Part shown: piece after piece, positions 1-64,000 of the stretch
Layout of the letters: the number at the start of each line of letters is the position of its first letter
Position numbering within the stretch: position 1 is the stretch's first letter
Assembly (NCBI GenBank): GCA_965223705.1
Contig: OZ245015.1
Coordinates: 896,001 to 960,000 of the forward strand
Length of the DNA: 64,000 nucleotides
From: Myxococcota bacterium
GTDB lineage: Bacteria > Myxococcota_A > UBA9160 > UBA6930
Reading direction: 5' to 3'
Position numbers and translations under genes: made by a program
The notes under the pieces: model-generated
Database searches by the model: none
What the model saw: the letters and a program-made list of their open reading frames with translations, nothing else
Told to the model about the DNA's origin: nothing

Positions 1-2
1 CG

Positions 3-491
3 ATGCCGCTCCAACGCTGGATGTCGGATCACAACCATGCCCCCGCCTGGCTGTTCGCGTTTGTCGACCTGGCCTTTCTGCTCATCATCGCCATGACGCA
101 AGTCGGTGTGGACGACGCGGCTCCGGACTTCGGCGAGATCTCCGTGCCGAAGATTCGGACGGATTCTGCCGATGCGTTGCCGGCCCGTTTTCACAACCGC
201 TGGCAATTGCGCGTGCACCCGCCCGCTGCCTTCCGCTCGAAACCGTTCGAACTTTCGCGCAACGACGACGCAAGCGTCGGCCCCAAACCATCGGATCGGC
301 TGGAGCTCGGCGAGCTCGAACGTCGCCTGACAGCGATGAAAGCGTCCGGTGAGGGGCGCCCCCTCCTGGCGCCGCACGAGGATTCGCTCAGCCAAGACCT
401 ACTCGCTGCCGCTAACGCCATCGAGAGCACGTGGCCGCGTCGGCGGCGAGTCGCCGTCATTCCTCTGGCGGCCGAGGTGGCGAAGCGATGA
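3..491 (+). CDS. ExbD/TolR-like biopolymer transport protein (divergent)
   Basis: Single N-terminal TM helix FAFVDLAFLLII with an intramembrane Asp, as in ExbD/TolR; an ExbB-like gene lies in the same operon. Confidence 0.6.
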   Translation: MPLQRWMSDHNHAPAWLFAFVDLAFLLIIAMTQVGVDDAAPDFGEISVPKIRTDSADALPARFHNRWQLRVHPPAAFRSKPFELSRNDDASVGPKPSDRLELGELERRLTAMKASGEGRPLLAPHEDSLSQDLLAAANAIESTWPRRRRVAVIPLAAEVAKR

Positions 492-528
492 ACGAATCCC
501 ATCCCGTGGGCGTTTCGGGCGACTCGCA

Positions 529-1917
529 ATGAGCCGACCTCACTGGCTCGTATCCCGCCGCTACGGTTACGGGTCCTACGAAGTTCGGGTCGCACCGCGA
601 CTCGCGCGACGTGCGCCGAAACTTCCGCATCTCGGCCCCGGGGCCCCGATCGGAGCTCTGACGAGCCTCGCTCTTTTTGCCGCCGGGCTGTTCTCGATCG
701 TGCCCCGGGACACGGACGAGAGCGATGTCGAGATCGTGTGGTTGTCCGAGGATCCGCAACTCGAGCTTCCGCCGGTTCCGGAACCGGTTTTCGAGGCCGA
801 CCCCCCCGAAGAAATCGCGGAGGAGGCGCCTTCGCCGGAAGAGGTGCCGGTCGAAGTTGCCGCCGTTGTGCCGCCGCCCGAAGAGAAACTGCCGGAGCCT
901 CCGGTGGTTGCGGAAGTGGCGCAGAAGCCAACGTCCCAACCGAAACCGAAACCCGTGACGAAGCCGCAACCGACGCGACGCGTGAGCCCGCCGCCGAAGC
1001 GAACCCACATCGCCGCAAAGCCCAAACCCGCCGTACGTCCGAAGGTTCGGCGCGCCGCGCCGAAGCCCCCCGTGCGGATCGCGAAGAAAGCGCCGACCCG
1101 ACCGCCCGGTGATCTCGGCGCGATTCCGACGCCTCTGGTGGATGAACGCCTAGCGACGGAAACCGTAGGCACCGCCCGAGCCGGTCGGTCGACCCGCCCG
1201 CCGGCGAAAGAGAACCCCTTTGCCGGTCCGGCGACCCCGATGCCGGACCTGTCGGCGCCGACCTTCGATGCCCCCGACGCGGGTAACGCCTCGACGAAAC
1301 TGGCGAGCACACGCCAAGCGCGTGCGTCGGCGAAGAAGGCGCGCCGGCCGAGTGCACGCGAGCGAAGTGCGGCCCAAGCCGCGCTTGCGGTTCCGGCGGC
1401 ACCCCTTCGCGAGGAATCCGCGGCGCCCGAGGAACCCGTCCGCGTGGCGAGATCGAATCGCGCGAGCGCGCCGCGTGCAGAAAACCCTTCCCGCGCACGC
1501 AGCGCGAATCCGATTGAGCTCGAGGTCCCCGAGGCTCGCGAACCCGTACTCCGCGAAACTGCCGCCGCAGCGGCTCCGACGAAGTCGGTGCGCACGAAGG
1601 CGCCGCGGCCGTCGGCTCGAAGTTCTCGGACAACGCGTCCTGTGGCGCGCCGCACGCGTAGCGACCTCGTCGGCGTACCCCTCGCTTCGCTCGCCACGTG
1701 CCACTCGGATCGGGAAGAAGATCGCCTGAAGCTTGCCGTCATCGCCGCGAGCGCGGGTCGCACGTCCTGTGAAAACGACGCGGGCGTCTTTCATCTGGTC
1801 GAAGCCAAAAACCTGAACGCGTTCTTGCTCTCGATTGAGGGCGCGCGCGACCGAAAGCTCGACGATCGCTGCACGGAGCTCGTGAACGTGATCCAGTGCC
1901 TTCAGGAAGACCGCTAA
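529..1917 (+). CDS. TonB/TolA-like protein: TM helix, long Pro/Glu/Lys/Ala-rich linker, small Cys-containing C-terminal domain
   Basis: TM LTSLALFAAGLFSIV, then PPVPEPV/PKPKP low-complexity linker; start chosen at ATG 529. Confidence 0.55.
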   Translation: MSRPHWLVSRRYGYGSYEVRVAPRLARRAPKLPHLGPGAPIGALTSLALFAAGLFSIVPRDTDESDVEIVWLSEDPQLELPPVPEPVFEADPPEEIAEEAPSPEEVPVEVAAVVPPPEEKLPEPPVVAEVAQKPTSQPKPKPVTKPQPTRRVSPPPKRTHIAAKPKPAVRPKVRRAAPKPPVRIAKKAPTRPPGDLGAIPTPLVDERLATETVGTARAGRSTRPPAKENPFAGPATPMPDLSAPTFDAPDAGNASTKLASTRQARASAKKARRPSARERSAAQAALAVPAAPLREESAAPEEPVRVARSNRASAPRAENPSRARSANPIELEVPEAREPVLRETAAAAAPTKSVRTKAPRPSARSSRTTRPVARRTRSDLVGVPLASLATCHSDREEDRLKLAVIAASAGRTSCENDAGVFHLVEAKNLNAFLLSIEGARDRKLDDRCTELVNVIQCLQEDR

Positions 1918-1926
1918 GGAGAGTCT

Positions 1927-3960
1927 ATGTCTACGAGAATCGCCGCTCTCGTCGCCATGATGACCGTCGCCCTCGTCGGAACGGAAGCGTTCGCGAAGAG
2001 TCAGAAAGACTGGCGAGGTTACCTCGACTACGCCTACGTCTACTCATCGGCGGACGCCGCAGGGCTCGCAAAGCGAATCGAGACGTACGGCACCACGACG
2101 GGGCAGGATCTCGAGAGCTATGTCAGCCGGAAATGGAAGCCCAAGAAAGAGAGCGACGTCCAGGCGATTGAAGCCACGTATCGTCGGAAGGCGATCGGAC
2201 ATCTGCTCCTCTATCTGGCTTACGACGACGGAAGGCACCTGGGACTCGCCGTCGATACGATCCAGAAGCTGCGCAACCGACTCGGCCGCTACGAAAATCG
2301 CTACTGGTTTCACTACATCCGAGCGCATCAGCATCTCGAGCGTCGCCATCACCACGATTTTACCGGTGAGGTGCTCGATCTCTGGTTCAACGTGATCGTG
2401 CCCCTGGAGACTCCGTACGAGACGCTCCAAACGCTCTCGCTCGACGATTCGCCGAACTCCGGTTTCGCCGCGGCCCTGCCCTATCTCTATGAGAACGTGT
2501 CGCGGATGGTTCTCCTTCGAGCTCGTGAGAAGGGGATCGACGACGGACTCGATCCGCTGGGCGCGATCCTGCGCTTGCTCGGCGACGGTCGGATTGGCGC
2601 TTACCCCGAAGTCATTCCCATCAAAGCTTCCTCGCGGGCGTACCTCGATCGCATTCTCACCCGTCTGGAAGGACCCGAGTCGGACGCCGGAAGCTTGACG
2701 TTCACGTACGCCTTGATGAAAGCGGGCCGCATTCACGAACGCGCGCGCCGCAACATCGCTGAACGCGGACTCAGCGAAGAGACCATCGCGTCGATCGCGG
2801 AAGCGAGTCGCGCCTACCAACTGACGTACGAGCGCGCCGATACCGAGCAGGGCCGTTGCGCGGTCTACACCCGCGCACTCCGCCAGATCGGCGAGGTCTA
2901 CGCCGCCAAGCAACGACTCGGTGTCGATCCGCAGATCGATATTCCATTCGATCTCGACGGCGCGATTGAAACCTACGAGAACTTGCACAACACCAAGGCC
3001 AAGCGTTGGGCCGTTCTCGGCTATGCGCGAAACGGACGCGAAGCCTACTACAACGCGATGCGCGGCCTGTGGGAAGAGATCCAGGAAGCGACGCTCAACG
3101 TCGCCGATTACCACCTGACCCAGGCGGAAGCCGATGACTACTACGCCGAGGATCACGCGCGCGACGCTTTAGCGCTCTACAACCGCTATCTCGGATTCTT
3201 CAACGCCTACGCCGACGGGACAGACGGCAAAGGTGTTCCCGACTCGGCGTACTTCGCGGCGCACGAGGCGGCGAAGGGTATAGGCGACGGTTTCCTCGTC
3301 TACGCCCCGTACCCGACCACCGAAGAAATCGACCTCGCGATCCGCCGCTACCAGAGCGCACTACGCATTTTTCCGTTCGATCGGAACGTATGGTCAGCTC
3401 TCGCGACCGCATTGGAGCGACAGGGGCGAGAAGGGGAGTTCGCCGACCTGGCCCGGCCGGCGGCGGACGCGGTGATTCGCTCATCCGTCGTCGAAACCTG
3501 GGTTTCGCAGCGGCGCCCTGAAGCGGCGCGCATCGAAAAACTGCGGCGCTCCTTGGGCGATAGCCAAGCGCTGATGTATCTGGGATTTGCCGAGGCCGAC
3601 GACGTCGGCAATCTCGAAGGTCGGCTCGAAGAGCTGAAACGGCAGCACAAGGAAGTGACCACCTCGCTGCGACGTCTCAAAGCGCAGAAGAAGCGCAGCG
3701 CTTCCGTGCCGGCGTCCCAGGGCGCCGACGTGGATTCGCTCCTGTCGTCTCTCGAGAACGACGCTATCGATCGCGAGATCGCCGGGCTTGAAGCTGCGGC
3801 CGAGCGGCTTTCCAAGCGGATCAACGCGCGTTCTCGCACCTTGCCGAAGTATCGCGCTGCACTGGACAGTGACGGGATGTCCAACGATCTCCGTTCAAGG
3901 CGAGATCACCCCGTGCATTCGCTACTCCGTCACATGTATCACGAACACGACGGTGAGTAG
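1927..3960 (+). CDS. Large exported alpha-helical (TPR-like) protein with C-terminal coiled coil
   Basis: RBS AAGGAGAG, signal peptide ending AFA, TPR-like segment AIRRYQSALRIFPFDRNVWSALA, heptad region LEELKRQHKEVTTSLRRL. Confidence 0.65.
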   Translation: MSTRIAALVAMMTVALVGTEAFAKSQKDWRGYLDYAYVYSSADAAGLAKRIETYGTTTGQDLESYVSRKWKPKKESDVQAIEATYRRKAIGHLLLYLAYDDGRHLGLAVDTIQKLRNRLGRYENRYWFHYIRAHQHLERRHHHDFTGEVLDLWFNVIVPLETPYETLQTLSLDDSPNSGFAAALPYLYENVSRMVLLRAREKGIDDGLDPLGAILRLLGDGRIGAYPEVIPIKASSRAYLDRILTRLEGPESDAGSLTFTYALMKAGRIHERARRNIAERGLSEETIASIAEASRAYQLTYERADTEQGRCAVYTRALRQIGEVYAAKQRLGVDPQIDIPFDLDGAIETYENLHNTKAKRWAVLGYARNGREAYYNAMRGLWEEIQEATLNVADYHLTQAEADDYYAEDHARDALALYNRYLGFFNAYADGTDGKGVPDSAYFAAHEAAKGIGDGFLVYAPYPTTEEIDLAIRRYQSALRIFPFDRNVWSALATALERQGREGEFADLARPAADAVIRSSVVETWVSQRRPEAARIEKLRRSLGDSQALMYLGFAEADDVGNLEGRLEELKRQHKEVTTSLRRLKAQKKRSASVPASQGADVDSLLSSLENDAIDREIAGLEAAAERLSKRINARSRTLPKYRAALDSDGMSNDLRSRRDHPVHSLLRHMYHEHDGE

Positions 3961-3970
3961 GAGTCGCCCG

Positions 3971-4516
3971 ATGTTTGCAAGAGGCCAGAAGATCGTGATG
4001 AGCGGGGTGCTCGCCGTCGCGTTGTCCGCGTGCGGCGGTCCGAACTACCGCGTGCCCGAAGATTTCGCCGCTGCTCCCGAAGCTGCCGAAGAAGAAGAGC
4101 TGCCGCTTCGGGGAGACGAACTCGCCCAGCGAAAACTCTCGCTCGCGCGGGCCTACAGCGACATGGAGCACTTCCACGACACGCTGGTGAGCCTTCGCTA
4201 TCGAAAGAACCGGAACGGCACGATCCTGTTCGTGAGCTTCCTCGAATCGTACATGGCGACGTTCCTGGATCCGCTCCTCGCGAATCGGTGGCAGGCGAGC
4301 CACCCGGATATGCAGCGCCTCGATGCGAACGTGCGCTTTGCACAGACCGAACTCCTGCGTCAGATGCGCGACGGTCGTCGCGTGCGCCGCAACATCAAAG
4401 ACATCAAGCGACTGTACAAAGACAGCGACGGGTTAGTGATCGACTACCCCTACGGAGAAAAAACACCCCTGGGCGAGAGCCTCGTCATTTTGCGCAAGGG
4501 CAAGGCCCGTAGCTAA
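3971..4516 (+). CDS. Predicted lipoprotein, unknown function
   Basis: RBS AGGAG, lipobox LSAC-GG. Confidence 0.65.
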   Translation: MFARGQKIVMSGVLAVALSACGGPNYRVPEDFAAAPEAAEEEELPLRGDELAQRKLSLARAYSDMEHFHDTLVSLRYRKNRNGTILFVSFLESYMATFLDPLLANRWQASHPDMQRLDANVRFAQTELLRQMRDGRRVRRNIKDIKRLYKDSDGLVIDYPYGEKTPLGESLVILRKGKARS

Positions 4517-4525
4517 GGAGCCATC

Positions 4526-5092
4526 ATGTTCGGAGAAACCTCGGTTACGTTGACAGTCACGGTGATCGCGCTCGCTGCGGTCTGGATTCCCTTCTATCGC
4601 GGTCTCAAGCTCTGCCGTGCCGCGAGCGTCGCAACGCGAAAGCTGCGGCGCGAGGAAATCGACGCCCATCTGCGTCAGGGTGGCGGAACGTCGGAACCGA
4701 TCTCCGTCCAGCTTCTTCAGCTGATCCGCAAAGCCTTGCACGAAAACCGAGAAGGTCAGCCGGCGGATTTCATCGTCGACGCGAGCCGTCAATACGTGAC
4801 GAGTGAGTGGGACGCCCTCTATGCGAAGCCGATCTCGATGTACGCGAACGTGCTTCCGCCGATTGGCTTCATCGGAACCACAGGCGGCTTGCTCGTGCTG
4901 TTTCTCTCGATGCGCGTCGCGAACGACACGCTGGAGCTCGGCGCTTTGGCCGTCGCGTTGATGTCGAGCCTATTCGCGTTGGTCGGCTTTACGGTTCTCG
5001 AAGGCCTCAAGATCCGGCTGTACGGCCGGATGGTCTCGGGAATCGACGAAGCGATCGCCTACTATCGGGTGCGCACGGCGGGCCGTTCCTAG
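4526..5092 (+). CDS. MotA/TolQ/ExbB proton channel family protein
   Basis: Three TM helices with motif LPPIGFIGTTGGL and ALAVALMSS. Confidence 0.75.
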   Translation: MFGETSVTLTVTVIALAAVWIPFYRGLKLCRAASVATRKLRREEIDAHLRQGGGTSEPISVQLLQLIRKALHENREGQPADFIVDASRQYVTSEWDALYAKPISMYANVLPPIGFIGTTGGLLVLFLSMRVANDTLELGALAVALMSSLFALVGFTVLEGLKIRLYGRMVSGIDEAIAYYRVRTAGRS

Positions 5093-5318
5093 ATCGGGGC
5101 TCGACCCAGAGTTTCGCGGGCGCGCCCATGCGAGGCGCCCCCGTGCGAGGAGATGGGCGGAGCCAGGGTTGCCCCCAATGTGCGTGCCTTACGCGTTTAT
5201 CATCAACCCCGACTCCGCCCAAAATTGACGAGCGAAGCCCAAGCCAGATTCGATACCTGAAGCGGCTCGCCGGGCAGAACCCGGCGAGCGCCGCAGAACG
5301 AAAACCGTCTGTACGGGG

Positions 5319-6050
5319 TTAGACGTCGAGGCCGCGAAGTCGTTCCATCGCGTAGATCAAGAGTTCGGCCTCGATCTCCGCGGAGGTTCCTTCGAAGACC
5401 ACGCCCATTCCCACGGGAAGATTCCGGCGTAGGAAGGTGCCCGGCACATTGGTCATCGTGACCCGGGCTTTGAGCTTGATTTCTCGGCTGCCCACACGCA
5501 CCGGCACGACGACCTGAGCGTTGCGCGGTGAGGGGTTCGGAAGCTGCAAGAACGCGCCTCCCGGAGAGATCGTGTAGATCTGCGCCTTCTTCTTGCGGCG
5601 CCCTTGCGCCACTTCGCCGCGCCAATTGGCCGGAGCGCGGAGCGCGCCCCGGGTGCGTCGGGGGGGCTCGCCCTGCGCCAACGCGCGATTGATCTGGAAG
5701 CGCAGCGTCGATTCGTCGAGAGGCGTCCAGAGCGCGAGCTCTACGCCAGACGTGCGCAGGCGGGTGTTTTCCTCCGCGATGTCGACTTCCGGACGCCGGC
5801 CGGTCACGAGGACCGGAACCGGATGCTCGCCTTTGATCGAGAGGACCGCATTGCGCAGGTTCAACGTGGGTAGGTCCGGGGGGATAATGAGTGCGCCCAC
5901 TTTCGGGCCGGCCATCATCATGATGCGGCGGGCCTCGTCAGGCGTTTTCGCGCCGAGGACCCGGTATCCCAGTCGCCGAAGCCAGGCGACGATCTCGCGC
6001 ATCGGGCTGCCGTTGACTCCTACGGCGACAATGTCTCTGTTTGCACTCAT
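5319..6050 (-). CDS. Degenerate receiver-like domain plus PilZ domain protein
   Basis: RGALRAP and ISPGGAFL PilZ-like motifs, GMGVVF C-terminal strand, RBS GGAGGG. Confidence 0.6.
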   Translation of the reverse strand: MSANRDIVAVGVNGSPMREIVAWLRRLGYRVLGAKTPDEARRIMMMAGPKVGALIIPPDLPTLNLRNAVLSIKGEHPVPVLVTGRRPEVDIAEENTRLRTSGVELALWTPLDESTLRFQINRALAQGEPPRRTRGALRAPANWRGEVAQGRRKKKAQIYTISPGGAFLQLPNPSPRNAQVVVPVRVGSREIKLKARVTMTNVPGTFLRRNLPVGMGVVFEGTSAEIEAELLIYAMERLRGLDV

Positions 6051-6309
6051 GCTGCCCTCCACTCCTCACTCGGTTGTGTGGGGCTTATCGTGCGGGTCTT
6101 TTGGGGGATGCGTGATCGACGTCACGCCAGCGACGGGGCCACGATACGCAACGATCTCCTCCAAGGGGCCGATCTTTCTCGAGATTTCGATTCGCGACCG
6201 CGATCACCAAAATTTTGTGACGAGTTCGTTCATACGACCCGAGCCCCTTCGGGACGCGTCCGTGAAACGCGACGTTCAGTCGGCGGTATGATGCGCGCGG
6301 AGGCCTTGC

Positions 6310-7116
6310 GTGGCGGCATTACGAGAACACGAGGATCGCGTCGGGGACGCGGGGCTGCGGCAGCTTCGCGGCGGTCGAGGTCGCCCGCTGGTGCTCCTGC
6401 ACGATGAACTCGGCTTCCCGGGATGGATGCGTTGGAACGAAGCGCTCGCCGACCGCTTCGAGCAGTTCGTTCCGTTGCAGCCGGGATTCGGCGATACGCC
6501 GCGGGTCGACTGGGTGCGGAGCTATCGCGACCTCGCTGCACTCTACGCGCGGTGGGTCCGGTCACGGTTCTCTGGGCCCGTCGATGTGATCGGATTTTCC
6601 GCCGGCGGCTACATCGCCGCGGAAATGATCGCGGCGGATCCCGATCTTTTTGCGCGCGTGATGCTCGTCGCGCCCTTGGGCATCAAACCCGAAAAGGGAT
6701 TCATCTTCGATTTTCTCGCCGTGACGATCCGCGATCACCTTCGAGCAACGGTGGCACGAGAAGAGGCGCCCGAGTTCGCGAAAATCTACGGTGGTGAGAT
6801 GACACCGGAGCAGTTCGAACGTTTTGAAGACGCTCGAGCGGAGACCGCGCGGTTGGGTTGGGAGCCCTTTATGGTCGATCCGAGCCTCCCGTACCGACTG
6901 GGCGCGGTGACCGGGGTGCCGACCCTGGTCGTACGCGGGACCGCAGACGAGTTTCTGCCGCGAGACGCCGTCCTACAGTATCGCGACGCGATCGAGGGGG
7001 CGTCGTTGGTCGAGATCGAATCCGTGGGCCACCGCCCTGAGATCGAAGACCCGGAAGCATTTATCGCGGCCGTGGGCTCCTTCCTCGAAGAACAGGAGGC
7101 AACGAATCATGGGTGA
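6310..7116 (+). CDS. Alpha/beta fold hydrolase
   Basis: GFSAGG nucleophile elbow and C-terminal GHRPEIE His. Confidence 0.85.
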   Translation: MAALREHEDRVGDAGLRQLRGGRGRPLVLLHDELGFPGWMRWNEALADRFEQFVPLQPGFGDTPRVDWVRSYRDLAALYARWVRSRFSGPVDVIGFSAGGYIAAEMIAADPDLFARVMLVAPLGIKPEKGFIFDFLAVTIRDHLRATVAREEAPEFAKIYGGEMTPEQFERFEDARAETARLGWEPFMVDPSLPYRLGAVTGVPTLVVRGTADEFLPRDAVLQYRDAIEGASLVEIESVGHRPEIEDPEAFIAAVGSFLEEQEATNHG

Positions 7117-7990
7117 TCGTCTTCGCGACAAGGTGATTTACGTAACCGGCGGTGCCAGCGGGATGGGGCGTGCCGGCGTGCTGCGATTCATCGACGAGGG
7201 CGCGCGCGTCGTCGTGGCGGATTTAAACGAAGAAAACGGAAAACAGTTGGTGGCCGAGCTCGAGGGGAAGGGCCGCGGCTCCGCGGTTTGTTTCGTTCGG
7301 ACCGACGTATCCCGGGAAGAAGACGTCGCAGCGAGTATCGCTGCCGCGACGGAGAACTTCGGGCGACTCGACGTCGTGTGGAACAACGCCGGTCTCGGCG
7401 GCGCATTCGGCCCTATCACCGAAGTCTCTGTCGAAGACTGGGACTTCACGTTCGCCGTGTTGGTGCGAGGCGTGTTCCTCGGCACGAAGTACGGCGCACG
7501 CGCGCTCCTCGACCAGGGCCGAGGCGGATCGATCATCAACACCGCCTCGGTGGCCGGTCTCGCCGGCGGGCTGGGGCCCCACGCTTACTCCGCGGCGAAG
7601 GCCGCGGTCGTCAACCTGACGATGACCACCGCCGTCGAGCTTGGGCCGCATCACATTCGGGCGAACGCGATTCTGCCCGGCGGCATCCTCACCCCGCTGA
7701 TGCACGGTGGCAAGCCCGACGAGGCCGGGGCTCTCTTCGCCGAACTCCAACCGATCCCCGAGGTTGGACAGGTCGATGACATCGCGAATGCGGCGCTGTT
7801 TCTCGCGAGCGACGAGTCCGCGTTCATCACCGGGGAGGCGCTCAAGGTCGACGGGGGTCTGATGGCCGTTGGCGCCAAGACTTGGGGGCGCCTCGCGGGC
7901 AGCGAGCGCATCGGTGAGATCGCGGGCGTCAACCGAGGAACCACGGGGGAGCGTTCGGAGTTCCGCCGTCTCAACAAGGAGTCGTCGTGA
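7109..7990 (+). CDS. SDR family oxidoreductase
   Basis: TGGASGMG, NNAG and YSAAK motifs. Confidence 0.92.
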   Translation: MGDRLRDKVIYVTGGASGMGRAGVLRFIDEGARVVVADLNEENGKQLVAELEGKGRGSAVCFVRTDVSREEDVAASIAAATENFGRLDVVWNNAGLGGAFGPITEVSVEDWDFTFAVLVRGVFLGTKYGARALLDQGRGGSIINTASVAGLAGGLGPHAYSAAKAAVVNLTMTTAVELGPHHIRANAILPGGILTPLMHGGKPDEAGALFAELQPIPEVGQVDDIANAALFLASDESAFITGEALKVDGGLMAVGAKTWGRLAGSERIGEIAGVNRGTTGERSEFRRLNKESS

Positions 7991-8859
7991 AGACCGGCAT
8001 CTTCTGCATCCAGCCCGACAAAAAGAGCGACCCCGCCATCGTGGCGCGGCGCGCCGAAGAGCTTGGGTTCGGCTCGTACTTCGTGCCCGACCACACGATC
8101 TTTCCCGTGAACTACGAGACGAAATACCCGGGAAATCTCGGTAGTGGTCCCGACCCGGACTACCTGTGGAAGATGCCCGACCCTTTGGTCGCGCTGTCGC
8201 GAGCCGCAGCGGTGACGGAACGGCTCGAGCTCGGGACGGGCGTCTTGCTCGTCCCGGAACGCAACCCGCTGCACTTGGCGAAGGAGGTCGCGTCACTCGA
8301 CCATTTCAGCGACGGCCGTTTCCTGTTCGGGATCGGCGCCGGGTGGTGCAAGGAGGAGGCTGAGATCCTGGGTTGCGACTTCCCCCACCGCTGGAGCCAG
8401 GTGCGTGAGTGCATCGAAGTCATGAAGGCGTGCTGGACGGAAGATGAATCCGAGCACCACGGAAAGTACTACGACGTCCCGCCAGTGCGCTGTTACCCGA
8501 AGCCCGGACGTAAGCCGCACCCGCCCATCTTGCTGCCGAGCATCATGCTGGGCGGCCAGTGGGCCGAGCGCGTGTTTCGGCGCATGGCACGCTGGGCCGA
8601 TGGTTGGCTCCCGGTCGTCGAGAACATCGATCAACTCATCGACGGCAAGAATCAAATCGAGACCGTGGCCCGAGAGGAAGGTCGCGATCCCGACACGCTG
8701 CAGATTGTTCTGCTGGGTGCGCCCGGACAATGGAGGACGCGCGCAGAGCACAGACAGCTCGAGAAGGCGGGTATTTCCCACGTGGTCCTATGGCTGACCG
8801 GCGACGACGTGCACGCGATCGACCGGGAGCTGGTGGGACTCGCCGAAGAGCTCTTCTAG
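7987..8859 (+). CDS. LLM class (probably F420-dependent) oxidoreductase
   Basis: VPDH, LGTGVL, GRFLFGIGAGW and PKP motifs; GTGA overlap with the upstream SDR. Confidence 0.88.
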   Translation: MKTGIFCIQPDKKSDPAIVARRAEELGFGSYFVPDHTIFPVNYETKYPGNLGSGPDPDYLWKMPDPLVALSRAAAVTERLELGTGVLLVPERNPLHLAKEVASLDHFSDGRFLFGIGAGWCKEEAEILGCDFPHRWSQVRECIEVMKACWTEDESEHHGKYYDVPPVRCYPKPGRKPHPPILLPSIMLGGQWAERVFRRMARWADGWLPVVENIDQLIDGKNQIETVAREEGRDPDTLQIVLLGAPGQWRTRAEHRQLEKAGISHVVLWLTGDDVHAIDRELVGLAEELF

Positions 8860-9866
8860 CCGCGCCGACGCATCCAAAAGCTCGCGCCGCCGGGCCAGCG
8901 GCCTGTCGCGAACGCAGGGAACGCTTCTCGCAGACGGTCCGGATAACGGCGGGCCATATACGAGCTGGTCCACACAATCTCGTAGCGGTCGTTGTGGCAG
9001 AGGAACGCCTGCAGCAAATACTGCTCATTGAAAAACGTCGCGTTCTCTTTGAGCCAAGCCCGGGGATATTCGTCGGGAAGGAAGATGTCGTGGACGTGCA
9101 CCACGACGCCGGGCGCGAGGCGGGGAAGGACTTCGAGGAACTCGAACACGACGTCGCCGCCGGTCCGAACGATATGTGTCGAGTCGATGAAGAGGACGTC
9201 GCCCGCCGCGAGTTGGGTGAAGGTCGACATCGGAACCGCTTCGACCCGTTCTCCGACGACTTTCGAAAGCCCGCCAAGCCCCGCATCGAGCGCACGGCGC
9301 AGCTTCGCGTCGGGGTACGGCTCGATCGCCATGAACTCGCACGGCGCGCCTTCTACGGCATTGGCGCGCAGCGCTTGGGCGGACAGGCGCGTCGAGTGGC
9401 CCGAGCCGATCTCGATCATCCGCCGCGGTTTGAGTTCGCGAAGGATCCCGTAGAGCATTTCGGCGTCCACCGCGCGGAAGCTCGAGTTGTCGAAGTAGAA
9501 CTGGCAGGGATCGTCGACGCGATCGAGAGGAAGCTGGCTCCACTCGCTCCCGTAGGCCTTCTCGAGGCGTTCGAGGAGCGCCAGTTGCTCTTCCAGGCGG
9601 AAATCGATTCCCGGCGGCGGATCGCGGGGCTCGAACAGCCCTTCAGAGAGAGTGCGCGTGTCCGGGTAGGGCGCGTAGTAGTGGACGCGAGAAATCTGGA
9701 GCCCGTTCCGTTCCCAGATATAGAAGAGCCGTCCGCGAGTCCACGAACCCGGGATCAGGCGACTGGCGAGCCAGACGAGCGGGCGACGCACCGCGCCGCC
9801 GACCCGCTTGCGGGCGCGCTTGAACCGACGTAGGACGCCGCGCAGGCCGCGCTCTCGATCGCTCAC
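8856..9866 (-). CDS. Class I SAM-dependent methyltransferase (Methyltransf_24-like); start uncertain
   Basis: IEIGSGHST, LFIDSTH, HVHDIFLPDEYP and NEQYLLQAFL motifs. Confidence 0.85.
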   Translation of the reverse strand: MSDRERGLRGVLRRFKRARKRVGGAVRRPLVWLASRLIPGSWTRGRLFYIWERNGLQISRVHYYAPYPDTRTLSEGLFEPRDPPPGIDFRLEEQLALLERLEKAYGSEWSQLPLDRVDDPCQFYFDNSSFRAVDAEMLYGILRELKPRRMIEIGSGHSTRLSAQALRANAVEGAPCEFMAIEPYPDAKLRRALDAGLGGLSKVVGERVEAVPMSTFTQLAAGDVLFIDSTHIVRTGGDVVFEFLEVLPRLAPGVVVHVHDIFLPDEYPRAWLKENATFFNEQYLLQAFLCHNDRYEIVWTSSYMARRYPDRLREAFPAFATGRWPGGASFWMRRRG

Positions 9867-10080
9867 GGGCACACCATACCGCGCGTGTTGACGCACCGCG
9901 TTGACGCGCCGCGTCTCGATAGGAACTTCCCCCCACGGGAATGTCGAAAAAAAGCTCCCCAAAGCAACTGCGGCGTTGTAAACAACGTAGACCCAAACAA
10001 GTAAGGCGTTCGCGCAGGTATCCGTGGAGTCACGCGCGCTCGCTCGCAGGGGAACCACTCCACACCTTTGAGGAACCTAC

Positions 10081-11454
10081 ATGGCCATTCGTAAGACCCT
10101 TCTGGGATTCGTCGTCGCGGCGTTCGCGATTGCGGGTCCGGCGCAGGCGGTCGGCCCGGACGTCACACTGAACTGGTTGAAAGAAAACCAGAACGCGACG
10201 CCTGCCTTCAAGCCTGGCGATGTGATCACGTTTGACAACGCCGATGTGCTCCGGCCCTTCGTGCCGCCTTCCTACCAAGGCATCATGATCCATCCGGACA
10301 TGAACATTGAGATTACTGAAACGTCAGACTTGTCTCCCGCGGACGTCTACAAGCAGGCGACGCTCCAGCACCAGGGTCAAGTGAAGCTGGCAGACGACGG
10401 TGCCATCGAGAACTACGTGGCTGGTCTTCCCTTCGATCCGGCGAAGTTCAAGCCCGAATCGAAGCCGCTCGAAAACGGCGACGGGTTCCGCGCGATCTGG
10501 AACTTCAACTTCCGCTGGCAGTCCCAGGGTCTGACCCTCCAGCGCTTCTACGGTACCTGGATCCGCGAAGGCGGTGAGCACGACGTAACGGGCCAGATCG
10601 AAAGTGGCTACGACGACATGCTCATGGGTGGCGGCGAGGTTCCGCGCATTCTGTGGGGCAACTACACCCGCGCGTACTTCAACTTCCGCTCCGACCTGCC
10701 GGACCAGGGTTACCGCATGAAGGGTGGCTGGGCCGACGGCACCGAGTTCCGCGAGCTCACGGCGTTTGACGAGCCCTTCGACATTCGGGGCACGGCGTTC
10801 CTGATCCTTCGCTACACGGACCCGCGCCGCGCCGACGACTCCTGGGCGTACATCCCGAACCTGCGCCGCGTGCGCCGTATTTCGGTCGAGGTGAAGTCGG
10901 ACTCGCTGCTCGGTACGGACCACACGATCGAGGACTTCTACGGCTTTGCCGGTCGCGTCCTCGAGCACGAGTGGCGCTACGTCGGCCGCGCGAAGATCCT
11001 CTGGATCCCGCGTTCGAAGTACCCCTACGCGAAGTTCCACGGTCCCAACGGTTGGGCGCAGCACGACCGCTGGGAGCTCCGCGACACCTACATCATCGAG
11101 CAGCTCCCGACCTTCCAGCCCGAGCACCCCTACATCCGCAAGTACATCTTCGTGGATGAGAACATGGGTGACTGCGCGTTCGCCGAGTCCTACGACCGCG
11201 GTGACGAGCTCTGGAAGGTGTGGCAGCTCTCGAAGATCTGGAGTGAGGACGACAACTTCTACCAGCAGCACCTGGGCACTCCCTCGGACGCTCACCGAGG
11301 CCTCCGGGTGGCGGCGTTCCAGTCGATCAACGTGATCGATCTGCAGAACGGCCGCGGTACGTTGTTCCCCTGCCAGGGCCACAACTACGTGCCGTACTCG
11401 CTGTCGAAGCTGAAGAAGGTCCTCGACGTGAACTACCTGTCTGAGGGTCGCTAG
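10081..11454 (+). CDS. DUF1329 family exported protein
   Basis: Signal peptide; WAYIPNLRRVRR and YDRGDELWK motifs; strongly biased codon usage. Confidence 0.85.
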   Translation: MAIRKTLLGFVVAAFAIAGPAQAVGPDVTLNWLKENQNATPAFKPGDVITFDNADVLRPFVPPSYQGIMIHPDMNIEITETSDLSPADVYKQATLQHQGQVKLADDGAIENYVAGLPFDPAKFKPESKPLENGDGFRAIWNFNFRWQSQGLTLQRFYGTWIREGGEHDVTGQIESGYDDMLMGGGEVPRILWGNYTRAYFNFRSDLPDQGYRMKGGWADGTEFRELTAFDEPFDIRGTAFLILRYTDPRRADDSWAYIPNLRRVRRISVEVKSDSLLGTDHTIEDFYGFAGRVLEHEWRYVGRAKILWIPRSKYPYAKFHGPNGWAQHDRWELRDTYIIEQLPTFQPEHPYIRKYIFVDENMGDCAFAESYDRGDELWKVWQLSKIWSEDDNFYQQHLGTPSDAHRGLRVAAFQSINVIDLQNGRGTLFPCQGHNYVPYSLSKLKKVLDVNYLSEGR

Positions 11455-11479
11455 ACCGAACCGGCCTAGCTCGGAATCT

Positions 11480-11516
11480 GGGGCGCCCGACTTCGGTCGG
11501 GCGCCCCTTTTCTTTT
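11480..11516 (+). terminator. Rho-independent terminator
   Basis: 12-bp stem GGGGCGCCCGAC/GTCGGGCGCCCC, TTCG loop, TTTTCTTTT tail. Confidence 0.92.
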
Positions 11517-11534
11517 GCTGCCCCCTCTTCAGTA

Positions 11535-11900
11535 CGGACGGGTCTCTGGCGAATCCCGCCGCTCCATGGTGGAGGCGTCAGGCCGCGGTTCCACCGGCGG
11601 GGATTCCTCCGCTCCATGGCTCGGCCGCAAAGGTACGCCTCGATCCGCGAGTGGCACCGAGAAGTGCCGGGATGGGTGCGGCCTGCGCTTTACTTCCGCT
11701 GCGGAATCCCCGCCGGCGAAACCGCGGACTCACACGAGAAGCTCGCGCCTACGCATACAGCGAATGACATCTCGCGCACATCCTCAATGCGAGGGTCTCC
11801 GGCGAATCCCGGAGCGGAAGTAAAGCGCAGCCGCACAACCCCACGCAGGCCCCGAACTCACAGGCGAGCCATGGAGCGCAGGGATTCGCCGGAGACCCGG
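11535..11900 (+). repeat. ~370-bp modular palindromic element, copy 1 (REP/BIME- or MITE-like)
   Basis: Imperfect terminal inverted repeats and five internal modules; colinear with the reverse complement of 12911-13281. Confidence 0.88.
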
Positions 11901-11902
11901 CT

Positions 11903-12874
11903 TTAAGCGGCGCCCCTTCGGTGGGGCTCGTCGAAGTCGACGTCCGGACCGAGTGGAACGATTCCGTGCGGGTTTCGCTCGCGACTCGGGCTGTAGTAGC
12001 CGCGCTTGAAGGTTTCGAAATCGACGGTCTCCGCGACTCCCGGTACTTGGTAGAGCTCGCGCGCGTAGGGCCAGAGATACGTGTAGTCCGACAGACGCTG
12101 CAGATTGCAACGGAACGCTCCCACGTAGGCGACGTCGAAGCGCGCCAGCGTCGGGAAGAGGCGCCAATCGGCTTCGGTCATGGTGTCGCCGACGAGATAG
12201 CGGGAACTGACGAGGTGTTGATCGAGTCGGTCGAGGCATGCGAATAGGCCCTCGACCGCTTCTTCATACGCACTCTGGCTCGAGGCAAAGCCGGACCGGT
12301 AGACGCCGTTGTTGACTTCGCGATAGATCTCTTCGTTCCATTGATCGATCCGGGCGCGCAAAGGCTCGGGGTAGAAGTCGGGCGCAGCTGGAGCGAGATC
12401 GCAGAACGCGTCGTTCAGCATCCGAACGATGTCGGCCGATTCGTTGTTCACGATGCGCGAGGTCTCGCGATCCCAAAGCACGGGGACCGTCACCCGCCCG
12501 CTAAACGTCGGCTCGCTTCGCGTGTAGACCTCGTGAAGCGCTTCGCAACCGTGCAGCGGGTCATCGTGGCCGCCCGAGGGATCGAAGATCCAGCCGTCGG
12601 CGCTGCGCCGGGGCGCGACGTACGAGATGCTGATCAGGTCTTCGAGCCCCTTCAGTTTGCGAAAGATGGCCGTGCGATGAGCCCACGGGCACGTCATGGC
12701 GACGTAGAGGTGGTAGCGACCCGCTTCCGCGCGGAAGCCGCCGCGACCTGTGGCGCCAGCCGCACCGTCGCGCGTGATCCAGTTGCGCAGCGTGCTGTCC
12801 GGTCGTCGGAACCGACCGTCACTTGCTTGCGGTGGATCGTTTTCATGCCAGATGCCGTCGACGAGTCGTCCCAT
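11903..12874 (-). CDS. yqjG: Glutathionyl-hydroquinone reductase (YqjG-like glutathione S-transferase)
   Basis: MGRLVDGIWH start, CPWAHR, RVTVPVLWD, NNESADI and VNNGVYRSGFA motifs. Confidence 0.92.
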   Translation of the reverse strand: MGRLVDGIWHENDPPQASDGRFRRPDSTLRNWITRDGAAGATGRGGFRAEAGRYHLYVAMTCPWAHRTAIFRKLKGLEDLISISYVAPRRSADGWIFDPSGGHDDPLHGCEALHEVYTRSEPTFSGRVTVPVLWDRETSRIVNNESADIVRMLNDAFCDLAPAAPDFYPEPLRARIDQWNEEIYREVNNGVYRSGFASSQSAYEEAVEGLFACLDRLDQHLVSSRYLVGDTMTEADWRLFPTLARFDVAYVGAFRCNLQRLSDYTYLWPYARELYQVPGVAETVDFETFKRGYYSPSRERNPHGIVPLGPDVDFDEPHRRGAA

Positions 12875-12910
12875 GCACGGAACGCTAGCGCGTTCGTATC
12901 CTCGCCTCGT

Positions 12911-13281
12911 CGGACGGGCCTCCGCCGAATCCCTCCGCTCCATGGCTCGCCTGCGAGTTTTCGGAGCATGCAAGGATTGAGCACGGCTGCGCTTTACTTC
13001 CGCTCCGGGATCCGCCGGAGCCCCTCGACCGAGGAAGCGCGCAGAACGATCGACGCCTCGCGGTAGGTCGCAGCTTTTCGCATCATTCCGCGGTTCCGCC
13101 GGCGGGGATTCCGCAGCGGAAGTAAAGCGCAGGCCGCACCCATCGCGGCACGCCCGGGTGTTACTCGCGGACCGGGACGTACCTTTTGCGGCCGAGCCAT
13201 GGAGCGGAGGAATCCCCGCCGGCGGAACCGCGGCCTGTAGCCCCATCCTTGGAGCGGAGGGATTCGCCGGGGCCCCGTCCG
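12911..13281 (-). repeat. ~370-bp modular palindromic element, copy 2 (inverted)
   Basis: Same five modules in the same order on the minus strand; ends CGGACGGG...CCCGTCCG are inverted repeats. Confidence 0.88.
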
Positions 13282-13287
13282 CGCCGG

Positions 13288-13773
13288 CTAGCGAACGAGC
13301 CCGAGCCGCTCGTGCCACTCCGCGATCGATTCCTCCGGGTACTCATCGAAGCGGCGATCGCCGCGGGCGAAGCGAGGCTCTACCCACGATGCTTTCGAGC
13401 CCAGCATCAAGTGCGTTCGTTCCGGTGGGACGGGTAGGGGCGTGTCGATTGCCGACGCGATCGGGTGAATCAACTCAGGCCAGCGTGGGTCGAAGAGCCA
13501 CAAAGGGCTTCCGCACTGGCCGCAGAAGCGACGGCCCGCTGGGCTCTCGACGATTTCGCCAGAGGCGTTCGTCATCTTCGCGTGGTAGACGCGAATCGCT
13601 TCTTCACCCGAAACGCGGAGGCTCTCGGCGCGAGCGCCGAGGTTGATCGCAAACCCGCCGCCCCCCGATGTCTTCCGGCAAATTCCACAGTAACAGACGT
13701 TGAATGGGTAGGGATGCGGCGAGTCGACGCTGAATTGAACCGCACCGCAGTGACACGACCCGTCGAGTTGCAC
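13288..13773 (-). CDS. GFA (glutathione-dependent formaldehyde-activating) family Zn protein
   Basis: GSCHCGAV, CYCGICRK and FCGQCGSPLW motifs. Confidence 0.9.
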   Translation of the reverse strand: MQLDGSCHCGAVQFSVDSPHPYPFNVCYCGICRKTSGGGGFAINLGARAESLRVSGEEAIRVYHAKMTNASGEIVESPAGRRFCGQCGSPLWLFDPRWPELIHPIASAIDTPLPVPPERTHLMLGSKASWVEPRFARGDRRFDEYPEESIAEWHERLGLVR

Positions 13774-13776
13774 GCC

Positions 13777-14874
13777 CTAGTTTTCCTTCGCGGTTTCCAT
13801 CTCCGCGAGCTTGGCCCATTTGACGGCCGGAGGCTCGTCTCCCGCGTCGAATGCGATCGCGACTTGCTCGTCGTTCTCCGACAACTCCGCCGCGTCGACG
13901 TCGGCGAAGCCCATGATGCCCATTTCTTCGTAAGCCTTTCGGATTCGCGGGCCCCACAGACCGATGTCTTTGATCGTCGGAACGATGCGGCTGAAGAGCG
14001 CACTGCGGAAGACTTTCATCGATTCCGAGTGCTCTACCCATTCCGAACATTCTTCTACCGGGAGACCCAACACCTCCCACACTTCGCGTGCCTGGAATCG
14101 GTCGCGCATGTGGTAACACGCCTCGACGGCGAACTCTTCGCGTTCGTCGCGTTCCTTGTCGGAGAGCTCGGGGTAGTAGTCGCGTAGCGCCAGTCGTCCG
14201 AACGCGACGTGGCGCGCTTCGTCCTGCATGACGTACGCGTTGACCTGCGAAGACAGGCTGTTCTTCGCCATGTCGCGAATTCCTTGGAACGCGGCGAGGG
14301 CGAGCCCTTCGATTAAGATCTGCATTCCCAGGTAGGTCATGTCCCAGCGCGAGTCCTCGATGACGTTCTCGAGCAACGAAAGTAGAGGAGGCGTGATGGG
14401 ATAGGCGAGTTCGAATTTTTCGTGGAGAAGACGCGAATACGTTTCGACGTGACGCGCTTCGTCGACAACCTGAGTTGCCGCGTAGTACTTCGCGTCCATG
14501 TGAGGCACTTGCTGCACAATCTTGGCCGTGCAGATCAAGGCGCCTTGTTCACCGTGGAGAAACTGGGAGTTCTGCCACGCTTGTTGATGGTGCCGGAGAC
14601 GCTGCGTCTCCTTTTTCGTCATCTTCTCCCAGATGGGCGAGCCGAACAGCGGCAACAACTCGTCGGGCATCTCCATGGGGTTTTCCGGGTCGAGGTCTTG
14701 TTTCCAGTCGATCCGGTCGTCCGCGTTCCACTGGAGCTTCTTCGCTTTCGTGTAGAGGTTCTCGAGACTCTCGCGACCGTCTTCGTATTCCCAGCGGAAG
14801 GTGGAGCGCAACGCGCAGTCGACGTCCCATCCTTCGCCGTCGGAGGGGATCGGATATCGCTCTCGGGTGCTCAT
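13777..14874 (-). CDS. Ferritin-like diiron oxygenase (AurF-like)
   Basis: HGEQGAL, DEARHVE, IEGLALA and DEARHVAFG diiron ligand pattern. Confidence 0.85.
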   Translation of the reverse strand: MSTRERYPIPSDGEGWDVDCALRSTFRWEYEDGRESLENLYTKAKKLQWNADDRIDWKQDLDPENPMEMPDELLPLFGSPIWEKMTKKETQRLRHHQQAWQNSQFLHGEQGALICTAKIVQQVPHMDAKYYAATQVVDEARHVETYSRLLHEKFELAYPITPPLLSLLENVIEDSRWDMTYLGMQILIEGLALAAFQGIRDMAKNSLSSQVNAYVMQDEARHVAFGRLALRDYYPELSDKERDEREEFAVEACYHMRDRFQAREVWEVLGLPVEECSEWVEHSESMKVFRSALFSRIVPTIKDIGLWGPRIRKAYEEMGIMGFADVDAAELSENDEQVAIAFDAGDEPPAVKWAKLAEMETAKEN

Positions 14875-15467
14875 TCGGGACTACCTCGCAGGTCGGGTGC
14901 TCGCAGGAGATCCCAGACCGCTTGTTCGGAACATTCATAGGTCGCTTCGTCGAGGGCGATACGGCCCTCGGCACGCGCTTTGTGAAGGCCGACGAACGCG
15001 CCGTAGGCCATCGAAATCAGAAGGACGGGCGGGTGGTCGCGGACGATCCCCGCCTTTTGGGCCCGCACGAGAAATTCGGCGACCCAGGCCAACAGCTCGT
15101 CGGCCAGCGCCCGGCTTTCGGGGTCGAGATAACTCTCGTGGTGGTGCGTCTCGATAAAGCAAAACGCCTGCGGATTCTTCTCCGCGAACTCCCACAGCCC
15201 GCGCCACAGGCCCTGGAATTCGTCGCGTAGAGATCCGCCGGTTGTCGCGCTACCGCGCAAATGGTGAAGGAGCTCGCGTTCGCATACGCGGAACACTTCG
15301 TTGCCGAGCGCTTCCTTGCTCTCGAAGTAGCGGTAGATCGTTCCTGCCCCGACCCCAGCGCGTTCGGCGATGAGGGGCATCGGTGTTCCCGCGAACGTGC
15401 GTTCGCTCATGAGGGCGAGTGCGGCATCGAGGATTGCGCTTCGCTTGTCCAGGACGGCAGCGGCCAT
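14871..15467 (-). CDS. TetR/AcrR family transcriptional regulator
   Basis: HTH IAERAGVGAGTIYRYFESKEAL; stop overlaps the diiron gene start. Confidence 0.93.
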   Translation of the reverse strand: MAAAVLDKRSAILDAALALMSERTFAGTPMPLIAERAGVGAGTIYRYFESKEALGNEVFRVCERELLHHLRGSATTGGSLRDEFQGLWRGLWEFAEKNPQAFCFIETHHHESYLDPESRALADELLAWVAEFLVRAQKAGIVRDHPPVLLISMAYGAFVGLHKARAEGRIALDEATYECSEQAVWDLLRAPDLRGSPE

Positions 15468-15480
15468 TTCGGGGAATTTA

Positions 15481-15502
15481 GCGGAATGAATGATCATTCC
15501 GC
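15481..15502. promoter_or_regulatory. Probable TetR operator
   Basis: Perfect 9-bp inverted repeat GCGGAATGA-ATGA-TCATTCCGC, 13 bp upstream of the tetR start in a divergent intergenic region. Confidence 0.7.
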
Positions 15503-15539
15503 AACAAACTCTAGAATCCCCATCCGAAGGGGGTCGCCC

Positions 15540-16445
15540 ATTCCCAACACCTTGGTGCACCTGGCGATTCAGGGGCTCAGCGGAAAGCCGTGGCTCGCGA
15601 GCGGAGATCTGCGCTGGCTCGCCCTCGGGACGATCGTCCCGGATCTGCCCTGGATCCTCCAGAGAGCCCTCCGGACCCTCGCAGAGCCGGATCTCATCGC
15701 TTTGCGCGCCTATTGCGTCGGTCAGTCCTCCCTGCTCCTGAGTTGGGTGCTGTGCGCGGCCCTGGCGTTGTTGGCGCCCCGCCCAGGGCGGGCCTTCGGC
15801 TGGCTTGCGAGTGCTACAGCCGTCCACCTCGTCCTCGACGCGGTCCAGCACAAATGGGGGAACGCCGTCTTGTTCCTGGCACCGTTTTCGTGGGCGAGCC
15901 CGCAGTTCGGATGGTTTTGGCCCGAGAACCCGGTCGTCGCGTTGCTGTCGATTGCGGGGGTCGGGACGGCGATCCTGCTGCGGAGGGGAGATCCCCCGGG
16001 GCCACTGCGGCCTGCCGTACCGCGGCTTGCAGGAGCGTTGTTGTTGTTCGCCCTGTACGCGGTTCTGCCCTTTTCCATGATCTCGTCTGCGATCAGCTCG
16101 AACGTGCACTACCTCGACGTGTTACGCGAGCCTGGGACACGTCCCGGGCATCCCATCGCCTTCGATCGCGTCGACTACCGCGCGACACCGGGCCGCGGCG
16201 CGGAGATCCGCGCCTGGAATGGCGAGATATTTCGGGTCTCCGAGGGAGGACCGCCGAGCAGCGCCATGCTCTCCCTGAAGGGGCGCTTCGAAGCGCCGGA
16301 CGTCATCGAGATCGAGGCCTACCACCGCCACCACCCGTACGCCCGGCAAGTCGCCTCCCTCATTGGCCTGGCGCTCGTCGCGTGGATCGCGATTCCGTTT
16401 CCAGGCCGAAGCCGGCCGCGAGAAGCCCTACACTCCGCGCCATGA
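15540..16445 (+). CDS. Multi-pass membrane protein (metal-dependent hydrolase-like); probable ATT start
   Basis: PNTLVH, GTIVPDLPW and HLVLDA motifs; SD GAAGGGGG 6 nt before ATT. Confidence 0.65.
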   Translation: MPNTLVHLAIQGLSGKPWLASGDLRWLALGTIVPDLPWILQRALRTLAEPDLIALRAYCVGQSSLLLSWVLCAALALLAPRPGRAFGWLASATAVHLVLDAVQHKWGNAVLFLAPFSWASPQFGWFWPENPVVALLSIAGVGTAILLRRGDPPGPLRPAVPRLAGALLLFALYAVLPFSMISSAISSNVHYLDVLREPGTRPGHPIAFDRVDYRATPGRGAEIRAWNGEIFRVSEGGPPSSAMLSLKGRFEAPDVIEIEAYHRHHPYARQVASLIGLALVAWIAIPFPGRSRPREALHSAP

Positions 16446-16660
16446 AGATCTCGATCACTTACTGCGTTCGGTGAAACTACCTGCCCGAGGCGACCCGTGT
16501 GGCCGCCGAGATTGAGTCCGTCACCGGGACGGCGCCGGAACTGATTCCCGGCGGGAGCGGTGTGTTCGACGTCGTTCGAGACGGTGAGCGTCTGTATGCC
16601 AAGTCCGAGACCGGGCGCTTCCCGAAGCCCGGAGAGCTCGCGGAGATCATCGAAGGCTAG
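16442..16660 (+). CDS. SelW/SelT/SelH (Rdx family) selenoprotein with CxxU motif
   Basis: MKISITYCVR-UGA(16472-16474)-NYLPEA...GSGVFDV...GRFP; 72 aa; overlaps the upstream stop and abuts the downstream ATG. Confidence 0.9.
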
Positions 16661-17695
16661 ATGAAGTTCGGGCTGCTGCTGCTCCTGCAAGATCCTCCCA
16701 ACGGAGAACGGATCGCTGCGCTCTACGACGAGGTATTCGAGGCCGCCGAGGCCGCGGAGCGCGTCGGGTTCGACGGCCTCTTCGTCCCCGAACACCATCA
16801 GATGCCCGACGGCTACATGCCTCAACCGCTCACGTTCGCGGCGGCGCTGGCGGCGCGTACGACGCGCATGGAAATCGGAACGGCCATTCTCCAGCTCCCG
16901 CTCTTCCACCCGCTCCACGTCGCGGAACAAGGCGCGGTGATCGACAACGTGTGCAAGGGAAGGTTCATCCTCGGCGCGGGCCTCGGCCTGGTCGAGCAAG
17001 AGTTTGACGCTTTTGGCCTGCGGGTTTCGGACGCGGTTTCGCGTTTTGAGGAATCGGTAGCGATCCTGCGCGAGGCGTGGTCTGGAGCTTCGTTTTCCCA
17101 CGACGGCAAACACTTCGCGTTCCGCGACGTGACCGTGACGCCGCGTCCGATGCGCCCGCCGCCGGTTTGGGTCGGCGCGATGTCCGAGCCCAGCCTGGCG
17201 CGCGCGGGACGCATCGCCGACGGATGGCTTTCCGATCCCCTCCACAACTTCGAAGTCATGAAGGCGTGGGCGGATCTTTACCGCTCCGGGGCCTCTGCCG
17301 CCGGCAACCGGCGCACCGAAGTCGCAATCGTGCGCGATGCCTGGGTCGGGGAAAGCGAAGCGGAAGTCGAACGGGTCTGGTGGCCCCACGTTCGCGAGTT
17401 CCACTTGTTTTACTTGAACCTCGGCTTCTTCTCGTCGGGCCGTTTCAATTCGAAGTGGGAGCCGTGGGTCACCGAGGTGCAAGACGACGACGATTGGACC
17501 TACGAACGAGTCGCACCCGGCCGCCTGCTCGCGGGGTCGGCCTTTCAGGTGATCGAACACCTCAAACGCTACGAACGCGAAGTCGACCCCCAGTATATGA
17601 TCATGATCTTGCGGCACCCCGGCGGTCCGAGCCACGAAGAGACGCTGCGCTGCATCGACCGTTTTGGCCGCGAGGTCTTGCCGCATTTCCGGTAG
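16661..17695 (+). CDS. LLM class flavin-dependent oxidoreductase
   Basis: PEHHQ, HPLHVAE, GRFILGAGLG and VTPRP motifs. Confidence 0.9.
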   Translation: MKFGLLLLLQDPPNGERIAALYDEVFEAAEAAERVGFDGLFVPEHHQMPDGYMPQPLTFAAALAARTTRMEIGTAILQLPLFHPLHVAEQGAVIDNVCKGRFILGAGLGLVEQEFDAFGLRVSDAVSRFEESVAILREAWSGASFSHDGKHFAFRDVTVTPRPMRPPPVWVGAMSEPSLARAGRIADGWLSDPLHNFEVMKAWADLYRSGASAAGNRRTEVAIVRDAWVGESEAEVERVWWPHVREFHLFYLNLGFFSSGRFNSKWEPWVTEVQDDDDWTYERVAPGRLLAGSAFQVIEHLKRYEREVDPQYMIMILRHPGGPSHEETLRCIDRFGREVLPHFR

Positions 17696-17720
17696 AACCG
17701 AAGGCACTAAAGGAGAATCC

Positions 17721-18536
17721 ATGAAACCCTCGACACATCGAGCGAGTCGCCTTTCCCGCCTGCGCGCATGGGTTGCGCTGGTGAGCGTGTCGTTGCTGGC
17801 GAGCGCTTGCGTCGTTATCGAAGACGGGGAAGTCGGCGTTTCGAAAAGCTTCGGCTCGATCAACGACACGCCTGTTTCCGAAGGCGTCACGTACGTCTTG
17901 CCCATCGCCCGCCAGATCGAGCGTTGGAACGTCAAGCTGCAGGAGCTGAAAGAGACGGCGACAGTCCCCTCCTCAGAGGGCTTGATCGTCGGCCTCGACA
18001 CGTCGTTGCTGTTTCAGGTTCAACCCGACTCCGCGCCGATTATCCGGAAAACCGTCGGACGAGCCTACGTCGAGCGACTGGTGGTGCCTTACTTCCGCAA
18101 CGCTTTGCGAGACGTCGTCGCCGGCTATCCCGTTCGAAACATCTACTCGGAGACGGGCCGTAAGGAGATCGCCTCGCGTATCCGCGGCTTTCTCGAAGAG
18201 AACCTCGGATCGCGCGGCATCCAGGTGGTCGACGTTCTCTTGCGCGACGTCAAACTACCGGAACGTTTCCGCGAGAGTATCGAAGCGAAGCTCACCGCCG
18301 AGCAGCGTGTTCAGCAAAAGCAGTTCGAGCTCGAGCAAGCGAAGAAAGAGGCCGAGATCGAAGTCGCCCGCGCGGAAGGTGCCGCGAAAGCACAGGCGAT
18401 CATTCGAGAAACGCTCTCGGACTCCTACCTGCAATACCTGTGGATTCAGACGCTGAACGAGAATCCGAACGTCATTTACGTGGCGACCGAGGCGAACCTT
18501 CCGATCTTCAAGGGGGTCGGCGGCGGGCCGAAGTAG
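17721..18536 (+). CDS. Prohibitin/SPFH (band 7) family protein
   Basis: RBS AAGGAG; LLRDVKLP...SIEAKLTAEQ and coiled-coil AEIEVARAEG. Confidence 0.9.
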   Translation: MKPSTHRASRLSRLRAWVALVSVSLLASACVVIEDGEVGVSKSFGSINDTPVSEGVTYVLPIARQIERWNVKLQELKETATVPSSEGLIVGLDTSLLFQVQPDSAPIIRKTVGRAYVERLVVPYFRNALRDVVAGYPVRNIYSETGRKEIASRIRGFLEENLGSRGIQVVDVLLRDVKLPERFRESIEAKLTAEQRVQQKQFELEQAKKEAEIEVARAEGAAKAQAIIRETLSDSYLQYLWIQTLNENPNVIYVATEANLPIFKGVGGGPK

Positions 18537-18542
18537 CGGCGT

Positions 18543-18905
18543 CTACTCCTGGTCCATGGCGGTCCAGACTTCGTCGAGGATCCGCAAGCCGCTCACAGCA
18601 GCGGGCCAGCCCGCATAGTGTGCGATGTGAGTCAGCACCTCCTCGAGCTTTTCACGGGGAATGCCCAAGTTGCGCGCGCCGCGGAAGTGGATGCGCTGTT
18701 CCGCTTCGCGCCCGAGCGCAACGAGGACCGTGCATGTGATGAGCGAACGCTCTTCGATCGCGAGCGCGTCGCCCTGCCACACATCGCCGAACAAATGCTC
18801 GAGCGTCATCTTGCCAAACCGGTCGGGCAGCTTGCCGCCGGTCTTGTGCCCCGCGAGTAGCCTGCCGAGTGTCTTTTTGCCGAGGTCGAGTTTGCTGTCT
18901 GCCAT
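18543..18905 (-). CDS. Carboxymuconolactone decarboxylase family protein
   Basis: FGDVWQ, ERSLIT and HIAHYAGWP motifs. Confidence 0.85.
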   Translation of the reverse strand: MADSKLDLGKKTLGRLLAGHKTGGKLPDRFGKMTLEHLFGDVWQGDALAIEERSLITCTVLVALGREAEQRIHFRGARNLGIPREKLEEVLTHIAHYAGWPAAVSGLRILDEVWTAMDQE

Positions 18906-18916
18906 AGCGCTCGACC

Positions 18917-19699
18917 CTACCACGTGACTCGGGTGCGGGTGAAGTAATCGATCATGTCGTTGACCTGGTTCGGGACGATGAGTTGATTGAAGTGGCCCGC
19001 TCCTGCAGTCTGCGCGTTGACGACGCCCGGAAGCGCCGCGGCCATGTCCGCTTGGCGATTGAGTGGCGGATCGCCAGCGATGTGAAGGGCAGGTACGTTG
19101 CACTTCGCGGCCGCCGCATTTCCGTCGAAGGCGAGAATTCCCCGCCCGCAACCGATCGTCACGTGCGTCGGAGCCGACGTCATCTCCTCGGTCACCCGAT
19201 CGCGCAGGGCGGCGTCGTCTTCCGGGCGAAAGAGCACACCGGAAACGAAATCCCGGTGGGGCTTCGGGTCGCCCGCCTCGAGCGCCTGAAGGACCGCGTC
19301 CATTCCCTGACGCATGGCTTCGGGGAATTTGAGTGGCGCCGGGTCGACCATCACGATGCCGCGCACCGCATCGGGATGTGCGGCCGCGAGGGCGAGGACG
19401 GTCAGTCCTCCCATCGAATGGCCCACGGCCACCGGGCGATCCAGGCCGAGTTCGCGGATGACGAACGCCACATCGTCGGCGAATCCTTCGATCGGGTAGG
19501 CGCCTTCGGGCTTGTCGCTGTCGCCGTGGCCGCGAAGATCGACGGAGACCGCGCGGTATCCCGCCTTGACGACGTACTCCGCTTGGGGCGCGAAGTAGCG
19601 GTGATTGCAAGTCCAGCCGTGGACAAAGACGAAGCAGCGCTCGCCTTCTCCGATGTCTTGGTACGCGAGCCGGACGCCGTCGCGAACTACGTGAGCCAT
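18917..19699 (-). CDS. Alpha/beta hydrolase
   Basis: VHGW, DLRGHGDS, GHSMGG and AGHF motifs. Confidence 0.9.
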   Translation of the reverse strand: MAHVVRDGVRLAYQDIGEGERCFVFVHGWTCNHRYFAPQAEYVVKAGYRAVSVDLRGHGDSDKPEGAYPIEGFADDVAFVIRELGLDRPVAVGHSMGGLTVLALAAAHPDAVRGIVMVDPAPLKFPEAMRQGMDAVLQALEAGDPKPHRDFVSGVLFRPEDDAALRDRVTEEMTSAPTHVTIGCGRGILAFDGNAAAAKCNVPALHIAGDPPLNRQADMAAALPGVVNAQTAGAGHFNQLIVPNQVNDMIDYFTRTRVTW

Positions 19700-19731
19700 G
19701 GGAAACCTCCGTCGTCGATAGGGGAGCTAGC

Positions 19732-20538
19732 TTACCCGGAGCGCTCCGGGCTGGCTTCGAGAAACGCCGCAACCTCGCGGTTCCACGCTCCCGGATCCTC
19801 GAAGTACGGCGAGTGGCCCGAACCGGCGATGACGACGACGCGCGAGTCCCTGAAGGTCGCCGCGACTTCTCGGATGGCATCAGGGGGAAACAGGCGATCT
19901 CGGTCGCCGACGACAAGCAGCACCGGCATGTCGAGGGCGCGGACCGCTTCGACGTCGACCTCGGTGCGGAGCAGGGCGGGCACAATGCGTGGCGTGTCGG
20001 GCTCCCCGAACTGACCCAGGGCTTGGTACAAGTACGCGCGCGCGAGGTCGTTCTCGGCAAGTGCCGGGTCGATCGCGGGATGTTGTCCGAGCACTTCCGA
20101 AGGTGCCAAGCTCGGGCCGTTCGCAGCGGCGAGAAGCTCGTGGCTCGCTTCGCACGGAATGCCGCCGGGCGTGTCGGCGAGCACCAACCGGCGCACGCGC
20201 TTCGGCGACCGGAGGGCCAGCCCGAGCGCCGTCCAGCCCCCCATCGATTGACCGACAATGTCGGTTTGCTCGATGTCCAAATGATCGAGGACAGCCGTTA
20301 CGTCGCGAACCGCGAGCTCGGGTGTCGTGTGCGTGCGTGTCGCGGTGGATCGTCCGTAGCCGCGATGATCCCAGACGATGACGCGTCGCTGTTTCGCGAA
20401 GTGCGCGACTTGCTGGTACCAGACGGCGTGGTTGCCACCCGCACCGTGGCAAAGGACGAGCGGAGGCCCTTCGCCGAGCGCTTCCCAGTAAATGCGCTCC
20501 CCGTCGTGATCGAGAAATCCCGCAGCCCGGTGTGTCAT
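19732..20538 (-). CDS. Alpha/beta hydrolase
   Basis: CHGAGG, DHRGYGRS, GQSMGG and GHSPYFE motifs. Confidence 0.9.
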   Translation of the reverse strand: MTHRAAGFLDHDGERIYWEALGEGPPLVLCHGAGGNHAVWYQQVAHFAKQRRVIVWDHRGYGRSTATRTHTTPELAVRDVTAVLDHLDIEQTDIVGQSMGGWTALGLALRSPKRVRRLVLADTPGGIPCEASHELLAAANGPSLAPSEVLGQHPAIDPALAENDLARAYLYQALGQFGEPDTPRIVPALLRTEVDVEAVRALDMPVLLVVGDRDRLFPPDAIREVAATFRDSRVVVIAGSGHSPYFEDPGAWNREVAAFLEASPERSG

Positions 20539-20600
20539 GAGACTGTGACCGAGCATACAGCTTCGCTCCGTCGGCGGGCGCGAGAATATTCGAGAGAGAA

Positions 20601-20879
20601 ATGGGCCGACGACCGACCGAGCAAGCGGATTCCGACTCGAGGCGCGCCCTCGAGGAGCGCTTCTTGCGCTGGGTGGCGCGCAACGGCCGCGGGTCGAAAC
20701 CGGGTGCCCCAGCGCTCGATCAGCTCACGGAGACCTTTGCCGCTATTGCCCGCTCTGGGGGCTTGTGCGGCGAGCTCGAGCCTCTCTCCGACGACGAGTT
20801 CGCGCGGGAGCTTCTCGCGCTCCACGCACTACGGGAATCGGGAGAGCCGTTGCGTCTTTCGGGAAGCGAAGGGGACTAG
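20601..20879 (+). CDS. Small hypothetical protein
   Basis: Fills the gap between neighbours; RBS-like GAGAGAGA; plausible helical composition. Confidence 0.4.
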   Translation: MGRRPTEQADSDSRRALEERFLRWVARNGRGSKPGAPALDQLTETFAAIARSGGLCGELEPLSDDEFARELLALHALRESGEPLRLSGSEGD

Positions 20880-21562
20880 CGGCGGCGGCGAGCGGCCGCG
20901 CCGCAACCGACTAGACCGAGACCGATCATCAACGCAGTGCCCGGCTCAGGGGTCGGCACCGTCGCCATTCCCGGAGAGGCCGCCGCTAGCGACAGATCGG
21001 TGTGTCGGACGATATCGCCGTTCATGTTGCGAACGAACGACTCGCCGGGGAATGCGAGAGGAGTCTCGAAAGAATCGACGACCGTCATGCCGTCGCGGAG
21101 TTGGAACACGTCTCCGGTGTTCGTCGCGCAAAGTTCGCAACCGGAAGTGTCGCCGTTCACGATGGCTGCGGCGCTCGCCGTGAAGGCGCCCAGGTTCGCG
21201 CTGTTGCCGAAGATGACGAAGTAATCCCCCGCCCCGAGCACGAACGAGCTATCGAACCGATATCGGAAGGTGGGATTCGAGGCGTCCCAGAGTTCGAGAC
21301 CCTGAAGGTCGACCGCGGAGCCGCTGCTGTTCCAGATCTCGACGAACTCGTCGCCGGAGAGGTGGAGGAAGCTGTTGTCGTTGACGCCGTCGTTGTTCGA
21401 ATCGAAGGGGGTATCTCCGATGTCGGGATCGCCTGGGTTCGCAAGCACTTCGTTGATTACGATGCCGGCGAAGCTCATCGCAGAACTCGGGAGGGTCGAC
21501 ACGCTCAGGGTGAGAGCGGCGCCCGCGGCGAGCATCAGCAGTGTCCGAAAGCGAGGCTTCAT
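20876..21562 (-). CDS. Lamin-tail-domain protein with PEP-CTERM sorting signal
   Basis: Signal peptide; IVINEVLANP and DEFVEIWN (LTD); TPEPGTALMIGLGLVGCGAAARRRR. Confidence 0.85.
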   Translation of the reverse strand: MKPRFRTLLMLAAGAALTLSVSTLPSSAMSFAGIVINEVLANPGDPDIGDTPFDSNNDGVNDNSFLHLSGDEFVEIWNSSGSAVDLQGLELWDASNPTFRYRFDSSFVLGAGDYFVIFGNSANLGAFTASAAAIVNGDTSGCELCATNTGDVFQLRDGMTVVDSFETPLAFPGESFVRNMNGDIVRHTDLSLAAASPGMATVPTPEPGTALMIGLGLVGCGAAARRRR

Positions 21563-21757
21563 CGATCAAATCTCCACAGCGGCGCAGTCCGCCCAAGACG
21601 TACGTCCGCGACGGGTCTATTTTGACGCATCGCAGAGGTTCTTGGAAGGTTGTTGCCACAGAGGGCGAAAGGTGGCACAAAAAGGCGCCGCACCTCCGAC
21701 GGGCCGATCACCAGCCGGCAACTTGTCCAACAATCCATCGATAGCAAAGGGGAAACG

Positions 21758-22798
21758 GTGACTCCTGTCCGACTGAGCGTGCTCGACCAGTCGCCTGTCC
21801 GCCGGGGCTCGAACGCAGCGACCGCCTTGCGAGAGACGGTGGCTCTCGCCGAACACTGCGACGCGCTGGGCTACGAGCGGTTTTGGGTCGCGGAGCACCA
21901 CAATCTGCCCGGGTTCGCCGGGACGAGCCCCGAGGTCCTCATCGGGGAGATCGCGTCGCGGACCCGGGGCATTCGAGTCGGGAGCGGCGGCGTGATGTTG
22001 CCCCACTACAGTGCGCTTCACGTCGCCGAGGGATTTCGCGTGCTGGAAGCGCTGCATCCGGGTCGAATCGATCTGGGCCTCGGCCGCGCGCCGGGAAGTG
22101 ACCCGCTGACGGCGGCCGCGCTCGCTCACCCCGGCGGGCAACGCGACGTCGCAACGTATCCCGAGCAGGTCGACACCCTCCTGGCCTATTTGGGTGCCGG
22201 GTTGCCCGCTTCTCATCCCTTCGCCCGAGTGAAAGCCGCTCCCACGGACGGGAGTGCCCCGCAGGTATGGCTCCTGGGCTCCGGGATCGATTCGGCCCTG
22301 TTGGCCGCCGAGCGCGGGTTGCCCTTCGCGTTCGCGCATTTCTTCGCGTCGTCGCTCGAATACGCCCCCGCCATCGTCGACGCGTACCGGAAACACTATC
22401 GCCCCTCGGACCACTGGCCGGCCCCCCGACTCTTGCTCGCCGTAAGCGTGATTTGCGCGCCCACGGAGGAGGAGGCGGTCGATCTGTCGGGTAGCCTGGG
22501 GCTCGCGCGGCTGCTCCTCGCTCGGGGTCGCCCCGAGGCGATCGCGTCGGTGGACGAGGCGCGTTCCTACCCGTACACGCCGGAAGAACGGGCCTTTGTC
22601 GACTCCTTTCGATCTGCCTGTGTCCTCACGACGCCCGATGCCGTCGCCGCGGCACTGGGTCGCATGGTCGACGAATTCGGCGCGGATGAGATCGCCGCGG
22701 TGACGGTCTGCCACGATTTCGACGCCCGAAAACGCTCCTACAGCTACCTCGCCGAAGCTTGCGGCCTCTCGCGACGGAGGAATCCCACCGAAACGTGA
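21758..22798 (+). CDS. LLM class flavin-dependent oxidoreductase (luciferase-like)
   Basis: LSVLDQSP, WVAEHH, GSGGVMLPHYS and GRIDLGLGRAPG motifs. Confidence 0.92.
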   Translation: MTPVRLSVLDQSPVRRGSNAATALRETVALAEHCDALGYERFWVAEHHNLPGFAGTSPEVLIGEIASRTRGIRVGSGGVMLPHYSALHVAEGFRVLEALHPGRIDLGLGRAPGSDPLTAAALAHPGGQRDVATYPEQVDTLLAYLGAGLPASHPFARVKAAPTDGSAPQVWLLGSGIDSALLAAERGLPFAFAHFFASSLEYAPAIVDAYRKHYRPSDHWPAPRLLLAVSVICAPTEEEAVDLSGSLGLARLLLARGRPEAIASVDEARSYPYTPEERAFVDSFRSACVLTTPDAVAAALGRMVDEFGADEIAAVTVCHDFDARKRSYSYLAEACGLSRRRNPTET

Positions 22799-22861
22799 CC
22801 TCCGTAACAGTTTCACCCCACCGCAACGTCTAGTCTGTCCCTGGTTGGCGGACACGAGTGG

Positions 22862-23128
22862 TTGGGGGGATCGCCTGTGGAAACGCAACAGCAAACCCGT
22901 GAGCGACCGTTTCAGTCGTTGACCGGTCATCGACCGAGGCGTGGGAAGCTCGGTCTGTGGACACGGCGGCTCGAGGAACTCCGCGCGACTCACCCGAGTC
23001 CGCCTCAATTTCTCGAGTCCGCCCATCGTCTCCTGCGCTGGAGCGCCATCGAAGACGACGTCGACTTGTACGTCGCGGTCCGCTGCATGATTCACGAACT
23101 CGCCGAGGAGCCCGCCCCGGGAGCGTGA
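22862..23128 (+). CDS. Small hypothetical protein; start uncertain
   Basis: Fills intergenic space; no recognisable motif. Confidence 0.35.
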   Translation: MGGSPVETQQQTRERPFQSLTGHRPRRGKLGLWTRRLEELRATHPSPPQFLESAHRLLRWSAIEDDVDLYVAVRCMIHELAEEPAPGA

Positions 23129-23808
23129 GCGACCGCGGGGCCTCTCCGTTGACGTCCCGCGGCGGCGAGTCCGGCCAATCCAATCGCGAGAAGCGCAGCC
23201 GTGTCCGCCTCCGGGGTCAGCACATACTGCTGTTCGATCGCCGAGATCCGCGCACTCCCGCCGAGGTCGGGACCCACGAGAGAGCTGTCGATCAACACGG
23301 TGGTCGTTGCGCGGAAGCCCATCGACGGCCCGAAGGTCTCGGCCGCGAGAACGACGGCGTCGCCGGGAAGACCTCCCGTATCAAAGGTCGAAAGCACAGC
23401 CAGACTGCTGCCCGCTTCGGTGAGAACGACATCCACAGATGCCTGGGCACCCGCGCCGCTCGCGACGTTGTTCGCGAGTAGCGTCGCTCCAACCACGTTT
23501 TCGCTACCCGCCGCAGTCACGTTGTAGGCGAGGAACAGGTCGCCCACTTCTCCATCCGCGCCGGACAGCGGGCCGGTCAGGCGAAAGCCGTCGCCGTCAA
23601 ACGCGACGTCGTAATTCGCGAGGTTCGTACTCAAATCCCCGTTGATCTGAACTTCGAAATCACTGAAGAGCAAACCGCCGGAAGCCACGGCACCGCCGGC
23701 GATCAGTGTGGCGAGGCTGACGGCAGAAGCAGCGGTTGCGAAGGCCAAACCGATGGGGATGGCTAGAAAGAGCGAAAAGAATCTGACGAAGCGAAAGCCG
23801 GCCGTCAT
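23092..23808 (-). CDS. Exported protein with variant PEP-CTERM-like signal (TPEA)
   Basis: RBS AGGAG, signal peptide, C-terminal LTPEADTAALLAIGLAGLAAAGRQRR. Confidence 0.75.
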   Translation of the reverse strand: MTAGFRFVRFFSLFLAIPIGLAFATAASAVSLATLIAGGAVASGGLLFSDFEVQINGDLSTNLANYDVAFDGDGFRLTGPLSGADGEVGDLFLAYNVTAAGSENVVGATLLANNVASGAGAQASVDVVLTEAGSSLAVLSTFDTGGLPGDAVVLAAETFGPSMGFRATTTVLIDSSLVGPDLGGSARISAIEQQYVLTPEADTAALLAIGLAGLAAAGRQRRGPAVAHAPGAGSSASS

Positions 23809-23912
23809 TTCGGGTCTCCTCTTGGCACCGCGTTCGGGGTGCGCTTAGGAGACTGTTTCGGTGTCTCGCGGGCTCGACCGTGTGATCTGGGTCTATCTCT
23901 TCCAGTGACTGT

Positions 23913-25769
23913 TTACACAGACCCTTGCGAAGGCTTGCCGTCGAGTGGCGGCGACCAAGCTTCGGGGCGCTCGATCGCGAGACGCCAGAGTGCATCCGGT
24001 CGCGTGACCTCGCGCACGAAGGATTCGCTCGGGAAGGGCTTCCCGAGCAGGTAGCCCTGGAGCCGCGTGCACCCGAGCGACAGCAGGGTGTCCATCTGTT
24101 CCAGAGTTTCGACGCCCTCGGCGATGACTTGGAAGCCCAGGCCTTGCGCGATGCGCACGAGGCTCTCGAAGATGACGACATCGCGCGGATCTTCGGTGAT
24201 GCCTTGCACAAAGGACTGGTCGATCTTCAGCGTGTCCGCCGGTAGTCGTTTGATCAGCGCGAGCGAGGAGTAACCGCACCCGAAGTCGTCGATGGCCGTT
24301 CGAACGCCGAGCCTTCGCAGCCGCGTAAGGGCCTCGATCATCGATTCGTTGGCCGCAAAGGACTCGGTCAACTCGAGCTCGAGTCGCCCGGCGGACAGGC
24401 CCGTTTCGCGAAGAATCGCTTTGACACTGTCGAGGAAGCTCTCGTGCTCGAGCTGTCGGGCCGAGATATTGACGGCGACGGCGACGTCGCCGAGCTCCGT
24501 CCAGGAGGCCGCCGCTTCACAGGCGGTTCGCAGTACCCATTCCCCCAGGTCGACAATCATCCCGGTGTCTTCCGCCAGCGTGATGAACTCGCCCGGCGAG
24601 ACGATGCCGCGAGACGGATGGCGCCAGCGCACGAGTGTCTCGGCGGCGATGAGGCGCTCTGTCGCGACGTCCACTTGCGGCTGGAAATCGAGAATCAATT
24701 CGCCCGAGCGGATCGCTTCGCGCAAACCGTTCACCATCTCGAAGCGCTCCACCGCCGAATCGTTCATCGCCCGTTGGAAGAAACAGACGTGGTTTCGCCC
24801 GGCCGCTTTCGCGTGGTACATCGCGGAATCCGCGCGGCGCAGGAGCAGATCACCGTCTTCTCCGTCCTGCGGGTAGAACGCGATACCGATACTCGCGCTC
24901 ACCCAGCACTCGATGCCTCCGATCTGGTACGCCTTGCCGATTTCTTCGCGAATTCGTTCCGCAAGCGCTTTCACCTGGGCGGGGTCGCGGATGCTGCGGA
25001 TCGCCGCGACGAACTCGTCGCCTCCGAGACGCGCGACCAGATCGCCGCGCGGAACGAGCTCGCGCATCCGACGCGCCACGTCGATCAGGAGATCGTCGCC
25101 GACGGAGTGCCCGAGGTTGTCGTTGATGGATTTGAACCCGTCGAGATCGAAGAACATGACGGCCAAGGGGTGGCCGGTCCGCGAGCTCTCTTCGAGGACG
25201 CCGCGGAGTTCCCGGTTGAAGCAGTACCGATTCGGAAGACCGGTCAGCATGTCGTGGGTCGCCATGTGTTGCTGACGCCGCTGCGCGTGCCGCAACTCAT
25301 TCATCATGCGATGCCGCTCGACGGCGTGTAGCAGCGTCCGTGAGATCAGCTGAGGCGTGACTTCGCCCTTGATGAGATAGTCCTGCGCGCCGGCGCGGAC
25401 GGCTTTCAGCGCCAGGCCTTCGTCCTTCTGGTACGTCAGAACCACGATCGGGACGCTGCGCGCCGCGACCTTCGCACGATAGAGGGAATCGAGCCCGTAC
25501 CCTTCGTGGATCGCCAGATCGAGGAGCACGACGTCGTAGCTGCCACTCTGCAGATTCTGGAGCGCTTGATCGACGCTGCGCACGTGCGTGATTTCGAAGC
25601 GGCGCTCGGGGCCGCCCAGCACGGTAAACAGGCGCTCCGCTGAAAGCATGTCCTCCTCGACGAGGAGGAGATTCACAGACCCGCCACCCTCGGTCGCGAC
25701 CCCGAGTTCCACGTCGTCCGGCTTTGTCGGGGCCTCTTGTTCCTTAGAGGGGTGTGACACCGAGGACAT
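23913..25769 (-). CDS. REC-GGDEF-EAL diguanylate cyclase/phosphodiesterase
   Basis: Receiver domain (VLLDL, GAQDYLIK), RLGGDEF, AETLVRW and IDDFGCGYSSL. Confidence 0.93.
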   Translation of the reverse strand: MSSVSHPSKEQEAPTKPDDVELGVATEGGGSVNLLLVEEDMLSAERLFTVLGGPERRFEITHVRSVDQALQNLQSGSYDVVLLDLAIHEGYGLDSLYRAKVAARSVPIVVLTYQKDEGLALKAVRAGAQDYLIKGEVTPQLISRTLLHAVERHRMMNELRHAQRRQQHMATHDMLTGLPNRYCFNRELRGVLEESSRTGHPLAVMFFDLDGFKSINDNLGHSVGDDLLIDVARRMRELVPRGDLVARLGGDEFVAAIRSIRDPAQVKALAERIREEIGKAYQIGGIECWVSASIGIAFYPQDGEDGDLLLRRADSAMYHAKAAGRNHVCFFQRAMNDSAVERFEMVNGLREAIRSGELILDFQPQVDVATERLIAAETLVRWRHPSRGIVSPGEFITLAEDTGMIVDLGEWVLRTACEAAASWTELGDVAVAVNISARQLEHESFLDSVKAILRETGLSAGRLELELTESFAANESMIEALTRLRRLGVRTAIDDFGCGYSSLALIKRLPADTLKIDQSFVQGITEDPRDVVIFESLVRIAQGLGFQVIAEGVETLEQMDTLLSLGCTRLQGYLLGKPFPSESFVREVTRPDALWRLAIERPEAWSPPLDGKPSQGSV

Positions 25770-26385
25770 CCCAACCCGCGCCGACCTCGGAGAGCGCGAG
25801 TTCCTTCGCTTCATCGGGGTTCGAAGCGGCTACGACCAGGCGACACGTACGCGGACCGCCGGATTGCTTGACGCGAATCGCGTGCCGTTTGAGACCCGGG
25901 AGGCGCCGCTCCGGCTTGGGCAGGCCTACGCGGGGAACCGTCGCTTCCTCCTTCTCCTTGCCGGAATCGGCGCTCTTGGGTTCCTCCGGCAAGGGGTTCG
26001 TTTCCGCGGGTCGTTTCTGTGGAGGTCGGACCAAGCGCCGACCGGCCTTTGTCTCGCTGCTCTCGCGAAGCGACGCGACCATGGAGAAGTACTCATCCGG
26101 CGCATTCGACAGCACGAGACCGATCGATTTCTGGCCGCGTTTCCGACTCTCCTTGACGTGCCAGACCAACCCCTCGATCCGGATGGTCTTGCCCTTGGGC
26201 GGTCGCAGCGTCAAAAGAAGCGGGAAGCCTTGTTCCGGCGGCGTCACGTCGGTTTCGATCTGCAGGCCGCCGTCGGACACGTCGAGCACCAGGGCGCGCA
26301 CCGGCTCCTTCTTCGTCTCGATGAAACACGCGAAGTTGCACCGAACCCGCTCGTGTTTTCTGCGCTCCGCGCCCATATCGCCCAT
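25744..26385 (-). CDS. PilZ domain protein
   Basis: Intact RRKHER and DVSDGG c-di-GMP binding motifs. Confidence 0.85.
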   Translation of the reverse strand: MGDMGAERRKHERVRCNFACFIETKKEPVRALVLDVSDGGLQIETDVTPPEQGFPLLLTLRPPKGKTIRIEGLVWHVKESRKRGQKSIGLVLSNAPDEYFSMVASLRESSETKAGRRLVRPPQKRPAETNPLPEEPKSADSGKEKEEATVPRVGLPKPERRLPGLKRHAIRVKQSGGPRTCRLVVAASNPDEAKELALSEVGAGWDVLGVTPL

Positions 26386-26512
26386 ATCGGCGTGAAGGGA
26401 GTGCGCCATTACCCGAGCGCGGTGCCGATCGGCAACACCGGCGTAGCTCCCGATCTGACGGCAAAAGGACCCGCTTTCGCGTCGTCTGGGAAATTCTTGA
26501 TATAACGTCGAC

Positions 26513-27808
26513 ATGCGCCCAGCCGACCCCGGAGCTTCCGACCGACGCGCCCGCTCGGCGCTCACTGCGGCCCTGCTACTGATCGCTTCGATGTCCGTCG
26601 CCGCCGACGATCCGACGGGTCGGGCTCGGGACGTCTTCGAGGCGGCCTCTCCGATGGTCGTCCAAGTGCAAGTCCTCGAGGAAGAGACCGGCTCCAAAGC
26701 GAGTATCGGCTCGGGCTTCGCCTTCGGGCGGCCGGGACACCTGGTCACGAACTTCCACGTGATTTCAGAAGTGCTCCACCATCCCGAGCGGTACCGCGCC
26801 ATCGCGCTCGACGCCGCAGGCGGGCAGCGGCCCCTCCGAGTCCTCGCCATCGACGTGATCCACGATCTGGCGATCGTCGAGACGGACCCGCCCTTCGAGG
26901 GGGTGCTCGAGGCGCGGTCCGCGCGACCGGCCAAAGGCGAGGACATCTTCGCTTTGGGAAATCCCTATGACCTCGGGTTGAGCGTCGTCGAAGGTACGTA
27001 CAACGGGCTTTCGGAGTATGCCCTGGAAGAGAAGATTCATTTCTCGGGGTCACTCAATCCGGGTATGAGCGGCGGCCCGGCACTCGACGGGCGCGGTCGC
27101 GTCGTCGGCGTGAACGTCGCGACGGCAGGCAACCAGGTGAGCTTTCTCGTACCGGTGGCCGCCGCCGTCCGCCTCGTCAAAGACGCCGGGACCGGGGATG
27201 GTTCCACCGATTGGCACGCCGCTATCGGAGCACAGCTTCACGCGTATCAAGAGCGACATGTCGCCGCGATTCTCGAAACCGCGGCGCCCCGGGTTCCACT
27301 CGGCGCTTTCTCCGTGGGGGGGAAGCCGGCTCCGTCGTTCAGTTGTTGGGGCAATCGGCAGGAAGACGAGAGTTCGCTCTACGAGGCGGTCTTTCACCAG
27401 TGCACGACGGAGGATACCGTCTTCATCTCTGGGAGATTGGTGCTGTCGCTCCTGGCGCAGCGCCACCGGCTGGTGCGCAGCGAGGGTTTGGGCGAGCCCG
27501 CGTTCTACGCGTTGTACTCGGAGTTCTTCGAAGATAGCTACAGCCAACTCGACGGGAGCGAAGACGACTACACGCCGTTCCGCTGCCATACGGATTTCCT
27601 GACTCACCGGGGGATGACGTCGAAAGCCACGTTCTGCGCCCGTCGATACCTCCGCTACGAAGGCCTCTACGACGCCGTTTTCAAGATCGCGACGCTCGGC
27701 CAACCGGACACCGGGCTCGAAACGGCATTGGTCCTTCGGGGAATCAGCATCGGCAACGCGCGAAAACTCGCTGAGCGGCACCTCGAGGCGATCGCATGGA
27801 ATCCCTAG
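26513..27808 (+). CDS. Exported trypsin-like (S1C) serine protease with Cys-containing C-terminal domain
   Basis: Catalytic triad TNFHV, HDLA and NPGMSGGP. Confidence 0.88.
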   Translation: MRPADPGASDRRARSALTAALLLIASMSVAADDPTGRARDVFEAASPMVVQVQVLEEETGSKASIGSGFAFGRPGHLVTNFHVISEVLHHPERYRAIALDAAGGQRPLRVLAIDVIHDLAIVETDPPFEGVLEARSARPAKGEDIFALGNPYDLGLSVVEGTYNGLSEYALEEKIHFSGSLNPGMSGGPALDGRGRVVGVNVATAGNQVSFLVPVAAAVRLVKDAGTGDGSTDWHAAIGAQLHAYQERHVAAILETAAPRVPLGAFSVGGKPAPSFSCWGNRQEDESSLYEAVFHQCTTEDTVFISGRLVLSLLAQRHRLVRSEGLGEPAFYALYSEFFEDSYSQLDGSEDDYTPFRCHTDFLTHRGMTSKATFCARRYLRYEGLYDAVFKIATLGQPDTGLETALVLRGISIGNARKLAERHLEAIAWNP

Positions 27809-28776
27809 TTGTCGTCGAAGTTCTCGACCGACGCGGCCGGGTGCGCGAGCGACAGCGCGTTACCGAGCTGCCGTTTCGGATCGGTCGAGCGTACGACAAC
27901 GACCTCATCCTCGACGATCCGACCGTATGCCCACATCACGCCGTGATCGACGAACGCGATGGCGAGATCGGCATCGCGGATTGCGGCTCGGTCAACGGGC
28001 TGACCAGCGCGCGGGAACCGCACACGCGGCTCGCCATCGAAACCGATACGCAAGTGCGTCTCGGGCGGTCGACACTGCGCTTGCGAACGCCCGGGTTCGT
28101 CCCGCCGCCCGCGATCGCGGTCGCGGGCAAGCCCGGTCCGCTACTTCGGGTCCTCAATCATGGGTCGATGCTCCCCGGCGCACTTCTCGCGGCCCTTTTC
28201 ACGACGTATCTCGGGTCCGTTCGGGAGAGCTACGCGCGCTTTACTTGGACCCCGTTCTTGACCGACCTCATCACGGCGCTGTTGGTGCTGCTGGTCTGGG
28301 CGGGACTCTGGGCCTTGCTCACTCGGGTGCTCACGCCACGCGGGCGGTTCTTCGCACACTTGGGCATCACCTCGATTTGGCTGGTCGGCGACACCGTGAT
28401 CGATTTGCTGAGCGAATACGCGCGCTTCTTCTTTGCTTCGATCGACGGAGTCAGCGCCGGTGTCGCCATCGCCGCCTGGGTCTTGGCGGCGATCCTCTTT
28501 TTCGGTCACCTGTCCCTGACGGGCGCGTTGTCGCGTTGGGCTCGGCGGGGGCTCGCGGCAGGCTTGGCGTTGGTCCTCGTGGCTGTGACGCAGCTCGAGT
28601 CCGCGCTCGTCAATGTCGACTGGACGTACACGCTCCCTTATTGGAGTCGCCTCCAACCGGTTTCGCCCGCGTGGCTACCCGCCGAAGACAGCGCCACTTT
28701 CTTCGACGAAGCCTTTGGGTTGGCCGACGCACTGGATGAGCTCGCCGAAGAACGCCTCGCCGAAATCGCTCAGTAG
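27796..28776 (+). CDS. FHA domain membrane protein
   Basis: IGRAYDNDLILDD...HHA...GSVNG FHA motif followed by several TM helices. Confidence 0.85.
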   Translation: MESLVVVEVLDRRGRVRERQRVTELPFRIGRAYDNDLILDDPTVCPHHAVIDERDGEIGIADCGSVNGLTSAREPHTRLAIETDTQVRLGRSTLRLRTPGFVPPPAIAVAGKPGPLLRVLNHGSMLPGALLAALFTTYLGSVRESYARFTWTPFLTDLITALLVLLVWAGLWALLTRVLTPRGRFFAHLGITSIWLVGDTVIDLLSEYARFFFASIDGVSAGVAIAAWVLAAILFFGHLSLTGALSRWARRGLAAGLALVLVAVTQLESALVNVDWTYTLPYWSRLQPVSPAWLPAEDSATFFDEAFGLADALDELAEERLAEIAQ

Positions 28777-28781
28777 GGGCT

Positions 28782-29981
28782 TTAGTATGAGCGGGGCATC
28801 CCCAGGACGTGCTCGCCGAGAAAGCTGAGCACCAGGTTGTTCGAGATCGGGGCGACTTGATAGAGACGCGTTTCGCGCCACTTCCGCTCGACATCGTATT
28901 CGGCCGCAAACCCGAAACCGCCCAGGGTTTGGATCGCCGCTTCACCGGCATGCCAAGACGCCTCCGAAGCGAGGAGTTTGGCCATGTTCGCCTGGGCGCC
29001 ACAGGGCAGGCCGGCTTCGAAGAGTGCGATTCCACTGCGCACCATGAGGTCGGCCGCTTCGGTTTCGGCGTAAGCGCGCGCGAGGGGAAACTGAACCCCC
29101 TGGTTCTTGCCGATCGGTCGATTGAAAACCACGCGCTCGTTCGCGTAGTCCGTTGCCGTCTTGATGAACCAGCGCGCGTCACCCACGCATTCTGCGCCGA
29201 TCAAGAGCCGCTCGGCGTTCATGCCGTCGAGGATGTACCGAAAGCCCTTGTCCTCTTCACCGATCAAGTTTTCGGCGGGCACGGGAACTTCGTTGAAGTA
29301 GATCTCGCAGCTGTGGTGGTTCATCAGCGTTCGGATTGGCTTGATTTCGAGGCCGTTCTTTTTCGCTTCCTCGAGTTCGAGGATGAACACCGACAATCCT
29401 TCCGACCGCTTCTTGACCTTGTCGGCATCGGTCGTTCGGGCGAGGACGAGCATGAGATCGGAATGCTCGGTGCGCGAGATGAATACCTTCTGCCCGGAAA
29501 TCAGATAGCGATCGCCGTCGCGGACGGCTTTCGTACGAAGCTGCGTCGTGTCGGAGCCGGTCGTCGGCTCGGTCACGCCGAACGCTTGCAGCCGCAACTC
29601 TCCCGACGCGATTCGAGGCAGATAACGTCGCTTTTGTTCCTCACTTCCGTGACGCAACAGCGTGCCCATGATGTACATCTGTGCGTGGCAGGTTCCGCCG
29701 TAGCCGCCGGTCGCTTGGATCTCTTCGAGAATCACCGAGGCCGCCCGCAAAGGAAGGCTCGAGCCGCCGTACTCTTCCGGGATGAGCGCTGAGAGGTAGC
29801 CCGCCTCCGTGAGTTCGCGAATGAACTCCGTCGGATAGCCGCGCGTCTCGTCGAGCTCTCGCCAGTACGCACCGGTGTACTGCTGACAGATCGCGCGGAC
29901 GCCCTCGCGAATTTCGGGATAGTCCTCGCCGAGCTCGAGCGAGGGGGGAGTGTCTACGTGGGGAAGGGTCTGTGTCGCCAT
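28782..29981 (-). CDS. Acyl-CoA dehydrogenase
   Basis: GVTEPTTGSD, GQKVFIS, GMNAER and GGFGFAAEYDVER motifs. Confidence 0.95.
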   Translation of the reverse strand: MATQTLPHVDTPPSLELGEDYPEIREGVRAICQQYTGAYWRELDETRGYPTEFIRELTEAGYLSALIPEEYGGSSLPLRAASVILEEIQATGGYGGTCHAQMYIMGTLLRHGSEEQKRRYLPRIASGELRLQAFGVTEPTTGSDTTQLRTKAVRDGDRYLISGQKVFISRTEHSDLMLVLARTTDADKVKKRSEGLSVFILELEEAKKNGLEIKPIRTLMNHHSCEIYFNEVPVPAENLIGEEDKGFRYILDGMNAERLLIGAECVGDARWFIKTATDYANERVVFNRPIGKNQGVQFPLARAYAETEAADLMVRSGIALFEAGLPCGAQANMAKLLASEASWHAGEAAIQTLGGFGFAAEYDVERKWRETRLYQVAPISNNLVLSFLGEHVLGMPRSY

Positions 29982-30000
29982 GGGTTCTCCCGCGGCGCGG

Positions 30001-30930
30001 CTACGCGCTCGTACTCGTGAAGTTTTTCGGAAGGCCGGCCACCGGGATCGCTCCGTGGAAGCGAACTTCCGGGAGCGACGAGACCAACCATTCGCGCACG
30101 GACAATAGCGCCTCGATGTCGACGCCGGTGCGCAAGCCCATCGACTCGAGCATGAAGACGAGATCTTCCATGTCGACGTTCCCGGTCGCACCCGGTGCGA
30201 ACGGACAACCCCCGAACCCGCCGAGGGACGCGTCGAACGCCCTCACACCGGCTTCGAGCGCCGCGACGACGTTCGCGAGGCCAAGGCCTCGCGTATCGTG
30301 GAAGTGGCCGGCGAGGGGGACGTCGCCGACGGCGCTCCGGACAGCCCGAAAGACACGGCCGATGGCTGCGGGATTCCCGTAGCCGACACTGTCCGCGATG
30401 CCGATCTCATCGACGCCGAGCTCGGCGTACCGTTCGGCGAGTTCGACGACACGGGCTTCCGAGATCGCGCCTTCAATGGTGCAGCCGAAAGCTGTCGACA
30501 AATAGCCGTTGAGAATCGGCCTCCGATCTTCCGGCAACTCACTGCGCCGGGCCGCGATCCTTGCGAAGTCGGCAAAGGATTCATCCACGGATCGGTTGAC
30601 GTTGCGCCGGTTGTGCGACTCGCTCACCGACAGGACGTAGTTGACTTTGTGCGCACCGATTTCGAAGGCGCGCTCGGCCCCCCGCAGATTCGGGACGAGG
30701 ACCGCGACGCGCAGGCCGCTGATCCCCAACGCGCCACCGACCACCTCGGAAGCGTCGGCCAGCTGCGGTATCGCGCGCGGCGAGACGAACGAGCTCACCT
30801 CGATCTCGGGAACGCCCGCCTTCGCTTCCGCTTCGCACCAGCGGATCTTGTCGGCGGTGGAAAGCTCCTGTTCGATGCTCTGCAAACCGTCCCGCGTGCC
30901 GACCTCGCGCACGGAAACGTCGGTCGTCAT
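30001..30930 (-). CDS. Hydroxymethylglutaryl-CoA lyase family protein
   Basis: EVGTRDGLQ, HFHDTRGLG and GGCPFAPGATGN motifs. Confidence 0.93.
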   Translation of the reverse strand: MTTDVSVREVGTRDGLQSIEQELSTADKIRWCEAEAKAGVPEIEVSSFVSPRAIPQLADASEVVGGALGISGLRVAVLVPNLRGAERAFEIGAHKVNYVLSVSESHNRRNVNRSVDESFADFARIAARRSELPEDRRPILNGYLSTAFGCTIEGAISEARVVELAERYAELGVDEIGIADSVGYGNPAAIGRVFRAVRSAVGDVPLAGHFHDTRGLGLANVVAALEAGVRAFDASLGGFGGCPFAPGATGNVDMEDLVFMLESMGLRTGVDIEALLSVREWLVSSLPEVRFHGAIPVAGLPKNFTSTSA

Positions 30931-30994
30931 AGATCCTCCTTCGACTCACAATAGTTTACGCCCCCGCTGTAGAATACGCCTCGGAGGATTTCCG

Positions 30995-33070
30995 ATGATC
31001 ACGCGCGGCTCCTGGCTCCTCGCTGGGCTCCTACTCTTCGCAGGGGCGGCCAACGCCCAGACCACCGTTGACGACGCGTCCCTCAGCGACGAAACCGACG
31101 GGACGAACTGGCTTTCCTACGGCCGTACTTACAGCGAGCAGCGCTACAGCCCGCTCGATCAGGTGAACCGCGAAACCGTCGGTCGCTTGGGGCTTTCTTG
31201 GTACCTCGAATTGCCCGAGGACCGAAGCCTGATCGGGACTCCGTTGGTCGTAGACGGAGTCCTCTACTTCACCGGGAGCTACAGCCGGACCCGCGCGGTG
31301 GACGCGCGAACCGGGAAGCTCCTCTGGGAATACGACCCGAAATCCATCGAGCATGCCGGCGATCGCCTCAAAGTCATGTGGGATTCGAGTCGCGGTCTCG
31401 CGTTCTGGAACGGCAAGGTCATTATTGCGACCATCGACGGCCGCCTCGTCGGGCTCGACGCGAAAACCGGCGAACGCATCTGGGAAACCAACACCGTCGA
31501 TCCGAGCAAGGCGTACTACATCACCGGTACGCCCAAGGTCTTCCGCGGCAAGGTCATCGTCGGCAACGGCGGCACGGAGCACACGTCGGCCCGCGGCTAC
31601 GTGACAGCGTACGACGCGGATACGGGAGAGTTCGCCTGGCGCTTTTTCATTGTCCCCGGGAATCCCGCAGACGGCTTCGAAAACAAAGCGATGGAAATGG
31701 CCGCGGAGACCTGGACCGGAGAGTGGTGGAAGTTCGGCGGCGGCGGAAACACCTGGAACGGGATGACCTACGACCCCGAGTTCGATCAGATGATCATCGG
31801 AACGGGAAACGGTTCGCCGTGGAACCGAAAGATTCGAAGCCCCGGCGGCGGAGACAACCTGTTCCTGTGTTCCCTCGTGGCACTCGACGCCCAGACCGGC
31901 GAATACAAGTGGCATTACCAGACCGTGCCCGGCGAAACCTGGGACTACAACTCGAACATGGACATCGTGTTGGCCGACCTCGAGATCGAGGGCGAGAAGA
32001 GAAAGGTGCTGCTTCACGCACCCAAGAACGGCTTCTTCTACGTCATCGACCGCAAGGACGGGAAGCTTCTTTCGGCGGAGAAAATCGGAAAAGCCACGTG
32101 GGCGACGCACATCGACATGGAGACCGGGCGCCCCGTTGAAGTCGAGGGCGCGCGCTACGAGGACGGTTCCGAGCTCGTTTGGCCGAGCCCCTTTGGTGTG
32201 CACAACTGGCACGCGATGTCGTTCAGTCCAAAGACCGGTCTGGCGTACCTCCCGACGATCGATCTGCCGGCGCTCTACACCGATGAAGGCATCGATATCA
32301 AGAACTGGAGCTCGCCCAACTTCTCGCTCAGCGCGGGCGTGGCCTTCGGCGGAGACACGCCGGTCGACACTGGTAAGGCGACGCTTCTCGCGTGGAACCC
32401 GCTGACTCAGAAGAAGGCGTGGAGCGTCGAGCTACCGAACAATTGGAATCCGGGAACGCTCGCCACGGCCGGGGACCTCGTGTTTCAAGGGCGCGCCACC
32501 GGCGAGCTCAAGGCGTACGACGCGTCTACTGGCAAAGAGCTCTGGTCGCAGCACATGGGTTCCGGGATCTCGGCTCCGCCGATTACGTATGCCGTTGACG
32601 GAAAACAATACCTTTCGCTGCTGGTGGGTTGGGGTGGCTCAGGCCTCGCGCTCGGGTCGATGGCTGCGCAGCACGGCTGGGCGTATCGCGCCCAGCCGCG
32701 ACGCCTCTACACGTTCACCCTGGACGGAGATCGGCCGATGCCTCCCTCGCCGCCGCCGCACATTCCGCAGCCCATCGACGTCGCGGATTTCGCCATCGAC
32801 AGCGCGCTTGAGGCTCACGGCGAGAAGCTCTTCAACGAGGCGTGTTTTCTCTGTCACGGCGGTGCCGCGATCTCTGGTGGTTACGCACCCGACCTCCGCG
32901 CGTCGTTGCTGTCGACGACGTTCGAAGGGTTCAGCCAGGTCGTAAAGAGCGGCCGCATGCCGCTCGGGATGCCGCGCTATCCCGACTACGCGGAGAAAGA
33001 CTTGCAAGGGCTCTATCACTTCGTTCGCGCGCGGGCGCGCGAAGGGGCGAGCGATCCGACCGAACCTTAG
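30995..33070 (+). CDS. PQQ-dependent quinohemoprotein alcohol dehydrogenase-like protein
   Basis: Signal peptide, PQQ beta-propeller (WLSYGRTYSEQRYSPL, WDYN, KNGFFY), C-terminal heme c motif CFLCH and PDLR. Confidence 0.92.
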   Translation: MITRGSWLLAGLLLFAGAANAQTTVDDASLSDETDGTNWLSYGRTYSEQRYSPLDQVNRETVGRLGLSWYLELPEDRSLIGTPLVVDGVLYFTGSYSRTRAVDARTGKLLWEYDPKSIEHAGDRLKVMWDSSRGLAFWNGKVIIATIDGRLVGLDAKTGERIWETNTVDPSKAYYITGTPKVFRGKVIVGNGGTEHTSARGYVTAYDADTGEFAWRFFIVPGNPADGFENKAMEMAAETWTGEWWKFGGGGNTWNGMTYDPEFDQMIIGTGNGSPWNRKIRSPGGGDNLFLCSLVALDAQTGEYKWHYQTVPGETWDYNSNMDIVLADLEIEGEKRKVLLHAPKNGFFYVIDRKDGKLLSAEKIGKATWATHIDMETGRPVEVEGARYEDGSELVWPSPFGVHNWHAMSFSPKTGLAYLPTIDLPALYTDEGIDIKNWSSPNFSLSAGVAFGGDTPVDTGKATLLAWNPLTQKKAWSVELPNNWNPGTLATAGDLVFQGRATGELKAYDASTGKELWSQHMGSGISAPPITYAVDGKQYLSLLVGWGGSGLALGSMAAQHGWAYRAQPRRLYTFTLDGDRPMPPSPPPHIPQPIDVADFAIDSALEAHGEKLFNEACFLCHGGAAISGGYAPDLRASLLSTTFEGFSQVVKSGRMPLGMPRYPDYAEKDLQGLYHFVRARAREGASDPTEP

Positions 33071-33636
33071 AAGTCGGGTAGGCCTTTCGGCGGCAAGGCC
33101 GGTCGCTCGACCGGCCGAAACTCGAATGGGACGCGTTCGTCTTCCGGGTTCGGGAGAATCGGGCCGTCGGCCGCCATGGCGCTGTCGCCTTCTCCGTCGG
33201 CATCGCTCGGCTCTTCCGTCGCGTCGGCCAGGGATCCGTTGAGCAGCACACCGTTCGTCAGCTCGGAAAGCGCGGTCTGGGCCGAATCCGCGACCTGCTT
33301 GCTCCACGGCAGGCCGTACGCGCGCGGACGACCGACGACGCGTCCCTGTTCGTCGACCGAGCGAACCCAGAGGTAGATCGCTCCCGGATCCGAGCCGCCT
33401 TTCTCGGGCTCGTCCACCTCGATCCACAACACACGAAAATTCTCGGGCAGCGGACTCGAGGTCGGCCACCCGAGCAGGCCGAACAACCCGTGCCAGGTGC
33501 CGATGTAGAGCGCCGTGACGAGGGCGATCGCCAGCGCCTTGATCGGGCGCGAGTACGGTGACGCCAGATTCAAATTGAGCAGGAGCGCGGCGACCGCGAC
33601 GTAGGCCGCAGTGAGAACCAGGACGGGAACGGTCAC
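33067..33636 (-). CDS. Membrane-anchored hypothetical protein (ExbB-like operon partner)
   Basis: Two N-terminal TM helices, GWP, IYLW and PRAYGLPW motifs; coupled to the upstream gene. Confidence 0.65.
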   Translation of the reverse strand: MTVPVLVLTAAYVAVAALLLNLNLASPYSRPIKALAIALVTALYIGTWHGLFGLLGWPTSSPLPENFRVLWIEVDEPEKGGSDPGAIYLWVRSVDEQGRVVGRPRAYGLPWSKQVADSAQTALSELTNGVLLNGSLADATEEPSDADGEGDSAMAADGPILPNPEDERVPFEFRPVERPALPPKGLPDF

Positions 33637-34250
33637 AGTTTTCCGCTGGTCGCAGTAGTCAAGAGCCGCTTCGGGAAGGCGTTGCGATCCGTAATCGTGC
33701 CGTCACCACCGATCGTGAAGCGCACGGCGGTCTTTTCATCTCCCATCCCAGTGAGTACGACGCTGTCGTAGTGCACGAGTTGCACCGTCGGGTTCAGCTT
33801 TTCGACCTTGACGTTCACGGAAACCGGCGACGCGTAGTTCGACTTGAAGTGGAAGACATTGACGACGTATTCACCCGGCGTGAGTGCGCGCAAGCTGACG
33901 GTTTCTTGGTTGAGCGCCGTCGCAAATTCCTGATCTCCGACGGACGTGCGATCAGCGAAGCCCCCCCGATCGTCTCGGTCGAGGTGCATCAACCCCGTGT
34001 CCCGGTTCCGGTACCACAGCAGGTTTCCCTGCGGATCTTCGACCAGGGTATCGATGTCGTCGGGGTGTCCATCGGCCCAGGTGACCGTGATGAGGACTTC
34101 CGCTTTCGACTGGATGTTGCCCGCGTCCTCCGGTTCGTTGATCTGGGCGAAAGCCAACACAAACATGAACGCGAACCCGAGGAGCGCGTTGAACAGCAAA
34201 TCCGTGAACGCGTCCTGGGATTCGCTTCGACGAAAAACGCTATGGCGCAT
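33633..34250 (-). CDS. ExbD/MotB-like single-TM protein
   Basis: FTDLLFNALLGF TM with intramembrane Asp; periplasmic domain DDIDTLVEDP...HLDRDDRG. Confidence 0.6.
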   Translation of the reverse strand: MRHSVFRRSESQDAFTDLLFNALLGFAFMFVLAFAQINEPEDAGNIQSKAEVLITVTWADGHPDDIDTLVEDPQGNLLWYRNRDTGLMHLDRDDRGGFADRTSVGDQEFATALNQETVSLRALTPGEYVVNVFHFKSNYASPVSVNVKVEKLNPTVQLVHYDSVVLTGMGDEKTAVRFTIGGDGTITDRNAFPKRLLTTATSGKL

Positions 34251-34929
34251 GAGGAGGTGACGGATCGGAGAGTCTGACGTCGGTCAACACCGCGAGCCGC
34301 GTCGCGAGATCGGCCGCAGAGGCGTCGAGCAAGTGGTACTGCAGCCGCAGCAGCGTACTCGTGACGAGCCCCGCGAGCGTCGTATACAAGGCGACGGCCA
34401 TGCCGCCGCTCATCGACCGCAGGAGTTGCTGCATGAGCGGTGCGCTGAATTCCGAAAGCTCCGCAACCGGTAGGAGCATCAAGATAAAGCCGACGACAGT
34501 TCCCAGCAGTCCGAGTTTGAGCAGCGCGTCCGAAGCGAAATGCCCAAAGGCGTGTCGGTTGACGAGCTCGTCACCGAAGGCCGTGAGGAGCGCCGTGCAA
34601 TCTCCGCGGCCGTTCTTCTCACGCCAGTTCGTGACGAAGTTTCCGAGCAAGCCTCGCTCGAAGCGACCGAGATCGAGATCGCCGTCGGTCAGCTCGTGTT
34701 CGAGCTGGCCGAAGTGCTTGCGTTCCTCGCCGAGCTGATACGCGAGCCAGAGCCAGTGCGCGCTCGCGAGCACGTAGAAAGCCAAGATCAGGTACGAGAT
34801 GTAACTCTGATCCGAACGGAGTAGGAGGCCCAGCAGGCCCCGATCGGCGGCGATATAGGCGGCCACCCCGACCAGGCCGAGGATGATGAGCGCCCGGAGA
34901 GCGACGTTGGTGTCCGTAGGTCTCGACAA
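34240..34929 (-). CDS. MotA/TolQ/ExbB proton channel family protein
   Basis: LGLLGTVVGF and GMAVALYTTLAGL motifs. Confidence 0.85.
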   Translation of the reverse strand: MSRPTDTNVALRALIILGLVGVAAYIAADRGLLGLLLRSDQSYISYLILAFYVLASAHWLWLAYQLGEERKHFGQLEHELTDGDLDLGRFERGLLGNFVTNWREKNGRGDCTALLTAFGDELVNRHAFGHFASDALLKLGLLGTVVGFILMLLPVAELSEFSAPLMQQLLRSMSGGMAVALYTTLAGLVTSTLLRLQYHLLDASAADLATRLAVLTDVRLSDPSPPHAP

Positions 34930-34974
34930 ACCGCCGAAGTTTACGCGACCCCCCGGTGCGCTTCTAGGGGGTTA

Positions 34975-36519
34975 TTAGTCGTTGGCACTCCACCCCAACG
35001 CGTCGACGATCGCGTGGTAGATGAAGTTCTGCTCCTGGACGCCGTGGAAGAGAAAGGCTCCGGGCCCGTCTGCGAAGAGCGGGACGTCGGCTCCTCCATG
35101 GGTCTCCGACGTGAGGGGAACGATCGCTTCTTGCAAGTAGGCCGGATCGACGACGGATTCCTTCGCCAATGGGGGACGCTCGCTCGCCGCCGACCCCTCG
35201 CTCGGGTAGTGGGGATAGTGTTTCGGTCCCGCGGGTTGGGCGTTCGACGGGCCGGTATGGCCCGGCCCGTTCGCGTAGGAAAGCGTCGTGAAGGGGCGGC
35301 CGGCGAGATCGGGGGCGGGCTGCCCCGACGTGTCTTCGCCGAAGGGATCGCGCCCGCTGACGAGCCCGAGGATCGGATTCCCTCGTGGCGAGTAGCCACC
35401 CATGCTGAGCGTATGCCCGTGATCCGCAGTCACGACGATCAGCGTTTCAGCGAGGTCGACTTCTTCGAGTGCGGCGGCGACTGCTTCGTCGAAAGCGATC
35501 GTATCTCGCAACGCGCGGTAAGCGTTCCCCGCGTGGTGGCCGTGATCGATACGCCCGCCCTCGACGATGAGGACATAGCCCGACGCGTTCTTCGAGAGGA
35601 TGGCCAGAGCTGCCTTGGTCATCTCGGCCAGCGACGGCTCCTCGCTGTCCTTGCGATCCGCTTCGTACTCGAGGTGGCTGTCTGCGAACAAACCGAGCAC
35701 GTGCCGCGTTTCGGTCGAATCGAGCGTCCGTAGCGCCTCGGCGTCGGAAATGACGATGGCTCCGGATTTCTCGGCCCATCGGGCCTCGAGGTCGCGCCCG
35801 TCTTTCCTGCTTCCGTCGGGCGCGCCCCGGAAGTGTCGTCGGCCCCCGCCGAGCGCAACTTCGAGGCCGTCACCCGCTGGGAACTCGACGAGCTGCCGCG
35901 CGATGTCGGGGAAACCGCCCTCCCGTGCGGCTTCGGGAAGCTCGGTGTCGTCTTCCCAGTTGCGGTGCGCCGCGTGCGCGTAGCAGGCCGCTGGTGTCGC
36001 GTGGGTGAGGCGCGCCGTCGAAACGACGCCCGTCGAAAGCCCCCGCGCTTCCGCTTGCTCGCACAGCGACGTCACGCGGCTCCCTGCGACACTCGTGTAG
36101 TCGCCGAGCCGTACCGAGGCATCGACGCCGAGAACGCCCGAGCGCGTTTTCACACCCGAGAGGATGGCTGTCATGGTGCCGGCGGAATCCGGTACCTGCA
36201 TGTTCGTCGTGTAGGTTCGGATCAGCGCCGTATGCGGGAGTTGTTCGAAGACGAGACGATGTTCTTCGCCGCGCTTTCCCGCGAGTTGGCCGGCGAAAAT
36301 GCGGGCGGCGGTCACCGTGGTGACGTCCATGCCGTCCCCCAGGAAGATGATGGCGTTCTTCGCTGGCGTCGGGCGGCGCCGCTCGGCTTCGGCGCGCGCG
36401 CGTTCGACGGCGGCGCGGCCCGCTTCGAACCAGTCGGGATCCGAAAGCCCGGCCTCCCCCCAGGCCCCAACGGCAAGGGTGCACCCGAGCACGACGACCG
36501 GACAAGCGAAGTAGCGCAT
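34975..36519 (-). CDS. Alkaline phosphatase
   Basis: FLGDGM, PDSAGT (catalytic Ser), THATPA, EGGRIDHGHH, TADHGH and ETHGG motifs. Confidence 0.95.
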   Translation of the reverse strand: MRYFACPVVVLGCTLAVGAWGEAGLSDPDWFEAGRAAVERARAEAERRRPTPAKNAIIFLGDGMDVTTVTAARIFAGQLAGKRGEEHRLVFEQLPHTALIRTYTTNMQVPDSAGTMTAILSGVKTRSGVLGVDASVRLGDYTSVAGSRVTSLCEQAEARGLSTGVVSTARLTHATPAACYAHAAHRNWEDDTELPEAAREGGFPDIARQLVEFPAGDGLEVALGGGRRHFRGAPDGSRKDGRDLEARWAEKSGAIVISDAEALRTLDSTETRHVLGLFADSHLEYEADRKDSEEPSLAEMTKAALAILSKNASGYVLIVEGGRIDHGHHAGNAYRALRDTIAFDEAVAAALEEVDLAETLIVVTADHGHTLSMGGYSPRGNPILGLVSGRDPFGEDTSGQPAPDLAGRPFTTLSYANGPGHTGPSNAQPAGPKHYPHYPSEGSAASERPPLAKESVVDPAYLQEAIVPLTSETHGGADVPLFADGPGAFLFHGVQEQNFIYHAIVDALGWSAND

Positions 36520-36553
36520 GGAACCTCCCGCGCTCGAGTCTAGACGCGGTGGT

Positions 36554-38293
36554 CTAATTCTGCCGTGCGGAAGGAGCGGCGTCCGCCTCGCCGACGGAGA
36601 TGATCGAAACGAGGTACCGACCCCACGGTTCGCCCGCCGCGCGATGCATCGCGACGCCGATACCGACGGATAGGTCCGCCGGCTCGAGGAGCGTGTCCGG
36701 GAACTCGATGTTGTCGAGCCGGTTCGTCTCGGTCAGCCAACCGCCGACGGTTCCGAGAGTGGTCTCGGCGGAACGGCGAAGCAGTCCGTTCAAGACTTGC
36801 TCGGGATCGGAGCCGCTCGCGATATTTTCCGCGGCTTCCCCACAGAGTGCGGAGATCTCGGGAAGCTCCGTCGGCGCCGCGCGTCTCCTCGAGGCGCGGG
36901 CCGCCGCCAATGCGCTGAGGATCGCCTGGCCGGTAGCGGCGCTATCGCTTTTCCCAAAAGTATCGTACGCGGCGAGGAGGAGGGCCAGCACCGACCGATC
37001 GTCTCGTCGATCGATCGTAGAGCCGATGGCCAACGTATCCGCATCCGCATGGAGAAGAACCGCGCGTCCTTCCGGGTACGCGACCATGTGTCCGAGGAGC
37101 CGGTTGATATCGAGCGAATCCGACTGCCAATCCCAGAAGACATCGCCGGATCGAACGGGGTCTTCGACGTCCCAACCCGCCAACATCCCGAGCGTCGCGG
37201 TCTCGAGGGTTGCGGACGCGACTCCGGCGGCGCCGTGAAGGAAATGCGCGATCAGCCGATCCGCCGTCGCGCTTTGCGCGGGCGAAAGATGCAGCGCGTC
37301 GAGGCCGGCTCGCGCACGCAAGGCGTTGACACTCGCGAGGGCTTGCTCCGAAACCGCTTCTGGCGTTGCCGGCGTCGCCGGCGCGGGGGGTGGCGGACGA
37401 CGGTACGTCGCGCTCGCGTTCCCCTTCGCGAAGATCAACAGATCGAGCCCTTTCTCCGCGAGTAGCCGCCCCGCCGGCCGAAACTGCAACGAAATGACCG
37501 CCGGCTCGCGTTCGCCTTCCGTCGAACAGCGGAATGAAAAACGCGGCAGCGCGACCGAAGGGTCTGCCGCACACGAAGCGAAGCCCGAGGCACCGCGATT
37601 GATGAGCGCCGCGGTCGATACGACGCCCTCGAGCACTTCCCCCTCGATTCGGACGGATTCACCCGGTAATCGCTCCCCGGAGATGGGCGCCACGCGCACA
37701 CGTCGGCGACCGTGCGCCACTGCGAATACGACGCGCTCTCCGATTCTCCCGAACCACACGCCCGCGCTCCGCGGATGCGCGTCGCCCAGTTCGTTCGCGA
37801 GAAGGCCGCGAATGTTCACGGCGCGCTCGCGAAGAATGACCTCGTGAGGCTCGTTCTCGGGAACCTGGAAGCCCAGGTAGGCGAGGGACGTGTCGGCGGC
37901 CGAGGATCGACAGCGCGCGGCGACAAAGCGGCGCACGGCGCTGCTCGGCTGCGCGCCGTGGGTCAGCAGAAATCGGCCGAGCTCCCGAGCGACGCAGTGC
38001 ATGGCTTCGGTCGGGATCAGCGAGGGACCGCGCTTCTCCGCTTGCGCGGCGAGGAACGCGCCGGCTGGCGACGAATCGGCAAAGGGTTTCGTTTCGATCC
38101 GATCCGGGAACGGGCCGCCGAGCTCCCAGGAAGCCGGGTCGAGAAAGCGCCGCTCGAGCATCGCATCGGGAACTTCCCGCGACGGCAGCGCCCGGATCTC
38201 TTCGGGGCTGGGGAAGGCCCCGACCGTCATCGGGGCCTGCGCGTAAGACGCGAGACCCAGGAAAGTCGCCAGCAGGCACACCATGCTGCGCAT
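36554..38293 (-). CDS. Exported hypothetical protein with degenerate CAP/SCP-like segment
   Basis: Signal peptide; VNALRARAGLDAL segment; paralogous to 52213-54012. Confidence 0.65.
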   Translation of the reverse strand: MRSMVCLLATFLGLASYAQAPMTVGAFPSPEEIRALPSREVPDAMLERRFLDPASWELGGPFPDRIETKPFADSSPAGAFLAAQAEKRGPSLIPTEAMHCVARELGRFLLTHGAQPSSAVRRFVAARCRSSAADTSLAYLGFQVPENEPHEVILRERAVNIRGLLANELGDAHPRSAGVWFGRIGERVVFAVAHGRRRVRVAPISGERLPGESVRIEGEVLEGVVSTAALINRGASGFASCAADPSVALPRFSFRCSTEGEREPAVISLQFRPAGRLLAEKGLDLLIFAKGNASATYRRPPPPAPATPATPEAVSEQALASVNALRARAGLDALHLSPAQSATADRLIAHFLHGAAGVASATLETATLGMLAGWDVEDPVRSGDVFWDWQSDSLDINRLLGHMVAYPEGRAVLLHADADTLAIGSTIDRRDDRSVLALLLAAYDTFGKSDSAATGQAILSALAAARASRRRAAPTELPEISALCGEAAENIASGSDPEQVLNGLLRRSAETTLGTVGGWLTETNRLDNIEFPDTLLEPADLSVGIGVAMHRAAGEPWGRYLVSIISVGEADAAPSARQN

Positions 38294-38365
38294 GTTCTCA
38301 CCTTCACGTTGTGAGGCCGGACTCGATAACCTCAGGCGAGTCTGATGAATTCGGAGGGGTTGCGC

Positions 38366-38884
38366 ATGACCTGGGTAGAGCTCGGCGGACTTGGAGAATT
38401 TCTGGGAGCGATGGGCGTCATTGTGACGCTTGTCTACTTGTCGATCCAAGTGCGGCAGAACACGCGCGCGATGGACGACGGCCGCCGTTTGGCTTTGGCG
38501 CAGACGTATCAGATGCGCGCCGATGGTTTGCAGAGCATGCTGGTGCAGGCGGCCGATTCACAGCACATCGCTCCCATCATCGAGCGGCTGACGGGGCTGG
38601 GGTATCCAGAGGACGTAGCGGCGCTCGAGCAGCTTTCCTCCGATGAGCGCAGTCGGTTCCGGTTGTGGCAAATCGCCCAACAAACCCATTGGGACAACAT
38701 GCTCTACCAGTATCAGCAGGGCTTTCTCGATCCCGAGTACTACGAGGACGCGTTCAAGGTTCGCGTGCGACGTCTGGCTCCGACGTGGGACGCGTTGGGG
38801 CTCATCGGAGGACGCAGCAGTTTCGACCGCGCCCTCCGCGAGATCATGTGCGAGGAATCGCCTGCGCCTACAAGTTCGGGATGA
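38366..38884 (+). CDS. Membrane-anchored hypothetical protein (GEFLGA...LVYLSIQVRQN family)
   Basis: RBS GGAGG; N-terminus shared with 56399-56875. Confidence 0.7.
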   Translation: MTWVELGGLGEFLGAMGVIVTLVYLSIQVRQNTRAMDDGRRLALAQTYQMRADGLQSMLVQAADSQHIAPIIERLTGLGYPEDVAALEQLSSDERSRFRLWQIAQQTHWDNMLYQYQQGFLDPEYYEDAFKVRVRRLAPTWDALGLIGGRSSFDRALREIMCEESPAPTSSG

Positions 38885-39881
38885 CTTTTTCGCCGAACAT
38901 CCGGATGTCGGCCAGCACCTGCTGATGCGGTGGGCCGCCGGGTTGTTGCAGGCGTACCATGAGTGAGTCGGGTTGAATGGCTTCCTGCCACATTCGGAGC
39001 TGATCCATGCACTCGTCCGGCGAGCCGACGATCAACCGGTCTTTGGCCGCCACGTCAAACGTCAAGTCGGCCGTGCACGTAACATCCTTCAGGTGCTCGT
39101 CCATGACGTAGGCGCCGCCCTCGTAGTAGTAGTGGTGGGTCACCATCGTCGGCCCGCTCTTCGCTTCGGCATCGGCCCGGGAATCGCCGATGATGCAATC
39201 CCGCATCAGGCAGATATAGGGCTTGCGGCCGGCTTTCTTCGCGAGCTCTCGGTACTCGTCCGCTTCCTGCTTGATGACGGAGAGGGACTGCACCGGGTCG
39301 GCGATCCAGCCGTCGGCCATGCGGGCTGCGCGCGCGATACCGGGCGGGCTCCAGGCGGCGAGCCAGATCGGAGGGCCACCGGCTTGGGCCGGTCGCGGCG
39401 TGACGCGCACGTTCTCGATCGTGTGGTACTTGCTCGGATAGCTGAAAGGCTCGCCGGTCCACGCCTGGCGCATGATCTCGACGCCTTCTTCGCTTCGCCG
39501 CGCGCGCTGTTTTGCGGAGACGCCCACGGCGTCGAAGTCCGGGCCCTGGTAACCGATCCCCGCCCCGACGATCATGCGACCGCCTGTCGCCTGGTCGACC
39601 ACCGCGATGTCTTCGGCCAGGCGAATCGGGTGATAGAGCGGCTGCAACAACACGCAAGTACCGACCTTGAGGGTCTGCGTGCGAGCGCCGACCAGGCCGG
39701 CCAAAAGCACCGGGTTCGGCAGGTAGCCATCCTCTTGTTGGTGGTGCTCGGTAAAGAAAAAGCCCTCGAAGCCCACCTGCTCGCACAACTCGGCTTGCTC
39801 GAAGATCTCTTGAATCACACGGCCGATGTTGTCGCCGTTCGGCGGATCTTGTGTGCACGGGAAGTAGTTGACGGGCAGCAT
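38868..39881 (-). CDS. LLM class flavin-dependent oxidoreductase
   Basis: TEHHQ, HPIRLAED and VTPRP; QDPPNG N-terminus shared with 16661-17695. Confidence 0.9.
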   Translation of the reverse strand: MLPVNYFPCTQDPPNGDNIGRVIQEIFEQAELCEQVGFEGFFFTEHHQQEDGYLPNPVLLAGLVGARTQTLKVGTCVLLQPLYHPIRLAEDIAVVDQATGGRMIVGAGIGYQGPDFDAVGVSAKQRARRSEEGVEIMRQAWTGEPFSYPSKYHTIENVRVTPRPAQAGGPPIWLAAWSPPGIARAARMADGWIADPVQSLSVIKQEADEYRELAKKAGRKPYICLMRDCIIGDSRADAEAKSGPTMVTHHYYYEGGAYVMDEHLKDVTCTADLTFDVAAKDRLIVGSPDECMDQLRMWQEAIQPDSLMVRLQQPGGPPHQQVLADIRMFGEKVIPNL

Positions 39882-39957
39882 GGGATTCTCCTCCTTGGAA
39901 AGAGCGAGCGCTTAGCTTATACCGGAGGTGCCGCTTTAGCCCGAGAAAGGACCCGCT

Positions 39958-40554
39958 ATGGACGTGATCGAAGCGATGGAGACCTGCATCGCCATGCGAT
40001 ATTTGAAGCGAGACCCGGTTCCCGAGGCCGACCTCGAGCGCCTGGTCTACGCCGCCACTCGGGCTTCGAGCCCCGGGAACAGCCAGGGGTGGGAGTTCGT
40101 CATTCTCACCGACCCCGCCAAGAAGAAAGCGATCGGGCCGATCGTCTCCGAAGGCATCGGCCCGCTCGTCGCCGGTGCCGCCGAATTAGGCGACACCATC
40201 GAGGGCCGCATGTATCGCGGAGCGGCTCACTTGGCAAACAACTTCGAAAACGTCCCGGCCTGGATCATCGGCTGCGCGCGAAAGATCTATCCGCCCGACG
40301 ATCCCTCCGAGGCTTTCATGTACTCGACGATCTACCCCGCCGCGCAGAACCTCATCGTCGCGGCTCGTTCGATGGGCCTCGGCACTACGTTCACGACGTT
40401 CCAGATGGTCGCCGAGGACGCGTTCCGAAAGGAGCTCAACATCCCGGACGACGTGTTCCTGTGCTTTAGCGCCGCGGTGGGCTACCCGGAACGTCCGTTC
40501 GCCCCCGTCCGGAGAAAACCGGTGTCGGAGGTGCTGCACTGGAATGGCTTCTGA
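39958..40554 (+). CDS. Nitroreductase family protein
   Basis: ASSPGNSQGWEF, AQNLIVAARSMGLGT and VGYP motifs. Confidence 0.9.
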   Translation: MDVIEAMETCIAMRYLKRDPVPEADLERLVYAATRASSPGNSQGWEFVILTDPAKKKAIGPIVSEGIGPLVAGAAELGDTIEGRMYRGAAHLANNFENVPAWIIGCARKIYPPDDPSEAFMYSTIYPAAQNLIVAARSMGLGTTFTTFQMVAEDAFRKELNIPDDVFLCFSAAVGYPERPFAPVRRKPVSEVLHWNGF

Positions 40555-40639
40555 GCGGAGGTGATCCCAGCGGCCGCGTGACGCGACTCCTCCTCAAGCC
40601 CGCGATGAAGAATGAACAGCGGGTACGAGGAGCGCAACG

Positions 40640-40966
40640 ATGTCGCGCGCAACGTCCGAGAACCGCCGTCCCATCGACGCTCAGTATGGAGACCTCTCCC
40701 TCCAGTGGTCGGAACTCGATTCCGGTGTTCATCTCACCCTCGAAGGGCGCGCCGGGGTTGAAGAAGCGACAGCCGTCGAGTTCGCGATGACCGTTGCCGC
40801 GGCGCGGCGCCCGAAGCGACTCGTGATCGACGCCGACGGGCTCGTCTCCCTCTGTGCACTCGCAGCGGGCCACTTGAACCGCGGCCGCCGCTCGCTCGAG
40901 CGAGCCGGCACCGAGACGCGAATCGTGGCCGATCGCGAAGGGGTCGGCAGCTACCTCGCCGTCTGA
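40640..40966 (+). CDS. STAS-like (anti-sigma antagonist-like) protein, degenerate
   Basis: About 108 aa; LTLEGR...LVIDADGLVSL pattern; the canonical DSSG phospho-site is absent. Confidence 0.5.
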   Translation: MSRATSENRRPIDAQYGDLSLQWSELDSGVHLTLEGRAGVEEATAVEFAMTVAAARRPKRLVIDADGLVSLCALAAGHLNRGRRSLERAGTETRIVADREGVGSYLAV

Positions 40967-40973
40967 GCGCCGC

Positions 40974-41684
40974 TCAGTCCGCGGTGCGCACCGGGCACGG
41001 CGCGGGTTCGTCGCAGAGGTCTGTGAGTTGGTGCTCGAGCACCCGGACCCACCGCTCGAGGCTGTCCGGGTCGAATTTGCCCGACGTTTCGCGATCGAAC
41101 GTGTTGTGGCGCTCCTGCGCGTGTTGCAGTGTGAGTTCGTACGCGCGCACCACGAGCTCCGGACCCGAATGCCGGGCCGCTAGTTTCGCGATGGTCCGCG
41201 AGAGCTGGCGCGACGCGACTTCCATAATCGCAAAGTGAATTTGTTCGTGTTGGAGGACGTACCAGTCGGGCTGCTTCACCGGTACGACGGCGGGCAGACC
41301 GGAGAGTACGCTCGCTAGGGCGACGGCTTTGCCGACCGGTCCCCCCACGCGGTTCCAAAAAGAACACTCACGCCGCAGGGTCGCGCGGAACGTCCCGGGC
41401 TCGTCGCGCGGCACGATCATCGTGCACACTTCGGCAGCGTGGGCGAAGTTGCCCCACAGGCTGTGCGACGTCTTGGCTTTGAAATCTTCCTTCGTGAGGA
41501 GGCGATACGGCACGGTTCCGCTGCGCCATTCCGGCGGGATCGGGAACTCAGGCATCTGGATGGTGGGTGCCGCTGCAGGCATCTGGATGGTGGGTGCCGC
41601 CGGCGCCTCTTCCTCGGTGGCTGAAACGACGGTGACGGTGAGAAGGAGTACGGCGGCGATCGAAGCGAAGGTGCGGAGCATCAT
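40974..41684 (-). CDS. Exported putative Zn-metalloprotease (DUF922-like)
   Basis: Signal peptide, LQHEQIHF HExxH motif, FDRET. Confidence 0.65.
   Translation of the reverse strand: MMLRTFASIAAVLLLTVTVVSATEEEAPAAPTIQMPAAAPTIQMPEFPIPPEWRSGTVPYRLLTKEDFKAKTSHSLWGNFAHAAEVCTMIVPRDEPGTFRATLRRECSFWNRVGGPVGKAVALASVLSGLPAVVPVKQPDWYVLQHEQIHFAIMEVASRQLSRTIAKLAARHSGPELVVRAYELTLQHAQERHNTFDRETSGKFDPDSLERWVRVLEHQLTDLCDEPAPCPVRTAD
41551..41600. repeat. In-frame tandem duplication (23-bp identity, 27-bp period)
   Basis: GGCATCTGGATGGTGGGTGCCGC at 41551 and 41578, encoding AAPTIQMP twice. Confidence 0.9.
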
Positions 41685-41804
41685 GGTGCGACCTCGAAAC
41701 ACCCCCTTCGCACCTACAAAATATCACATCGAGGGGTATCGCTTCGTGTGCGAATCTTGGGGAATGGTTCCGCTGCCGCAAAAGTTGCATCACTCAGGCG
41801 TCGC

Positions 41805-43040
41805 ATGAAATACGCCCGCCGCGGCCGGAAGATCGTGATCGCGATGGTCGGCTTGCCCGCCCGGGGCAAGACCTTCACGGCGCGAAAGCTCGTGGGCTAC
41901 TTGAGCTGGCTCGGTTACCCGACCCGATCCTTCAACGTCGGAGAAGCTCGGCGAACGAAGCTCGGACCGGGCCAATCTTCGGACTTCTTCGACCCGCAAA
42001 ACGTCGCCGGCGAGGTGCAACGGCGGGCGCTGGCCGAATCCGTTCTCGCCGACGCGTTCGACTGGTTGCGTTCGGAGGGACGCATCGCGATCTACGACGC
42101 GACCAACAGTACGCGCGAGCGGCGTGACTGGATCGCAGGGCGCTGTCGAGAAGAAGATCGCGACCTGCTCTTTGTCGAGATCTCCACGAAAGAAGAGCTC
42201 GTCGAAGACACGATCCGCGAGACGAAGATCACGTCTCCCGACTACGAGGGGCGGACCGAAGAGGAGGCCCTGGCGGATTTCCGGGAGCGCATCGCGCACT
42301 ACGAGGGCGCGTACGAACCGCTCGAGCCGGACGAAGGCGCGTGGGTGCGACTCGTCGATCGCGGGCGACAGATTGTCATCAACCGGGTGCACGGATGGAT
42401 CTTCGGAAGAATCTTGTCGTTCCTCGGGAACTTCCAAGTCGCGGCGCGCCCGGTTTGGTTGACGCGTCACGGCGAGAGTCAATTCAACCGCGAAGATCGC
42501 GTCGGTGGCGATTCCGAGCTTTCTCCGCGCGGCCAAGCGTACGCGACGGAGCTTGCCCGCCACGTGCGCAGAGCGTTTCGACCCGACGACGACTTGGACG
42601 TCTGGACCAGCACGCTCGCCCGCACGGTGCAGACCGCGGAGCCGCTCGAGGCGGATATCGGAAGGTGGCGCGCACTCGACGAGATCAACGCCGGGGTTTG
42701 CGATGGGCTGACCTACGCGGAAATTGACGAGCGCTACCCGGACGTCGCGTCGGGACGAAGCCGCGACAAGTTCGAGTTTCGCTACCCGGGTGGCGAGAGC
42801 TATGCCGACGTCGTGAGCCGTGTCGATCGCGTCATCATCGAGCTCGAGCGCTACCAGACGCCCGTCCTCGTCATTGCGCACCGTGCGGTTCTGCGGGCGC
42901 TCTACGCGTACTTCATGCAGCTCTCGCCTCGGGAGGCGCCGCACATCGATATGCCGCTCCATACCGTCATCAAGCTGACGCCGACGGCGTACGGTTGTCT
43001 GGAGGAGCGCGTCGAGCTCCCTCCGAAGATCGAGCGCTAG
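41805..43040 (+). CDS. Bifunctional 6-phosphofructo-2-kinase/fructose-2,6-bisphosphatase (PFKFB type)
   Basis: MVGLPARGKT, FNVGEARR, DATNSTRERR, SPDY, RHGES, LDEINAGVCDGLTY, RYPGGESY and PLHTVIKLTP. Confidence 0.93.
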   Translation: MKYARRGRKIVIAMVGLPARGKTFTARKLVGYLSWLGYPTRSFNVGEARRTKLGPGQSSDFFDPQNVAGEVQRRALAESVLADAFDWLRSEGRIAIYDATNSTRERRDWIAGRCREEDRDLLFVEISTKEELVEDTIRETKITSPDYEGRTEEEALADFRERIAHYEGAYEPLEPDEGAWVRLVDRGRQIVINRVHGWIFGRILSFLGNFQVAARPVWLTRHGESQFNREDRVGGDSELSPRGQAYATELARHVRRAFRPDDDLDVWTSTLARTVQTAEPLEADIGRWRALDEINAGVCDGLTYAEIDERYPDVASGRSRDKFEFRYPGGESYADVVSRVDRVIIELERYQTPVLVIAHRAVLRALYAYFMQLSPREAPHIDMPLHTVIKLTPTAYGCLEERVELPPKIER

Positions 43041-43043
43041 CGC

Positions 43044-44027
43044 GTGCGCGCCTTGCTCTCCGGAGCGCATCGGTGGCGCGTCCGACAGACTGCGCCTCTC
43101 CGGGTCCTGTGGTCCAAGGGCGTGGCGCGGTTCTGCGACGTTGCGGGGGGCGAGGGTTATTGGGCGCAACCGACCGAGGCTGTCGCGTCGCCCGAGTACG
43201 TGGAGCGACACTTCGCCGACGCCGAAGGGCTGGTCTGGTTGCGCCTCGGAACCCAGTCGCGAACCGGTCGCCCCTGCGATGTCGATCGTTTCGTCGCGCG
43301 AGTGCTGCCGAACATCGAGCACCCCTTCGCTCTGTTGACGACCGACGGCGATACCTCCGTGCCCGGCGACCTGCCGCCTCGGACCGTCGAGGCGCTGCTA
43401 GAGAACCCGCGAATGATCGCTTGGCGCACGCAAAACTACGACGGCTATCGCCATCCGAAGCTCGGTCCGTTCCCGATCGGCCTCGATCTGCACACGTTTC
43501 GAGGTTGGCGCGGGCCCTCGGGTTGGGTGCGGGCGCTCAATCGGATCTGCGCCGCACGGACGCCGCTCGAGCATGCTCCGCCGCGAGTCTTCTGCGATTT
43601 CAAGGCCACCTGGCGCTCGTCCGAGCGCGCGCGGGTCATCGATGTGCTCGACGGTTGCTCGCACGTCGATTTCCAGACCGAGCGTCTCGGGCAAATTGCG
43701 ATCTGGCGACGCTACGCCGCCTATCCGTTTGTCGTGAGCACCCACGGCAACGGACTCGATTGTCACCGCACGTGGGAGACGCTCTACCTCGGGTCGATCG
43801 TGATTACGAAGACCTCGAGTCTCGATCCGCTCTTCGAGGGGCTACCGGTCGCCGTAGTCGAGCGATGGGAGGAGGTTCGCGATCCGGCGAATCTCGCCCG
43901 CTGGAAGCGAGAGCTCGCTCCGCTCGCCGAGGCCGCGCGTGTCCGCGAACGGCTCGATCCGGCGCGTTTGGTGGGCGAGTTGCGCGCGCTTCTGGGACCT
44001 TCCGGGGATTCCCAACCTCACCTGTGA
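43044..44027 (+). CDS. Exostosin/GT47-like glycosyltransferase-related protein
   Basis: PIGLD and FVVSTHGNGLDCHRTWETLYLGSIVI...LPV motifs. Confidence 0.6.
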   Translation: MRALLSGAHRWRVRQTAPLRVLWSKGVARFCDVAGGEGYWAQPTEAVASPEYVERHFADAEGLVWLRLGTQSRTGRPCDVDRFVARVLPNIEHPFALLTTDGDTSVPGDLPPRTVEALLENPRMIAWRTQNYDGYRHPKLGPFPIGLDLHTFRGWRGPSGWVRALNRICAARTPLEHAPPRVFCDFKATWRSSERARVIDVLDGCSHVDFQTERLGQIAIWRRYAAYPFVVSTHGNGLDCHRTWETLYLGSIVITKTSSLDPLFEGLPVAVVERWEEVRDPANLARWKRELAPLAEAARVRERLDPARLVGELRALLGPSGDSQPHL

Positions 44028-44136
44028 GGGTAACCCTCCGTTTGCGGCGACGTTCCACAGGTGTCGCGTTCCACGCTTCCAATGCTGGGCTGCGAAACGT
44101 TACGATCTCGGTCGGGTCCGAACCCGTGGAGGACGA

Positions 44137-44502
44137 ATGGCGGTGACCGATTCCTCGCAAACCTTGCCCACGGGATTCCAGCACTTAGAGTGCTGGGTCG
44201 CCGACTGGGTTCTTCCGGACACCCAAGCGCGAAGCGACCATCGACTCGCGAGTTCAATGGAAGCGATCCAAAGCTTCTACGACGCGATGCTTCCCGAGGC
44301 GCCGCGCATCTTGGAACTGCTCGCGAAAAGCAAACTCGGTGAACTCGATAGGCCCGAGGAGCGTCTGCTCGCCTTGATGCTCTCGTTCGCCGAAGTGACG
44401 CCTGCGGTCGAGTTCTACAAGCAGCCCGCGGTCGTCGACGGTTTCTCTTCGGACAAGTTTCTAGCGAATGAAATTCTCTCCGATCTAAACCCGCAGTCAT
44501 AG
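44137..44502 (+). CDS. Small conserved protein upstream of the Rieske oxygenase
   Basis: RBS GGAGG; SSMEAIQSFYDAM and AEVTPAVEFY. Confidence 0.7.
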   Translation: MAVTDSSQTLPTGFQHLECWVADWVLPDTQARSDHRLASSMEAIQSFYDAMLPEAPRILELLAKSKLGELDRPEERLLALMLSFAEVTPAVEFYKQPAVVDGFSSDKFLANEILSDLNPQS

Positions 44503-44520
44503 CGGACAAGGAGGCTTCCA

Positions 44521-45768
44521 ATGGCTTTTGCGAGCGAAGGGCGATTGACCTCGGCTTTCCCGAACCTAGGCACGGATCCGGTGCCTACCGATATTTACTG
44601 GAAGCCCGAGTGGTACGAGAAAGAGCTCGAAGCGATTTTCTCGCGAACCTGGCTCGCCGTGGCGAGTGGTCACGAAATCCCGTGCCCGGGCGACTTCGTC
44701 GTGAAACACATCCCGACGTTCGGCTACAAGGTCATCATCGTGCGCGGGCGCGATGGCAAAGCCCGGGCTTTTCACAACGTCTGCAGCCACCGGGGAAGCC
44801 ACGTCGAGCTTCGCGAACGAGGCAACTGCAAGGTCTTTTCGTGTCCATTCCACGGCTGGGCTTTCGATCACGAGGGCAAACTCGTCAGCGTGCCCGCCGG
44901 AAAGGATTTTTTCGATCTCGATCGACATGAGAAGGGGCTGGCGCAGATCCACGCCGACGAGTGGGCGCACCACATCTTTATCAACTTTGCCGATGAACCC
45001 GAGGAAAGTCTCGAAACCTATCTTGGAGAATTCGGCCGCGATCTCGTCGACTGGCCCGGCTGGGAACGCTGCAGCGTTTCGTGGGAGTTCAAAGCCGAAG
45101 TCGAGGTCAATTGGAAAGTGCTCCTCGACGCGTTCAACGAGATCTATCACATCCCGACGATTCACGGACGTTCGATCGCGCCGATGTTCGTGACGGAGGA
45201 CAACCCGACTGGCGAGGTGATCGGTGTGACACGCAAGGGCCCGCACCGAACCCTCTCTCTCTACGGGAATCACGCCTACCAACCCACGCCGGGCCAGGCA
45301 CTGGGCTATGGCGCGGCGCCCGGCCAACCGGTTACGAAAGCGGGCCCCGCCGACGAGAAGGATCGATTGCCGAAGGGTATCAATGAAGGTCGCCACGAAG
45401 CATGGGGTGTCGACGTGCCGACCGTCTTCCCGAACTGGGTGCCCATCGTGACTTCCGACTCTTGGTTTTCGCACCAGATTTGGCCGAAGGCGGTGAACCG
45501 ATCCGAATGGCGCATGCGTATCTACATGCCGCCCGCGGAGAACGCGGCCGAACGCTACGGCCAGGAGTACGCCAGTGTCGAGCTGCGCGATACCGTCATG
45601 GAAGACGCGAACACGTTCGAGCGCGTTCAGGATTCCCTCGACAAAGGGCTGCTTTCGCACTTCGTGTTCCGCGACCACGAAGTGTCCTGCCGGATGCAGT
45701 ACCACATTGTCAAAGAGTGGGTGGAGGCGTACGAAAAACGCCAGGCCGCCGGGGCCGCGCACGTCTAG
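44521..45768 (+). CDS. Rieske aromatic ring-hydroxylating oxygenase alpha subunit
   Basis: CSHRG...CPFHGW Rieske site; EIYHIPTIH and EDA mononuclear iron ligands. Confidence 0.93.
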   Translation: MAFASEGRLTSAFPNLGTDPVPTDIYWKPEWYEKELEAIFSRTWLAVASGHEIPCPGDFVVKHIPTFGYKVIIVRGRDGKARAFHNVCSHRGSHVELRERGNCKVFSCPFHGWAFDHEGKLVSVPAGKDFFDLDRHEKGLAQIHADEWAHHIFINFADEPEESLETYLGEFGRDLVDWPGWERCSVSWEFKAEVEVNWKVLLDAFNEIYHIPTIHGRSIAPMFVTEDNPTGEVIGVTRKGPHRTLSLYGNHAYQPTPGQALGYGAAPGQPVTKAGPADEKDRLPKGINEGRHEAWGVDVPTVFPNWVPIVTSDSWFSHQIWPKAVNRSEWRMRIYMPPAENAAERYGQEYASVELRDTVMEDANTFERVQDSLDKGLLSHFVFRDHEVSCRMQYHIVKEWVEAYEKRQAAGAAHV

Positions 45769-45783
45769 CGCTACACTCGGTCC

Positions 45784-46092
45784 GTGCCGCCCGAACCCGT
45801 TCTCGAAGTCGCCATCCTCGACGTGCGCGGTGGTCCCACCGACGCGTTCGAAGCGGCCTTCGCGGAAGCGCAGCACATCATCGCAGCGACCTCTGGCTAT
45901 CAGCGCCACGAGCTGCGCCGCTGTGTCGAGGCCGAAGACCGGTACCTGCTTCTCGTCTGGTGGGATTCGCTCGAGAGTCACACCGAAGGCTTTCGCGGCT
46001 CCGAAGCGTATGGGCGCTGGCGCGAGCTGCTGCACCATTTTTACGAGCCGTTCCCAACCGTCGAGCACTATGTCGCGGTCAACGGACCGTAG
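45784..46092 (+). CDS. Antibiotic biosynthesis monooxygenase (ABM) family protein
   Basis: YLLLVWWDSLESHTEGFRGS...LLHHFYEPFPTVEHY. Confidence 0.88.
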   Translation: MPPEPVLEVAILDVRGGPTDAFEAAFAEAQHIIAATSGYQRHELRRCVEAEDRYLLLVWWDSLESHTEGFRGSEAYGRWRELLHHFYEPFPTVEHYVAVNGP

Positions 46093-46103
46093 AGAGGAGC
46101 CCG

Positions 46104-46505
46104 ATGTATAAACTCCATAAACCCGTCTCGCAATTAGTCGAAGAAGCGCGACTCGAGATCGCGAACCACTCCGCGGAGGAAGCGAAACGCCGCGTCGATG
46201 AAGAGGGCGCGCTGCTCGTCGATGTTCGAGATATCCGAGAGCTCGACCGCGAGGGGAAGATTCCCGGCGCGTTCCATGCGCCGCGGGGGATGCTCGAGTT
46301 TTGGATCGATCCCGATTCGCCGTATTTCAAAGAAGTGTTCGCCGCCGACCGCGAGTTCATCTTTTTCTGAGCGGGTGGCGGACGGACAAGTTTGTCCGTG
46401 AAGATGCTTCAAGACATGGGAATGCCTCGCGTATCGCACATCGTCACGGGTTTCGGCGGCTGGCGCGAAGCCGGTTTTCCAGTCGAGGGCGGCAAGTCGT
46501 CGTGA
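46104..46505 (+). CDS. Rhodanese-like selenoprotein (Sec at the active-site position)
   Basis: LVDVRD, GKIPGAFHAPRGMLEF, FIFF-UGA(46368-46370)-AGGGRTS...GFGGWREAGFPVE; RBS GAGGAG. Confidence 0.9.
46382..46399 (+). promoter_or_regulatory. Putative bacterial SECIS element
   Basis: Perfect inverted repeat ACGGACAA-GT-TTGTCCGT separated from the in-frame UGA by 11 nt. Confidence 0.75.
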
Positions 46506-46560
46506 GCGGGCGCGCCGAGGGAGTCTTGCACTGCAACTCGTGCGGTAGCAAGATGGCCCC

Positions 46561-47187
46561 ATGCCCACTTTACTCTACATCGAAGCTTCCCCTCGAAAGG
46601 AGCGTTCGCACTCGATTCGAGTCGCCGACGCCTTTCTCGACAAATACGCCGCTGCGAATCCGTCGGACACGATCGATCGGCTCGACTTGTGGTCGGCCGA
46701 CCTCCCGCGCTTTGATGGAGCCGCGCTGGACGCGAAGTACGCGATCATGCACGGGGAATCCCCGACCGAAGAGCAGCAGAGCGCTTGGGGGACGATCGAG
46801 CGCGAGTTCCGCCGCTTTGGCGATGCCGACAAATTCGTTTTCAGCGTCCCGATGTGGAACTTCGGTGTTCCCTACGTTCTGAAGCACTACATCGACGTCA
46901 TCACGCAGCCGGGCATGGCGTGGAGCGTTTCCCCTGACGGAAGCTACCAGGGTCTCGTTCAGGGCAGCGCCGTCGTGATCTACGCCAGCGGCGCCGCCTA
47001 TCACGACGGCAGCGGCTTCGAGGCCTTTGATCTGCAGAAACCCACCGTGGAGAATTGGCTCGCGTTCATCGGTATCACCGAGGTGCAGCGGATCGTGCTC
47101 GCCGGTTCTTTGGGTGATCCCGACGCCACGCGGGCGGCTGAGGCGGCTGCGGTCGCAGAAGCGGAGAAACTCGCGGCGCGCTTCTAG
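46561..47187 (+). CDS. azoR: FMN-dependent NADH-azoreductase
   Basis: EASPRKERSHS and PMWNFGVPYVLKHYID motifs. Confidence 0.88.
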   Translation: MPTLLYIEASPRKERSHSIRVADAFLDKYAAANPSDTIDRLDLWSADLPRFDGAALDAKYAIMHGESPTEEQQSAWGTIEREFRRFGDADKFVFSVPMWNFGVPYVLKHYIDVITQPGMAWSVSPDGSYQGLVQGSAVVIYASGAAYHDGSGFEAFDLQKPTVENWLAFIGITEVQRIVLAGSLGDPDATRAAEAAAVAEAEKLAARF

Positions 47188-47206
47188 AAGCTCGGAGGTC
47201 GCGGAG

Positions 47207-48580
47207 ATGGCTGTGAAGAAGCGCATGTTCTTCAACGCGTTCCACATGAACTGCGTCGTTCACCAATCACCAGGGCTCTGGGTTCGAGAAGACGACCACA
47301 TGGCCGACTACAAGAACTTGGATTCCTGGATCGAGTTCGCGAAGCTGATCGAACGAGGGAAGTTCGACGCCGTATTCCTCGCCGATGTCGTGGGCACATA
47401 CGATGTCTACGGAGGTAGTCGCGACGCTGCGGTCCGGGGCGCTGCCCAGGTTCCGGTGAACGATCCGATGCTGCTCATCCCTCCGATGGCGGCGGTGACC
47501 GAGCACCTGGGGTTCGGCTTTACGAGCTCCGTACTGCAAGCGCATCCCATCACGTTCGCTCGGCAGATCACCACGCTCGACCACCTCACCAAGGGACGGG
47601 TGGGCTGGAACATCGTGACGTCGTATCTCGAGAGTACCGGGCGCGCGTACGGCTTGGGCGGGCTCCCCGACCACGACGTCCGCTACGAGATGGCCGACGA
47701 GTTCTGCCACCTCTGTTACCAGCTGTGGGAAGACAGTTGGGCCGATGACGCCGTCATCGTCGACCGAGAGCGAGGCATCTACGCCGACCCGGCCAAGGTT
47801 CGCGATGTTCTTCACCAAGGAGACTTCTACAAGTTCGAGGGTTGCTACATCGCAGAACCCTCTCCGCAGCGAACCCCCGTGCTGTTTCAAGCCGGCGCGT
47901 CTGAACGCGGTGCGAAGTTTGCCGGCGACCACGCGGAATGCATCTTCGTCATCGGCGCAACGCCTGAAATCAGCGGCAACTATGTCAAGAACGTGCGTGC
48001 GCAAATGGCGCAGCGTGGGCGCAAGCCCGAGGATGTCCTGGGCTTTGCGTACATGAAGGTGATCACCGGAGGCACGGAAGAGGAGGCGCTCAGACTCCGC
48101 AACGAATACCTCGAGCAAATCGACTACGACGGAGCGATGGCCCTCATGGGTGGTTGGGCCGGCGTCGATTTGAGCTCTCTCGATCCCGACCAGCCGGTGG
48201 AATACATCGAGACCAACGCCGTGCGGACCATGCTGCACAGCTTCACCCAAGCGGATCCCAACCGAGAATGGACCGTCCGCGACATCACCCGCTACATCGG
48301 CTTGGGCGGCGCAGGCCCCGTACTCGTGGGTGCGCCCGAACAGATTGCCGACCAGCTCGAGGATTGGATCGACGCGGGCGTCGATGGTTTCAACCTGTCG
48401 TACGCCACCCTCCCGGGAAGTTTCGAAGACTTCATCGACGGCGTCGTGCCTGTGCTTCAGCGCCGCGGCCGCATGCAAACGGAGTACGCCGAAGGCACTC
48501 TTCGCGAAAAACTCTTCCCGGGTCGTGGCGCGCGCATCGCGCGTCCACACCCGGCGGCGACGTGTCGGCGACCTTGGTAA
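47207..48580 (+). CDS. NtaA/DmoA/DszA family FMNH2-dependent monooxygenase
   Basis: FDAVFLAD, GRVGWNIVTSY and PSPQRTPVLFQAGAS motifs. Confidence 0.92.
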   Translation: MAVKKRMFFNAFHMNCVVHQSPGLWVREDDHMADYKNLDSWIEFAKLIERGKFDAVFLADVVGTYDVYGGSRDAAVRGAAQVPVNDPMLLIPPMAAVTEHLGFGFTSSVLQAHPITFARQITTLDHLTKGRVGWNIVTSYLESTGRAYGLGGLPDHDVRYEMADEFCHLCYQLWEDSWADDAVIVDRERGIYADPAKVRDVLHQGDFYKFEGCYIAEPSPQRTPVLFQAGASERGAKFAGDHAECIFVIGATPEISGNYVKNVRAQMAQRGRKPEDVLGFAYMKVITGGTEEEALRLRNEYLEQIDYDGAMALMGGWAGVDLSSLDPDQPVEYIETNAVRTMLHSFTQADPNREWTVRDITRYIGLGGAGPVLVGAPEQIADQLEDWIDAGVDGFNLSYATLPGSFEDFIDGVVPVLQRRGRMQTEYAEGTLREKLFPGRGARIARPHPAATCRRPW

Positions 48581-48614
48581 GCGCACTCGCCCAGCACCGG
48601 TTGGGCGAGCCCCC

Positions 48615-49175
48615 TTGACCCAGTTCGAGTACATCACCGTCCTACAGTCGATCGTCGTCGCGTTCGCACTCTCCGAGGTGTTATCGACTTGGGGCGGCCT
48701 CGTGAGAAACCGCGCCCGAGTCCGGATGTACTGGGTCTACATCGGCTGGAGCGGCCTCGTGTTGCTGGGCCTGATTCAGATTTGGTGGGGTACGTGGCAG
48801 TACCGCGAGGTCGGGTTTCCGAGCCTCCTATCGCTGCTTCTTCTGCTCGCACCGCCTCTGACGCTCGCGTTTGCCGCCTTTGTCTTCCAGCCGAACATGG
48901 CAGGGGACGAACCGATCGATCTGGTGGCCCAATACGAGGCCAATCGCAAATGGTTCTTCCCGCTGATGGCGCTCGTCCTCGCCGAACTGAGCGTTGTGGA
49001 TTGGACGGTTGCCCGGCAGCCGATACTTCACGCCGAGAACCTCGTGCGCTTGTTGGGTGTTTTGCTGAGCCTCTCTCTCGCAATCGTCGAGAACCGTCGC
49101 GTTCACCAACTCGCGCTGGCGGGCTCCTTTCTTCTCTTCTTGGTATTCGTGAAAGTGGCCTACCAGGCGTCGTAG
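48615..49175 (+). CDS. Multi-pass membrane hypothetical protein
   Basis: TTG start, FEYITVLQSIVVAFALSE, about five TM helices. Confidence 0.65.
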   Translation: MTQFEYITVLQSIVVAFALSEVLSTWGGLVRNRARVRMYWVYIGWSGLVLLGLIQIWWGTWQYREVGFPSLLSLLLLLAPPLTLAFAAFVFQPNMAGDEPIDLVAQYEANRKWFFPLMALVLAELSVVDWTVARQPILHAENLVRLLGVLLSLSLAIVENRRVHQLALAGSFLLFLVFVKVAYQAS

Positions 49176-49978
49176 GCGCCCTGCGTTGCCGAACCGAGGC
49201 GTGCGCGAAAGAACGCGAGCACCCGGTCCCGAGCGGCGACAGTGGGATGACCCGCTTCGTCGCGAAAGTCGATGGTGAGGACGCTGTGCGGGCCGGTCGG
49301 GTTCCGGCTGTCGCGAACCTGCTTCGAATCGATTTCGATTCCCTCGAAACCGGTGCCGAGCTCTCGGTGGAGGCGCTGAAAGCGCTCAGGAGGCGAGGTT
49401 GAGTCTTCGCTAAAGCGAAGGCCCAACACCTTGCAGCCCGAAGCGACGCGCTCCTTGACTGTCGCGAGTTCCGCGTCGGAGATGTGGAGCCCGGCGCGGC
49501 GCGCTTTGCCGACGGGAAGCGGGAGCGAGGGTTGGCATAGGACGGGCGCCAAGAGAGCGGGTTCCATCATCAGGGCGAGCGCAAAGTTCCCGGTGAGACA
49601 CATCCCGAGGGCGCCGATGCCCTCGCCTCCGCATTCGTCGTGGATGTGGCGAGCGAGGGCGCGAAGCCAGTCGCAGATCGGGCTCGACCGGTGCGCGGCG
49701 AGGACGCGGAACTCGCGGCTGATGCATGCGCGAGCGAGCTGGCCGAACGCGTAACCGTTCGAGACCGGTTTCCCGGTCGTCCCGAAAAGCACGGGTAGGA
49801 AAACGCAGAAACCCGCGTCGACCACTTCGTTCGCGAAGCGAATGACGTCGGGGTGCACTCCGGGTACTTCGTGCATGATGAGCACGCCCGATCCCTCGCC
49901 GCGGCGGAACACGGTTCGCGTTTTTCGATCGTGCGAAAAATCCGAGCGATCCCAACCCGGGATGTGGTTCGTCTCGAT
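49160..49978 (-). CDS. Dienelactone hydrolase family protein; probable non-canonical (ATC) start
   Basis: HEVPG, GMCLTGNF (Cys nucleophile) and HSVLT; protein-like N-terminus continues upstream of the first GTG. Confidence 0.85.
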   Translation of the reverse strand: METNHIPGWDRSDFSHDRKTRTVFRRGEGSGVLIMHEVPGVHPDVIRFANEVVDAGFCVFLPVLFGTTGKPVSNGYAFGQLARACISREFRVLAAHRSSPICDWLRALARHIHDECGGEGIGALGMCLTGNFALALMMEPALLAPVLCQPSLPLPVGKARRAGLHISDAELATVKERVASGCKVLGLRFSEDSTSPPERFQRLHRELGTGFEGIEIDSKQVRDSRNPTGPHSVLTIDFRDEAGHPTVAARDRVLAFFRARLGSATQGAYDAW

Positions 49979-49996
49979 GCTGACCCCCGGAAGTCG

Positions 49997-51052
49997 CTAG
50001 GGCGTGATCGCGACCTTCAGTACGCCGTCTCGTTGGCTCCCGAAGAGGTCGTAGGCCGCTTCGATCTCGTCGAGTTTGAAGCGGTGCGTCACCAGTGGTT
50101 CGAGGTTGACTCTCCCGGAAGCGATGACGGTCATCATCCGACGCATGCGCTCCTGGCCCCCCGGACAGAGTGTGGTGGCGATGCAGCGATCGGCCAGGCC
50201 GGCGCCGAAGGCATCGAGCGGGACCTTGAGATCCTCGGAGTAGACGCCGAGGCTCGAAACCGTTCCGCCGGGCTTGATGACCCGCAAGCAGCGCTCGAAG
50301 GTCTCTTGAAGTCCCAGCGCTTCGATGGCCACATCGACGCCGCGTCCGTCGGTGAGTCGGAGGATTTCTTCCACAGGGTCGACCTTGTGGAAGTCGATCA
50401 CGTCATCTGCACCCATCCGTTTCGAGATCTCGAGGCGTGCGGGAACTGTGTCGACGGCGATGATTCGCGTGGCTCCCATCAGCTTGGCGCCGGCCGTCGC
50501 ACAAAGGCCGATCGGTCCCTGAGCGAAGACGGCCACGGTGTCTCCGATCCGGATCTTGCCGCTTTCGGCGCCGCTAAAGCCCGTCGTCATGATGTCCGGG
50601 CACATCAACACCTGTTCATCGGTCAGCTCTTCGGGAACAGGGGCCAGGTTCGCCGCCGCGTTGGGAATGACCACGTACTCGGCTTGCGCGCCGTCTACGG
50701 TGTTGCCCAGCTGCCAGCCTCCCATCGCCTGCCCGCCGCACTGGGAATGGTGCCCTTCGAAGCAGGAGGCGCACTGGCCGCACGGCGTAATTGCGCCCGC
50801 GATAACCCGTTGGCCCTCCTCGAAGCCGCGCACTCCCGAACCGAGGGCCGCGATCACGCCGACGGGCTCGTGCCCGACCGTGAGTCCTTTTGCAACGGGG
50901 TATTCGCCTTTGAGGATATGGACATCGGTGCCGCAGATCGTTGTCGTGCTGACACGCAGTAGCGCTTCGCCCGGACCCGGGCTCGGAATCGGCTTCTCCT
51001 CCAGGACGATCCGTCCCGGTTCGACAAAAATCGCGGCTTTCATCTTGTCCAT
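49997..51052 (-). CDS. Zinc-dependent alcohol dehydrogenase
   Basis: CGTDVH, GHEPVG, CGQCASC and QGPIGL motifs. Confidence 0.95.
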   Translation of the reverse strand: MDKMKAAIFVEPGRIVLEEKPIPSPGPGEALLRVSTTTICGTDVHILKGEYPVAKGLTVGHEPVGVIAALGSGVRGFEEGQRVIAGAITPCGQCASCFEGHHSQCGGQAMGGWQLGNTVDGAQAEYVVIPNAAANLAPVPEELTDEQVLMCPDIMTTGFSGAESGKIRIGDTVAVFAQGPIGLCATAGAKLMGATRIIAVDTVPARLEISKRMGADDVIDFHKVDPVEEILRLTDGRGVDVAIEALGLQETFERCLRVIKPGGTVSSLGVYSEDLKVPLDAFGAGLADRCIATTLCPGGQERMRRMMTVIASGRVNLEPLVTHRFKLDEIEAAYDLFGSQRDGVLKVAITP

Positions 51053-51124
51053 CTCGGCCTCCTTCGCATTGTCATTCTCTACCTACGCTGCCGGAATGGG
51101 AAGCAATTGAAGCGCCGTCGACAC

Positions 51125-51634
51125 CTACTTTCCGCACCAGCGCAGGGGAAAACCCGTCGGATCCCAGAAGTGCGACGGTGAGTAGGAGAAGCGCCGCTCC
51201 TCCGGCGACGGAAAGGGCTCACAGCCGCCACCCTCGCAGTAACCCAGCGCGTTGCCGACCAGGGTCTCTCCCTCGAACCTCGATTCGAGGGGCACGGCTG
51301 CGGGTCGAAGATTGTTGTCGACGATCAGCAGGCCACCGGCTTCGCCCCCGTCGTCAGAGAACTGAAGCAGCGTCGAACCTTCGGTCCACACGACCGTGTA
51401 GAACTTCGCGTCCGCAAGCGCAGGACAGTTCGTTGTGGAGCTGTGCGTGGTGGTGTGGAGGACGTACCAACCGTGCCGAACGCCGATGACTTCGTCCGCG
51501 CGTCGTGCGCGTTCCAGGGCTTCTGCGGCGGTGTCGATCTCCGCCAGATCCGCAAGCGCGGGATCGCGCGTCGCGGTGTTTGTTCCGCCGCCGCATGAAG
51601 CGAGGAGGAGCACAACTAGCACCAACCACGTCAT
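51125..51634 (-). CDS. Predicted lipoprotein
   Basis: Lipobox LASC-GG, RBS GGAG. Confidence 0.65.
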   Translation of the reverse strand: MTWLVLVVLLLASCGGGTNTATRDPALADLAEIDTAAEALERARRADEVIGVRHGWYVLHTTTHSSTTNCPALADAKFYTVVWTEGSTLLQFSDDGGEAGGLLIVDNNLRPAAVPLESRFEGETLVGNALGYCEGGGCEPFPSPEERRFSYSPSHFWDPTGFPLRWCGK

Positions 51635-51647
51635 CTCCGGAGTTTAC

Positions 51648-51685
51648 AAAAGAAAGAGACCCCGAGCCGAAGCCCGAGGCCTCTC
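51648..51685 (-). terminator. Rho-independent terminator
   Basis: Minus strand GAGAGGCCTCGGGC-TTCG-GCTCGGGGTCTCT followed by TTCTTTT. Confidence 0.75.
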
Positions 51686-51703
51686 GTCGATGCCTTTTTT
51701 GCG

Positions 51704-52078
51704 TTACTCGAGTTCGAAGAGCTTCCCGTTCCAAGTGCGTTTCGCGAGGTTGACGCGCCCTTCGGCGATGACCGTTTGACCGTTCCCGAGCGTCACGGCT
51801 CCGCGGGTTTCCCACTCTCCCGGCTTCTCGAGCCAGTAAACGCCCATCCCTTCGCCGTGGAGAACACCCGACTCGAGGAAGCCCACCCCTTTGTCCGAGT
51901 AACTTCCCCGATCGTTGGTTCCGGTGTAGATCACGGTTGACACGACGGTACCGGAGAGTTGTCCGGAGACTTCGCCCTCCATGTTCACCTCAATGGTGCG
52001 CTGATCGCCGTCGATGTTTGTGACGGTCATCGATGTCGACTTGCTCTTGTAGCTTCCGATCTCTTTTCCGGTGGGCAT
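51704..52078 (-). CDS. Hypothetical beta-rich protein
   Basis: RBS AAGGA; coherent 124-aa ORF followed by a terminator. Confidence 0.7.
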   Translation of the reverse strand: MPTGKEIGSYKSKSTSMTVTNIDGDQRTIEVNMEGEVSGQLSGTVVSTVIYTGTNDRGSYSDKGVGFLESGVLHGEGMGVYWLEKPGEWETRGAVTLGNGQTVIAEGRVNLAKRTWNGKLFELE

Positions 52079-52212
52079 GGCGTTTCCTTTCGATAAGAGT
52101 TGCCCTGCACCACCAGTAGACTCCTCGCGTCGACTCCGAGCAATCGAAATCGCCGCTCCCCGCGAGAGCCCCGTGGGCAGCTCGCTTGCCGCTCAGTCAC
52201 GGAGTTTCTCGT

Positions 52213-54012
52213 TCAGTGTACGAGATCGCCGCTCGCGGGAAGCTCGGGACGTACCGTTACGAGCTCGGCAGACGTGAGTTCGGGACCGACCGCTACGATC
52301 AGCACGATGTACCGTCCCCACGGTTCGCCGTCGGGCTTCCGGAATGCGACAGCAATCGCGACGTCGAGTTCGTCCGACGACAAAAAGGGCTCCGGAAGCT
52401 CGATGTCACCGAGGTGTGTCGTCTCACTGATCCAGCCGCTGACCGGTCGTTGCACTTGATCGAGGGCGTCTTGAAGCAGCTGGTGCAACGCCTCCTCGGA
52501 AGATGTGCCTCGTTGAATGCGGATTGCCGCCTCTAGGCACAAATCCGACAACGACGTCCGCAACACGGGAGACCGAGTGTTTCTCAACCGTCGCTCTGTT
52601 TCGAGTTTTCGCAGGATTGAAGCGACGTGGGCCTCATGCTCATCCGACCCGAAGATCTGGTAGGTGCCAATGAGAAGGCCACGAAGGCTCGCGCTCGATC
52701 TCGCCTCGCTAAGTGCACCCACAGCGATCGTACGCGCCTCTGGATCGAGGAGGCTTGCGCGCTTCGCGGGAGATTCGAGCATGCCGCGAATCAGACGCTC
52801 GAGATTCGTGTAAGCCGTCGACCAGCCCCACGCAACCGCTCCGGATTGCACGATGTCTTCGACACGCCAGCCGGCCATCATCCCGAGCATGACAAGGTCC
52901 GTGGTCGAACCGGGAGCATTCCCCGAGATAGAGGCCATCAAGTGAGGGGCCAACTCGCGGCCAACCTCGCTTTGCGTTGAAGAGAACTCGAGAGCCGTGA
53001 GACCGGCTTGCTCCCGGATCTGGTTGACAATTCTTGCCGCCGCGCGTTCGAGAACGGCCGGATCGTCCGCGTCGCGGCGAACGTCAAAGCGGACTCGCCG
53101 ATACCGCGATGACCGATCCTTCTTAGGGCGGAACATCAGATCGAGGACTGAATGCGCGACGAACCGCCCTGCGGGTTGTGCCAGCAATACCGCTTGGACG
53201 GACTCTTCGACCCCCGCGTGTTCGCAGGTAAACGAGAAGTGCGGCAAGCGAACCGTGTCGTCTTGCTGGCACACTTCCACACCAAACTCGCCGCGGTTCG
53301 CCAACAGTGACACACTCTCACTCGGGTTCAGCAAGGTACCGCGAACGCGCACTGGCTCACCGGGCGTCCGCTCCGTGACGATCTTCTCGAACTGCACGCG
53401 TCGTCGTCCGCTTGCGACGACAAAGAGCCCGGTGTCGGCACGACGACCGTACCAGACGCCCGCACTCAACGGCCCACCAACGAGGTGCTTTTCAAGCATC
53501 TCTTGGATGCGATCGGCCTGGTTGAGCATCACCGCTTGGTCATCCTCGACACTGCGGAAGTAGAGGGAACTCGTAGAGACTCCGACAGAGGCGGCGTTGC
53601 ATCGCGCTGTGATGAAGCGGCGGAGCTCGGGCGTCGGGTTTGCCTCGTGCTCGAAATAGAAGAGCCCGATCTCCCGAGCGACACAGTGCATCGCTTCGGT
53701 CGGCACGATGAGTCCAGCCCGTTTTTCCGCCGCCTGCTTCAAGACGGTTCCCCAGAGCGACGTGTCAACGAAAGGGGCGGGATCGATCGCATCGGGGAAC
53801 GGTCCAGACAATTCCCATTCCGGTACGTCTTTCTCGGTTGCTTCGAAGATGCCGTGAGGAACGGTTCCTTGTCCCAGTGACTGAAGGGTCTCGGGCGTCG
53901 GAAAGGGGGAATCTCTTTCCGCGGCCAAGGCGTTGGCCGCATCGAGGAGGATGGTCCCGAGTGCCATGAGCAGCAACCGGGTGATACCTCTGCTGGGTCT
54001 TGAATCTCGCAT
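52213..54012 (-). CDS. Exported hypothetical protein with degenerate CAP/SCP-like segment (paralog of 36554-38293)
   Basis: Shares WELxGPFPD, PTEAMHCVARE, LGMxAGW and GEPWGRY blocks with its paralog. Confidence 0.7.
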   Translation of the reverse strand: MRDSRPSRGITRLLLMALGTILLDAANALAAERDSPFPTPETLQSLGQGTVPHGIFEATEKDVPEWELSGPFPDAIDPAPFVDTSLWGTVLKQAAEKRAGLIVPTEAMHCVAREIGLFYFEHEANPTPELRRFITARCNAASVGVSTSSLYFRSVEDDQAVMLNQADRIQEMLEKHLVGGPLSAGVWYGRRADTGLFVVASGRRRVQFEKIVTERTPGEPVRVRGTLLNPSESVSLLANRGEFGVEVCQQDDTVRLPHFSFTCEHAGVEESVQAVLLAQPAGRFVAHSVLDLMFRPKKDRSSRYRRVRFDVRRDADDPAVLERAAARIVNQIREQAGLTALEFSSTQSEVGRELAPHLMASISGNAPGSTTDLVMLGMMAGWRVEDIVQSGAVAWGWSTAYTNLERLIRGMLESPAKRASLLDPEARTIAVGALSEARSSASLRGLLIGTYQIFGSDEHEAHVASILRKLETERRLRNTRSPVLRTSLSDLCLEAAIRIQRGTSSEEALHQLLQDALDQVQRPVSGWISETTHLGDIELPEPFLSSDELDVAIAVAFRKPDGEPWGRYIVLIVAVGPELTSAELVTVRPELPASGDLVH

Positions 54013-54144
54013 GTCAGGCAAATCGGGAGATTCAAGCGTGTGCTTGAAGGGGCCGTCTCCGGCTACAACTCTTGCAACTTTTGTTGCACGTCTTGGGTCA
54101 TCGGGTTCACACGCGTTGACCCGCGCGAATGGAGTCAGTTTGTC

Positions 54145-54420
54145 ATGAACGCGCTCGTCGATTTTCTCCTGTTCCGAAAGATGGCCTCTCCCTTCTTGCT
54201 CCAGATTCTCTTCTGGGCGGGCATCGGGGGGACGTTCTACGGCGCCTACGTCCTGCTTCAGCTCGACAATTGGGCGTGGTGTCCGGCTCTTGTTTTCGGA
54301 AGTCTCGGCACACGCGTGCTCTTCGAGCGTCTGCTCTTGTCGTTCCGGAGCTTCGAGCAGCTCGAAGAGCTCGTCGACCTGCTCCGGCGCAACACCGGGG
54401 AGCAGTTTCTCGGCAAGTAG
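54145..54420 (+). CDS. Small membrane protein (DUF4282-like)
   Basis: DFLLFRKMASPFLLQILFW...RVLFERLLLSFR; RBS GGAG. Confidence 0.6.
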   Translation: MNALVDFLLFRKMASPFLLQILFWAGIGGTFYGAYVLLQLDNWAWCPALVFGSLGTRVLFERLLLSFRSFEQLEELVDLLRRNTGEQFLGK

Positions 54421-54522
54421 CCGCTTTTTATCCAACGGACGCGACACGTTTTCCGGAAAACCGGCACTCACTTGGGCCCGCCATCTCGGCGCACCCCTGT
54501 ACTTCCGGAAGAGGAACTAAAT

Positions 54523-55869
54523 TTGCGTATCGCGTCACTTCTCTTGACTTCGTGCCTTGTACTCGTTCTCGCGGCTCCGGGCCTCGCCCGCAACGAGCGC
54601 AACCGATCGGTTCGTCCTGTGACCGATCGCGACTTCTACGACAACGGGCGTCCGGACCCCGGCAAAGTCGAACTCGGGCGCCTGCTCTTCTTCGACAAGG
54701 TCTTGAGCGGAAACGAAAACATCTCCTGCGGTAGCTGCCATCACTCCCTCACGGACACAGGCGACGGCCTGTCGCTGTCGATCGGCGAAGGCGGCGTTGG
54801 ACTGGGCGTGACCCGCGATACCGGAGCCGGCGACGACGCCGTGCACGAGCGTGTACCGCGCAATGCCCCCCCGGTCTTCAACCTCGGCGCTCGTGAATTC
54901 ATGACCCTCTTTTGGGATGGGCGCGTCACGATCGACGAAGATGGTCACTTTGTTTCGCCGGCCGGAGCCGACCTGCCCGAAGGTCTCGACAACCCCCTCG
55001 CGGTTCAGGCCATGTTCCCGGTCACGTCCGGTACGGAGATGGCGGGCCAGCCCGGCGAGAACGCGCAGGCCGACGCTGCTGCCGCCGGCGATTTGCCCTT
55101 GGTGTGGGAAATCATCGCCGAAAAGCTCCGGGGGATTCCCGAGTACGTCGATCGTTTCTCCGCGGTCTACGACGACGTGAGTCATGCCTCGGATGTGACC
55201 TACGTGCACGTCGCCAATGCGATCGCGGCTTTCGAAGCTTCGGACTGGCGTTTCACGGACAGCCCGTTCGACGAGTTCTTGCGCGGTAATCGCGATGCGA
55301 TGAGCCGGAGCGCCCAGCGCGGAATGCGGCTCTTCTACGGAAAGGCGAACTGTTCGAGCTGCCACGCCGGCCCGTTCCAGACCGATCACGACTTCCACGC
55401 GATCGCGATGCCCCAGATCGGGCCGGGAAAGGGCGACGGCGTCGACGGGAACGAAGATTTCGGACGGTTCCGCGAGACGGGTGATCCCGATGATCTCTTC
55501 CGGTTCCGCACGCCGACGCTTCGCAACGTCGCGTTGACGGGGCCCTGGGGACACGCCGGTGCGTACGACTCTCTCGAGGCGGTTGTCAAGCACCACCTCC
55601 GGCCCCGCCGTTCACTTCGCCGATACGATCCGAGCCAGGCCGTGTTGCCACCGCGCCCCGATCTCGACGCGCTTGATTTTCTCGTGATGGCCGATCCGGG
55701 GAAAGTCCGCGCGATCGCCGACGCAAATGAGCTACGAGGACAGCGCCTGCGCAAGTCGGAGTTCCAAGACCTCATGGCGTTCCTGCACGCGTTGACGGAT
55801 ACCGACGCCATCGATCTCAGGAAAGACGTTCCGATGACGGTGCCGAGCGGCCTCCCGGTGTTTGACTAG
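54523..55869 (+). CDS. Di-heme cytochrome c peroxidase/MauG family protein
   Basis: LGRLLFFD, CGSCH, RNAP, FWDGR, CSSCH and FRTPTLRNV. Confidence 0.92.
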   Translation: MRIASLLLTSCLVLVLAAPGLARNERNRSVRPVTDRDFYDNGRPDPGKVELGRLLFFDKVLSGNENISCGSCHHSLTDTGDGLSLSIGEGGVGLGVTRDTGAGDDAVHERVPRNAPPVFNLGAREFMTLFWDGRVTIDEDGHFVSPAGADLPEGLDNPLAVQAMFPVTSGTEMAGQPGENAQADAAAAGDLPLVWEIIAEKLRGIPEYVDRFSAVYDDVSHASDVTYVHVANAIAAFEASDWRFTDSPFDEFLRGNRDAMSRSAQRGMRLFYGKANCSSCHAGPFQTDHDFHAIAMPQIGPGKGDGVDGNEDFGRFRETGDPDDLFRFRTPTLRNVALTGPWGHAGAYDSLEAVVKHHLRPRRSLRRYDPSQAVLPPRPDLDALDFLVMADPGKVRAIADANELRGQRLRKSEFQDLMAFLHALTDTDAIDLRKDVPMTVPSGLPVFD

Positions 55870-55901
55870 TCTGTCGGGCGGTTGTCTAGGATGATATCCC
55901 G

Positions 55902-56342
55902 ATGAAGCCGTGGCTCGCGCTCGTTTTCTTGTCCCTCCTGTGCACGATCGCCCGTGCGGACGGGACGAAGGGCGCATTGATCGTGCATGTGACGGGTGCG
56001 GAATCGAGCGAGGGCCGAATCTTGGTCGCGCTCTTCGACTCGGAGTCGAGCTATCTGAAGACGCCGGTGGCGCAGGGGGCGTCGGGCATCGACGAGAAGG
56101 GCTCGGGCGCGGTTCGGTTCGGCGAACTCGCCCCGGGCTCGTACGCGGTCACCGTGTTCCACGACCGGAACGGCAATGGCGAACTCGACACGGGGTTTTT
56201 CGGAGTCCCGAAAGAGCCCGTTGGTTTTTCGAACAACGCCAAGGCCCGCTTCGGCCCCGCGAAGTGGGAGGCGACGCGCTTTTCCGTCGACGGGCCGTCG
56301 GTCGTGCAGAAGATCTCCCTCGTGCAGGCGGGCTCGTCGTAG
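55902..56342 (+). CDS. DUF2141 family exported protein
   Basis: GSYAVTVFHDRNGNGELD...PKEPVGFSNN. Confidence 0.88.
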   Translation: MKPWLALVFLSLLCTIARADGTKGALIVHVTGAESSEGRILVALFDSESSYLKTPVAQGASGIDEKGSGAVRFGELAPGSYAVTVFHDRNGNGELDTGFFGVPKEPVGFSNNAKARFGPAKWEATRFSVDGPSVVQKISLVQAGSS

Positions 56343-56398
56343 GTAAACGAAGCGGCTACGTGAGCGGGCGCGATCCCGACGTGTCAAGCTCCGCAGGT

Positions 56399-56875
56399 AT
56401 GACGCTCGAAAACTTGGGAAACGTGGGCGAGTTCCTCGGCGCCATCGCGGTGGTCACTTCCCTGATCTACCTCTCGGTGCAGGTCCGACAGAACTCTGCC
56501 CTTCAACAAGCATCCGTCGTGAGCGCTGTCTCCGACGCCGTGGCGTCTTCGCTATCCGCGATGCACGATACCGAGACGGCCGACCTCATGATTCGCGGGC
56601 TGGCGGGCCTCGAGCCGTTGTCCGACGTGGAACGGTTCCGCTTCAGCGTGCTCATGTTCACCGTCTTCAACTCTTGTCAGAAGGCTTTCTACCTCCACCA
56701 GTCGGGCGTGGCGCCCGAAGATCTGTGGACACGGATCCAGGGGGTCATCCGCTTCTACTTTGAAAACCCCGGTGTTCACGAATGGTGGGAGGGTGCGACC
56801 GATCGAATCGGTCCGGCCTTCGTCGACTGGGTCGATCAAAACGTGCTCTCCGCGCAGGAGCGCACGGCCCGCTAG
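56399..56875 (+). CDS. Membrane-anchored hypothetical protein (GEFLGA...LIYLSVQVRQN family)
   Basis: N-terminus shared with 38366-38884; PGVHEWW. Confidence 0.7.
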   Translation: MTLENLGNVGEFLGAIAVVTSLIYLSVQVRQNSALQQASVVSAVSDAVASSLSAMHDTETADLMIRGLAGLEPLSDVERFRFSVLMFTVFNSCQKAFYLHQSGVAPEDLWTRIQGVIRFYFENPGVHEWWEGATDRIGPAFVDWVDQNVLSAQERTAR

Positions 56876-57495
56876 CGTCGGGCCCTCGCAGAGGCCCCCA
56901 GGGCAGCGAGGCCGAGAGAGAGGAGAAGGGCCGTCGACGGCTCAGGCACAGGCTCTCCCAGAACCCTGAACGTGAGGTCGGAATCGAGTGGTTGGCCGGA
57001 GCGGCCCAGGAATGTGCCGCCCGGGTACCAGTCGATGAAGTTCGACGCGAGCACCGAGTAGCCGCCCCGCGCTTCGTCCGGGACTTCGATCCGAAAGCTG
57101 TAGTTCTCACCGGGCGTCAGCCGGATTCCGAAGCCGCTCAGATCGAAATCCAACCAATGATCACCGGTGAAGCCAAACGGGCGCGTGACGCTCGCGAGCT
57201 GATCGGGAGGGTTCGGCGTGTAACCCAAGCCGCGAAACAGCGTCAGCGTGCCGACGGGCTGCGTCGAGTTTGCCGTGTTCGCGAGCCGGTACCAGAAGGA
57301 AATCGTCTGAAGCGATTCGACGCTTTCGTCGGCGAGGAAGGATTGACCGAAGATCGAATCACCTCTCGCGAAGGTTGGACCACCGCCGATCGTGGGTTGA
57401 ATGATGTCGGCGCTCGCACTCGACGCGACGAATACCGACGCGGCCAAGAGGGCTGCGGCCCGAGTCAACGAGCGCTTGTGCTGTGCTCCGCGCAT
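56872..57495 (-). CDS. PEP-CTERM sorting domain protein
   Basis: Signal peptide; GQSF and DLTFRV; VPEPSTALLLSLGLAALGASARARR. Confidence 0.88.
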   Translation of the reverse strand: MRGAQHKRSLTRAAALLAASVFVASSASADIIQPTIGGGPTFARGDSIFGQSFLADESVESLQTISFWYRLANTANSTQPVGTLTLFRGLGYTPNPPDQLASVTRPFGFTGDHWLDFDLSGFGIRLTPGENYSFRIEVPDEARGGYSVLASNFIDWYPGGTFLGRSGQPLDSDLTFRVLGEPVPEPSTALLLSLGLAALGASARARR

Positions 57496-57581
57496 GCGGT
57501 AATCGCTCCCTGCCGGCGAGAGGCGTTGGCTTCCTTCGGCCCGGGAGGTTAGTCGCCAGCGTGTCGCAGCGCACAGCCGGG

Positions 57582-58967
57582 CTAGGATCGAACCTTCGGC
57601 CGCCCCAGTCGGGTGAACCCGGCGAGCCCGACGACCATCATGAGCGCCGTGCTGGGCTCGGGGGTGGGGATCGGAGTCGTGGTTGCAGAAAGTCCGGGGT
57701 TGACGGTGACGAGGGCTTGAAGTGCCAGGTTGCTCCCGAAGGTCGTCGTCGGGTCGACCTCGACCCCCGACCAGTCCAATGGATCAAAACCCGTGATGCC
57801 CGAGAGATCGGCGCCGATGAAAAAGCTGTCGCGGATCCTCACGCCAGAGAAGTCGCCGTGTAGCTCCGAAAACTCGAAAATGCCGTCGGAAAGATCCGAA
57901 CCGACACCAGCCGAGATACTCGCATTGGAGATCAGGGCCTGATCGAAGTCGACGTTGTCTCCGAGAACGATGGACCCGTAGTAGCTCGTGTTCTCGAGTC
58001 TCAGCTGACGAATTTGCACACCGCTCGCGGCCTCGAGGTTCGCGTTGAACAGGGTCGAACCGTTGAAGCGGACGCCCGGATCCACCTCGACATCCAGCTC
58101 GAAGCCGGCCGGTCCGTGAACCGTCGCCGCTTGCACCCAGGTATCGACGATGAGAAGACCCGCCTGGCCGCCGGCGAACGTCACCGTCTGGTTGTCCAGG
58201 TTGCTTCCAGAAGCGACGATGACCTCCAGGGCCTGGCCCCGCTCCGCGGACGCCGACAGGCCGAGCGCAACGCCGCACAAGACGAGGGCCACCGATCGAA
58301 CCCCTCGCGTGCTGGTCGCTACGTGCGCAAGGTCGCGTCGCTTGCGGGTCCCGAACGCGGCGAGACCCGAGATTCCGAGGCCCATTAAGAGAGCCGTACC
58401 GGGTTCCGGGACCGGATCGGGAACGATCGTCACGGTATCGATGGAGGAGCGGGCAACCGCGGCTCCGTTGATCAACAAACCGGTCGCGTCGAAGAACGCC
58501 GACGGGACTGGCGGCGTCGTCGGAAGCGCGTTGGTCGGGAGGTAGCAGCAAGAGAAGCTGTCCCCCGTGAAAACGAGTTGGAGCTGCGCGTTCGGTCCGA
58601 ACCCGATGTCGGAGCCCGAGAGGTCGGCGATGTACCAGAGCTCCTCGGGAAAACCTAGGCCGCCGTCGATCGCAACGTAGAGCTCGCGGAATCCACCGCC
58701 GAAGTTCCAGGTGTTGCCCGCGACCGAGAACGACGCGCCCTGGATTGCGGCGGCGTAGCTTGCGCTGTTTCCACCCGGGGCGGGGTTCGGGACCGTCGGG
58801 TCGAACGTGATCGTGGCCGTCCAGGCCTCGCCGATCAGTCCGCTCGGAGCGCCATCGTCGGCGCTTACCGTGCCGGTGAATTGGAACGTCAGCGCCGAGG
58901 CGTTCGCCGCACCGAAAAGCATGAGCGCCGCGCAGAATGTAAAGCCGAGCAAGGTTGTGCGAAGCAT
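57582..58967 (-). CDS. Tandem double PEP-CTERM protein (two signal peptides, two sorting signals)
   Basis: Signal 1, domain 1, VPEPGTALLMGLGISGLAAFGTRKRR, signal-like segment 2, pentapeptide-like domain 2, TPEPSTALMMVVGLAGF. Confidence 0.85.
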   Translation of the reverse strand: MLRTTLLGFTFCAALMLFGAANASALTFQFTGTVSADDGAPSGLIGEAWTATITFDPTVPNPAPGGNSASYAAAIQGASFSVAGNTWNFGGGFRELYVAIDGGLGFPEELWYIADLSGSDIGFGPNAQLQLVFTGDSFSCCYLPTNALPTTPPVPSAFFDATGLLINGAAVARSSIDTVTIVPDPVPEPGTALLMGLGISGLAAFGTRKRRDLAHVATSTRGVRSVALVLCGVALGLSASAERGQALEVIVASGSNLDNQTVTFAGGQAGLLIVDTWVQAATVHGPAGFELDVEVDPGVRFNGSTLFNANLEAASGVQIRQLRLENTSYYGSIVLGDNVDFDQALISNASISAGVGSDLSDGIFEFSELHGDFSGVRIRDSFFIGADLSGITGFDPLDWSGVEVDPTTTFGSNLALQALVTVNPGLSATTTPIPTPEPSTALMMVVGLAGFTRLGRPKVRS

Positions 58968-59003
58968 TGCCGTCTCCCTCTTTCCCAAGAGGTCGTAGAC
59001 AAC

Positions 59004-59018
59004 GCAATGGCTGTGCCA
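59004..59018 (-). promoter_or_regulatory. Sigma-54 (-24/-12) promoter
   Basis: TGGCAC-AGCCA-TTGC with exact GG-N10-GC spacing, 36 bp upstream of the PEP-CTERM gene start. Confidence 0.8.
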
Positions 59019-59305
59019 GTCGATGCGGAAAGCCGAAAACAGGCGTGGCTTCGGTGGGTCTGCGCCTTTCGGCGCATACGCGTTGCGCGTGCAATCGGCG
59101 GGCAACTGTGGGTAGCGGAGGCTCTTAAGGGGATACCGACGGACCCCGCCAGGTGTGAGTGGCCCCGACGCGGCGTTTGGTGACGGTGAAAAATCAGCGC
59201 CCGGCGGGCATGCCCTCGCTCGGAAACTGAATTCGGCCGCAAGAAGCGGATACCCCCGCGATCCCAGCGCGCGTAGCCTTCGCGCGAGTCGAAGGGGAGA
59301 ACGTC

Positions 59306-60052
59306 ACGGAAGCTCTGAAGGACAAAGTCGCTCTCGTTACGGGAGCTTCCCGCGGCATCGGAGCTGCCACCGCTATCCGACTGGCCGAGGGCGGTGCCGA
59401 GGTCGTCGTGAACGTCCGCGAGAGCCTGTCCGAAGCGGAGTCGTTGGTTTCGGAGATCCGCCGGGCGGGCGGCCGGGCGAGTGTCATCCAGGCGGATATG
59501 TCCCGGGTGTCCGAGGTGCGGGGCATGTTCGCCGAGCTCTCCGACCGCTTCGGTCGTCTCGACGTTCTCGTCGCGAACGCCGGATACTGCGTGTTTCGAT
59601 CGATCGCGGAGACGAGCGAGGAAGACTTCGAGCGGATCTTCGCGGTGAACGCCCGCGGCACCTTCTTCTGCCTCCAGGAGGCCATTCGCCGCATGTCGCA
59701 CGGCGGTCGAATCATCTGCGTCTCAACCATAGGAACCCGCCTCCACCTCGAGGGCGGCGCGGCCTACTTCGGCAGCAAGGCGGCGATCGAGCAGTTCTGT
59801 CATGTGCTCGGCCGTGAGGGCGCTCCGCGCGGGATCACCGTCAACGTGGTCTCCCCTGGATTCGTCGAGACGCGAATGCTCGCGGAGTCGCTCGATCCTT
59901 CTGGGTCGGCTTCGCTCGTCGACATGACGCCCCTCGGACGCCTCGGCGCGCCCGAGGACATCTCCGAAGTCATCGCCTTTCTCGCGGGCCAAGAGCGGGC
60001 CTGGATCACGCGACAGAACCTCGCGGTCGACGGGGGCATCGTCAGCCGATGA
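59306..60052 (+). CDS. SDR family oxidoreductase; non-canonical start (ACG 59306 or CTG 59315)
   Basis: KVALVTGASRGIG lies upstream of the first GTG; ANAG, YFGSK and PLGRLG. Confidence 0.88.
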   Translation, partial: TEALKDKVALVTGASRGIGAATAIRLAEGGAEVVVNVRESLSEAESLVSEIRRAGGRASVIQADMSRVSEVRGMFAELSDRFGRLDVLVANAGYCVFRSIAETSEEDFERIFAVNARGTFFCLQEAIRRMSHGGRIICVSTIGTRLHLEGGAAYFGSKAAIEQFCHVLGREGAPRGITVNVVSPGFVETRMLAESLDPSGSASLVDMTPLGRLGAPEDISEVIAFLAGQERAWITRQNLAVDGGIVSR

Positions 60053-60095
60053 CGCGCCCCGCATCGACACAGCACGGTGAAGGAGGGACGCATCG

Positions 60096-60860
60096 ATGAG
60101 TTCCCTGAGCGGAAAGGTCGCGGTCGTCGCCGGGGCGAGCGTCGGAATCGGCGCAGCGACAGCGGAGTTGTTCGCTGCGGAAGGCGCACGGGTCGTTCTC
60201 GGAGCGCGCCGGTCGGAGGAGCTCGACGCGTTGGCCGATCGGATCGGCACCGCGGGTGGGCACGCTGTTGCGCTCGCCGGAGACGTCACCGACGAATCGT
60301 ACGCGCGCGCGCTCGTCGATTTAGCGCGCGAGCGTTTCGGAAGGCTCGACATTGCCGTCAACAACGCCGGGTCGCTCGGCAAGATGGGACCGACACCGGA
60401 ACTACAGCTCGCCGATTGGCATCGCGTCGTCGACACGAACCTCACCAGTGCCTTCTTGGGCGCGAAACACCAGCTGCCCGCGATGATCGACGCGGGTGGG
60501 GGGTCGCTCATCTTCACAGGAACCTTCGTGGGTCACACCGTCGGCTTCCCCGGCGTGGCCGGCTACGCGGCGAGCAAGTCCGGTTTGATCGGGTTGACCC
60601 AGGCTCTGGCCGTCGAGTTCGCCGAGCAGGGAGTGCGCGTCAACGTCATTCTTCCCGGCGCGACGGATACGGCGATGTATCGGGAGATGAACGACACGCC
60701 CGAGTCGCGCGACTTCATCACCAGCCTCTACCCGATGCGTCGGGTCGCGAGTCCCCAGGAGATCGCGAAGTCGATGCTCTACCTCGCGTCCGACGCCTCG
60801 AGCTTTACGACGGGCAGCGCGCTGTTGGTCGAAGGAGGAGTTTCGATCAACCGCACGTGA
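60096..60860 (+). CDS. SDR family oxidoreductase
   Basis: GASVGIG, NNAG and YAASK motifs. Confidence 0.93.
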   Translation: MSSLSGKVAVVAGASVGIGAATAELFAAEGARVVLGARRSEELDALADRIGTAGGHAVALAGDVTDESYARALVDLARERFGRLDIAVNNAGSLGKMGPTPELQLADWHRVVDTNLTSAFLGAKHQLPAMIDAGGGSLIFTGTFVGHTVGFPGVAGYAASKSGLIGLTQALAVEFAEQGVRVNVILPGATDTAMYREMNDTPESRDFITSLYPMRRVASPQEIAKSMLYLASDASSFTTGSALLVEGGVSINRT

Positions 60861-60870
60861 AGGAGCCGCA

Positions 60871-61377
60871 CTACCCCTGCAAGACGTCGAGAGCGTCGTT
60901 CGCAAACTCGGCGTACTCGATCACGGTCCCGTCCGGGTCGCGCACACAGAGGAACTTCGCTTCGACGCCGGACGGGGCAACTCCAGGAGCCGTTTCGTAG
61001 GGCGAAACCGGTCCCACGAACTCGACCCCCTTCTCCTCGAGGTAGTCGGCCACGGACTGAACGTCGGCCACTTCGAAACACAGCCGAGCGATCCCGACAT
61101 TGTCGAGTGACTTGTAGGCCTCGCCCGACGTGGGCGGATCGAGGAACTGGATGATGTCGAGAAACGGCACCGGGTTGTCACCGGGAATCTTCATGAAGAC
61201 GGCCCTGAAACTTCGGTTGTTCTCGAGGCCGAGTCCGCTCCACACCCCGGCACCCGGCCCGAAAATCTGATCCGCGAAGACTTCAAACCCCAACATTTCG
61301 TAGAAGGGGATCGTCCTCTCCATGTCTCGCACACAGATGTTCGCGTGCACCATTTGGCGTATTTGAATCGCGGTCAT
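60871..61377 (-). CDS. VOC/glyoxalase family protein
   Basis: HANICVRDMERTIPFY and RDPDGTVIEY. Confidence 0.88.
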   Translation of the reverse strand: MTAIQIRQMVHANICVRDMERTIPFYEMLGFEVFADQIFGPGAGVWSGLGLENNRSFRAVFMKIPGDNPVPFLDIIQFLDPPTSGEAYKSLDNVGIARLCFEVADVQSVADYLEEKGVEFVGPVSPYETAPGVAPSGVEAKFLCVRDPDGTVIEYAEFANDALDVLQG

Positions 61378-61399
61378 TCGTTATTTCCTCCGACGACAT

Positions 61400-62404
61400 C
61401 TACGCGGTTGGATCGCCCTCGGCTCCCGGGTCGCCTCGGGTGAGCCCGCGATAGGCGTCTCGGGCCGTGCTCTCGCCATACAGGACTTCGTAGACCTCGC
61501 GCGAGATGGGCATCCCGACGCCGTGCTTCCCGGCGAGATCCATGACCACGCGCGTGGTGTTGATGCCCTCGGCGACCTGGTTCATCTCGGCGATGATGTC
61601 TTCGATACTGCGTCCCTTGCCGAGTTCCTCGCCCACGTGACGGTTGCGGCTTTGGGGGCTGGTGCAGGTTGCGATGAGATCTCCCATTCCGGTGAGACCC
61701 GAGAAGGTCGGTCGCTCTCCACCCATCGCGACACCGAGCCGAGTGAGCTCCGCTAAGCCCCGAGTGATCACGGCTGACCGGGTGTTGTCGCCGACGCCGA
61801 GTCCGTATCCCATGCCGACGGCGATGGCCATCACGTTCTTCAAGGCGCCGCCCAGTTCGCAGCCGACGACATCGTGGTTCGTGTAGACGCGAAAGAGGCC
61901 CGACTTGAAGAGCCCTTGAAGTTGCCGGGCGATCTCGCTCCGTTCGAACGCGACCACACTTGCCGACGCGTAACCAGCCATGATTTCCTTCGCGAGGTTC
62001 GGTCCGGTCAGGACTCCCGCCGGGTGGTCGGGCAGCACTTCGTGCATCACCTCGGTCATCCGCAGCTGGCTGCCCGGCTCGAGCCCTTTGGCGAGGCTCA
62101 CCACCGGGACCCAGGGTCGTATGAAGGCCGCGGCCTGTTCGAGGACCTCGCGCATGTGGTGAGACGGGATGCCGACCACGAGAACGTCGGAGTCGCGTAC
62201 GGCCTCCTCGAGGGAAGCGGTAGCGCGTACGGATCTCGCCACCTTGGCGTTCGGCAAATACCGGGTATTGGTGTGCTCGGTGTTCACCTCGCGAGCGGTC
62301 TCCTCGCGCCGACACCACAGAACGACCGGGGCGTTGTGGCTGATGATGTGGGCGATCGTGGTTCCGAACGATCCAGCACCCAACACGCCCACTCGCAACG
62401 TCAT
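61400..62404 (-). CDS. gpsA: NAD(P)H-dependent glycerol-3-phosphate dehydrogenase
   Basis: GAGSFG, LAKGLE, GPNLAKE, GGALKN, GDLIATC and SRNR motifs. Confidence 0.95.
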   Translation of the reverse strand: MTLRVGVLGAGSFGTTIAHIISHNAPVVLWCRREETAREVNTEHTNTRYLPNAKVARSVRATASLEEAVRDSDVLVVGIPSHHMREVLEQAAAFIRPWVPVVSLAKGLEPGSQLRMTEVMHEVLPDHPAGVLTGPNLAKEIMAGYASASVVAFERSEIARQLQGLFKSGLFRVYTNHDVVGCELGGALKNVMAIAVGMGYGLGVGDNTRSAVITRGLAELTRLGVAMGGERPTFSGLTGMGDLIATCTSPQSRNRHVGEELGKGRSIEDIIAEMNQVAEGINTTRVVMDLAGKHGVGMPISREVYEVLYGESTARDAYRGLTRGDPGAEGDPTA

Positions 62405-62580
62405 GACGAACTCTCCAGGCCGCCCCCGCGAACCAGTATGACTTGCCGGGTCGAGAGCGCCATCGATCTTGTGCGGGGGCTATGTATCTAACTTTCGCAC
62501 CGGATTGACTTCCATTCGCGCTCGTGTTTCCCTCGGTAGGCTGCACATCCAACTCCGATCGGCAGCTACGAGGGACTGCG

Positions 62581-64000
62581 GTGTCCGACCGCCTCACCCA
62601 GCAGGACGCGTCCTTTCTCTACGGCGAGACGGCGAGCGGCCCGATGCACGGGTCCATGATCTCGGTCATCGACGGCGAAGTCCCCTTCGATGCCATCTAC
62701 CGACACATCGAAGCCAGGATTCATTTAGTCCCCCGCTATCGCCAGCGTCTCGCTTTCGTTCCGTTCAATCTGGCGCACGCCGAGTGGGTCGACGATCCCG
62801 AGTTCAACCTCGAGAACCACGTCGTTCGACACGAGCTCCCAACCGGAACGAGCCTTGCGGGAGCCGTCGAAAAGGCGCTCGAGATCAACGAACCCCTGCT
62901 CGACCGCGCTCGGCCCCTATGGCGCTGGCACGTGTTCGAGGGCTTGCCCGGGCAAACGTTGTTGATGCAGAGCTTCCATCACGCCATGGTGGACGGCGTC
63001 TCCGGGATCGACATCACGATGGTCCTGTTCGATTTGAAACCCGAGCCGCCGCCTCCACCCGCCGCCGAGGGCGTCTGGGCACCGGATCCCCTTCCCACGC
63101 CGGTTGAATCGCTTCGGCAGGCCGTGGGTGAGCAGGCTCGAGCGTTACGCGACGCCAATCCACTTGCAGCACTCGGTGAGTCCGCGAGGCAACCCGATCT
63201 CTGGCGTCGCGGGGCGGAGACGATGCTGAAGATGCTCGGCCGACCCGCGATCTTCGCCCCCTGGAACGCGGGGAACGTCGGCCCGAAACGCAAACTCGAG
63301 TGGACCCGCTACGGCTTCGCCGAGTTCCGCGAGATCCGGCGCAGCTTCGGTGGAACGATCAACGACGTCGTCCTGACCGTCGTGAGCGAGGCGGCCGCCC
63401 GCTATCTGAAAGCTCGTGGCGAGTCGATCGAGGACCAGCACTTCCGCGTGATGTGTCCGGTCAGCGTGAGGCGAGAGGACGAAGGCGGCGCCCTCGGAAA
63501 CCGTGTTTCCGGAATCTTTCCCATGCTTCCCGCCTGGCCGATGGACGTGGTCGAACGGCATTCGGCGGTCTGCGAAGAAACGGCGAGGATCAAAGAGAAC
63601 CAAGAGGCGCAGGCGCTCGAGTTCATGATGGAAGCGATGCCTGCCTTGCCGCCCGTCGCCATGGCGCAGACTTTACTCGTGGGAACGCTCTTCGATCCGA
63701 CCGTTCTCGCCGCACGTCTCCCGGCTCCGCTGCCTCCGAGAATCGACCCGCGCGTTCCTTTCTTCGGAATCAATTTCACCTGCACCAACGTTCCGGGCGT
63801 GCAGGTTCCGCAGTACGTGGCCGGACACCGCATTCTCTACAACCTGGGCATCCTGATGTTGGGGGGCAACCTCGGGTTCGGGATCGGGGTCGGCAGCTAC
63901 AACCGGGAGGTGGTCTTCAACCTCATCTGCGAACCCCGGCTTCTTCCGGATCTCGGCCTCATGCGCGCTGGCCTCGACGACTCTTTTTCCGAACTCCTCA
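62581..64000 (+). CDS. Wax ester synthase/diacylglycerol acyltransferase (WS/DGAT), runs off the window end
   Basis: MSDRLTQQDASFL, PRYRQRL, HHAMVDG catalytic motif, TINDVVL and TNVPG; absent from the ORF track because it has no stop in the window. Confidence 0.93.
   Translation, partial: MSDRLTQQDASFLYGETASGPMHGSMISVIDGEVPFDAIYRHIEARIHLVPRYRQRLAFVPFNLAHAEWVDDPEFNLENHVVRHELPTGTSLAGAVEKALEINEPLLDRARPLWRWHVFEGLPGQTLLMQSFHHAMVDGVSGIDITMVLFDLKPEPPPPPAAEGVWAPDPLPTPVESLRQAVGEQARALRDANPLAALGESARQPDLWRRGAETMLKMLGRPAIFAPWNAGNVGPKRKLEWTRYGFAEFREIRRSFGGTINDVVLTVVSEAAARYLKARGESIEDQHFRVMCPVSVRREDEGGALGNRVSGIFPMLPAWPMDVVERHSAVCEETARIKENQEAQALEFMMEAMPALPPVAMAQTLLVGTLFDPTVLAARLPAPLPPRIDPRVPFFGINFTCTNVPGVQVPQYVAGHRILYNLGILMLGGNLGFGIGVGSYNREVVFNLICEPRLLPDLGLMRAGLDDSFSELL

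Follow-up and report, generated by a model that had tools for sequence, protein, structure and literature searches.

The window, a 64,000 nt stretch of a Myxococcota genome, carries at 41805-43040 an open reading frame (ORF) that begins with ATG, ends with TAG and predicts a protein of 411 aa, designated P0001. An upstream GTG (41748) would extend the product to 430 aa; the consensus of 54 homologs begins at the Met of 41805. As in the PFKFB enzymes, an N-terminal 6PF2K kinase domain is fused to a C-terminal branch-1 histidine phosphatase domain (Table 1). The top 12 matches in a PDB search were animal PFKFB1-4, the best being human PFKFB3 (E 3.8e-110, query residues 10-405), and no NCBIfam model scored above its cut-off with P0001. 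The aligned core leaves approximately 9 residues before it and 6 after it, and the regulatory or carbohydrate-binding terminal extensions are absent. The initial annotation had assigned the gene to the PFK-2/FBPase-2 family from its catalytic motifs and had remarked on the lack of terminal regulatory extensions. The core limits agree with the second statement, and the Pfam matches to 6PF2K and His_Phos_1, the PDB match and the fold of the structural model uphold the first. Every motif quoted is present in the translation, namely the P-loop (aa 16-23), DATN (98-101), SPDY (144-147), RHGES (221-225), EINAGVC (293-299) and IAH (357-359). The sequence at 41805-43040 is therefore confirmed as an intact, tail-less member of a known family.

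Table 1. Features at the PFK-2/FBPase-2 locus (positions in the window)
Feature	Position	Strand	Evidence
PFK-2/FBPase-2 gene	41805..43040	+	ORF, PDB match, Pfam, AlphaFold model, structure comparison
6PF2K kinase domain, aa 7-212	41823..42440	+	Pfam PF01591, 204.9 bits (cut-off 27)
P-loop, aa 16-23	41850..41873	+	G16, P18, R20, G21 and K22 invariant in 207/207 bacterial homologs
Histidine phosphatase (FBPase-2) domain, aa 217-398	42453..42998	+	Pfam PF00300 His_Phos_1, 138 bits (cut-off 21.7)
RHG motif, aa 221-223, with His222	42465..42473	+	PDB alignment and conservation
Glu293	42681..42683	+	PDB alignment; invariant in 207/207
His359 (invariant), then Arg360	42879..42884	+	Conservation; Gln at 360 in 57/94 eukaryotic rows
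Divergent upstream ORF	40974..41702	-	Weak DUF922 match below cut-off; occupies the position of the PPi-type PFK gene in relatives
Downstream ORF, 327 aa, 3 bases past the PFK-2 stop	43044..44027	+	Atlas RXYLT1_C / GT47 clusters

The downstream ORF has no Pfam or NCBIfam match and is absent from the shared neighbours of relatives' loci. Of the members of its neighbouring Atlas clusters, a minority or at best a bare majority have RXYLT1_C or Exostosin GT47, a lead towards a glycosyltransferase-like product, and the ORF is probably not part of the PFK-2 system. No sigma-70 promoter match was found between 41500 and 44300, and terminators there were at chance level only. Within the divergent ORF, a short near-perfect repeat at 41531-41605 duplicates a nine-residue stretch after a signal-like N-terminus.

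Conservation was assessed in 207 distinct bacterial rows, comprising the collected loci and best homologs, which were picked by likeness to the query and whose bacterial origin was not verified row by row, and in 94 eukaryote-type rows. Of 39 active-site positions examined, 25 are invariant in 207/207 bacterial rows and a further 7 are conserved in 199-206 of them. Invariant positions include K22, R49, R50, D98, K141, R162 and Y166 of the kinase, and R221, H222, N228, R273, E293, R318, Y333, H359 and R364 of the phosphatase. With R73, T100 and R106, the former make up the kinase residues aligned to PFKFB3, and Y304 and K322 are also present in the phosphatase pocket. The roles given to these residues are assumed to be those described for the human and rat liver enzymes. 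R49, R50, R73, T100, R106, K141, R162 and Y166 are taken to correspond to the basic, Tyr and Thr residues that bind Fru-6-P in animal enzymes, and by homology His222 is presumably the phospho-acceptor and Glu293 the acid catalyst. The eukaryote-type rows are more variable, as the phosphatase His (kept in 74/94) is missing from several paralogs. A phosphohistidine at the RHG motif is described in the available text of PMC9721465.

Some positions depart from the animal enzymes or vary among the bacterial rows. Arg360 stands in place of Gln in 113/207 bacterial rows, and Arg is also found there in 13/94 eukaryotic rows and in 15/20 rows of a second bacterial clade (see below). Thr128 lies where Cys is kept in 88/94 eukaryotic rows, and position 106, Arg in P0001, is Gln in 34/207 bacterial rows. 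The invariant Arg273 corresponds to Ser in PFKFB3, a residue to which the weak phosphatase activity of that enzyme is attributed. As P0001 has Arg rather than Ser, both activities would be expected. The AlphaFold model, built from a 54-row alignment, has a mean pLDDT of 89.7 and superposes on human PFKFB2 (5htk_B) with TM 0.96 and rmsd 1.8, and its phosphatase domain on the rat liver FBPase-2 domain (1tip/1fbt) with TM 0.96 and rmsd 1.2. The modelled fold is thus that of PFKFB over both domains.

The gene appears native to this genome, a 4.56 Mb assembly of 2 contigs with 95% completeness and 0.6% contamination, where it lies on the 4.54-Mb contig. Against 2001 long genome ORFs chosen with a simple filter, its GC3 (0.805) falls at the 74th percentile and its CAI (0.72) at the 87th. 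Neighbouring genes are ordinary bacterial ones by Pfam, including an alkaline phosphatase, a luciferase-like monooxygenase, a nitroreductase and a Rieske oxygenase. Assembly contigs of two samples from one study run unbroken from approximately 38,570 to 47,000, with flat depth and no joints; the window may itself derive from one of these, so that contiguity is demonstrated rather than independent occurrence. Contamination by eukaryotic DNA, misassembly into a chimera or a recent import now in decay might be proposed, given that the nearest eukaryotic proteins are approximately 48-50% identical. The codon usage, the contigs of both samples and the tree, in which the closest relatives come from the same bacterial family, refute this explanation, and together with the large contig and the bacterial neighbours they reduce its probability to a negligible level. 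The initial annotation had judged the gene not compositionally foreign and long resident, which the percentiles bear out, and had named chimerism with eukaryotic DNA as a finding that would overturn its reading; none was seen. It had also regarded bacterial homologs as sporadic, and this view does not hold for the genomes sampled here.

PF01591 was detected in 81/401 genomes of the phylum, as one copy each and in 52/254 genera, and in 20/33 genomes of the window's family; it was found in 0/14 control genomes, E. coli among them. A second sample, of 201 genomes centred on a member of Binatia, contained 22 carriers; 2 have the type found here and 20 that of the second clade, which is 32-39% identical to P0001, has named relatives in Desulfobulbaceae and keeps the same catalytic core in 20/20 loci. 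The best 119 homologs (query excluded) are 56-77% identical and, where named, belong to Myxococcota, Deltaproteobacteria and unclassified bacterial MAGs; NCBI names some of them 6-phosphofructo-2-kinase/fructose-2,6-bisphosphatase. A search of genome contigs with the single protein gave no relative among 385 candidate stretches, and an alignment query found 93, of which 80 were kept. Named loci among the 80 are mostly from Myxococcota, including Polyangiaceae, with some from Binatia, Methylomirabilota and others. The bacterial branch is large and apparently unassayed. Three records labelled Nitrosotalea, Limnocylindria and Verrucomicrobiia (L052, L070, L080) encode proteins tightly nested among Methylomirabilota sequences, and are either mislabelled or mis-binned or reflect recent transfer between soil bacteria. 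One protein of 1069 aa (P0137) consists of two full PFK-2/FBPase-2 units in tandem. Frames of 600-750 aa in relatives were considered as N-terminal fusions and rejected as shadow frames over the divergent PFK or other neighbours.

In phylogenies, the Myxococcota-type proteins fall on one side of a branch with a FastTree support of 99 (100/194 rows) and an IQ-TREE SH-aLRT of 77 (32/81 rows), or 80 for 23/24 rows once the second clade was added. Sampled members of each of three families (f1, f21 and f35) stay together, as would be expected from long vertical inheritance with frequent loss. Eukaryotic rows were the best 150 of 2921 representative matches, 95 of them with enough coverage; names were sought for 30 representatives, about half of which yielded one. 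In two trees, proteins of Phytophthora, Cafeteria and Cantina are among the closest eukaryotic rows, with weak support. The second clade forms a long branch near animal and fungal rows, apart from the Myxococcota type in the free tree. Path lengths average 1.26 among bacterial rows and 1.97 among eukaryotic ones. The MAD root falls among eukaryotic paralogs, with the bacterial branch at rank 65 of 159, and fast, degenerate paralogs can produce such a root; rooting with 16 distant histidine phosphatases left the base unresolved, with a long-branch warning. Of the two origins offered in the initial annotation, a deep bacterial branch and a transfer from eukaryotes to bacteria, an old transfer, possibly twice, is somewhat favoured, as the free trees and the MAD root lean this way. 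A tree with all 39 bacterial rows forced together was not rejected (p-AU 0.241). It is quite unlikely that the enzyme was an old deltaproteobacterial invention, later received by eukaryotes, with a circuit in Myxococcota and Desulfobacterota in which Fru-2,6-P2 activates a PPi-type PFK while inhibiting class I FBPase.

In 14 of the 20 carriers of the window's family, the PFK-2 gene and a gene for a PPi-type PFK lie head-to-head, less than 300 bp apart by coordinates. All carriers in two genera are paired (g4, 6/6; g2, 8/8), and no pair was seen in g1, g5, g7 or g9. The same pair occurs in one genome of another family (G256, f11), and because its PFK-2 branches just outside those of the window's family the pairing is old. 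The 15 paired loci probably represent one ancestral event rather than 15, and a single ancient pairing, later broken in some lineages, is the simplest account. One of these lineages is that of the present genome, where PFK-2 lies at 0.94 Mb and PFK at 2.25 Mb, unpaired as in 5 other carriers of the family; the paired PFKs of relatives are 60-71% identical to its only PFK. An assembly gap may account for the lack of a linked pair in G632 (80% complete). No PFK pairing was seen in more distant loci, the 30 from the phylum spanning just 1.5 kb or so upstream. In the second clade, PFK is immediately upstream in 1/20 loci and class I FBPase within 4 kb in 2/20 (probably one event), a weak association. 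Labels assigned by eye place a glutathione S-transferase-like ORF and an MFS-like transporter downstream in approximately 9 loci of genus g2 (L020:8254-10250 and related), and a 3-dehydroquinate synthase-like ORF before and a MazG-like ORF after the gene in several loci of the second clade (L158, L159, L161, L173).

A single PFK-family enzyme, of the PPi type, is encoded in the genome, as is one class I FBPase, which scores above its NCBIfam cut-off; GlpX was not found. The nearest PDB entry to the PFK (C1:2251843-2253078) is 9dqm (E 4e-100), identified in the available text of bioRxiv 10.64898/2026.03.28.715000 as a Trichomonas PPi-PFK, and the AMP-contact residues given there for the interface of that enzyme are partly kept. 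The PFK scores 519 bits with NF041103, below the cut-off of 550, and 124 bits with TIGR02477. It carries the Asp and Lys that we take to mark PPi use. Comparison of 23 PFKs from PFK-2 carriers with 27 from non-carriers revealed no signature residue common to the former. Of the PfkB-family matches, the two best do not look like ATP-PFKs, one being nucleoside/ribokinase-like and the other HldE-like; a third match is weak. In 4/13 family sequences, all from genus g2 (L003, L005, L008, L009), the paired PFK has Gly for Asp at the phosphate-donor position. Gly at this position presumably indicates use of ATP rather than PPi, suggesting that these g2 enzymes may have switched from PPi to ATP while the pairing with PFK-2 stayed.

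The class I FBPase (C1:4216791-4217750) best matches E. coli 2gq1 in the PDB (E 5.5e-85). Its substrate-site Asn, Tyr, Arg and Lys are kept, likewise in non-carriers, and the AMP-site positions look degenerate in the family. The family FBPases (L242-L267) group on a long stem, separately from the 22 other FBPases sampled, and their profile scores 378 bits with human FBPase 1 and 353 bits with the E. coli enzyme. A six-residue N-terminal motif is present in 21/26 family genomes, including 19/19 carriers examined. It was lost on 3 branches, each without PFK and PFK-2, and persists in two genomes where PFK-2 was not found (G009 and G632). In a profile alignment this stretch matches pig FBPase from residue 9, a segment that we assume to be part of allosteric control. 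Loss of the motif would fit loss of regulation once the opposing kinase had gone, whichever effector was involved. Outside the family, no convergent FBPase signature was found between 10 carriers and 10 non-carriers.

Both PFK and class I FBPase are present in 20 of the 33 family genomes, and 19 of these have PFK-2, the exception being G009 (89% complete). One or both are missing from the other 13, where PFK-2 was detected once (G631, 83% complete). Independent-pair tests within the family yielded 4 pairs (p 0.125-0.5), too few for significance. Over the 401 genomes of the phylum, class I FBPase is present in 73/81 PFK-2 carriers versus 138/320 non-carriers (Fisher p 2e-15, an overstatement because kin share traits), leaving 8/81 carriers without a detectable one. 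Seven families mostly lacking it (f7, f9, f11, f13, f19, f28 and f32) include 3 PFK-2 carriers in 121 genomes. Two others have it in 11/12 (f24) and 23/23 (f26) genomes and PFK-2 in 0/12 and 0/23. Class I FBPase is thus close to necessary for the presence of PFK-2, and insufficient. A PFK of any type is present in 389/401 genomes and 80/81 carriers, and the PPi type found here does not track PFK-2 across the phylum (19/81 carriers versus 98/320 non-carriers, p 0.22).

From the fold, the residues, their conservation, the pairing and the co-occurrence we infer that P0001 has both activities, that cells contain Fru-2,6-P2 and which enzymes it targets. The kinase domain would convert Fru-6-P and ATP to Fru-2,6-P2, and the phosphatase domain would remove it via phospho-His222, the balance of the two setting a pool of Fru-2,6-P2 that reports Fru-6-P. 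As terminal tails are absent, this balance is probably set by metabolites and not by tail phosphorylation. Fru-2,6-P2 would act at the step between Fru-6-P and Fru-1,6-P2, where a PPi-type PFK and a class I FBPase running together would burn PPi in a futile cycle. The enzyme probably makes and removes Fru-2,6-P2 to damp this cycle, most likely through inhibition of FBPase. Fru-2,6-P2 inhibits the pig, plant and E. coli FBPases at the substrate site, and the chance that it does so here is placed at about even. That it also activates the PFK, in analogy to the plant cytosol, is rather doubtful, given that no signature residue was found in the PFKs of carriers and that characterised bacterial PPi-PFKs are described as non-allosteric (PMC12203962). 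The pairing with PFK suggests that these bacteria may use Fru-2,6-P2 to steer sugar breakdown against synthesis, and together with the tracking of class I FBPase it raises the odds of a eukaryote-like function and lends indirect support to the possible Fru-2,6-P2 signalling proposed in the initial annotation. A working bacterial Fru-2,6-P2 circuit, whatever its origin, is considered slightly more probable than its absence.

The same fold might instead act on another ketose phosphate, such as sedoheptulose-7-phosphate, or serve as a repair kinase/phosphatase. The exchanges at positions 360, 128 and 106 would be compatible with a changed substrate, as would a partner PFK whose nearest solved relatives are Trichomonas-type PPi-PFKs, a clade distinct from the plant enzyme that Fru-2,6-P2 activates. 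However, the eight predicted Fru-6-P-holding residues are kept and Arg at 360 recurs in eukaryotic and second-clade rows, so that a different substrate is judged unlikely.

It is quite unlikely that the enzyme makes Fru-2,6-P2 for a different main sensor, either pyruvate kinase, as in trypanosomatids, or a transcription regulator. The genome does encode one pyruvate kinase, some carriers lack a detectable class I FBPase, and the paired PFKs have no signature. Nevertheless, the pairing partner is PFK, neither pyruvate kinase nor a regulator; the 25 upstream regions inspected by eye showed no common DNA motif, and within the family the presence of PFK-2 follows possession of both PFK and class I FBPase. 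Finally, the phosphatase alone might matter, clearing Fru-2,6-P2 that enters the cell from eukaryotic prey or detritus and would inhibit FBPase. Many Myxococcota are predators, and the near-dependence on class I FBPase would agree with this role, but it would not keep the kinase residues, which are as invariant as those of the phosphatase, and Fru-2,6-P2 is charged and labile, making the proposal very unlikely. Production and removal of Fru-2,6-P2 at the PFK/FBPase step is the reading retained.

The available text of PMC9721465, citing Rider 2004, states that Fru-2,6-P2 is absent from bacteria except Desulfovibrio desulfuricans, and in that of PMC12873801 the regulation of PFK by F26BP appears eukaryote-specific. 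No assay of a bacterial PFK-2/FBPase-2, including those of Myxococcota and Desulfovibrio, was found in the literature covered, most subscription journals lying outside the search. The Desulfovibrio claim reportedly rests on a gene homolog, and this protein is assumed here to belong to the Desulfobacterota-type clade. The family annotation by NCBI and the Desulfovibrio exception were thus already known, and the surprise is limited because the gene family is already annotated; added here are the head-to-head PFK pairing and the way in which PFK-2 follows class I FBPase across genomes. A conserved single-copy family in approximately one fifth of the sampled phylum genomes makes the rule that Fru-2,6-P2 is confined to eukaryotes directly testable, with three recombinant proteins, all from one genome.

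Among known systems, the Desulfobacterota type (Desulfobulbus propionicus DSM 2032, Desulfogranum marinum) is likewise tail-less, at approximately 400-415 aa, with the same core, and several members are named 6-phosphofructo-2-kinase/fructose-2,6-bisphosphatase by NCBI. It differs in its low identity to P0001, its long separate branch and the lack of equivalents of Thr387 and Tyr396. Animal PFKFB1-4 (2axn, 6ibz, 5htk, 1bif, 1k6m) share with P0001 the domain order, the catalytic residues of both domains and the fold (TM 0.89-0.96), at 42-46% identity. P0001 differs from them in its lack of tails, in Arg for the PFKFB3 Ser, and in Arg360 and Thr128 for Gln and Cys, and this genome, with its single PFK, lacks the eukaryote-type double-length ATP-PFK. 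The class I FBPase of E. coli, the best PDB match of the FBPase found here, is inhibited by Fru-2,6-P2 in vitro, and E. coli has no PFK-2. The plant cytosolic circuit of F2KP, PPi-PFK and cytosolic FBPase comprises the same three enzyme types that occur together in this genome, whereas the PPi-PFK of this genome belongs to the Trichomonas/Thermotogales type and not to the long TIGR02477 type, and the carbohydrate-binding N-terminal extension is absent. In its available text, the review PMC12203962 describes plant PPi-PFKs as activated by Fru-2,6-P2 and all characterised bacterial PPi-PFKs as non-allosteric; on that account, a bacterial PPi-PFK activated by Fru-2,6-P2, if true, would be the first allosteric one.

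Follow-up and report, generated by a model that had tools for sequence, protein, structure and literature searches.

Rhodaneses carrying selenocysteine (Sec) have been predicted since 2005 (PMC1088965), and further predictions have followed (PMC2398784, PMC1976440, PMC9312934). A 2026 review distinguishes five forms of rhodanese selenoprotein, which are placed in its table after the block of experimentally verified entries (PMC13188914). Form 2 is given in Table 1 of that review as a rhodanese-related sulfurtransferase (COG0607, PF00581) with a UxxG motif and with MBM9537886.1 as its representative (PMC13188914). No biochemical study of a Sec rhodanese was found in the literature searched.

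The gene described here resides in a 64,000-nucleotide stretch of DNA, the whole of which is referred to as the window. Its features, numbered from the first nucleotide of the window, are as follows.

46095–46099, + strand: Shine-Dalgarno-like AGGAG, seen in the sequence; the starts of many relatives likewise have purine-rich stretches upstream.
46104–46505, + strand: coding sequence of a stand-alone, 133-amino-acid rhodanese-domain protein of the RPA3614/2HHG-like subfamily, a predicted selenoprotein with Sec at residue 89 (U89); from Pfam, phmmer and a structure model.
46368–46370, + strand: in-frame TGA at the catalytic Cys column, predicted to be read as Sec; from the alignment and codon counts.
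46368–46385, + strand: six-residue active-site loop U-A-G-G-G-R, which aligns with CAGGLR of RPA3614; R94 is invariant.
46382–46399, + strand: putative SECIS upper stem-loop, ACGGACA / AGTT loop / TGTCCGT; loop G 46390 is position 23 from the U of UGA.
46503–46505, + strand: true stop TGA, without a SECIS-like hairpin downstream in a hairpin scan of TGA stops.

The ATG at 46104 opens a rhodanese frame in which codon 89 is TGA (46368–46370), and 44 sense codons (FIFF-U-AGGGRTS...GFGGWREAGFPVE across the TGA) follow before the frame ends at 46503–46505. The product of read-through is a complete rhodanese of 133 residues. These coordinates agree with the original prediction, made from the DNA letters, of an open reading frame that meets a TGA and goes on for 44 codons. 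That prediction also anticipated that annotation pipelines would truncate the gene, and the corresponding database entry (P0008) is indeed an 88-amino-acid protein that ends before U89. A scan for promoters and terminators around the gene gave nothing above chance. With high confidence, we read this locus as an intact stand-alone rhodanese gene whose in-frame UGA almost certainly encodes Sec, and whose product is likely to transfer sulfane sulfur by means of a catalytic selenium atom.

Contigs from two sequencing runs (depth 33.7 and 13.2) cover positions 45900–46800 with one mismatch each, at 45932, and agree with the TGA codon; because both runs come from one study and possibly from the genome's own source samples, their agreement tests the base call but does not amount to independent biological evidence. 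These short-read contigs speak against a sequencing error, and they show neither the TGC nor the TGT that the original prediction had named as evidence against itself.

The Pfam Rhodanese domain (PF00581) is matched by residues 23–122, across the TGA, with an E-value of 7.5e-17 and 62 bits against a gathering cut-off of 22.2. A phmmer search of the PDB places FIFF-U-AGGGR opposite FVFY-C-AGGLR of RPA3614 from Rhodopseudomonas palustris (2HHG; E 2.4e-37). An AlphaFold model of the 133-residue protein, built on a 74-sequence alignment, has a pLDDT of 95 and a pTM of 0.88 (pLDDT 42 when predicted from the single sequence), and it superimposes on 2HHG with a TM-score of 0.90, an rmsd of 1.4 Å and 45% identity (Foldseek). 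The other Foldseek matches listed, YgaP and the Wolinella polysulfide-sulfur transferase among them, also have the rhodanese fold. The domain score and the fold thus both identify the protein as a rhodanese, and its loop U-A-G-G-G-R has the six-residue signature of this family, with the catalytic chalcogen first and Arg, Thr or Ser last (PMC8533005). None of the NCBIfam models reaches its cut-off with this protein.

The closest kin are Cys-bearing RPA3614-type proteins with 55–70% identity. RPA3614 and the Cys subfamily share the fold, the length, a GMLEFW insert and the loop C-A-G-G-x-R with the protein studied here, whereas RPA3614 differs from it in having Cys for Sec, R-S-A-L-A for R-T-S-L-S, and no hairpin. 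RPA3614 is the nearest solved relative and bears the title 'possible tyrosine phosphatase' (2HHG), and a literature search on it found no paper. The source genome also encodes a Cys paralogue that is 57% identical and has a CASGWR loop (L053:1441-1848, + strand; G000:C1:2968823-2969230). The homology match to this gene spans G000:C1:2968829-2969194. The gene sits between an open reading frame of luciferase-like oxidoreductase type and one of CoA-transferase type, both named by eye. The paralogue falls elsewhere in the tree than the Sec protein, of which it may be a selenium-independent counterpart.

Among the five catalogued forms, form 2 has in common with this protein the Pfam domain, a Sec that opens the active-site loop, the UxxG motif (here U-A-G-G) and a loop that ends in G-R. 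By domain and motif (PF00581, UxxG), the protein is therefore assigned to the form 2 bin. However, the form 2 representative MBM9537886.1 appears by eye to be a longer fusion protein, in which the rhodanese domain is followed by a long C-terminal extension (PMC12013277 supplement), and, also compared by eye, it has no counterpart of the conserved GMLEFW...P-SPY insert of the family studied here. Its greater length and the missing insert argue against orthology, and the present protein, set apart in this way by eye, probably goes back to a Cys-to-Sec conversion of its own and is not orthologous to MBM9537886.1. The remaining four forms share with our protein the rhodanese fold and Sec in or near the loop. 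Form 1 (WP_010941598) is multi-domain, unlike this stand-alone protein. For form 3 (NF041203, rhodanese_LYCAU), the protein reaches 30 bits where the cut-off is 115, and it is without the CxU motif. Form 4 (MCY3690685, SseA-like, UxxG) likewise carries Sec at the catalytic position, but it has the tandem-domain architecture of COG2897, whereas ours is a single domain of 133 amino acids. For form 5 (TsoB, NF045694), the score is 20.5 bits against a cut-off of 805.

We further looked for this lineage among published sets. The strings GMLEFW/MLEFW and RTSLS are absent from the supplements searched, namely those of GOS (PMC2398784), Sargasso (PMC1088965), deep-Sep (PMC12013277) and PMC5029168, and the Actinomarina preprint makes no mention of rhodaneses. 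BSepDB may already hold members of the lineage. By analogy, the protein would resemble in its working the catalogued rhodaneses with Sec at the catalytic site, so that the kind is known and the lineage is one without a curated model of its own.

In an alignment with 73 full-length homologues, both the Cys of the catalytic column and R94 are invariant, so that the in-frame UGA stands, as originally proposed, at the catalytic Cys of the active-site loop (Cys in 73/73). We then counted codons at this column in 189 homologous loci, including the target (30 from the source genome and relatives, 79 from genomes and 80 from metagenomes). The codon is TGC in 130, TGT in 29 and TGA in 30, and TAA, TAG or a codon for another residue was found in 0/189. 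All 23 loci with at least 67% identity carry TGA, the target being counted; close orthologues that never have TGA would, by the original prediction, have refuted it. The terminal stop varies among the 30 loci (TAG 15, TGA 12, TAA 3).

When the truncated protein is used as the query, 117 of the best 120 database clusters stop at the strand before the catalytic residue, and 109 of these 117 are 86–89 amino acids long; for these clusters TGA is deduced from the protein ends, their DNA being outside the codon count. The annotation is thus wrong in the same way in a hundred or more database clusters, which a simple profile HMM combined with the hairpin motif would correct. By submitter labels, the hosts of TGA loci are mostly Acidimicrobiales, plus SAR324 and a few others. 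The exact pattern of TGA and hairpin occurs in 2/201 genomes of the source organism's class, and a similar pattern in 3/401 genomes of the class of one other host. This patchy distribution suggests horizontal spread or frequent loss.

These data also bear on whether the gene is a pseudogene, or the TGA an error, with a TGC turned into a nonsense codon and the Cys paralogue doing the job. Such a change takes one substitution, the paralogue exists, and the best 29 loci from 60 relatives of the source genome all lack TGA at this codon. However, 29 other loci have the same TGA and neither TAA nor TAG occurs at this codon, the downstream frame is intact and shows synonymous variation, the hairpin is conserved, and the TGA genomes all have selA and selB. 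Conservation of the TGA and of the intact downstream frame across distant hosts refutes this explanation, which we consider extremely improbable.

Sec decoding requires dedicated genes, and selA, selB, selC and selD, for which the original prediction had called for a search, are all present in the source genome. Each scores above its curated cut-off (selA 486 bits, selB 321, selD 270, tRNA-Sec 78), and ARAGORN also finds a tRNA with a TCA anticodon. Both selA and selB lie above cut-off in 16/16 other TGA-bearing genomes and in 5/22 Cys-bearing genomes, a comparison that covers 22 of 63 Cys-bearing genome loci and in which the genomes are related MAGs, with many TGA hosts being kin rather than independent.

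The selD gene (L010:328-2532, + strand; G000:C1 about 21330-23530) encodes a 734-amino-acid fusion protein whose N-terminal region resembles FAD/NAD oxidoreductases; the protein carries Cys (CGGCAAK) instead of Sec. The selB gene is located ~2 kb downstream of selD, and selA and selC lie elsewhere in the genome.

Another explanation is that an alternative code or suppression makes TGA a codon for Trp, Gly or Cys. One odd tRNA-like call by ARAGORN, possibly spurious and with a four-base anticodon 'ttca' (G000:C1 c[4419161-4419253]), could be taken to hint at this. However, TGA serves as an ordinary stop in this genome, at the end of 514 of 1276 long genes; the genome has a canonical tRNA-Sec; and every homologue without TGA has Cys at this column, never Trp or Gly. 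We therefore give this explanation hardly any credence, and regard Sec decoding at 46368–46370 as almost certain.

The source genome appears to be selenoprotein-rich, with three Sec rhodaneses beside ~25 other candidates. A script that searched it for coding-like read-through TGA codons returned 75 sites with Cys-type motifs, about 25 of which we take, by eye and from motif names, to resemble Prx, Bcp, AhpD, Trx, PrdB-like or UGSC selenoproteins. Two further sites have unfamiliar motifs and may be selenoproteins: G000:C1:208877 (+ strand; …QKTAG-U-YGPKEF…), with 561 codons before the TGA and 297 after it, and G000:C1:2765316 (+ strand; …AFDY-U-GGAL…), which is coding-like beyond its TGA and has a 14-pair hairpin.

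An inverted repeat, ACGGACAA-GT-TTGTCCGT, begins 11 nucleotides 3' of the TGA (46382–46399). The original prediction described it as a perfect hairpin with a two-nucleotide GT loop; its position and stem hold, but it folds as a seven-base-pair stem with a four-nucleotide AGUU loop, in which bases 15–21 (counted from the U of UGA) pair with bases 26–32. The predicted energy is -10.2 kcal/mol (z -4.2), and 0/200 shuffled sequences are equally stable, whereas for the whole 45-nucleotide region z is -2.9 and 1/200 shuffles is equally stable. As the original prediction stated, the 11-nucleotide spacing matches that of the upper stem of the E. coli fdhF SECIS; the fdhF gene, folded for comparison, agrees, with G23-T24 in both. 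The two elements are alike in an upper stem that starts from position 15 and in G23 and U24 in the apical loop, and differ in that the stem described here is unbulged at 7 base pairs, has an AGUU loop and is of another sequence.

The bSECIS model asks for a loop of 3–9 nucleotides, a stem of 4–16 base pairs, G in the first two loop positions, a spacing of 16–37 nucleotides and an energy of -7.5 kcal/mol or lower (PMC13188914). Checked by hand, the hairpin agrees with every term (loop 4 nucleotides, G second in the loop, stem 7 base pairs, spacing 18 nucleotides, -10.2 kcal/mol). As a control for chance, with criteria chosen after the hairpin had been seen, a hairpin with at least seven Watson-Crick pairs and a loop G at position 23 was found beside 0/514 ordinary TGA stops of long genes in the source genome, and such a hairpin anywhere in the allowed range beside 4/514. 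The gene's own terminal TGA (46503–46505) has no SECIS-like hairpin.

Among 28 distinct TGA loci, bases 20–27 are invariant, and codons +5 to +8 are frozen (CGG in 27, ACA in 21/21 that have Thr, AGT in 28 and TTG in 28). Three of these are minor members of their synonymous families in the source genome (ACA 6.7%, AGT 6.7%, TTG 12.9%). Most other conserved residues of the TGA loci differ at third positions, and Cys homologues vary their codons at the hairpin sites. Moreover, 7/28 TGA loci have U-A in place of A-U at pair 19-28, a compensatory change that probably represents few events inherited by kin. RNAalifold recovers the same helix, with bases 17–21 paired to 26–30.

The minimum-energy fold of the 45-nucleotide sequence by itself is a different register (11–19/24–32), which is 2.8 kcal/mol better than the conserved hairpin. 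This register is disfavoured, because its A19-U24 pair is broken in 7/28 TGA loci, and its count of double changes is matched by 97/500 shuffles versus 0/500 for the chosen register. The conserved hairpin becomes the optimal fold when at least the first 11 bases are removed, which we infer to be approximately those covered by the ribosome at the UGA. In a held-out search, the hairpin pattern with the codon left unspecified retrieved two new loci, both with TGA in a full rhodanese frame. The lower stem is not conserved among relatives. On its sequence and fold, we assign the hairpin as a SECIS.

The presence of a SECIS within coding DNA probably also explains a change in the protein. The residues after the loop are R-T-S-L-S or R-S-S-L-T in TGA loci versus R-S-A-L-A in Cys homologues, and the altered residues are those encoded by the hairpin; a change driven by the RNA signal is therefore probable. 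A FastTree phylogeny that included the loop columns grouped all 27 Sec sequences with six Cys proteins (support 0.65), whereas the two Sec subgroups were not joined when these columns were removed; 87 of 132 Cys loci, dropped at random, were left out of both trees. The six proteins that have Cys, are of full length and fall among the Sec sequences are P0002, P0003, P0004, P0006, P0033 and P0037. Five of them retain RTSLS or RSSLT, which suggests that such proteins are candidate Sec-to-Cys revertants.

We lean slightly toward the view that these loci constitute an uncatalogued sixth lineage of Sec rhodaneses. It would have arisen by an independent Cys-to-Sec conversion in the RPA3614 subfamily and spread patchily between distant bacteria, its members being truncated in more than 100 database clusters, with the hairpin rewriting the neighbours of the active site and some members reverting to Cys. 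If true, this would provide a natural Sec/Cys series for measuring what selenium does for sulfur transfer.

The steps proposed for decoding follow established bacterial Sec decoding (PMC13188914). SelB-GTP with Sec-tRNA would bind the G23-U24 loop of the hairpin in codons 93–99, and this complex would deliver Sec at codon 89. Within the U-A-G-G-G-R loop, Sec89 would then use its selenolate to attack thiosulfate or a per/polysulfide as the sulfur donor and form a Sec-Se-S intermediate, from which the sulfur would pass to a thiol or other acceptor in a ping-pong manner. Arg94 at the loop end would help in donor binding; in yeast RDL2, the loop-end Arg is required for thiosulfate turnover (PMC8533005). 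The protein reveals no new mechanism. The original prediction of a Sec-containing sulfur/selenium transferase is upheld for Sec by the conserved TGA, the hairpin and the sel genes, and for transferase activity it goes as far as the fold and loop suggest. By analogy with known rhodaneses, we consider it fairly likely that sulfur transfer is the main activity.

Less likely, though worth weighing, is that Sec decoding is real and the protein is mainly a selenium carrier (for delivery of selenide or selenite, for example to SelD) or a redox or phosphatase-like protein of rhodanese fold. Rhodaneses can carry selenium in vitro, and the many candidate selenoprotein genes point to a high selenium demand in this genome. 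However, the gene is not near selA, selB, selD or selC in the source genome, and there is no sel gene among the 63 neighbours scanned at other TGA loci. As to a phosphatase, the title of RPA3614 points in this direction, with no activity on record for it, and phosphatase-type loops have seven residues. The loop here has six and ends in Arg, which fits the sulfurtransferase signature instead (PMC8533005). Why selenium would be preferred in the sulfur transfer that we favour could conveniently be tested first on this protein, which is small and soluble and has a solved Cys relative (2HHG), a paralogue with Cys in the same genome and apparent revertants.

The gene is part of a same-strand run at 44521–48580 of the window (+ strand) that encodes a Rieske oxygenase alpha subunit, an ABM-family protein, the Sec rhodanese, an azoreductase-like flavodoxin and an NtaA/DmoA-family monooxygenase, with gaps of 15, 11 and 55 nucleotides among the first four genes. 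A conserved operon was considered and rejected: in a Pfam scan of 63 of the 86 neighbouring open reading frames called around other TGA loci, no family recurs across lineages and this arrangement is not seen. Some TGA loci do share neighbours, with gyrB or PD-(D/E)XK near several close kin and a luciferase-like gene near two. Because neighbours are not conserved among TGA loci, gene context gives no substrate.

Two other rhodanese genes with an in-frame TGA were noted in the source genome. One (L057:808-1833, + strand; G000:C1 about 145400-146430) combines a DedA/VTT membrane domain with a rhodanese domain that has a C-T-U loop (Pfam VTT, Rhodanese). The other (L059:790-1803, - strand; G000:C1 about 1886800-1887800) has a C-L-U loop and a fused C-terminal domain that resembles a class III nucleotide cyclase by eye and has no Pfam match at E 1e-8. 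Within the window itself, positions 41748–43040 (+ strand) encode a bifunctional 6-phosphofructo-2-kinase/histidine phosphatase (Pfam 6PF2K, E 1e-60, plus His_Phos_1), an architecture best known from eukaryotes.
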